Positions 1 through 64,000 of a DNA stretch of 64,000 nucleotides are shown one piece after another. Source of the DNA: Laetmonice hystrix (taxonomy: Eukaryota); assembly GCA_965235115.1 (NCBI GenBank), contig OZ249440.1:11470001-11534000 (forward strand), in the 5' to 3' direction. Position 1 is the first letter of the stretch. Each line of letters opens with the position of its first letter. The notes below the pieces were generated by a model, which ran no database searches, was not told the DNA's origin, and worked only from the letters and a program-made list of their open reading frames with translations. A program made the position numbers and the translations under genes.

Positions 1-436
1 TATCTATATGCAAATGTTATTTTTCAGGTGTCCACAAATGCTGTTTGCAATCAGAGTGAACCCTCCCTCCATCCAGTGCAATTCCGGTGACTAATGAAAG
101 GATAAGACAACTCATCGAAGCTGATGATACAAGAGAAGGGGGCAGGGGAAAGACTCATCGACACTCTGCCTTTATTTAATTTCTAGGTGTCTGTGATTAT
201 TTGGACATACCGAGATGTGTGTGTGTTGTCGATTAGAATTGTCCACCTTTTGTATATATTTGCCTGGCTGGCGATGTTGGTTTTGTTTTGTGACAATATT
301 TGCCGTAACTGCATGGGCAGATAATGTGAGCTCTGCTTCCTACACTGCCGGGCTGGGGCAGGTTATGTTCTGCCAAGCTTCCATGATACACCACGCGGCG
401 TCGTCATGGAGCGGTGGATGGCAAATGTGGACACTA

Positions 437-620
437 GTCTTCTTCTTCTTCTTCTTCTTTTTCTTCTTCTTCTTCTTCTTCTTCTTTTTCTGCTTCTTCT
501 TTTTCTGCTTCTTCTTCTTCTGCTGCTTCTTCTTCTACTTCTTCTGCTTCTTTTCTTCTTCCTCTGTTCTATTCTTCTGCTTGCTCTTCTGCTTCTTTTA
601 CTTCTTCTCAAACAACCGTC
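437..620. repeat. (CTT)n microsatellite
   Basis: Direct reading; source of the poly-F/L/R ORFs. Confidence 0.95.
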
Positions 621-3600
621 GGCTTGCATGGATCTACACTTCCTTGATTAAAATCCCTTCATCGCTGACATAACAAATCTTTATTAGTGGTTAGAAAATG
701 CAAATGATGAGGACATTTACAATCTTATAACTACAAGGTATGATGCAATCATTTAAGAACCTGTTATGGACACCAGACACTTGCGTGGTAAGTTGATGAC
801 AGATCATCCGATTCTCTTCAGAAGCCAATGCATCAACCTGACGCACAAAAGTTGCCGTAACTTCTTAACTTCCTAACGAGTTGCAAATATACGGACTTTC
901 ACCGAGACGCTTTTTATTTCATTAGTATTGTTTATGGGACAACCTACATTTAATGCCCACAGATGACAGAACACAGTTTTGGCGCTGGACTCAGGAGTTT
1001 ATTGAGATTAAGCTGATTCTTTGTTAACGCCGTCAGTGGCGGCGACTGGCTAAACTACGTCAGCAGATGGATAGACCCCCTATCGTTACAAAATAGAAAT
1101 ACCTACAGCGCCCTCTGTTGGCATTAAATGGCATTGTCTGTCAACAATCCTTATTTATCTCAGAGTTCCTGCGAAGGAGGACTTTTTGAGCAGTGCGCCT
1201 CTGAGTACCTGGGGGAGTTGGGTGACCCAGTGGCTTTCAGCTCTGGCCGTGTTAAATTAAAGCCAATAGGCCTACAACCAGCACCTCGTGAGTTTACATC
1301 CGAGGGTATTTCTCAACCGGAAATGAAATGACCTCGGACGTTCCGATTGCGCCGAGCCCTCACTGCGGTGATTACCGGAAGCGCCCATATGAAGCTTCCT
1401 GATTGGCTACTACACCGTCAGTATTATGATCAGTCACTGGTTCAAAATCACGTCACACCTCAGTCAAAAATACTGTCCGCACGGTAGCCCAAGGCCAATA
1501 AAATCACAGGCGCTTGCCCACAGCATGGTGACAGCCAGTACTTTTTTTTATAATGTTTTTTCAAATTTATATAATATCAAACATATCGTAGGTTACCTTT
1601 GTTATAATTCGATACGAGTACCGGTGGCTTCCTGTCACGGTGATGTTGAAGAGCTCCCTCACTCTCCCGTCCCCCCCCGGGCCCCGTGAGATCGTCGGGA
1701 AATAACTCTTCCTGTCTGTGAATACGGCAAGCTTCCATAAGTCGGACCCAGCGTGGGACCGCCAACAGGGCTAAGGAGCCCTGCCTGACCTGCCTGCCCC
1801 GCGTGTCTAGTCACCGCCGGCTTAGGCCGTCACCTGTGGCCGCACATGGCGCCACCTATCAGCGAGTCAGACACTAATCCTCCGATAAATCCATTTAGGG
1901 CATATTCAGCTACGCCAGACACCCCCGTCACCATCATCCAACGCGTCGGATATTTCCGTTTGCTTCAGGGAATCTTACTCTTGCTTGGATTTTTTTTTTC
2001 AGTGGACGTATCAACCGCATGTAAAGAGCTCTATTTTAAGAGACCGCGATTGGCAAATGTTTGCGACAGGGAAAATGTTCCAACTATTTTTTTCTCCCTC
2101 TTCATTTTCAACCACCACCCTCCGCCCACACACCACACCGCAATATACTGTTATTGATTCATCGACAACAATCTTTCAATATATTGGTATAATACTTTTC
2201 TTTCTGCCTTCGCACTTGGGCAAATACAATATAATTAATGAACACTATGAGATTGCACACATCCACGTGTATGACAAGTAACCGATTAGCCAATCATGAA
2301 TCGAGGAAGTCCTCGATTCGCTTGGTTAACTTTCTCACTAGCAAGTGCAATTAATTGTTGTAATCGATCAGACTTAAAATGATAAATCATGGGGCATTCC
2401 CCAGAACTTGAATGTTGCTTATGATCAGATGAAACCCGAAAGTCAATCCATTACCAAACTAATCATGAATTCTTGATTAAGTTGTGCAATACTGTTTTCC
2501 AAACGTCAAAGTAATGCAATATACTTAACAAATGGTATTTTCCATTGTTTATCGGTTCTCATTCTTTCCATGTTACGTATCTGTCATCACTTATTGTTTC
2601 GGTTTATTCCAGTCCAATTAGTCTATAATCACCTCCCCCCCTCCTGAATATGCTCTGAAATAAGACCATGAATAACCCCTAAGTTGTCCATGAAAAGTTT
2701 GTCCTCATTTAAAGGTAAAAAAGTTGACTAAACGGTTTCTAAAGGTTTTGTCTCTCCTGAAAATTTAGTCACTGATTACTAAAAGAACGAAGTCAAAAGG
2801 ACAGCGTTGCTTGTTTGGCGCATGTGTGACCTAGTAAATTTGGCTCCCTTGTCCCAACATGCACTGCAAGTGAAGCCACCTCCATCTACCTGCGCGACTT
2901 TTATTGCAGCCGACTATTCCGATCACGGCAGCAAAACTGGCTTCTACCGTTCTGGTCATTGGCTGCGTCGGTTTCTGCGGTCGAAAGGACAAGGGTATTG
3001 TTTTTATTGTATTTTTCCGGCCGCTGGAACTGAACATTGGTATTCCATCTGCAGATCTGGGACTGGTACCTCACATGGATGAATTGTGTTCGGTGTGATG
3101 GTAGGTTTGCTCTGAAAGCCATGGGACCTGTTCTCCCGCTTGCTGCCCGCCCATGTTTGCACCACGTTTCCATTGTGACGTTTTCCACACGGGCTGACAT
3201 TGGTCGTTGCCGAGTCTGACTCCTATTCAACTACACCCAGGAGTTGTCTTGCGGCAATGCCGGCTCGTGAACGTTTGCCAATATTCTAAACTAGTGTGGT
3301 GTAGAAACGTGGTGCAACGGGTTCAGTGGAGGTATCATATTGTAAAATGTTTTTAAATCTTATTGTATTGTTTGGTACAGAGAAAATAACTCGTTGTAAA
3401 GTGCTCTGATACCTCTTCGGCCAACGTACATAGAGTTTAACCGAACAAAATATTTGTGCAGGGAAAACTAGATTATATTTTATCGCTTTAAGTTCATTTG
3501 ATTATGCTCACATCAAAGCCATCTTTATAAATTATTCATACTAAGGGCGATTCTTACCCGGAACCTTTATAAAAGTCCTTATGATCTATATTCAACGTTG

Positions 3601-4400
3601 TGTCTTCAAGTTTATGCATCGTATATTATGTATCTATATTACGATGTGAAAGTACTGCCACGCACTATTCAGAACACACGGGCTTGCGTCTTTTGATGCA
3701 GACATTTGTCACTAATAAAGATGTTAGTCACAATCCATCGGCCACTATCTCTCGAGCTACGGAAAGACCTCGCTCTGGGGCCATGGACTTTACTTCGATA
3801 TGCCGCAGCACACTGCATATCGAATGCAGGAAAGCAGTTCCCTTTATCTTGGGTTATTCCATGAATAATTACAAGGACCTTTCCATATACGCCGAGCAGA
3901 GCTTCATTTGGACCCCGCTCTGCATGCACCGGCGTCGATCCAACGTGTCGGGCATCATGTCAGTAGCACAAAGTTAATGCACGCTTATACTGGCTCAAAA
4001 AGCCCTGATGTGGATTATCCTCCTAATAGGACTTAGCAAGTGGATTAGCAGGGTAACTGCGTAGCTGGCACCGGGTATAGAAGCGCCAGGTGGGCGTCAT
4101 CCCATTCGTAATGTCTGCTGAGTAGTCTGTAATCATAAACTCCTCAAGGACTGGTTCGTTGTATTTTTGTAGCAGATGAAGAGGAGCATATTCAAAGGCA
4201 GGACTTCATATTCCAGTCTCAGCAATAATAGTTTACTGTTAGTTTCATTGTTGGAATTTAAATAGCAGTAATGGCAAACTATTTTCGTTTCATGTGGTGC
4301 ACGTGAGTAAAATATACATTTTTAAAAATTACGAAATGGGCACATATTACAAAACGGGAAAATATACATTTGTAGCTGTGGGACTACTATTACAACATGG

Positions 4401-4614
4401 GCCTTAAAGGCCGGTTTATAGTCCGTCGGCCGACCATCGGCCGACCATCGCTCTACGTTTATAGTTCAGCGATCCGGCCGTCGGCCGACCGATCGCTGAG
4501 AGTTAAGGCCGGTTTATAGTCCGTCGACCGACCATCGGCCGACCATCGGCCGACCAAAGTCGAGCGATGGTCGGCCGATGGTCGGCCGACGGACTATAAA
4601 CCGGCCTTTAAGGC
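4401..4614. mobile_element. MITE with perfect 53-bp terminal inverted repeats (PIF/Harbinger-like or TTAA-flanked)
   Basis: 4401-4453 is the exact reverse complement of 4562-4614; a third copy of the left TIR starts at ~4503. Confidence 0.8.
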
Positions 4615-5264
4615 TACAAGACATGCCCTGATCTACCGTTTTACTGGCGCCACCAATGCCCCTGTGGTAGGCCTATTCCTTGCACACGATCCTTTCAAAT
4701 GGGAAACCGTATACGCCTACATTATACACTGCACAGCATATCGGAGTAGATGTCCGTATATCGGAAACAGAACACATTACCGGGGTTTTATATCCATAGT
4801 AACCAGGAACAAACGAGAGCTTCCTGCATGGCCATGAGATAGGCCTGAACACCCTCTGTCCCACAGGGTTCGATAATATACCTCACAACGCTGAGCTAAA
4901 CAACACGATGATTCGTTTAGATATAAACCAAACATACAGTGGCTCCTCTCATTGTACTCCATTCCCAGCGGACGGTGGTAACTGAGGGGGACGGATTATA
5001 TCAGTGAACTTTTCCTGACCTGGGAATCATTGTGTTCCAGCGATAAGCCAATAGCCACCGCCTGCCTCCTTGCAGTCACCTCACTGTGGACTGTATAACC
5101 CCCAGGTGCTTCCACATGGATAAAGTCACATGACCGATGTAAGGAGAAGCAACTCAGCGATGCGATAAGGACACCACCTTCTATTGTCAGTATAGATCCG
5201 TAATACCACAGCCGACGGATGGCTGAGCGCTGCCCTCAACGTCTCACCCACAGCCGACGGGTGG

Positions 5265-5860
5265 TGTGATGTGGTAAAGTGACCCCGTGGTAAAGTGACC
5301 CCGGGGTCCATTTACCACGTGGTAAATTGACCCCCGGGTCACTTTACCACAGTGGAAAAGTGACCCCCCCTGTGGAAAAATGACCCATGTTGAATATATA
5401 TTTGGCATAACGTGTTTACAGTGGAATCTTTCGTGATTTTCCTGCTTCTTGGTATCTTTCAACAGTTTTTAACCATGTAGTATACTCACTTTGCCGACTT
5501 GCGCAATTTGCAAATAGGGTGTTTGCAATTCGTCAATTTCCAAATTTACCCGGCAAATTTAGAAGGACAAACCAGCAGATATGGGTGCTACCTGTACGCC
5601 CCTTGGTTAGGGTTAAAGTAAGTTTAGGGTTAGATCTATTGGAATTAACGCTACTTGCAAATCGAGCAGATTGACAAATTGAGTACGACATGAACAAAAA
5701 CATGTTTTGTATCCTTTCCATAAGTAAAAAAAAAAATACAGAACAAGAAATATCTTAACTTTTCATTCAGGGTCAGATTACCACAGAGGGGGTCACTTTT
5801 CCACTGTGGAAAAGTGACCCGGGGGTCAATTTACCACGGGAGTCAGTTTTCGATGTGACA
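5265..5860. mobile_element. Non-autonomous DNA element with TGT...ACA ends and 4-bp TSD (Ginger-like)
   Basis: GTGG duplicated at 5261-5264 and 5861-5864, splitting a minisatellite unit; inverted subterminal GTGGTAAAGTGACCCC arrays. Confidence 0.65.
5474..5692. mobile_element. Short inverted-repeat element nested in the Ginger-like element
   Basis: CATGTAGTATACTCA / TGAGTACGACATG imperfect TIRs, AAC on both sides, internal TTAGGGTTA motifs. Confidence 0.45.
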
Positions 5861-6535
5861 GTGGCCCTCAACGTCTCACCCACAGCCGACGGGTGGCCCT
5901 TAACGTCTCACCCACAGCCGATGGATGGCTGAGCGCTGCCCTCAACGTCTCACCCACAGCCGACGGGTGGCCCTCAACGTCTCACCCACAGCCGACGGAT
6001 GGCTGGGTGCTGCCCTCGACGTCTCACCCACAGCCGACGGATGGCTGAGCGCTGCCCTCAACGTCTCACCCACACCCGACGAGTGGCCCTCAACGTCTCA
6101 CCCACAGCCGACGAGTGGCCCTCAACGTCTCACCCACAGCTAGCCGACGGATGGCTGAGCGCAGCCCTCAACGTCTTACCCACAGCCGATGGATGGCTGA
6201 CCGCTGCTGCCCTTAACGTCTCACCCACAGCCGACGAGTGGCCCTCAACGTCTCACCCACAGCTAGCCGACGGGTGGCTGAGCGCTGCCCTCAACGTCTC
6301 ACCCACAGCCGACGGGTGGCCCTCAACGTCTCACCCACAGCTAGCCGACGGGTGGCTGAGCGCTGCCCTCAACGTCTCACCTACAGCCGACGGGTGGCCC
6401 TCAACGTCTCACCCACAGCTAGCCGACAGGTGGCTGAGCGCTGCCCTTAACGTCTCACCCACAGCCGACGGGTGGCCCTCAACGTCTCACCCACAGCTAG
6501 CCGACGGGTGGCTGAGCGCTACTCTAAACGTCTCG
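5861..6535. repeat. Minisatellite, 27-bp core (CTCAACGTCTCACCCACAGCCGACGGGTGGCC-type) with longer variants
   Basis: Direct tandem repetition; one further unit at 5206-5264 before the insertion. Confidence 0.92.
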
Positions 6536-7805
6536 CTCACAGACGTTCGATATAAAGATATATTTTGTACATGGTAGTACATTCAGTCGAGACTGATGTC
6601 CAATGTGGCCCCGTTTGTAATACACAATAAATGCATACATGAATGGAAAGCTAACTCTATATGTATACTGTTTGATAAAAACTCTAAAATGTTTTTTATC
6701 GTCTGCAGTGTATGACACTCTTTGATAATATTATATGGTAATTCATTCCACCAATTCATTCCATTCAAGTGGGGCATGTGAAACAAGTAGGGCCGACGTT
6801 ATTATTATTATTACATGATCGAGTAGTTCTCTTTGAAACATCTACTTCCATGGTTATCTTGCCTGACAAATTATGTGGCGCTAGACGGTGTATACATAAA
6901 TAATATAGCCATGAAATAAAATCTCGTCTTTGAATATACAGCCATCCATCCTAGTTTATTCACGACCTCTAACCCCCTTATATTAATACAGTCATAATTT
7001 CCTGTAATAATTCTTGCAGCTCTATTTGTAATCGTTGGATTTAATCAAGATTTTGTTGAGTCGGGTAACCCCAAACTGTGATTGCATCATCAATCGTAGG
7101 TTTTATTATGCTATTATAGATCGTAATCAAGTGAATTTCTTGAATTAGATGATCTAATCTTGATATCTTGAATACAACCTTTTTTTACATAGGCGGTTCA
7201 TTTGGTCGTTCCATATAATATGATGCTCAATTTGTGTACCAAGATAGTCAGTGCAATCCACTTGCACTAATTGTGATTCTACAATTATAAAAACATGTAC
7301 AAGTAAGTTTGACGGTATCAGTTGATATTGTAATGGAACTCAATAGAAATAAATGAATAATTTGATATGTTATATCGAAGCGACAGAAACAGCAGGGGTG
7401 CGAGGCTGACTGGCAGTAAAATCAAAAAGATTGAACCCCACCCTCTCTTAATGTAACGATACCGATTCAGTCAGGAACGTTAGGTTTGATGTGGGAGAGC
7501 TATTTACTCTAAGTTACACTACCATTTAACGGTAACCACGGAGTGTACGTAGCGAGACCGAGCGGCAGCACAACTGTAAGTATAGTGTCGATTGTAATGA
7601 GGATTTCTCTACGAACCGTCGGGGCTGGATGTTTAACGTCCAGCCCTGTTACCGTAAGGCCAAAGTTATTTCATTGTTTGATTTATGCCCATTTTTGGAC
7701 ATTAGGATTTGGATACTTTTTACGCCTCCGCACCGTCAGGTTCATAATCAGTAGCTTGGTTTTATTGTTGGTGGAATCGGGAATATTCGGTGAAAACTAC
7801 CATCT

Positions 7806-8360
7806 AAAGGTAACTGACAGACCGTCGGAATGTAAGTGACAAACCGTCTGAAGGTAAGTGACAAACCGTCTGAAGGTAACTGACAAACCGTCTGAAGGTA
7901 ACTGACAAACCGTCTGAAGGTAACTGACAAACCGTCTGAAGGTAACTGACAAACCGTCTGAAGGTAACTGACAAACCGTCTGAAGGTAACTGACAAACCG
8001 TCTGAAGGTAACTGACAAACCGTCTGAAGGTAACTGACAAACCGGCTGAAGGTAACTGACAAACCGGCTAAAGGTAACTGACAAACCGTCTGAAGGTAAC
8101 TGACAAACCGTCTGAAGGTAACTGACAAACCGTCTGAAGGTAACTGACAAACCGTCTGAAGGTAATTGACAAACCGTCTGAAGGTAACTGACAAACCGTC
8201 TGAAAGGTAACTGACAAACCGTCTGAAGGTAACTGACAAACCGTCTGAAGGTAACTGACAAACCGTCTGAAGGTAACTGACAAACCGTCTGAAGGTAACT
8301 GACAAACCGTCTGAAGGTAACTGACAAACCGTCTGAAAGGTAACTGACAAACCGTCTGAA
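7806..8360. repeat. 22-bp minisatellite GAAGGTAACTGACAAACCGTCT, ~25 copies
   Basis: Direct reading. Confidence 0.95.
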
Positions 8361-11036
8361 ATGTGGCTCGAAAGGGTGATAGTCCCTGTGGCCGTATATA
8401 TGCTCAGCCTGAGACCACTGAACCACTGCGGCCCACAAGGTTGACAGGAATGTAAAGATTCCTTAGAATTTTCCAAATTCTAGAAATCAAGAGTTGGCGA
8501 GCCCGTGAACCGAGCTATACAAAAGGTTTGGCCTGAAGGTGGTGATCATCATGGACGCGTGCGAGCGTTGACTTGGGTGATTTCATCTCTTACCTGTCTG
8601 ACGATCTGACGTAGAATCGATCAGTATCTCCGCCGCTCTGTCTCAGGTAAGGTCCCCACTCCCAGCCGTATACCCCCACACCCCCAGTGCTCACACTGTA
8701 GCAGCCATCCAGACCCCCCCCCCCCTCACCCATCCAACACTCGCCTCGTAATATACGCTGGACTGTTGTACACTCCGTATAATGATGTCGTAGGCTGCAA
8801 GAAAGTACTACCATATCGTCTTTTTATAGTTTCACACTCGTTCTTACCTCAGTACTGATGCAATAATCAATCATTTAATTACTTATTAATGTATCTCCGC
8901 TTGTGTCACCATTTAAGTTATATATTATGTTGTAATTTAATAAGGATGTACATAAGTTCATTTTAGAACTTCCTCATCCCTTAATGTATCATAAACAAGC
9001 CTGCTCCTGAAATAAACAAACGCAAACTCAAAAAAAAAAAATTAGAGCCCGCGTCCAAAATTACACCAGAACTTCATGTCCCATTAAATTTAAAATAGAA
9101 GAGTACTGTGGGATCCCCCTATCGATAAGGATCCTGTGTTTTGGGGGTTGTTTTTTCCATATCCACCTCCTGACGCTTCAACTGGGACGTAAAGAAAAAA
9201 TGACCCAGTACCTCATGGCATTATCTGTCGACAACAGTACCTGCTGGATGATTTATCTTTGTTTCGACGTAATGTTGTAAGAATACTATAGAGAAAACCC
9301 ATGTATCTTTTAGAGAGGAATTATTATCAATAAATATCCAAAGCAGACGACATAGTGCTTGCCAAGCCTCAGACTAGGCATACATGTATGAAGAACTACA
9401 AACTGGCGAGGCAGCGGACTTTCTATTTCAGTTAAATCGAATTGTTCTCCAAAGAACAGCAGAAGCGTACAGCCCAGCGTGAAGGGCGATAAAAACACAC
9501 GTATACGTAATGCCAAGTTACAGCTAGTGTTACAAGTTATAAAATGTACCTTTAATAGAAATAAGCTAAAATTGACAACACTCACAAGACACCAGTAACG
9601 TTTTTGAAGCGTTCTTACCTGAGCCTCGAGCAATGAAGCTATTTGAGACCACTGAAAGGCCGTCTTTAACATGGAGACCGATCGACTTCCGCTCAGGGGG
9701 GTTATCAAAAATTTAACTCAGTGTCCATGGCAACATCTATCATTCTATACGACGGTAAGAGAAAGAAAGCCGATGGCAGGACCCTACCTGGTACGGCTGT
9801 CATGTTTTTGTATTCCCAAACGTGATCATTCGGTGAAGTGTACTCTGGTTAGAACACTATCTGATGGCAGTTGACCATGTGCGATTTCCATCTTGTCCAT
9901 TAGTGAACTCGTGTCCCGAGACGTCAACTCTGGCGCACTTTAGCACCGAGTCGATGGCACTGTGACAGGCTGGTGTGCTGACTACATATAGCCTTTGTCC
10001 GAAATGACTTTCCAATAATATCAGTCTCCAAGGATTAATCTTTACCATTCAAATAGTCCGTTTATGAAGAGTTGAGTACGTATTAGTCAGCGTCGGTATT
10101 GCCATGTGCCTCGCTATAATAATTAACCGTTGTAGCGTGGAGGTAGTTGGCGAGTTGGACTTCTCGTTGCGCCAATGGCAAGAGCGAGACCACAACGCCG
10201 CGGGAAATGACGCGACGCGCGGGAAGCCACTGGTGTGAAGCTTTCACGGACCGAGTGGCCCTGGCCCTCACGTTATTGAGTCCAGCCCGCCACGCAGTCT
10301 GGCACCTAGCGCTTGATTGTCACGGGCTGGCCCTCGTGGTGCAAACCACGACCAGGGCAGCCATAGTTAAGTCACCTGTAAATTAGTGTAATATGGCAAT
10401 TATTCGCTAAATACCAGGGCTAGCATTGGATTCAGTTTCGCCAGGCCCATATAATGTAAACGGCCTTGTCTCCCGGCAGTGCACATTGCTGGCAATCTCC
10501 CCAAACTTCAGTTGACGGCGGCAAAGAACGAGGACCTCCTTCAAAATTTGTGTCAAAATAGCGAATAACATGGCAATATACTATGGTTCATGAAGTTTCA
10601 TGAATCAAGTGTCCTTGTCAATAAGTAGGCCTATAGGCCGATACTGGTATATTAACGACGCCTTTCCTCGCCGGAAATCGCATAAAAGTTGCTCCGTCTG
10701 TATGCACATCTTTTTCTTGAAAGAAGAACATTTTCATCAGCATCCGACGGACTGGTTAACTTGATTCCGTGATCGTTGATCGACGCCTCACAACAAGCAG
10801 CAACATACATCATACTAAACTTCATGTGTTTAGGACGTTTGGAATACGGTGTGTTTGGCTGCTGTGCCTATGGTCGGCAACAGACGGGCGTTACTATATA
10901 TAATTGATCATGTGATTAGAATCAAGCCCCGCCATTGGTTTATTGTTGCTCTGTGTATAACCTCCTGGGCGTGGAAAGGGTAAAAGTTGAGAAAATACTT
11001 TCTACGTCTGCCAACCATCTTGCCCTCAAAATATTT

Positions 11037-11347
11037 ATACTCCTGAATAATACTCACACTCCTGAATAATACTCATACTCCCCAATAATACTCGTACTCC
11101 CCAATAATACTGATACTCCTCAATAATACTCATACTCCTCAATAATACTCATACTACTCAATAATACTCATGCTCCTCAATACTACTCATACTCCTCAAT
11201 AATACTCACACTCCTGAATAATACTCATACTCCCCAATAATACTCGTACCCCCCAATAATACTGATACTCCTCAATAATACTCATACTACTCAATAATAT
11301 TCATACTCCTCAATAATACTCATACTCCTCAATAATACTCACACTCC
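11037..11347. repeat. 19-bp minisatellite TACTCATACTCCTCAATAA
   Basis: Direct reading. Confidence 0.9.
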
Positions 11348-13077
11348 TTTACCCTGCCTTGTTGGCGTTGTCTGCTCTGAGGGTCCCAAACGTCTCAATT
11401 CATGACACGGTGCCCCGGTATAAACTGACCACAACTATACGGCACTTTCCCATCCCTTAAAGGTAATCGATCACCCTACGGCCGCTTTTTGTCCCCATCT
11501 CCTACGAATCCGCGTATTTCAAGCTTACCTGATCTTGAATCTATCCCACTGGACTGATAAAACATTCTGTCATATCCATAACATTGTTGTGCTAGGTCTG
11601 TTGATGATTATGAGCCATAACGAGGCGATACATCCCAGATTTTTCATCTCAATGTACTGAGAACCGAGAACGACCACCATGGCCGCGTTAGCATTGTTAG
11701 GGCGGTCGTTACTAAGCAACAGAATTGGGCGCATGCGTTGCCTCGCACTGCTCCGCCCGCCCTCCCCCCATAATCCAAATAAGGGCATGATTTGATTCGC
11801 GTGCTCTCGTCTCTATCCAAATAGGTAAACGCTTAATTAATTAATTAAAAATATTGTCGATGTGGACGCGCCATAGTACCAGACTGCTAGAAACCCCTTA
11901 AAATAATTGTTTTTACTCAAGTTTTGTTGAATTGACTGCGTTTATTTCAATTTACGGACAGATTTCCTTTAAGTACTCTGACGGGCATCTCCCATTGCCC
12001 AGTCGAAAAGTGATAGGGACTATGGCCACCCCAGCCTTTGTATGAATGGGGCGAATCTTGGTATTCTTCAGCGGTGAGGGAGGGGAGCAGGTCAGGCAAA
12101 TACTTCCGGCCAGGGGACGTACAATGGATCCATCTAATGCCTTCAATCAACCACGATACGACGGCTAATATTCGTCTTATAAACAGGATTGTGTGGAGTC
12201 AGGCGGTTGTCAGCAATTCCTCTCGATGTCTGGCGTTCGCTGTCCTGGATGTTGTCAGACCATCTCTAGGGTTTACAGCATCGAACTCCATCCAAATATA
12301 ATCTGGATAATCTTCTGTACCTCAAAAAGATGCCTCGGAAACCCAGCTATGCATTGTTGTCGAAGTCTCAAGAGCTTCACATGACCGTCACCCCCAGGAA
12401 GGGGAACTTTGATATTAGAACTTCACTGTGGTATAAGAATGCCCCTCTTCGACGCTGCAGTTTCATAGCGTCTTACAAGGTTCCATCCAATTGTTTGAAG
12501 ACAAAGCTTTGCATTGCATTTCCCTCTTTTATAGCTAAACCCATTGTCGTAACGTCGACAGCGTAAGACAAGGCAATAAGATTGATTGACAAATAGACAG
12601 AGTCGCATTGGCGTATACCGCTGTGCGTTCATCACCCAAGCTGCGATGATTTGCCCCAGGCCTATAACATCTTATGGCATCAGAGAAAATAGAGATTGAA
12701 CCCGGCCCAAGTAAATGAATGCTGGCTGTGGGGAGCGAGGCAATCTTTGCGGCCCTCCCTAGAGACTATACGTTGTCAGTGTGTACGCTTCATGAATGCA
12801 GCCATCCTTTCTCTGACTGGTCGATGATGAAAGGAAATGGCACGCACTGCTTGCTTCCAGGGTCCGAGACAATAGGAATATTTTCTCTATGGTAGCGGGC
12901 AGCATTCACCGAAGACTTTATTGCCAATTGATGGTCCTATACACGCGGTCCTGCCTACCGCCAGTGCCATCGTTCGGTGCGGAAATCAGTTGGTCCTAAT
13001 TATTTTGTCATCAAGACAAAAATGATTCAACCTAGGGTATGTTGGTCTGGGATCTTCCTCTTCATCGTCATTTACTT

Positions 13078-13158
13078 CTTTTCTTCTTCTTCTTTTTCTT
13101 TTCTTCTTCTTCTTCTTCTTCTTCTTCTTCTTCTTCTTCTTCTTCTTCTTCTTCTTCG
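13078..13158. repeat. (CTT)n microsatellite
   Basis: Direct reading. Confidence 0.95.
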
Positions 13159-13516
13159 TCTGTTTGGGAAGAATGACCATTAGCATCCCTTGCTTGTTCG
13201 TAAGAGGCGACAAGTGGAACGAGGGCTGGTGTGGCAAAGTGGTTGTGCGTTGGAGCGCAGAACTTCACTTCCTGTGGTTATCTCAGTTTGTATTGTATTG
13301 CTCTTCTTGCTCCAGCGCGGTGCAAATACTTCTTGCGGTTTCTTGGATTCTCAGATAATTTTTCGTGTTTCATCAGGTAATATTTTGTCTTCATCTCAAG
13401 CTTTTCTGCCTCCTTAATTGCTATCCCAATAAAGTTCGTTCTCTATTCGCCGTAAATAACACACGCATGATGTCCCTTATGGGCCACCTTATGAAGATGA
13501 CCGACGAGGCGTAAAC

Positions 13517-13637
13517 CCACCAACTCAACACCACACAACAAAACAACCAACTCAACCCAAACCACCAACTCAACACCACACGACAAAACCACCAACTCAA
13601 CCAAAACCACCAACTCAACACCACACGACAAACCCAC
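13517..13637. repeat. CA-rich tandem repeat (ACCACCAACTCAAC units)
   Basis: Direct reading. Confidence 0.75.
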
Positions 13638-14532
13638 AAGAATCCTTGTATTGGAAGGTCTATCTTACATTCTGGCTTGCTTGCTTGTTTTTCTTAAGTT
13701 AGTGAGAACAAATCCCTCCATCTGCTGTCAGTTTGGCTCACAATCACGAGAGAGTTCGGACTTGCCCTTCAGCTATACGGAGATATTTCCAGGAAGGAAA
13801 CGACGCGTATTTCATTCGAATTAACCATTACGAGTTACAGCATTCGTTCACAAACCCTGCGGTGGATTCAATGTGAACTGATGGCAAGCGTTGGCGTGTC
13901 ATTCTTACGGTATGGCTGAGCTAGCACCATCTACGTATACTTATTCAATTCCATATGTTGGATGCACCCCCATCAGGTGAGGTCCCGTCGTTATGACTAT
14001 GTGCCAGTTCAATATATTCCCGCGCTTAATGCATGGTGTGGGAAGTAAGTTTTCCCACTCCTCTTACGTTGACGATAAATCATAAAGGAACAAGTTTGCG
14101 TCCTTGACGAAGTTTGGAGGTCCGTGTACATTCCGGGATATACACTATGACTAGCTAATATTATACAAATATGGCACTTGGTTGAGTGCAATATGAAAAT
14201 TTATGGCACGATGGCAACTGATATTGCACGACGCGAAGCGGAGTGCAATATCAGTTTCCAGAGTGTGTTTTGTGTAAACCTTTCCAGCAGGAAAAAAGAA
14301 AAATTACTTTGTAACGGGGGTTTGCAGCCCCAGTAACCCCCCCCCCTAAATCCGCCACTGAGATCTACCATGCGTTCCTGTAGACCTTTGCGAGATTCGA
14401 ACCCCCGTTCCTGTAGATCTTTGCGAGATTCGAACCCCCGTTTCGGAAACCCCTTACCAGGTTTGATGGAGAGTTCCACGCTATCATTCGCCAACTTTCT
14501 CGCAAACTTCCACCAGAGGTTGTTTTTGCTGG

Positions 14533-14770
14533 AACCAACCTCTTCTGCTTGTGTATTGTTGGACAGCCCGAGAGTCAGAGTCAAATGGACACCTGCGAGC
14601 AGTTAACTACTACTCACAAAATAATTATAATCAAACATTGCTTATATTATCAGAGGTTGGTTATCACTTCATTTCATTGTTCTTAAAGATTTAAATGTAT
14701 CTAATTTCAGTTGAAACAGTTCAAATGCAAACTACTTTGCTGGACTATTTTGTACCGCTTCACTGCATTT
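14533..14770 (+). repeat. Dispersed repeat, second copy at 27701-27941
   Basis: AACCTCTTCTGCTTGTGTATTGT...ATGGACACCT.CGAGCAGTTAACT...TTGAAACAGTTCAAATGCAAACT...CTTCACTGCATT shared at both loci. Confidence 0.8.
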
Positions 14771-15692
14771 ATATCCCTAACCATCAGGGTCGTAGTCTCA
14801 AGAGTACTAGCATGCGCAGTTTGGCTTTCTCTATGCCACCCAGCGGGCATTATTGGAACTACACCGAGTCGACAGAAGCCCGTGACCTTGCGACTCGATC
14901 CTCGCCTGCTTGGAAAGTGTCGACGGCTGCTGAAGACACTTTGATTTTATGTTCCAGAGTCTGGGAAGTAATTACTACTTTCGGAAAAAATAATAATTCA
15001 ATAATGATAAAACCAATATGGAACAGTCGTGTGCCCGCGATGTATTAGGTTTAGTCCTCCTTTAATTACACCTTTGTCTCCCTGCTGCTGACGTCAGAGC
15101 CGTCAGTGTCGTTTACGTAGGTGTTATACAAAATACGCTTGTTTCTACATCGTGTTAATTGTTATGACTCTGTAGAATCCTGCCTCGGTTTAGAGCATGT
15201 ACTGCTTTAGAAGTGAAGTGAATAGGGCGGTCGTGCAATGGTTCTGGTTGACAGGGGTATATTCGTGGGGCTGGCATTGACAGTCGGTAGTCTTCATTCT
15301 ATGCAGAAAACACAGCGGGTTCCATTCTTTCACAGAACAATACCATTCATAACGTCTTAACTATCAGACAACGGGTACGCGTGAGGATCAATTAGGTATG
15401 TCGTTTCTTCCAGCCATGTGAAAGGCCTTATTCTGACATTGTTTTTTCTTCGAATCGATGAACGCTTGGGCTCAATAGGCCTACTACAGCCACGGTACAT
15501 GCTTGTTATCAAGTGTATCTTACAGGATTTTATACGTAGGAAGCCCCTCTCCATAATAATGATGAAACGAGACCTAAGTCGTTTGGCCAATGCACGTGTA
15601 GAGTCCAGCGTGTTCAGGGTAAGAATGGGGGACGCTGGAGGGGGAACCGGAAACCCGTGGGTTAGCGGAAGTGATGATGCCGGCGAGCTCAG

Positions 15693-15958
15693 GGCCCGGT
15701 TTTTTTGTTTACTTTTCCACCGTGAGCAAGGGTGAGCTGAGCTGAGCAAGGGTGAACATAAAGCTCATTCTCACCGTTTTTGTGCTTTTTTTGGTTGTTT
15801 TTTTTTCCATGAAGTGTGCTCATGGCAAGCTCGCTCGCGGAAAAACACCTCAAAAATCGAAAACAGTGAGCAAAACGGTGAGCATGAGGTTCTGCTCACC
15901 CTTGCTCAGCTCAGCTCACGCTTGCTCACGGTGGAAAAGTAAACAAAAAAAACGGGCC
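15693..15958. mobile_element. PIF/Harbinger-like MITE, ~63-bp TIRs, CAG TSD
   Basis: CAG|GGCCCGG...CGGGCC|CAG; TIRs differ at two positions. Confidence 0.82.
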
Positions 15959-16765
15959 CAGGTCTCGCCCACCATTAGGCGCAATGTTACCATTACGAAT
16001 AATGAATTTGCGTGTGTTAGAACATGATATCAGGTGCAATCCATGTAGAGAGATAAAAGCCTTGAAGTCAAACATTAGAGTTATAATATATACATAAGTC
16101 GAATGTTAAATCGGACAAAAAACGTACATCTGCCGTCCGCTGTCGACATCTAGGCTTTATACCCTTTCATGTTGAGTGCCAGAAAAACGGCGTTGGACAA
16201 GACGTTTCATATTTTGTCGAAAAAAATCCGGAGATTCGACTAAAAAAGGTATGTACGTCTTTATTCTAGACAAAAAACAACAAGCCTACCGACATCAAAT
16301 GGCACTTGAGCATTTATTTATGGCAACTGGAACTTTCACTGTGTTTCACAACGGAGACTTGACACCTGCTACAATTCATTGCATTACACCATGACACCTA
16401 TTCATTTAATGCTGAAGTGATCTAATGCGCAGGCCCGAAATCTTGCTTCAACAGGCCGGGATAACAGGGTTATTTTTAACCCCCAAACTCCATCACAACC
16501 AGGATACACGATATAATTTTTCTTTTTAATCCTCGCCGCTGTAGAGCCCATCGATTGAAAGTAATCCATTGAGGATAATCGCTTGAAACAAGAGTAAAGT
16601 GGGAGGCAAGGGGGTTTTTGGTCCCATGTTCCAGCCTTTCAATGAGTATTGCTAATCTTTAATGACCCCGTCAATTACAATCACACAAGATGAAAGGCAG
16701 TTTTTTTAATGACAAAGTAGCCGAAGTGGGTAAAGCCTGATCAGTTGAGGGAGTATGAATTAAAT

Positions 16766-17030
16766 TCCGTCACCTAGTTGAACAGATCCATTTTTGTTAT
16801 CGTAACCCTTTCTGCCCTAACATTATAACTTCCGTCACCTAGTTGAACAGATCCATTTTTGTTATCGTAACCCCGTACTTTCTGCCCTCACATTATAACT
16901 TCCGTCACCTAGTTGAACAGATCCATTTTTGTTATCGTAACCCTTTCTGCCCTAACATTATAACTTCCGTCACCTAGTTGAACAGATCCATTTTTGTTAT
17001 CGTAACCCTTTTTGTCCTAACATTATAACT
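16766..17030. repeat. ~65-70-bp tandem repeat, 4 copies
   Basis: TTCCGTCACCTAGTTGAACAGATCCATTTTTGTTATCGTAACCC repeated. Confidence 0.88.
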
Positions 17031-18199
17031 GTATAGTGCCATGGATAATTTAAGGATCAATATCAATATGGTCATTTGGAGAATTTGCGATCCACTATAT
17101 AAACGTTTTAAAGTTAATTCAGAACGTTCCGTTTTCATGAAAATAATATCTATATACGGTGTTGACTTAAATATCGTACTACCCCTCATTGAGCCACGAG
17201 TTGTCTTTGCCTGTTTTGTGAACTGAACTATGAAGTCGGATGACACATTCCAGCGACTCAGCCGCTCCTTCGTTTTAAAATATTTTGCAGCAGTATCTTT
17301 CTCTCAATTAAAATAACAAACTAAAATGAAAAAAATTCCAGGAAAGAGGAAAAAGTCTGTCAAATCAATCATTCAATGCGGACGGATCATTGGTGGTTTT
17401 ACCCTCTTGGGGTACGAACGCATTACAATTAGGTTCTAACATGCCTTGTCCTTAATCACCCCCCCCCTTCCTCCGCTAACAACCCCACCCCACCTATCCA
17501 AAATACAGTTCTTTTCTGTTGCGCACATAGAAATCCTTCCGTATAGTGGGAACGTTCCCGGTAGGACATCAGAGTAAGGGCTTGACTTTAACACAGTACT
17601 GCAATTGGTCTTTGAAACCAGAAGGGTCTCTGGATCTTATCACGAATTCCCGCTGCGAGCATGTGTGTCTCCAGTTCGACACCACCTATTTTAAAGTAAT
17701 GACGTGAGGTGGCGCTGCCACGGGACCGAATCTAATTACATGCAGTTTCTGGTTGGTCAATCCAGTTACCGGGAAATAAGTGAATATCCTATGGGATGTT
17801 ATCGGAATTGAATTTGAGAAACTCGTTTAAATCAAATGGCCTATTGCAATCACATATTAATTCACCCGAAGGAAATTTTCGTTTCGGTAAAAAGAACCGC
17901 CTGCATGTGGTGCTGCAGAGAACATTAATAACTGGAATGTTGAATTTAAGCCGTTTATTTCGGTGTGTATCCATCATGGGGGAACATGGCATGAAAAGGG
18001 TATCACAAGTATAGCCGAGTGAAATTAAGTTCTAGTACATGAAGCGTATGGTGCGATGTCTTTGTCTGGGAGGAGCAAATCAACATGACATGAAAGACGT
18101 CATGCTCTGCCCACCGACTTAACCTCGAGACTAAACTATGGCCCAAACTGACATGAAAGTTATATTTAGCTGTTTCATCAAATCACAAATATACGGTGG

Positions 18200-18900
18200 C
18201 AAAGAAGTACAAACTGCTGTACTTCACAAATTCTTGTGCAATTCTTGCGAAGCAAGGAACTGTCCGTGAATGCAAGAAACTGTCTCAGAAGGAATTGCCT
18301 GTAAATAACAGAGATTTCAGTGTGAAGGCCAGGAATTCCATTGTGAAGGCAAAGATTTTACTGTGAAGCAAAGGAATTTAAAATTGTCTAGGAAGTACAA
18401 CAGTTTGTAATTCTGAGTCACCGTACAAACGGTCCGCCACCGTACGCCGGTGGCCCACAAGTACAAAGTGTTGTATTTCACAGACAATTTGAAATTCCTT
18501 CGCTTTATAGTGACATTCCTGTGTTTCACAGTGAAATTCCTTGTCTTCACAGACAATTCCTTCGCTTCACAGTGGAATTTCTGGCCTTCACACTGAAATT
18601 TCTGTTATTTATACTGAAATTTCTGTTCTTCACCTGGCTAATTGCCTTCACAGACAGTTCCTTCGCCTCACAAGAATTGTCTCAGAAGACAAGGAATTAA
18701 TTGAGAAGGTCAGTAATTTTAGTTGAAAGCCAAGAATTCCATTGTGAAGTGAAAGAATTTTACTATGAAGCGAAGGAATTGTCTGTGAAGACAAGACATT
18801 TCACTGTGAAACACAGGAATTGTCTGTGAAGAACAGCCGTTTGTACTTCTGGGCCACCGTACGGCGGGGCTTGTCAATTTCCTGTCTCGCTTGTAAAGAC
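18200..18900. repeat. Foldback-like region of inverted GAAATTCCTT.GCTTCACAGTG-type arrays
   Basis: 18300-18390 and 18720-18830 are inverted relative to 18480-18670; GGTGGCCCA.AAGTACAAA motifs in opposite orientations at ~18450 and ~18840. Confidence 0.6.
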
Positions 18901-20749
18901 TTCTGGCGGATTCAGGGGGGGGGGGAGAACACAACGTGCAAAATGTGCAGTGATGTTGGCAATGGCGATATTTTATCGATCTATTGCTACAGTAGGTAAG
19001 CCTGGGGTTTAGTTTATAATGATGCCTTCATCTGGCATTGTTCTCAAACTCAGGTAGGACTTTCAATCAAATCTCTGTCAGCTATGTTCAAGTTCCGAGT
19101 GTGGCATCTCCTACTGGGACATCCACGACGGGACCGCTTTATCATGCATGACGAGGCCCTTTGTAAGGGTGAGGGAGGAAGGGCTGTATGGGGAGAAGTT
19201 TATCATTTAGACGGGTACATGATGCCAGTACAATATGTATTATTATATGATGACCGCTAATCAGAGGACCGATCCCGCCGCGATCCGATTCGAAAATTGG
19301 CTGTATAATTGCAATTTAGGGGTGATCCGGAACACCATCTCAGACATTTGCTCCCGATGGATTTTGCCCTCGAGAACCTTTGCCCTAAAATGTCCTAGGG
19401 GTGAATGTCCTCGGGGGCAAAGGGCAAAGGCCCTCGAGGGGAAAGGTCCTACGGGAAAATGTCCAGGGGGGAAGGATCCGGTGGGGCAAGTGTGCTAGAA
19501 TTACCGTGTATTACCCCAGCCCTCGAGAAGCACCTGGTGTCAGTATAAAAGCTTTGCTCACGCTGCTAGTACACAGTCTGCGCAGCCTTTTAAAGAGTTG
19601 CCTTTTGAACTTGCCGTGAACTTGGCTCGGTCTCACTGAAGTAACCTCTTCCGCCGTCAATGCAGGAATGGCCACCACCGTGGAAACCCAGCTCATTGGC
19701 CCTTACGATCTTACCTGTCAGCCACCTGTTCCCCATGGCATCAACGTCATCAAGTCGAGACTGCTTCTTAAGAGCCGGCCGGACCGCACCTCGGCGCACT
19801 TGGCCGAGGTCTTCGTAGTAGACTTGAAATTACATTTTGTGGGCAAACGGTACGGACATTATTGACCTGACGATTTTGGCCTTGATTACTCTCGGCGTCC
19901 CTGCAGTATTATGGGCACGTGTAATCAGGGAGGAACGATCGGGGATGGCTTTAATGGATGAGAGCTGAAAGGTTGTCTACGTCCGGTTCACAACACATGC
20001 AACTATGAAGCCGTCTTGACTTGGCCGCGCGAACAAGAAAATGTATTTTTTTTTGTCTTTTAAGTTACATTTTGATTAAAGTAATTCTGCTGCCTTTTTC
20101 TCAGCTACTTCATCCGTCAAAGTATTGTCTGTAAAGTGGCTGTGGCTGACCTTTTGAATTACTCTCTTTTTTTGTTGCTGCTACTTTGGCTTTCACTCTT
20201 TCTGTTGTTTTTCTGGTTACCAATTGCTCCTTCAACCAGCTTCCTCGCCTACACCTGCTTCTTGTCGTCCTTCTCTTGCACCCCACGTCGACGTCTTCAT
20301 GCACATCCTGCATGCTGCTCAACATCTTTACCTTTCTTGACAATATCGTCTTTCTCCAGCATCCCTTGTGTAGCCAGTCAGAGTGTTGAATAAAGAAAAC
20401 TCCCCATCACTTCACTGTATTGATTCCGACACCGAACATCAATTCTCACACCACACCGCCAGAATTACCAAATCAGAAGGGCTGTGGCATGGGTACGAAA
20501 GGTCAAACGAGAAGAGCAAGGCTGACTGGGGGAGTGATTGCGGGCTGCAATATGACGCTGTCTTCAAGACGGGAATGCATTCAATGTAATTACTTCATTC
20601 AAAGACCTATCGTTCTTTATGCCCCTACAGGGGATGATCATATAAAGTTAAACTCTGTCTGATTTGATTGTTAATTGCGAAGGATAATGTGATAGAATGG
20701 TGTTATCTAGAGATGACTTTTTCACATTTTTTCACATTTTCACCTTAAC

Positions 20750-21900
20750 TTGGTTACCAAGCAATGGTTTCCTCTCATTAATCGGCGGTATGTCTCTTTG
20801 TTAATAATTTCGTTCTATTTTAGTCATCAGAGAAAAGGTATAATAGCTAAGTGGGCAGTTGGAACTTAAAATTAAGAAATTTAATTGAGAGGAAATGATC
20901 ACTTTATTGTTTTTCCAAACTGCGTGTCACATATCGTGGAATACCCAGCATTATGTAACGTAACAATTAATGGTTTTCTTTTTGTCGACTGAAAAAACTG
21001 GCTGGAGCTTCAATAATCGCCGTTGCAATTTCGTGCAAACAAGTATATTTTCTGACGTATGTTTCGACCAACATCTTGTGCCTGTCTTTCCCCTTTCGTC
21101 ATGGCGGTAACGAGGAAGAAAATACACGATTAATATTGTGTGCAGGAAATCTAGAGACCTTGTGGAAATAATAGATCAATGCAGTATATCCCCGGGATAT
21201 TACTTTATAACAGTAGTTATCAGTACAAGTTGGATCGTTTGCGACAGTCTCTCAAATGTCATTCATTGTGATGGGCCCTGTCTTATATTCCCGGTCTTTC
21301 ACAGAGTGGTTGTAGTTTTATCAGGAACATGTCAAAAGGACTGGAAAGGCCGAACCCTCCGAGTGTTAACACAGTAGTCCATATTGTTGAAATTGGATGT
21401 GCCACATTTGTATCAATAGCATTATCGAACTAGAACTGCATTTGTCAGTAAAGTGACTTGTAACGCATCCAACTTCACTCTGTACAGGAAGAGAGACCCT
21501 TCGAGCTTTTTCTTATTTCAAACTAACTACTGTCTTCAGTAATCCATATCGAAAATGCGTGATATAATGTGCTTCATCTGCGGGTAATTGCAAATATATT
21601 GGCTGCTTCGTAAGTCTTTGTGTGCTTTGTCCTACATAACTGTTCCATCAGTAAAAAGTCTTTCTCTCTGGCACAAGAGCAGGACAACAGCATGACAATA
21701 CCATCCAAGGAGGCATTAGGCCACTTTGAGTTCTCCTAAAAGTTCCAAAACAAATCGAAAGAGGCATTATTGATGTGTTATCCTTTAGCGAGCGGTCGAA
21801 AACACTTCAGCGACAATATTGCATTCGCAGATCTTTGTTTGTATTTGTCCTCTCAAGGCAAATGCCATCTACCCAACAATTTCTTAAATATTTGTCGTAA
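20750..21900 (-). mobile_element. Highly decayed L2/CR1-type LINE reverse-transcriptase remnant
   Basis: Minus strand with stops/frameshifts gives FGLSSPFD (LDLS.AFD-like), GI.DRAH.WMT..LRD.R and a YADDTQ-like stretch (TATGTGACACGCAGTTT) in the expected order. Confidence 0.35.
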
Positions 21901-22529
21901 TCTTACAAAGTGCTGGCAATAACACCGTATTACAGTATAGAGAATTCCTTATGACCATTGGGCTATTTACATGTTAATACGTCATAATTATGACGATATT
22001 TATGCCATAAAACCATCGCATTACTACAGCCGATTCAACATACCGTCAATGTTGTTTAGTATTTTATATTTTTCCCACTGCCAAATGCATTGTTTATGCA
22101 TTATTGTAAAATTTACTTTTTCAGTGATGCAGTGGGGGAGGATTTTACGCCTTGTGCATAGCTGACAAATCTCTCGGACCCCCCTTGGGGATCATGGGTA
22201 AGACTAATCTTCAGTTTAATCCCTGGCTGTTGGTAAAGTCTGTTCCACGCAGAAACATATGAATCTTGAGCCTTCCAGAACCGTCCTCGTCCTCCCCAGT
22301 TTTCCGGGTTGTCAAAGGCGTTGGTAGCCATGTCTGGGTTATAGGTAAATACGAGAACTATTGCCATTTATTTAAAGAGTAGGGGACTACCTCTCGATGG
22401 GAGGTTCATTCTCACGTCAACCTCGTTAACATCTCCCTGGGGGTATAATAGGTCCCTTGACTAGATTAAAGTGACACCGGTTGGGGGCCTGTTCGACTGT
22501 TCCACCAATATAATCGACCGTTGATTTCC

Positions 22530-23830
22530 CAACGGAGTCTTCTAATTTACCCCCCGTCCGTCCGTACGTCCGTCCGTCCGTACGTACGTCCGTACGTCCG
22601 TCCGTCCGTACGTACGTAGACAGCGAGTTCTCAAAGACGCATGGATCAATCTTCACGAAACTTTGGCAAAACATCCCCCACCCTCTCGGGATTACACACG
22701 TTAAAGTAATTTATGATTTTTTTTTTTTTTTTTTATTGATCATCTTTACCCAGGGAGTCCTGCTCGACTAAATGCCGTCACAAATGCAGGCCCCTGCCTT
22801 ATATTACAGTATTCGTATAGATCCCGTGATTCATTCATTTAGCATAGCAGTATAGGTATTCTATATACATTGTCATATTATACAGCTTTTAATTTCTTAC
22901 CAATGATGGATATCCCGATTGTTATCCATGAAGAACATACTGATATAATATTTCTTAATTTCTGATTTAAATTCATCAATGTTTGTGATAAGTCTAATGT
23001 AAACAGGTAGATTATTCCAAATTATTGATTTATAGTAACAATTAGATTTTTTAAAGAGTTCGCTATGAGGTTTAGGCACCTGCAGTAGTATGCCAAGCTA
23101 ATATTATTTGTCTTCCTATCCTATCTTATCCAAAATGGCTTCCCTGCAGCCATGTTTGATAACAACACTCATGTAGGTATATCCTAAAGAATACTCGACC
23201 GTTTCTTTTGAAACTTGCCACAGAGACAGAGGATAGCGGAGGACCTATGTGTGTAGTATATTTTAAAATTCAGATCCAAGATGGCGGTATGTTTGATTTC
23301 GTTAGTCCATTTCCGGGCGATTTTAATCAATAACTGGAAAACTGTGCAAGATACGGCCCTATTTACTAGTAATCATGGATAGGGAGTCATACATGAACTT
23401 TCATTTGGCACTATTTTTTGTCCCTTGAGCGATCTGCAAGACACGGTCATAGTTAAGAGTAATCATGTACAGGAAGTCAAATATTCTGACCAAAGATCAC
23501 CTACCCATGTTTAACAAAATCACTGTAGACATATCTCGAAGAAGACTAGCCCGTTTCTTCTTAAACTTGCCACTAAGACGGAGGATGACGAGGTGCATCA
23601 TCTTTATTATGTATGAGCTTTCATTTCCACCATTTCTGTTGACCTTGAGTGACCTGGAAAGCTGATATCAAGGTCATGCAAACTTTTCAGAGTGTATCGT
23701 GAAAATGGTCCAAAACACGGTCATAGTTGCTGGTAAGCATGGATAGGAAGACAAATAATATTAGCTTTCACTTGGCACCATGTGCACATGTGACCTTGAG
23801 TGACCTGGAAAGGTGACACAAAAGGACACT
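22530..23830 (+). mobile_element. Interspersed element with (CGTC)n microsatellite (Helentron-associated/HINE-like), interrupted by a LINE
   Basis: CCGTCCGT tract then GACGCATGGAT.AATCTTCACGAAACTTTGGCAAAA...ATGGCTTCCCTGCAGCCAT, matching 25842-26190. End coordinates approximate; class assignment inferred. Confidence 0.5.
22718..23090 (-). mobile_element. 5'-truncated CR1/L2-type LINE 3' end with polyA tail
   Basis: Minus strand encodes VPKPHSELFKKSNCYYKSIIWNNLPVYIRLITNIDEFKSEIKKY (typical LINE ORF2 C-terminus), then UTR, AATAAA and A-tail (T-run at ~22718-22735). Confidence 0.8.
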
Positions 23831-25010
23831 ACACTGCCTTCCAAAACTTCATAGTTAGGGGCTGTGTCAAAACCACAACATTTATACCCCTTTTTTGACA
23901 CAAGATTGATTTACCTACAACCTCCTAATAAAATGGAATTGAAACAACTCTCCATTATGGTTAGAATATACATAGTTATACATAATATAGATGAGGTACG
24001 TGTGTCATTTCGGGGTTTACAAACGATGTAACTTTAATGGTTTAATATCGCACTGAAGACATCCCAATCGGCACAGTTCACCATTCTCACTCCGTTCATG
24101 ATGATGAACATTAACAATTTTAGTCTATTCCGAAAAACTGTTTTTCCCCTATCGGCATCAGCATCACTCAAGCACCGATACCAACATCATAATGAACATT
24201 GTCGCACTTATCTTGACTACTCTATACATCCCTCTCATCATCACCATTAGGCCTGCATCTAATTACTCCACTAAAACAAGTGGCATGTTCGGTCCCTATC
24301 TTCCATGACGAGCTCGTCCGTCAGGCTCAAAAATATGTCCACCTTTTTCTCCCTTTCCATGCTAGCCCATCAACCAAGTGGCCTTACAGCCTGTAATTAC
24401 TCAGCCAGCCTAGTGACGACCTCGTCGGGTGAGTGAATGCCATGTTTTACGCCCAGTCGACAGTATTTGAGTCATATTCAGGCGATAGGACCCAGTTAAT
24501 TCAGTGAAGAAACCTATTTACGCCCGAATCTCAGGGGGTGGGATGATGATGTGGATGAACTAGGAAGAAATCTACCACCGGGAGTCAATCTCCTACTCGA
24601 AATTCGAAAAATGGCAAGGGTTCTTTTGTATGCTCAGTCGCACAGACACAGCTGGACATGCCAAAGCCTTTGATGACCCAGTTTCGTAGCACAGGGGGTG
24701 CAGGTCTTAGCTGACAACTGCTTTAAACTGACACCAATTGTCAGTTGAGGGCCAGTGGGAACTGTCGTGCTGGAAGGATGCAAACTCTTTATCAGTGCCA
24801 CACACATGATCCTTCAATCCGACACTTGACCACTTCTCCACACAAACCCTCGCCCTATTTGTCGCTTGTTACGAACAGCCAGGGTGGGAAGCTGAGGATC
24901 ATTCTGGGCCCTGATGCCCAGGGAGGCCGTCCGTACAGCTGGCGACCACATCTCCTTATAGCCCATCCGCCATAAATGATGACGGCAGTCTTCAGTGCGG
25001 CCGTCTTCAG

Positions 25011-25270
25011 CTGAGCCGGCTGGTGCCGTGGGCTGAGCCGGCTGGTTCCGGGGGGCTGAGCCGGCTGGTGCCGGGGGCTGAACCGGCTGGTGCCGGGGGG
25101 GGGGCTGAGCCGGCTGGTTCTGGGAGCTGAGCCGGCTGGTGCCGGGGGGGAGCTGAGCCGGCTGGTGCCGGGGGGGGGGGGGAGCTGAGCCGGCTGGTGC
25201 CGTGGGCTGAACCGGCTGGTGCCGTGGGCTGAGCCGGCTGGTGCCGGGGGCTGAGCCTGCTGGTGCCGGG
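25011..25270. repeat. GC-rich minisatellite CTGAGCCGGCTGGTGCCGGGG
   Basis: Direct reading. Confidence 0.9.
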
Positions 25271-25841
25271 AGGCCCCGGCCGAGGGTTCCGCGAGCGGCC
25301 GGGCCCTACAGGGAAGCACAGGACGGATCTAAATGCGGTTAAATAGACTGAGGGCACGGTGCCAGGGGCACTATAGAACTGTATTAATCACCCTGGGCAC
25401 ATGGTTTCCCGCAGAACGGCCTGCATTAAGGGTCAACGGTTTGGCTCATCAATCTCGGAGGCGGGGATTACTGTGGCTTCTCGTCCATGGTATCCGAACT
25501 GAGGAGACGACGACGAATATGGATGCCAGCGCGTGTCTTGGCGAAACGAAAACAGCGACTGGTTATCAAGTAAATATTGTCAGAGAGGGGTGTAGTTTTT
25601 TGGGGAATGGTCGTGGTCGGAGTGCAGTTGTTGTGTTAGTGAGGTTGTTATTGGTGGGAGTAGTTGATGGAGACGGTGTTGTGTTTGATAATGGTATCGG
25701 TGGTGTGGTGATCCCCTGTATTACCTACTGTATAGCTACAGCCTGTAATAGTAGCCGGGTTTGGCGTTATTTATACTTTTCAAACATAGGCCTGCTAGAA
25801 CAGGCACTGGTGGTAAGGCGTTGGGTGAATATATAACATGT

Positions 25842-26190
25842 TTTTAGCCCTCAGCGGTGGCTTCTAATTTTCCCTCTGTCCGTCCGTCCGTATACAGCGA
25901 TTTCTCACAGACGCATGGATGAATCTTCACGAAACTTTGGCAAAATATCCTCCACCCTCTCGGGATTATGCACGTTAAAGGAATTTCAGATCTTATTCAA
26001 GATGGCTTCCCTGCAGCCATATTTGTCAAAAACACTCATCTAGGTATATCTCAAAGAAGATATACACAGAGGATAGCAGGGGGGATTTGTATGTCAGTAT
26101 ATTTCAAAATTCAGATCCAAAATGGCGACACGGCAGCCATTTTATCAGGTTATCTCTGGGAAATGCGATGCAATACTTCCCCTTTAATGT
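25842..26190 (+). mobile_element. Second, uninterrupted copy of the (CGTC)n element
   Basis: Aligns with 22530-22716 joined to 23122 onward. Confidence 0.55.
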
Positions 26191-26424
26191 TTCTTCCTGG
26201 TTTGTGGCTTGCAGTCCCCCCCCCCATCCCTCACTCCCCCAGCCCCACCCGATGAACCTCCTGGGCTGTCTAAGCCGGGATCTTAAGTTCATGAGGTCAA
26301 AGGTCAGAGATGCATCCAAAATTAAATGCCCTATCTATATCACTTCCTGTGTCATCCCTCAAAGGAAAGGCGTTTGATCGCTAATCCGGTTGCCTGCCTC
26401 AGTTTCTGAAAGACCCTAGAGAAA

Positions 26425-26597
26425 TCTCTCTCTGTCTCTCTTTCTCTCTGTCTCTGCCTGTTTGTCTGTCTCCCTGTCTCCCTCCCTCCCCCCCCCCTCC
26501 CTCCCTCCCTCCCTCCTCGTCCCTCCCTCCTCGTCCCTCCCTCCCTCCTCGTCCCTCCCTCCCTCCCTCCCTCCCTCCCAGTCTCTCTCTCTCTCTC
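26425..26597. repeat. CT/CCCT microsatellite
   Basis: Direct reading. Confidence 0.9.
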
Positions 26598-27700
26598 AAA
26601 TTTGGCGCAGGGTTTCGGGGCGTGGCCTTGCTACAGATTGTTGATCCCCCTGACTGAATGGAGGCGTTGGCGGGATAATATTGACCGACGGGAAATTAGG
26701 CGCTGATCACGCGGCCGGAGTGGGAACTGCAGACCCAAGGACAACTAGGGCCAGGTTGGCAGTGGGCCATTAGATATAATAAAAGTGGACCTTTGATGTG
26801 AAGGAGATGAGGGAAGGTCAGGGGAGTAATTTACATGCATGTCTGGGAACAGATCTACAAAACACGTGAGGTATCATAGTTGGTTGGCAAGTTGGCTATA
26901 TTTAAGTCCTTTAGAACTATAGGGTATTAGCAAAAGCTTATGAACCGGCAGAACAAACCAATATAAGCTAGATAATGAATGAGGATCCTTCCTGGAATGC
27001 AGGTCCAACCTGCTGCTGTTGTAGGCCTACCCCTTTACCTGGGTAGGGCCTAGAGACGCTCTTTCTCTCTCACGAGATCTCACTCACTCACACCCTCCCT
27101 CTCTTAGATTCTACTCAATATGCATTACCCATTTAAGAGTATCCGATGACTGGTCCCCTTATGCCTACCTGTGATGATACCCGAGCGGATTGTACGGACG
27201 TGAGTCGGGTGGATTCTGATCTACTCGGATAGATTGCCGTCATACTGCACCAGATCCGCGTCAACTTCTCCAGCCCAATTCAATCAGCACGCCAGTCTGC
27301 CCAGTTAGGCACAAGGAGGACGGCTAGTTTGTAAGTTTATAGTTATAGGGAGCGTAAAGTCTCGTGACCTGGTTGTCACAATGTTATGCTAACGCTCGTG
27401 ACACAATTCCCATTGGTTTTAGACCGGAAACAGTCCACCTCGCTAGGTGCACTAAGTGAGACAGTATAGTGCAGCAGCTATTTTTATACAGAATTCCCGT
27501 AACGGAAGTGGTGTGCGCATGACACACGGTCCCCTGCCTCCTGCCGCCCTACACGTAGTCAAGAGAGCTGGGGACCAGTCCAAACGCTGCTATATATAGA
27601 ACAGCCAATCAGAAAATTCTGGCCACTAGCCAATCCACGCTCTGCTACAGCAGCTACTGCGCTATGGACCACCATCCGCCAGTGGTCATTTTTGCTGAAA

Positions 27701-27941
27701 CTAACCTCTTCTGCTTGTGTATTGTGAGATAGTCCGGGACTAGTGTCAGAGTCAAGATGGACACCTACGAGCAGTTAACTATACTACTCACAAAAGAATT
27801 ATAATCAAACACTACTATACATTATCAGAGGTTGTTTATACTTCATTCATTTTTCTTCAAGATCTAAATTTAAATTCAACTTGAAACAGTTCAAATGCAA
27901 ACTGTACTTTGCTGAACTATTTTTTACCTCTTCACTGCATT
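27701..27941 (+). repeat. Dispersed repeat, partner of 14533-14770
   Basis: See partner. Confidence 0.8.
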
Positions 27942-29985
27942 GCTATCTCCCCGGTACTCCCTTTGCCCGGCGTATGTAGATACGATTGCACCAGTGCATT
28001 GTTGGAACACGATTTGTGGTCCCACAATCCCGAACCATCCAGAGTACGAATTTTCTATATAGAGCCTCTAGAAGGGTCAATTTCTTGAGAGCCAAAATTG
28101 GACTTCTCGCACTCTGTTGTGACTGCACAATGTTGACACCAGTGCTGGGATGAGCCCATCTCGCACTCCCAGGGAAGTAGTCCTAATGACGACGCATAAC
28201 GCATGTAAACAAACGCCTCATTGTGCGTCATCAAGTAGTGCCACACACAGATACTCTCACAGAATCTATATTTCTCACGATTTATTTTACATATCTAATA
28301 AAGGCTATTAAAAGTCGAGAGTGAGGGGCGGGTCAAGGGATTGCCGCTTGAAATGAATGTGGGGTAATGAAGGAGCGATAGTATAGGTGGCGCTCAAGTC
28401 GGTCAAAACGTAAAATTCCGTATTATTGGGGTCGCATTATCTCAATGCGCCCTCATCATATTTGAATTAAATCTTTTCCTCAGGCAGCCCCGTATGTCTA
28501 CTAACTGTCCTATAAAGATTATAGTGGGGTTTCAGCTGTATTAACCCTCTTCTGACCGTCACAATGTGGTAAACAATGAACAATGACTGACGTGCCAGTC
28601 GACAGAGACATCTGTTGTTGAATTGCGTAACTAAACAACGCGTTTACTGTGCACGGTGTCACATATTCTCACACTCGAGTCCTTTCGGCAATCTTCGGCA
28701 ATCTTCGTTCGTGTGTGAAAAGCACTCTCGCAGATTACACTCACGGCCCGATTAGGAGCATTCGCGCCACCTCACTCGTCACACTCGTTAGATTACTACA
28801 ACGTGGATACAAAGTAGTGCATGCACATCAGTAAAATGGCTGATATTGTTGAACAGGTCTTGAATTAAACTTACGCTGGTTGACTGTCTTGAGCTTAACC
28901 GCCGCCGGTTTGACTGGTGTCACGCGGGATGCCATGTTTTCCATGTGCTACGGTGAAAGTAGTTCGCCGCGGTGTCCTCTTTACCCCCTGCGGCTTGCCC
29001 AGAGTCCCGTGCAGGATCTGTGAGCGTTCATTTCAGCAAATGGGCGCGAATGTGAGCGTGACATATACCTGTGGAATAATGGTCAGAAAAAGGTTCATCC
29101 CGATTTAGTTAGAAATTCGCCCGATAAATTTCAGTACCTTGCCGATATAGCCTACCTCAGGGTCCAGCCGCACTGGAAAACACCTCACAAGACATAGACC
29201 TCTAACCACCCACAAATCATCTGGCCTTGCAGAGATCTGTTCAACATTTCTGAAAGAGCCACTGGAAGCCGATTGTCACGTCGTATGGGCATCGGCGATG
29301 CATCGCCGACAGTGCCACGATTCGTGTGAAAAATCGTAGTAGTAGATTTTCACTGCCGACTCGGAGTCGGCCCCAATCGCCGGGAATCGCCGACAGAAAT
29401 CACCAGATGTGTCCCGGCCTTCACTAAACTTCAGATATACGGGTACAAAGTTATATTAATGAAATAATTACCGGTATTATCTGAACATGTCATGGTTGCA
29501 CGATTAACAATAGAGACGGCGGCTAAACATGATACAAGCCTATTTCTAATACAATAGAATAATCATGATAAATTACCTGTTTCGCAGGTATAAATTTTGC
29601 AAATTGGTCACAAGCATGTCCTATTCAAAATGTGACAGATATATCTGGTTTTGGATGGGGGTGTTCTGTTATCCATTGTTATCCTCGACCAATGTAGCAG
29701 GCCTATACCTTTTCAGACTTAGACAATTTTCGGCCACTTCGGGAATAGGACAGGTAAGTGGGGGAATTAAGGTACATGTATATGCTTGGGTATAGTATTT
29801 TAAAAGATCGATCAACCCTACATCCACCCCGGTGATCAAGAAATGAATATTGAAAGAAAAGGCATGCTCACCTATAGTGTAATAACTTTGAGCTTTTTAA
29901 CTGCAATGTTGTTTCGTTTTATTTTCTAATTTTGATTGTACTAAAATAGTAAGGTTGGACACAGTACAGGGCAACTGTTCACCAG

Positions 29986-30123
29986 GGCCCAGTTCCTAAG
30001 AACTTAAGATCTTGCTTAAGTTCAAGCTTAACACTTCTGATTGGCTGGTCTAAGCCATTCAGAATCATTAAGCTTAAACTCAAGCAAGCTCTTTACGTGT
30101 ATTAAGGTTTTAGGAACTGAGCC
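29986..30123. mobile_element. Harbinger-like MITE (CAG TSD), duplicated with the BHMT 5' segment
   Basis: CAG|GGCCCCAGTTCCTAA...TTAGGAACTGAGCC|CAG. Confidence 0.7.
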
Positions 30124-30287
30124 CAGCATAGGCCTATACAGGTCAGTTGATTTTCCGGGTTAGGGGTAGGATAGCTATTGGGTGACATGCCTCCCCTATT
30201 CTGCCACCCTCTCTCCCTATCTTTGCCACCCCGCAGCCATGACGACCAAGGAGATTCTGAGCGCCTGGTTACGCCAGAGCCGGAAGG

Positions 30288-31013
30288 TTCACTAACGGTG
30301 ACATCCCCGCGACATCCCCGATTTGGGGACACCCCAATTCAAAGTGTTCCACTAAAATGTCCCTCGCTGGGGACATCCACAATTCAGGCAATGTTAAAGG
30401 GGCATATTATGAGGAAATGTTAAAAATCGGTATTTCATAGAACTTTTGCTGTTTTCATAAAGAGATCCTTCATTAAAATTGCTTGGTAAACAAAGACAGA
30501 CTTATCAATTTTATTTTGCGTGAGAAATCGAAGTTTATTAAGCTCCCTTGCCCGCTTCTCCGCCGATTTCGTAAAATATTTTTTGGGTGGCATTCTGATG
30601 CCGGGTGATCGAGTGCCCCTACTGAATTGTTTACAACTAAGCAAATCACGTGACTAAGCACATGCAGAGAGTGCACACACAGGATGTGACACAGTATGCA
30701 ATTACCCGGGTTGATGGGAGGTTGTCCGCCAAATTATGGCGGGAGATGTGCTATCGGGAGAAATCTATAGGTTTGGTCGTATAGAACCTACTTGTGCTGC
30801 GTACGCAGCGAAAAACACGTCGGAGGACAAAATGCTGTGGTAGGATTATTTACTTGGATCCCTAGTACACGGTCATGTTGGATAATAATTATTGCCGGAA
30901 ATCCTCAAAAACGTGTTTCATAGTATGCCCCTTTAATTTCAAGGACATTTTAGTGAAACGGGATGTCTCTGAATGGTGAATGTCCCCACTTGGGGATGTC
31001 CTCGCTTAGTGAA
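30288..31013. mobile_element. TIR element inserted in the BHMT pseudo-exon
   Basis: TTCACTAA...GACATCCCC at the left end, GGGGATGTC...TTAGTGAA at the right end; exon sequence resumes at 31014. Confidence 0.7.
30398..30932. mobile_element. Kolobok-like non-autonomous element (TTAA TSD) nested in 30288-31013
   Basis: TTAA|AGGGGCATATTATGA ... TCATAGTATGCCCCT|TTAA; TTAA TSD with AG...CT termini is the Kolobok pattern. Confidence 0.78.
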
Positions 31014-32317
31014 ACTCCCGAAGCCGTTTTGGAGCAGGTCTCTATCTTCAGAAGAACTCCTATAACAAGTAGATTTAGGCCCTAGTTGTTTGGACTTACA
31101 CTATCTTTATTATTACGATGACTCGAAACCTAAATAGGCCTTTGCATACATTTCAGTTTCTGAAGTCGGTATAGCGCCGATTATAAAGGGATCATTAAAG
31201 TTTACCACCAGCTTCTATGTTATATTTACCATTGTCATCTTGTTTTGGTTGCTCTCAGAGCAGACAAATCATTACACATATTATCGCCCACGGCCATAAT
31301 AATGGGAGGTAAATTACTCAGGCGATTTCAAATTTAAATGCATGTGTTTAGGGATTTGAAAGTTATTCCACGAGGACTGGTCGGCCTTTCATTGACCGTG
31401 CTGTTCAATGATCAACCTGCCAATCCGGACCCAAAGTGTTTTTGTTAACCCCGATTTTTGTAAAACATGAGTGTAAACAGTGCGTTATTTTAACCATAGG
31501 AAATCTTCACTGAGATTGCATTATTTGATGTCTTTTTTAAAATTTCCCAGAGGAACATGGCCTAAGCCTATCTGTGAGGTACCTAAACTTAGGACCCCCC
31601 CCCCCCCAATTTCTGGATACGCTGCGTGGGAAGGTGGGTTTACCGGCCTATATATACCACCACCTCCCGCCCCGCCCTGTAGAAACATTGCAACTTTACC
31701 TGCATGATGTTAAGATGTTAGGAAATTTATACAATAGACCCCTGAGCGTCGTCTTAATTAATTGTATCTCCAGACTCATGCAGACCCAATCGAATGAAGG
31801 TGTTTGTATTTAGTTTTTCATCACCGTTTTGAGAGCGCTTGCAGTAGCCTAGCTATTTTGTACCGACATAGATAGCACAGATGTCTAAAGACCTTGATCC
31901 TCGGTCGAGCAATACGTGACCCAAGATAAGATTATAGAGAGGCAGGAAGAATGGCAATTCTCGCTTGATTAGATTAACCACTGATACACACACTAGTACG
32001 TAAGAGTCATTTAAATGGATCACGCCATCGTGTGGCAAGCGCAGTAAGGAACCGCGCGTCTGCTGATTCCTCATACGGGTCGATTCATTGTTAAGAGTAA
32101 GTAGGCCTATATAACAAGTTTGGTTAGTATTTTAAAAGATCGAGCAATCCTACATCCACACCGGTGATTAAAAAAATGAATATTGAAAGAAATGGCATGC
32201 TCACCTACTGTAATAATTTCAAGGTTTTTAACTGCAATGTTATTTTTTTTGTGTTTTATTTTCTAATTTTGATTGTACTAAGATAGTGAGGTTGGACACA
32301 GGGCAACTGTTCACTAG

Positions 32318-32433
32318 GGCCCAGTTCCTAAAAACTTAAGATCTTGCTTAAGTTTAAGCTTAACGCTTCTGATAGGCTGGTCTAAGCCATTCAGAATCAC
32401 TAAGCTTAAACTTCAGTTTTTAGGAACTGGGCC
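32318..32433. mobile_element. Harbinger-like MITE upstream of BHMT exon 1
   Basis: TAG|GGCCCAGTTCCTAAAAAC...GTTTTTAGGAACTGGGCC|CAG. Confidence 0.72.
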
Positions 32434-32538
32434 CAGCATAGGTCAGTTGATTTTCTGGGGTAGGGGTAGGATAGCTATTGGGTGACATGCCTCCCCTATT
32501 CTGCCACTCTCTCTCCCTATCTTTGCCACCTCGCAGCC

Positions 32539-35500
32539 ATGACGACCAAGGGGATTCTAGAGCGCCTGGCTGAGGGGCCCGTTGTTGGAGATGGAAGTTA
32601 CGTCATAACCCTCGAGAAACGCGGTTACGTCAGAGCCGGAAGCTGGACTCCCGAAGCCGTTTTGGAGCATCCCGAAGCAGGTCTCTATCTTCAGAAGAAC
32701 TCTTATTGTTTGGACTTACACTATCTTTATGATATTACGATGACTCGAAACTTAAATATAGAGTCTACATTTCAGTGTCTGAAGTCGGTATAGCGCCGAT
32801 TATAAATGGATCATTGAAGTTTACCACCACCTTCTCTGTTTTATTTACCATTGTCATCATTTTCTGGTTGCTCTCAGAGCAGACAAGTCATTACACATAT
32901 TATCGCCCACTACTCAGGCGATTTCAAATTTAAATGCATGTGTTTAGGGATTTGAAAGTTATTCCACGAGGACTGGTCGGCCTTTCATTGACCGTGCTGA
33001 TCAATGGGTATGCATCTTTAATATTGTATTCAGGATGTTTCTTAAATTGACAAACATTTCAGTGCGACAATTACACAGGGAGTTCCTACGGGCCGGAAGT
33101 GACGTCATACAGGCGTTCACCTTTCATGCACTGGACGATGACTTGTCTTCCTACTCAAAGTCTTACAAGGTGTTTGGAGCAGTTTTTTTTTACTTGTTAA
33201 TCGCACATAGCCTTTACTGGATGCGGTGGGGGGGGGGGGGGGGGTTGCAGGGGTGTGGGTGGGGGTGGGGGTGTTTTAGGGGGTCTACCTCAGCCGCCTC
33301 TACACTACCGTATAGAGGCAGGAATCCAAGGTTAACATTAACATTATTGCCACGTCCCCCGTCGGCCCGTATTGAGGATTGCCCTGTCGGATCTTGCATA
33401 CACAGGGAGCTCTTATGTCCCATTCTGAATCATCTGTGCGCCCAGCGCGAATAAACGACTCGTCCAGGATGTCTATGAGTCGGAAACATTCTCCGCGCTT
33501 TACCAATGTTTCTTGTCGTTGTTGTTAATCCACAAGGCTGTCATTCTATTTATAGTGACCAATCGTAATATCTTTTGTGTAGTGTCAGGACATTAACGAA
33601 GCAGCGTGTGACCTCGCAGATGAGATTGCTCGTCCAGTAGGAGCATTGATTTGTGGTGGCATTAGTCCTACAACAAGGTCCTTTGGCGAGAGGTCTGACC
33701 TTGGAAAACAGGAAGTTCAGGCACAGTTCCGTAAAGGAGTCGAGGTTTTGGTCAAACGCAAGGTGGACTTCCTGCTTGGTGAGGTAAGCAATCTCATTTA
33801 TACACATCATAAAAAATAGACGAATACAGCAAGTTGTTGAGTGTGGTGAATGTGACATAGTGAAGTAGACCCTATAGATGGGTATAGGCACCAGGCACGT
33901 GGAAGATGTGAGCTTCAATTGAAATAATTCTTTCAGTTTTTCAGTGACGTACAAGAAGCGGAATGGGCGGTTGAAGTCATGAAGAATAATAAACTTCCGG
34001 TGGCGTTGACCATGCGCATGGGCCCTACGGGCGATATCCATGACGTACCGCCCGGGGAGTGTGCTGTCAGGATGGTAAAAGCCGGTACGTCATCGAATAT
34101 CCAGGTTATTCATCGAATATCCATGTTTGTCACAATTCTCAATATTGGAGTACATGTACATGTAAGTCGGAATAAAAAGGAAGTGTGTCTTGAGCCTTGC
34201 CGTCGAGGACCGTGTTTGTCCAAACTAAAGTTATAACTTAAACTTCACGCCTCTGAAACGATAAGCTTAAGGATAAACAATAACTAAAGTTTGGACAAAT
34301 CGGGTCCAGGTTCTCTCCAACATTGAGCTGTCTGGTAGAAATCACAATTAAATCCTTCCAACTGGTAAATTAATGTAAATATGAATTATGCGTGGATGAT
34401 TTTGCCAATCTGGATCAATGTACATAATTATGCATGGATGAGTGAACGTATTAAGTATAAAGAAGTGTACACACTTCGTCCGACAAAGATACCGTCGCCG
34501 ATCCTGTCGATCCTTCCCCAGGGATATGACTGTGCCGGGCTTCTTTTCGAAAAACTTTTCTTTTATAAAAACTGAAATAAGACCACAAATGACTCAGATG
34601 GCAAAACCTGCTGCTACCAGGAAGCAAGCCAAAGCTTTAAAAAACTGACAGAGCGTTACTACGTAATGGTGTATCTCAAACAATGACTAAATTTTTAATA
34701 AACTAGATAGGAAATGTGATATCATGAAAAAATGTTGTCTCATGATAAGGTTGCACATTCTAGTCACTCCAAAACTGTCCTCAGGTGCTCCCAGAAGAGA
34801 CCAAACTCCAAAAATTCCGCGACCCGACCCCCCCCCCCCGACAGAATTGTGGTTGGGATAAATGCCCTTTAAAATAATTATTTTCAGATGTTTTTCTTTT
34901 CAAGTCAGTCACATCCCTCTTCCCATGCGTTGATCGCACTGCGGTGCGGTCTCGGTAGCAATGTTTCCAAGGTATTACAAAATAGGCATCATAGTCTGCC
35001 ACGGTTAACGCTCCAGAATAAAGGAGTCGCGAAAAGTAACCAAACGATTGCCCTTCTCTCTATTGACTGGATTAGGTGCCGACATGGTGGGTTTGAACTG
35101 TCAGTACGACCCCACCACGTGTATTGAAGTGATTCAAATGATGAAAGCGGCCCTGGAGGAGGCCGGGCTTGCGCGCCCACTCATGCTCCAACCTGTTGGT
35201 TTCCACTGCCCAGATGTCGTCAGCTCTAAACATGGTTACCACGCGCTCTCTGAGTACCCATTCGGTAATTGATGACATATTGTCCGCCTGATTCAGTGGT
35301 AGAAGTCGTCAGCGACCTAGGCCTATATTGATCTTCAGCAAGCGTTTGATAGAGAACTTAACCTAAGGCAACATCGATCTTAAACGAGCGTTTGATAGTC
35401 TGATATACTCGCTTTCGAATTTCTGTTATTGGGACTGAATATTTATCATGTTGTGGTAGATCTCTCATTATGTTGACTTGATAGGACATGGTATAATCCC

Positions 35501-36250
35501 CCGGTACCCCCTCTTTAATTCCTCAGCGCTAGAGCCCCGACTGTTGACCCGGTGGGACGTTCGGCGTTACGCGCGGGCAGCCTATGATGTTGGCGTCCGG
35601 TATTTTGGAGGGTGTTGTGGCTTCGAACCGTATCACATCAGAGAGATTGCTGAGGAGGTATAAGAACCTACGAGACTTTCCTGTTTCAGATATATTTGTT
35701 AGGACTTTCACTTCTTCACATGTCCCGTTTTACATTTACATAGAGTTTTCATTCAATAATGCAAGCCCATAGCCTGGCCCAAATACGCGGGGGGGGGGGG
35801 GGGGGGTGCGTGCGTCCTGAGCAAGTACCACCTATAGGTGTCGATAACGGTGTTAATGTTGGGGATTCCATTAAAAACACTGGAAATCTGCCGCAGCTGC
35901 CCCCCCCCCCCCCCCAGCTATGGGCCTGTAATCGTACAGTTGGTCCTTGTATCGATTTTTATATGAAAACATATCTATAATATAGACATAGAACATACCT
36001 CTATGTTTGGGATAAAACGAGTAATGTACTGTTTGTATAGCTCTCCTCTGAGCGTGGACGCCGGCCTCCTTCACAGGACGTGAACGAACCGTACGGAGGC
36101 GGATTGGCTGAGTCTAGGTCGGCGGGAACACGACAAAAGTATCAGATTTATGCTCTATCTCTCTCTCTCTCTGCTTCTGTCTGTCAGTCTGTCTGTCTCC
36201 GTCTCTCTCTTTCGTTCTGTCTCTATCTCTCTCCTGTCTCTCTCTCTCTC

Positions 36251-36287
<37 letters not shown>

Positions 36288-36602
36288 CCCTTCCTCGCTC
36301 GCTCTCTCGGCCTTTCAGCTCTACCTGGCTCTTTCTTTTTGCAAGGAAAACCTCTGTACATTCACTTTGCAGTTATTCCGTATCCGATTACAAAAATGAT
36401 GAAAACATTAGTCTTGACCACAACATGATTGTGGATTGGCTCATCGATATCCATGCCCCGCCATATACACGCCGTTCTCTCCAGCCAAGTATACCCTTGT
36501 TGTTTCATCTAAAGGCATGGCCGTTCCTATTGGATGGATATGACACCGACCACTGGCCGCCCGTTTTCAGCAACCTTCGCCCGCGCCGACACAATCCCGT
36601 GA
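32539..36602 (+). CDS. BHMT: Betaine-homocysteine S-methyltransferase family protein (Zn-dependent Hcy methyltransferase), 8 coding exons, 367 aa
   Basis: Hand-spliced GT-AG exons 32539-32680, 33063-33169, 33583-33783, 33937-34084, 35076-35264, 35527-35657, 36041-36138, 36515-36602 total 1104 nt with consistent phases. Translation contains [52 protein letters not shown] and [12 protein letters not shown] (three Zn-ligand Cys) and [13 protein letters not shown], collinear with vertebrate BHMT. Symbol is family-level; exact orthology not established. Confidence 0.92.
36146..36305. repeat. (CT)n microsatellite in BHMT intron 7
   Basis: Direct reading. Confidence 0.9.
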
Positions 36603-39108
36603 TACTATACTGTCTACAGCTGCAGGATTGCCACATATTGGTCAGCGTCCGTGAGAAACTTGATATTTTGGTCAAGTTACCAATGAAGCTTCCTAAGGGG
36701 CGGACCATTTGACACGGGGGGGGGGGGGCTATTGATTTTCTTCAAGAGCTTCGCTATGGCCATTAAGCCTAGTGAAACTATCCCCCCCCCCCCCCATTTC
36801 GACTATACTATGTATTTTTGTATTTTTACATATGGAACGAACTATTTGTTTATGTAGTTTGATAAACAAACCTTTTTTTCTGTGTTTGGTGAACAGAATT
36901 TGTTTTTTCAAGAAAACCCATAGCCCCCGCCCCTTCCCACGTATCAAATTTTCCACACCTATACCTTGTTGCAACATTGTATGTCAGTGATCAGTACTTA
37001 GAATTTTACGTTCAAATTACGGCAAAGAATCAGTTGAATATAGCATTTTCCTCCTAGTTCCCCAGTCAATACAATCAACAATAATTATTGCCTGCAATGG
37101 CTCACAGCGTGGCCTATGACGCACTGTGATGCCAAGACCAGAATCGGCCTTGGAATATAAAAACCTTGCGTGATTGTACTTTGTACTCACTGGTAGGCTA
37201 CTCATTGTATCCATGAAGCAGTGTTGAGATTATAGCAGACAGCGGTTTATTTATTGCAGATATGAGACCCTTGACTAGGCATAGAAATTGATACGGCGAT
37301 ATATGTGTACACATCCGTGATTATATGATAAGTGCTACTTGGATCTCCTCTTGCTAAAAACAGTGGGGGTTTTTTAATGTTACAAAGGAAAATGGTATGG
37401 TATACAGAACTACAACTCAAATATAGGCCTACTCTGTACGTCTGGCTGTATGAAATAAAGACGCGGACAAGGCAATATGCACAGAGCCTTAACAATGTTC
37501 ATGAGACAACAGATAAAGATTCACATTACAGCATAATATTCATGAGGACTGCAGATCCACAGTCAAGATCAACATTCCATGGAAGACAAATACGCTTATA
37601 GTTGGAAAATTATGCTAAAAGGAAATTATCCTAGGTAAATATTAGGAAACGGAAAATTACTGCAGGAAGCAATTGGCTCTTGTTAGCTTTACTTTTTAGT
37701 TTTTGTTCACTATAGTGGATTTTCTGACTTATCTCAATTTCAATTATGATAAACTGAGAAGCTATACGTCAAGACCAAACAGAACCAAAGGGCTGAAGAC
37801 GTTCACAATTGTTTAGATCTATATATACGTCGCGTAAGATGCGGTTTATAGACTCTACGGCAATTTAGTATTGCATGTCTTCTGTTATTGGCGCACTGTA
37901 CTGTTTGGCCTCACAGTATTGTTTGCTTGCATACAACGGTAACCATGCACTAGTGTAGGGACGCCTATATCTCATGTTTCCATGCCTTTATTGTCCAAGA
38001 GGCAGGCCATACGTTTAGTCGACTGCATCTATAATCTGTATCCCCGACAGACTTTCTGTAAGCTGTCGTCCCACAACGTTGTCAGGTAGTCCCAATGGCA
38101 ATTTGCCGTAAAGGTTTAATTAACAATGGCAAATGAAATAGTTGTAGGCCTACGCCTTTTCTACATCAGATATCCCATCCCCAAGTAAAAAAAAAAAGAT
38201 TACAGAGATGTTGCAGGCAAACGCCACCGTGCTGTACTGAAGCGGCGCCTCCGACTGCATTGCCACCTTCCGGCTACCGGTGGAATCACTACGTAGATCT
38301 AGATCTAGATAGGCCTACCTGGCCGGGCTGGCGGGAACCTGTGGCGCTCAGCAGAGAGATAGGATTCTGCAATGATTTAGGCCTAAGCGAAACTTGCCAC
38401 ATATTTGATACGTCAAATTTAAATTACGCCCCAAAATTATCATTTTTTTGGTCAGATGTTATACGACCTCTCCATGCGCCGGCCCTCTAACGTGGAGATG
38501 CCATCTAGCGGCACAGAGCTGTCTCACAGCAATCGAGTGACAGGGCCATTTGTTGGCTACGAAGGATAGACAGACAATACATATGTAGTAGGTCTAAGTA
38601 TACTGAGAATCGTGTAACAACAGAAATTGAAAGAGGAAAGTAGGGGATGGACGAAGGAAGAAATGGCCGGTGTTAATTGACTTGGCTCTAGGCCTATTGC
38701 ATGGTTGGACACAGCAAAGACGTTCGAGATAATTAGGCTATAGATCTTATGTTCCTAGTAAACGGGATCTAGCCTATAGGCCCTAGGCCTAGCTCTCGAG
38801 TGGTCATGCGCCCCCCCTCTGATTCTCTAACCTGCCATCTCGGACGTCACACGTCATAGGCCTAATCTAGGCAGGCCTACTATAGGCCTACTGGATAACA
38901 ATTTCCCGCGCTCATGCAGCGAGTAGCCGCCCCCCCCCCCCCCCCCCCCCAACCTATAGCCTATAATAAATATACTATAGTCTAGGCCTAATACCAAGGA
39001 CCTAAGTACCTAGGTCTAGTTAATTTGGTAAAATGTTGACAAGGGAAGAAATGACTAAATGCAGTTTAGACCTACAAGAAATAATGGAACAGATGGGGTG
39101 TCATGCCG

Positions 39109-39123
39109 AGAACCTTCTAGAAT
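39109..39123. promoter_or_regulatory. Canonical three-unit heat shock element upstream of HSPA9
   Basis: AGAAC-CTTCT-AGAAT = nGAAn nTTCn nGAAn, ~370 bp before the ATG. Confidence 0.55.
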
Positions 39124-39381
39124 TCTCAATGAAGCATGCAGTGTGGACTTGGACTGATGCAAGTGCGTCTATTTACCGGAACGGTCATTTATAATTAATT
39201 GCGTCCCTTTAGGTTACCTATTTATACTACTAGTATTTTACCGCTCCAAATAAAAAAGTAAGGAAAATTATAAAATAATTTGTTGATATGCATAGAGAGT
39301 ATTACCTATCTCGATGACGGAAAATTAATCTTTAATTGTACAGTAGTGTCCCGTTCGGTTCCGTTCGCGCCATACGTTGCG

Positions 39382-39428
39382 ACGCATGCGCATCAGCCCG
39401 GCCTCGTGACCTCATTGCATCACACGTG
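39382..39428. promoter_or_regulatory. NRF1-like site and E-box in HSPA9 proximal promoter
   Basis: ACGCATGCGCA (39382-39392, near GCGCATGCGC) and CACGTG (39423-39428) in a CpG-rich stretch 65-110 bp before the ATG. Confidence 0.4.
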
Positions 39429-39492
39429 GAGTCACGAAGGTGGAAGGTAGGGCCTTTCGTGCACAAAATCGCCATCAGTACACACCGTCAGG

Positions 39493-56780
<17,288 letters not shown>

Positions 56781-59188
56781 ACAAGGCTAACGTAGTGGAC
56801 ATTTTGCATGTTAGTAGGAAGCAACGTACTTGGGGGTTCTCCATCCGTTAAAAAAACCGGCGTTACCGACAGTGGCGCCATCTCCCGGTGAGGCCGGGTA
56901 CTACTTTACACCAAGTGTGCTCAGCCATTTTATCAACTGGAAGAAGTGGAACAGAACAGCGTTCTGGATGCGTACTTGGTTCAGGGATTTCCATTTAGTG
57001 ATGGGAGTTCACTTATTAACTGTTTTCCTGTTTACAGGCGATGTCCGCAGATAGAATAATTCAAAGCCTGCAGCGAATAGAAAATGAAAGGAACGCTGTT
57101 TGAAGTTGCAGAGAACATACATGAGCCATTAGTGAGAATTGGTTTGGGTTTTGCAGCATCCTGAAAATTGTACGAACTGCGTATTGCGGTTTTGTTTTGG
57201 ATTACAGTTGTCTGGTAGAAGTTGTTTGTGCTCTTACCATGGAATATTGAGTGTACAATGTAAATAATGGGAGATAGGCGCATTATGTACATCTATTTAA
57301 AGTTGTAGATAACAGTTATGATAATGAACACAGTATTTTCTGACTCCCGGCTGAATATTGGAGAGGATTATGTAGGGGCAATTGACACCAAGGCAAGAAA
57401 AGCAAGACTTTGAGCACTAGCCAGAATACCGATCAAAAAGTCAAGAGTCGTGAACACTCAACAGGCATTGAATGAGGGTGTAAGGGCAAAATCATTGTCA
57501 TCATTTAGATATCATCATAAATTTCATAAGATCATTGAATTTATGCGACGCCCTGCGTTTTTCTTTGGTGTTGGGTTTTGTAAATAAAGGATAGGGTTTC
57601 CACGCCCCTTGAAATTTGTTATACGTTGTTGAATTTGATAGCAAGATGTATAAAGACGACGTGCCCAAATTGAATTGCTTTGGAATGATTTATTGACCAA
57701 TGGAAAGAGCCAGTGTTGAGTGTGACACGTACCCATGAAGACGAATAGTTTATCTGAGGGCTAAAGTTGGCAGTTTAAAAAAGAAGCATAACTCCAGTTC
57801 TTAAAGCTGGTCAAATTTCTGAATATGCATTGCAAAGGAAACGGCCCGTAAAGGCCATACTCTGTGAAACGCGGATTGGCTTTTTGCCTGTCCCAACAGT
57901 CGAAGGGACCTGTTTAAACTTTTTAATATGCATTACTTGAATACAGTCACAGTTACCGGGTATCTGTTCGACAGGAAAGTTTCATTTCTCAGATAAAATG
58001 ACAGTCTTTTCCCCATCTTTAATATACGTGAACTCGCCAAATATTTCGAGACGTCACTGAAATCGTTGTTGGAAGTGAGCGTGGGAACCCTGAGAGAAAT
58101 TGACATTTCATCTATTGGCTTGATGTATGATTGGGTAATACCGAGTTTGGGGCAAGAGAAGGGTGCGAGAGTGTACATGTAGTGAGGTGAATCGTTTGTA
58201 GTGGAAAAATCTTGTGATTGCATGGAAGTTTCTGTCGGCCTGCTTAAAATTGAGAGTGCACAGAATGAGGAGTTATCAATACGGGATAAGGCTCTTGCAG
58301 CACGTGTACCATAGATATTAACTACAGCACTGGATTCTGTTAAACCATGGAATGAATACTTGTCTTTTTCCTAAAAAGGGATAGGAGGCAAAACAGTAAA
58401 AATTGAAAAAACGACATTTGTGTATTTATTTGGTTAACCATTCCAAGGATGCTGTAATGTAGCTTTTCGTTCAAGGTGTCTGTATACATACAACAGGTTT
58501 GTCATCTTCAAAGTAACAAATTCAAGTGAAATATTAAAAAAGTTATTTAATACATTCGTGTTGTTCAGTGGTAGCTATGTTAGAGGGAAGGTTAAACACG
58601 ATAATGTGCGGAAAGCAGTGGGAAATACCTTTACTTCCTATATTATTTTTAGCCCAAAAGAACACCCACAATTTTCGCAAGAAGGTAACCCCAAAATGAA
58701 GTAATAGATGGCAATATTCTCGAGTTTGGTCCAATTATCATACAGATGTTTTAGGACTGCCAATTTTGGATCCCTCTTCCCCCAGCCCAGTTCGGCTTTA
58801 CTTTAAGGATCTATAAACTAGTGGACCAAAGAAGATTCCTATGTCAGGATAGGACTTAAATGATTCGGGGTTATTGTATTTCTCGGATGACAGACTGCAG
58901 ACATTGGTAAGGGGTCACTGGCACTGTGCCGTTTTATGGCTGACTCCGCCGCCCCCCCTAGCGGGAGAACAATGAAGCAGCAATATGGGGCCTTCACGAT
59001 TATTTTGATTACGCGTAGTAAACTACAATTTACGGATATTAATATACTTTGGGTGATTTTTAGGGGGTCTTTTAGTACAAAATCAAAAATGCTCGTTTTG
59101 CTAACGGTTTGCGTTGTACAGCTAGATTTATTATTGACGTAGGGGACATGGGTAGAAGACGTGCGCAGTGTACCGAATTTCAACAACC

Positions 59189-62100
59189 ATGGCCGGCGAT
59201 TCCAAATCGCAGCCGCCGGTCGGACTTCGACGGCGTAAAGCGACCGGAGAACACAAGTCGGAAACACGAGAACCTACGAAAGACATGGGAGAAAAGGTTC
59301 GCGAAGTAAAGGCTCCGGAGCTGCAACCTAATACGTATTGGCTGACGAGAATCGTCTTGCTTCGGTCTCTGGGCTTTGTCTACTGTGAGTACGTTTTTGC
59401 TGTAGAGGGTGGCGGTCGGTGGGTGTACACAGACTGGGGGGGGGGGGGGGGGGGGGTATACTACCGGTGCCTTGTATATTGTTTGGGGCATACACGGTCG
59501 GCGCTGTGGCCTAGAGTCGAGGGACAAACAGGCCGGCCTGCCCTCACGGCCTCAGTGCAGGGATCGGTGGCGTTGGAAAAGGGGGTGGGGGCATGGCCCC
59601 CACCCCGCAATAAATAAATAAATAAATAAATGGGGAGGGGGGACAGAGTATGTTTTGGCCACCCCAGACAGAAAAGATTGATACCCCAGGGTCCGCCAAA
59701 TCCCCCAGAAATGTGGTTGCAACCACAAATTCAAAAGTGGTTGCCCGACAAATAGAACTGGTTGCCCGGAATTTTTTTGTTAAAATATGAAGAAAAGCTT
59801 TAATTCGCAAAAAATAATTTGCCTCAAAAACTTGAAAAGCGTTTCCACACTCCTACTTTATGATTATGGTCATCATTGGCATCAAGATGGCGATAGCCTG
59901 GCTGGTCATTGTTCTATTGCAGTGTCTGGCTCAAAATCCTCAAACTTCGGCCCATCAACTGCAAGTTACGTTATTTGCTCGGCCGACTCTGCACTGTCAG
60001 CACCAACATTACTCTCATGCTCAGATGCTGGCTGGCGGCAACATGTAGGCTTCAGCCCAGCCCCAGGGGCCCGTTGCATAAAAAAATCCCCGCCCGCTCC
60101 GTGAAAATTGCCCCGTTAAAATAGCGGGCACCTTTTAGGTGCCCGTTAAAAAACAACAGTTAACATCCCGTTAACTGACCGTTAGCGGAGGATTTAACGG
60201 GCGGGGTTTTTTATGCAACGCACCCCAGGGCCAGGCACACATGATCATGTCAGTCATGTGACATGTACTGATGTAGTCGCCCGATGGGCGACCAATCTGT
60301 TCAATCTAGTTGCCCGGACCGAAATTCTGGTTGTCCCGGGCGCTCGGTCCCTCGATTTGGCGGACCCTGTACCCCAACATTAGCTTAGGCCTAGACATGA
60401 CATAATAGGCCTACATGCAGGAACGTAGGAAAATAGGGGAAGGCGAGGGGGGCCATCTCTCCCCCCCCCCCCCCACTTTTAAATGTGGGAGCTAGAATAT
60501 CAATCAGAGCCTTGTGAACAATTCAATGCGTTTTGGAACTACTTTTGCCCCCTGGCCTAGACCTGTATTGAATTATAGATGAGTATTAAATATTTATGAT
60601 TGCAAGGAATACCGGTAGACTAGTTTAAATGTCGAGAATACAGGCTAAAGTCTCACATTGGTTCTATTTGTTGGCAGATACACTGAAAGCTGAGTCATTA
60701 CAAGGGGTTTTGTTTTAAGATTTTCAATCTTTCTTATCAGATATTCTATGACTTTCTTTTCGAATTACATCAGAGAGACTTAACGTCATTGGAGATCACA
60801 AATAAATTGAATTTCCATCTAAAAGTTGTGAGGATTTGTGGATTCCAAACTCGCCACAAAGTTTTTGGACTGATGGTGTAGAGGGTTGTATTAGTCTTTT
60901 CATGCAAAGTATGACTGTATCAGTGGTAGATTCAACCAACGAGTATACTCGTTGATTCAACCAACAACCTCTGACGGTTGGGATGCATCAATAGGTCACA
61001 AGGTACTGGCAGAATTAATGTGTAGATATGATTGATATATATATTAAAATATACATGTTACTAAATAATTATACAGACCTCTGTCTATAAAATGTAGTGC
61101 CTGTGGTTAAATTTAGACCAATCGGTGGTTTATGTTGTAGGAGTTTCATAAATCAAACAATGTTGAGCCATTGAATATGAATTGTTTTCAAGTTTGTCCC
61201 CCAAAGTTGATTTATGAACTGCATAATGAAGGATTCCCACAAAAACCAGGCAAAGTCCAAGAATATTATAAATACTTGCTCAAGTCCAGGAAAGGTTAAG
61301 GTCGAGTCAAATTCCAGAAGACGATTCACAGTTAGGGTGTTGTTCTTTTACAGTGTAGATGTCCTATGCTAAACTATTTGGTTTATAAAAATGTGTACTG
61401 AAGTAACATTTTAGCAGCTTTTGACTCTCATATGATGTGGAATTAAATGTGGCTGAATTTAAAAAAGTGCAGTTTTCATGTTTTGTTGTGTTTTCCAGTC
61501 GCAAAAACAATGTATTGCATTGAAAAAGGGGAAATTTCTTAAAAAGCAACAATCAGAATTTTAGTCCTGGAAAATTGCAATTCTATCCTGAAAAACTCCT
61601 AGGGAAACTCCTGGAATTCTGGTTTAAGATTCAGTTAGAAGGTATGTACACCATTGTGTGTATAAAAATGAACTGCTACTTTCAATTGTTTTCAGGGTTA
61701 TTTATTTTAATGAGATTGATTTTAATGTTTCAGTTGTGGCCTTTCTAGTAGCTGCTCATCAAAATGGCGCTCTGCTGGGTGCACGAGGGCTGCTTCCTGT
61801 GCCAAAGTACCTGAGGCAGGTGAAGAATATTGCAAATGGAAACTTCATGGAACAGCTACAGCAAGTTCCTACAATACTCTGGTTCTTTAACTGGGAGGAA
61901 GTAGGTTCCATTCTATATTTATTTACAACATTCTATTTATTTACAACATAGAAATTGAAAATTGAAAAAAGTTGAAAAAAGTGCTTACAGTTCGTGTTTT
62001 TTGAAAAAAAGTTTGTGTCGATATTAGCATTTCCAGGATTTGAGCCGTAAACAAGTTAATCTTGTGTCATAAACTTGGTAGAATATCATAGATACCCCGA

Positions 62101-63561
62101 TCAAGATAATCTGTTGTGTTTCTATATTTTGTATTCTTTTTGTGAAATATAAAAAGATCTATACAAATCTGGAACATGTTTATTTACCTAGTTTTGACCC
62201 TCGGTGGATCTTAAATACTAGTAACCATTCCAGGACGTGGACTTTCTAATGAATGCCATTGCGTATGCGGGTCTAGTACTGTCTGGCATTGTCATGGTAA
62301 CGGGATGTGCCAACGTGATCCTCATGCTTACCGTGTGGTGGCTGTACCACTCCATTGTGAACGTCGGCCAGCGTTGGTATGTGTCACGAATGAGAGGTAC
62401 TCTGTGATTGCTTTAAAGGTGATCAAATTTATGGATGTACATGACAATTAAGATGGCATTTTGAATCAAACAGAGTTCACAAAATGTACAGTTTGATGCC
62501 AGTTGATGGTTTGATAGTCAAACTTTGGAACAGAATATTTTAAAGGACCTTATGATAATAGATGATTATCGTCAGAATCCATGCCAATCCGATTTTGCCT
62601 TGTACATTTGTGATGGCTTGACAGTTTTTCCTAGCCCTGCCCACTGCAGCATTATATATCATCCTCACACTCACAGTCACAGCCTGCAGAAAATTCAACG
62701 GGAGAACACGATCCTCATACATGACTGGGTTTTAACTCTCAAAACTACTTTGAGACTCAAGGCTCTGCCAGACAGACGAAACACTTCTTTCCTTCCTCAC
62801 TTTCTCATAGTCTTTTCTACTGTTACTAATTTCTTGAATTTTTCAGGAATGTTTTTTGTCACTTGGAACATGGTAGCACTAATCACTGTTACCCACAGCT
62901 TACTCTCATTGATTTTGCAGCTTTGTAACCAACTTTTTTTCAAGCCCTGCTTCCAGATAACGTCTGTTCAAAATCATTTGCATTCGTCCGTCAAGTTTCA
63001 TGAAGCTCAATTCCCCCCTCCCCCCCCCCCCCCCCGAAAAAAGAAGAAAATATGAAAACATAAAAGACAACATCATTTGCTGCACTCGTAATTTTGACAG
63101 GCTGCTGTGATGGCAGTAGAAAGTATTATATTATTATGCCTCAATCTACAGCTCAAATGAATTCTTTCTGGAATCTCAGTCCTGACGTTTTTTTTTGCAT
63201 TGAGCCTGAAAGAGTTGCAATATGGGACCCGTTAATAAACCCATACATCCTGACTAGTAGTTGAGACAAAAACATTTCAGGTATATCGAAACTAGTCTTG
63301 AAAAAGGAGGATGCACATGCTTTTGATTTTATTACATCATGCCAGTTCCAAACCCCCACCTGAACGTGATACTGATAGAGTGTGATTAACTCTGATTTTT
63401 AATCCGTTTGTCCATTAGCACTGTGATTGGCTGCTCAACGTTATAGCTTACACTGGCCTGGCCATCTCAGCCGTTGTCATGGTGACCGGCTCAGCAAACA
63501 TGATCATGATGTTGGTTTTGTGGCTGCTCTACCACTCAATCTCCAATGTCGGCCAAGTGTG
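59189..63561 (+). CDS. LMF1: Lipase maturation factor 1, 5' part (gene continues beyond window)
   Basis: Exons 59189-59384, 61734-61900, then 62234-62376 or 63419-63561. Translation LRRRKATG...TYWLTRIVLLRSLGFVYFVAFLVAAHQNGALLGARGLLP...VPTILWF...VTGCANVILM...WLYHSIVNVGQRW is collinear with human LMF1 (LRRRKTG, TFWLTRIVLLKALAFVYFVAFLVAFHQN, PTILWL, ITGCANM, LYMSLVNVGHVW). Confidence 0.92.
59687..60369. mobile_element. hAT-like MITE with 15-bp TIR and 5-bp TSD in LMF1 intron 1
   Basis: TACCC|CAGGGTCCGCCAAAT ... ATTTGGCGGACCCTG|TACCC. Confidence 0.75.
60067..60225. mobile_element. Harbinger-like MITE (CAG TSD) nested in 59687-60369
   Basis: CAG|GGGCCCGTTGCATAAAAAAA ... TTTTTTATGCAACGCACCC|CAG. 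Confidence 0.75.
62234..62376 (+). CDS. LMF1: LMF1 alternative exon 3a (143 nt, phase 0 to 2)
   Basis: CATTCCAG acceptor, GTATGT donor; encodes DVDFLMNAIAYAGLVLSGIVMVTGCANVILMLTVWWLYHSIVNVGQR(W). Confidence 0.88.
63419..63561 (+). CDS. LMF1: LMF1 alternative exon 3b (143 nt, phase 0 to 2), paralogous to 3a
   Basis: GTCCATTAG acceptor, GTAGGA donor; open frame HCDWLLNVIAYTGLAISAVVMVTGSANMIMMLVLWLLYHSISNVGQV(W); same length and phases as 3a. Confidence 0.82.
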
Positions 63562-64000
63562 GTAGGACTCGCTCTTGGCTTTTTTTTCTCCCCCGTAGTT
63601 TCCTTCTTTTTACTTTAGCTCTCTCCAGTGTTGTCCACTTGTTTGTGTAAAGCGTTTTGTTTATTAGATCACTGTTGTGCAGGGTTCCAGTGGACACAAG
63701 CGAGCAATATTTTCAGAGTTATTGTGTGACCCAAAAGTAGAAAAAAGTTTAATCATGCTTTGTGGCAGGCAGGATTATTTGAAACCAGTTGAGTTTCGAC
63801 TTTCACTCTCGCTTGCAACTAGATGTCATGTCACCCCGGCAGAAAGGGTTGAAGAGGATACCTGCACATTCTGCTGACCTGCCCCTTATCATTATCAATA
63901 TCGGTAGCTCTGCCAATGGGAGCCCAGTCATTAATGAAATTATTATTAACGACACGCCTGCTATTCATTCCTAGTAAGACAGGCCCCAGGTGTATGTACA

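Follow-up and report, generated by a model that had tools for sequence, protein, structure and literature searches.

The window, the 64,000-nt stretch of DNA analysed here (C5:11470001-11534000; window-style coordinates plus 11470000 give C5 coordinates), ends inside a gene on the + strand. A model of this gene was built by aligning two full-length LMF1 proteins (P0016 and P0027) to the window and the DNA downstream of it and by reading the splice sites. The model comprises 12 exons with GT-AG at every intron (Table 1), and all 12 align in order to both proteins, the C-terminal domain included. Matches to PF06762 lie on the + strand just beyond the window end, in exons at C5:11534856-11536999, and score 32.6–62.5 bits at a cut-off of 27 bits. 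The predicted worm protein is 60–65% identical to named invertebrate LMF1 proteins over ~560 aa, has the CWRDLTC motif of loop C as well as the C-terminal domain, and clusters with annelid LMF1 proteins in one tree, a second tree being poorly resolved. These features identify the gene, by homology, as the lipase maturation factor 1 (LMF1) gene of an annelid-like invertebrate. Two of its exons occur in more than one copy: exon 3 is present twice within the window (3a and 3b), and exon 8 three times (8a, 8b and 8c), 3.3–5.3 kb past the window end. Pfam families cover neither exon 3 nor exon 8. A second LMF-family gene, very divergent and probably LMF2-like, is found at G000:C11:17921892-17937964 (-); it is the only other LMF gene in the genome, and no duplicated exons were seen in it.

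Table 1. Features of the worm LMF1 gene and of its exon-8 counterpart in Paralvinella palmiformis. Positions are window-style unless a prefix is given.
Feature	Position	Strand	Remarks
LMF1 exon 1	59189-59384	+	ATG at 59189, donor GTGAGT; open frame, tblastn to LMF1 proteins
LMF1 exon 2	61734-61900	+	167 nt, phase 0 at its end; tblastn matches to P0016 and P0027; AG/GT sites
LMF1 exon 3a	62234-62376	+	143 nt; ancestral-like copy; TGCAN
Exon 3a Cys codon TGT	62306-62308	+	within the TGCAN motif
Intron 3a-3b	62377-63418	+	1042 nt; poly-C/A-rich simple repeat and 182-aa open frame
LMF1 exon 3b	63419-63561	+	143 nt; derived, faster-evolving copy; TGSAN, HCDW start, GQVW end
LMF1 exon 4	64855-65014	+	
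LMF1 exon 5	65263-65328	+	
LMF1 exon 6	66271-66444	+	
LMF1 exon 7	66910-67093	+	
LMF1 exon 8a	67314-67467 (C5:11537314-11537467)	+	154 nt
LMF1 exon 8b	68324-68477 (C5:11538324-11538477)	+	154 nt
LMF1 exon 8c	69102-69255 (C5:11539102-11539255)	+	154 nt
Exon-8 cluster inverted repeat arms	67758-67784 and 69733-69759 (L005:6758-6784, 8733-8759)		8a-8b intron; 8c-exon 9 intron
LMF1 exon 9	70053-70153	+	
LMF1 exon 10	70315-70394	+	
LMF1 exon 11	70647-70759	+	
LMF1 exon 12	71236-71452	+	
Paralvinella palmiformis exon-8 copies	L012:13472-13625 and 13950-14103		second absent from annotated protein

The initial annotation had described exons 3a and 3b as a tandemly duplicated pair of equal length and phase with GT-AG sites and open frames, and every element of this description was recovered in place: each copy has AG immediately before it, GT immediately after it, and an open frame in phase 0. 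The peptides likewise read as it had claimed, with TGCAN in 3a and TGSAN together with an HCDW start in 3b. The two copies are identical at 88 of 143 nucleotides and 29 of 47 residues (62% in both DNA and protein), differ at 14, 10 and 31 sites in the first, second and third codon positions, respectively, and find each other reciprocally in tblastn searches with E ~1e-16. No third copy of exon 3 was detected between window position 50001 and 37 kb beyond the window end. The tandem layout is not an assembly artefact, since one contig among those from three independent DNA runs, all of the sequenced sample, covers exon 2 together with both 3a and 3b.

Within the window, which closes 439 nt past 3b, 3b might be part of another paralogue lying downstream, or of a gene duplicated only in part, the case that the initial annotation had itself set against its proposal. 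The sequence beyond the window excludes this: the same gene goes on with exons 4–7 and 9–12, which are present in one copy each and in order within the next 37 kb, starting 1293 nt past 3b, and the downstream DNA contains no second exon 1 or exon 2. Moreover, the sole other LMF gene, that on C11, is only 35–45% identical to the gene on C5. Because single copies of exons 4–7 and 9–12 follow, the assignment of 3b to a second gene retains virtually no probability. Derivation of 3b from the second LMF gene was ruled out separately, as C11 holds no exon-3-like sequence.

Long-term selection on both copies, which the initial annotation had read from their heavily diverged codons, was supported by three kinds of evidence. 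The dN between 3a and 3b is 0.31 while dS is saturated, as synonymous sites are in the exon-8 pairs too. When 55 nucleotide differences were scattered at random on 3a, 0 of 20,000 simulations kept at least 29 identical residues. In an alignment of 193 distinct LMF1 exon-3 equivalents, 13 columns of exon 3 are near-invariant (at least 90% conserved), of which 3b keeps 11 and 3a keeps 10. These tests, which span the whole time since the duplication and would miss a copy that had dropped out of use only recently, indicate purifying selection on both exons. The copies have nonetheless evolved at different rates: identity to the one exon 3 of Capitella is 69% for 3a and 59% for 3b, and in the exon tree the branch leading to 3a has zero length as against 0.9 for 3b, marking 3a as the ancestral-like copy and 3b as the derived, faster-evolving one.

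A long branch of this kind could also mean that one copy, most likely 3b, is a relic that was in use long after the duplication and is no longer spliced in, so that a single exon-3 form exists now. The donor of 3b, with 4/6 matches to the GTRAGT consensus, is weaker than that of 3a, and no 3b-type exon was encountered in any other species or transcript searched. Against this reading, exon 3b has no stop or indel, its AG and GT are intact, its polypyrimidine tract is better than that of 3a (0.72 vs 0.56), and it retains one more near-invariant column than its partner. In addition, no variants were seen within 3b in the DNA contigs of the sequenced sample, whereas 3a carries a non-synonymous variant. 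Taken together, these observations make the loss of 3b from the mRNA unlikely.

The arrangement of the gene itself constrains how the copies can be used. The inclusion of both or neither of 3a and 3b had been expected from the outset to shift the frame, and early stops were computed in the gene model accordingly. All six one-of-each combinations of exon 3 and exon 8 (2 x 3) give an uninterrupted 584-aa frame. Because neither 143 nor 154 nt is divisible by 3, double inclusion or skipping leads to an early stop: at aa 178 when both exon-3 copies are included, at aa 213 when exon 3 is skipped, at aa 423 when two or three exon-8 copies are included, and at aa 365 when exon 8 is skipped. Donor sites of the variable exons have 3–5 matches to GTRAGT, compared with 5–6 for the constitutive exons; poorer donor sites are usual for alternative exons.

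Other means of enforcing a choice between copies were sought in the introns and splice sites. No steric block or U2/U12 incompatibility is apparent, since the introns between copies measure 624–1042 nt and all splice sites are of the U2-type GT-AG class. Competing intronic RNA pairings had been raised as a possible device at 3a and 3b, and no docking/selector pairing above shuffled sequence was found there; the best inverted repeat in the exon-3 cluster scores 13, versus 11.5 +/- 0.9 (maximum 14) for the shuffles. In the exon-8 cluster, a 27-nt, 81% complementary pair scores 15, only a little more than the 11.6 +/- 0.9 (maximum 14) of 30 shuffles, with one arm 290 nt past 8a and the other ~300 nt ahead of exon 9. 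This pairing could loop out 8b and 8c, and we regard it as a candidate looping element only. The sole enforcing mechanism visible in the sequence is thus the reading frame, for which nonsense-mediated decay presumably acts as a second safeguard.

The second cluster resembles the first in its construction. Exons 8a, 8b and 8c are each exactly 154 nt long, flanked by AG and GT, and open in the same frame, with mutual identities of 44–73%. Exon 8c has MNKYY and YGKFG instead of the near-invariant MNTSF and YGAFG motifs, and the c-type exon 8 alters 6/24 near-invariant columns, among them the N-T-S sequon. The presence in one gene of two independent clusters with the same properties renders an explanation by chance or by relic exons less likely.

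A counterpart of the exon-8 cluster was found when the genomic loci of seven relatives (Capitella, Paralvinella, Owenia, Helobdella, Lineus, Lingula and Pinctada) were compared. In Paralvinella palmiformis (GCA_025642065.1, JAODUP010000648.1), two tandem 154-nt copies of exon 8 with AG/GT sites are present. The second Paralvinella copy groups with worm 8c (support 98/96) and is separated from every a-type exon, and the two have derived states in common: NM, KQKMN, an aromatic pair for TSF, and SYGKFG for TYGAFG. dN between them is 0.39, with dS saturated. This grouping, with its common derived states, identifies the second Paralvinella exon 8 as the orthologue of worm 8c; therefore, the exon-8 a/c pair is older than the split of the two lineages, both of which have kept both forms.

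The exon-3 pair has a narrower distribution. The presence of both exon-3 copies in relatives, which the initial annotation had offered as a check, was not borne out: no second exon 3 was found in any of the seven relatives (exons 3 and 4 are fused in Paralvinella), and relaxing the thresholds did not raise the count above one copy per exon in Capitella, Owenia, Helobdella, Lineus, Lingula and Pinctada. A further 28 metagenome loci, obtained with an exon-3 profile search, each have just one exon 3 and one exon 8. In the exon tree, 3a and 3b are each other's closest relatives (support 80/85). The exon-3 duplication may be specific to the lineage of this worm, because no second species with 3b was found.

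Annotated and transcript-derived sequences agree with this distribution. No 3b-, 8b- or 8c-type exon was found among annotated or transcript-derived database LMF1 sequences or Logan transcripts, and the four Logan transcripts of the nearest relative have a-type exons throughout. A search of 3b alone against 5.8 billion proteins returned no candidate, a result of little weight as the search has a length filter. The NCBI isoforms of Haliotis, Branchiostoma, Nematostella, Dendronephthya and Gigantopelta show no exon swap between annotated isoforms; they differ in length, and equal-length pairs differ by scattered substitutions only. The top matches of the representative search, P0001 and P0003, lie on short metagenome contigs without genomic context. 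An intronless LMF1 of 593 aa in 1782 nt (P0198, with cluster members P0371-P0373, on ENA contigs of 0.3–2 Mb) falls near the annelid proteins.

Mutually exclusive splicing, with exon 3 in two versions, exon 8 in three, and one of each per mRNA, is in our judgement the probable and best reading of the gene; it is favoured because both exon-3 copies keep near-invariant residues and the c-type exon 8 has an orthologue in Paralvinella. We propose a model whereby old tandem exon duplication gave rise to two clusters of mutually exclusive exons in LMF1, and the selection of one version from each cluster per mRNA would yield up to six 584-aa proteins. Exclusivity would be enforced at least by the reading frame, with wrong inclusion giving an early stop and probably nonsense-mediated decay, and the weaker donors of the variable exons probably let the choice between copies be regulated. 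A more ambitious extension, which we put forward tentatively and would not presently back over its denial, is that annelid LMF1 acts as a combinatorial isoform generator (2 x 3) of functionally distinct chaperones, the c-type exon 8 having been kept since before the worm and Paralvinella lineages split. If this were true, a single gene would supply chaperones that differ in function, for instance in the clients they serve or through one of them being regulatory, in contrast to the single LMF1 of vertebrates.

The positions of the variable exons in the protein were located on the Paralvinella protein as modelled by AlphaFold from a 40-sequence alignment (mean pLDDT 79, pTM 0.81); no solved LMF structure was found in the PDB by sequence. 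By alignment, exon 3 corresponds in this model to a confidently predicted hairpin of two membrane helices, 124-149 and 154-175 (pLDDT 91–97), which the G-x-A-N motif joins as a turn. Exon 8 corresponds to helix 343-371 followed by a low-confidence segment, 375-397, that covers the MNTSF and YGAFG motifs. In the five-helix topology, the segment after the last helix faces the ER lumen (PMC11526315). It is there, after the last membrane helix, that the c-type exon 8 changes MNTSF/YGAFG to MN[KH]Y[YF]/YGKFG, with loss of the N-x-S sequon. The annotated Paralvinella LMF1 seems to be without the exon-5 segment (GDKCWRDLTC motif), and model confidence falls there. Most differences between 3a and 3b are conservative hydrophobic swaps, with changes at the ends (D-V to H-C; R to V in GQRW). 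Because these differences fall in a helical hairpin, the most likely consequence of exon-3 choice, as judged on the predicted structure, is a retuning of helix packing or of the lipid or partner interface of the hairpin.

The initial annotation had assigned the exon pair a different purpose, the toggling of a conserved cysteine and with it of thiol chemistry. On this view, the pair would serve to turn on and off a conserved redox-active cysteine equivalent to human C145, present in the TGCAN of 3a and replaced in the TGSAN of 3b, and the new Cys in the HCDW start of 3b would compensate. Its statement on the human residue stands in part: C145 belongs to a set of "conserved" cysteines that have been mutated and for which interaction with thioredoxin and ERdj5 is reported (PMC11526315), and is thus named as redox-relevant, but its conservation does not extend to the worm's lineage. 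Among 193 distinct LMF1 sequences, the C145 column contains C in 54, A in 40, M in 37, G in 26 and S in 23, and is among the most variable columns of exon 3. Relatives have Ala (Capitella, Paralvinella) or Ser (Owenia, Helobdella, Lingula) in this position. The sequenced animal itself carries a Cys-to-Phe allele at the very same codon, as the assembly has G at window position 62307 where DNA contigs from 2/3 runs of the same sample have T (TGT to TTT). The column of the new Cys of 3b (position 2) is normally occupied by M, L, I or V. Since the column is variable, annelids have Ala or Ser, the sample carries Cys and Phe, and the new Cys sits in a column of M, L, I or V, a thiol switch is a very unlikely purpose for the pair, and exon-3 choice probably does not switch a redox thiol. 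The redox-switch idea, which had made the exon pair look special, is thereby left without support. On one haplotype-like contig, the G/T variant at 62307 occurs together with a 1-nt insertion (L005:1869) and with single-base variants at five further sites (L005:950-1794).

Mutually exclusive clusters have been described in C. elegans (PMC4165533), in Drosophila-type genes with competing RNA structures (PMC6071210), and in the vertebrate sodium-channel exons 5a/5b (PMC12772994). The LMF1 clusters resemble known clusters of tandem-duplication origin in having adjacent homologous exons of equal length and phase, canonical sites, selected copies, and a frame that is broken by joint inclusion. Unlike those clusters, the worm exon-3 cluster has no above-chance docking/selector pairing, U2/U12 incompatibility or steric block, and is known from DNA alone. 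A further parallel is offered by COQ-2, another membrane protein with a homologous pair of exons, whose mutually exclusive use is reported from helminths, annelids and molluscs (PMC7434440); in that report, whether ubiquinone or rhodoquinone is made is tied to a change in the substrate of the enzyme, and the control of rhodoquinone levels is attributed to alternative splicing of COQ-2. In contrast to COQ-2, LMF1 exon 3b has so far been seen in a single genome, as sequence. A search of the literature found no report on mutually exclusive or duplicated exons in a lipase maturation factor. The kind of splicing is already known, and LMF1 would be a new gene for it.

Vertebrate LMF1 is an ER chaperone of lipoprotein, hepatic and endothelial lipases, for which a five-helix topology model has been presented (PMC11526315; bioRxiv 10.64898/2026.09.03.749245). 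The worm protein belongs to the same family, as attested by the CWRDLTC loop-C motif and C-terminal domain, and differs from the vertebrate one at the C145 position, which is not conserved in the worm's lineage. Among the annotated isoforms examined, from vertebrates, amphioxus, molluscs and cnidarians, the differences are of length, and none is an exon swap of the kind predicted in the worm. LMF1 has been studied almost only as the vertebrate lipoprotein lipase chaperone; the exon-swap set would mark two tunable modules in it, the helix 2-3 hairpin and the last membrane helix with the conserved motif after it, and the six predicted isoforms would lend themselves, as chimeras already to hand, to structure-function work with the LMF1-deficient cell assays now in use. 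The only solved fold resembling the annelid LMF1 model, over nearly its whole length, is that of the vitamin K-dependent gamma-carboxylase GGCX (9bvq, 9wfc, 9l6q and others). The Paralvinella model aligns to GGCX cryo-EM structures over >500 columns with a Foldseek probability of 1.00 and TM 0.34–0.38; at 10–13% identity and an rmsd of ~12–16 Å, this is a relation at the level of the fold only and is silent on the exon variants.

Lastly, the introns of the gene contain several features of their own. The 182-aa open frame at window 62507-63052 (+), inside intron 3a-3b, has no Pfam match and is probably a chance frame or a decayed repeat. High-copy repeats occupy L005:4320-4862 (intron 5-6) and L005:3234-3595 (intron 3b-4), where L005:1307 corresponds to window 62307, and a third tract, L005:1967-2147, holds the poly-C/A-rich sequence of intron 3a-3b (window 63000-63050). 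At these three intron tracts, the word depth in the DNA contigs jumps from ~50 to 1,000–45,000.
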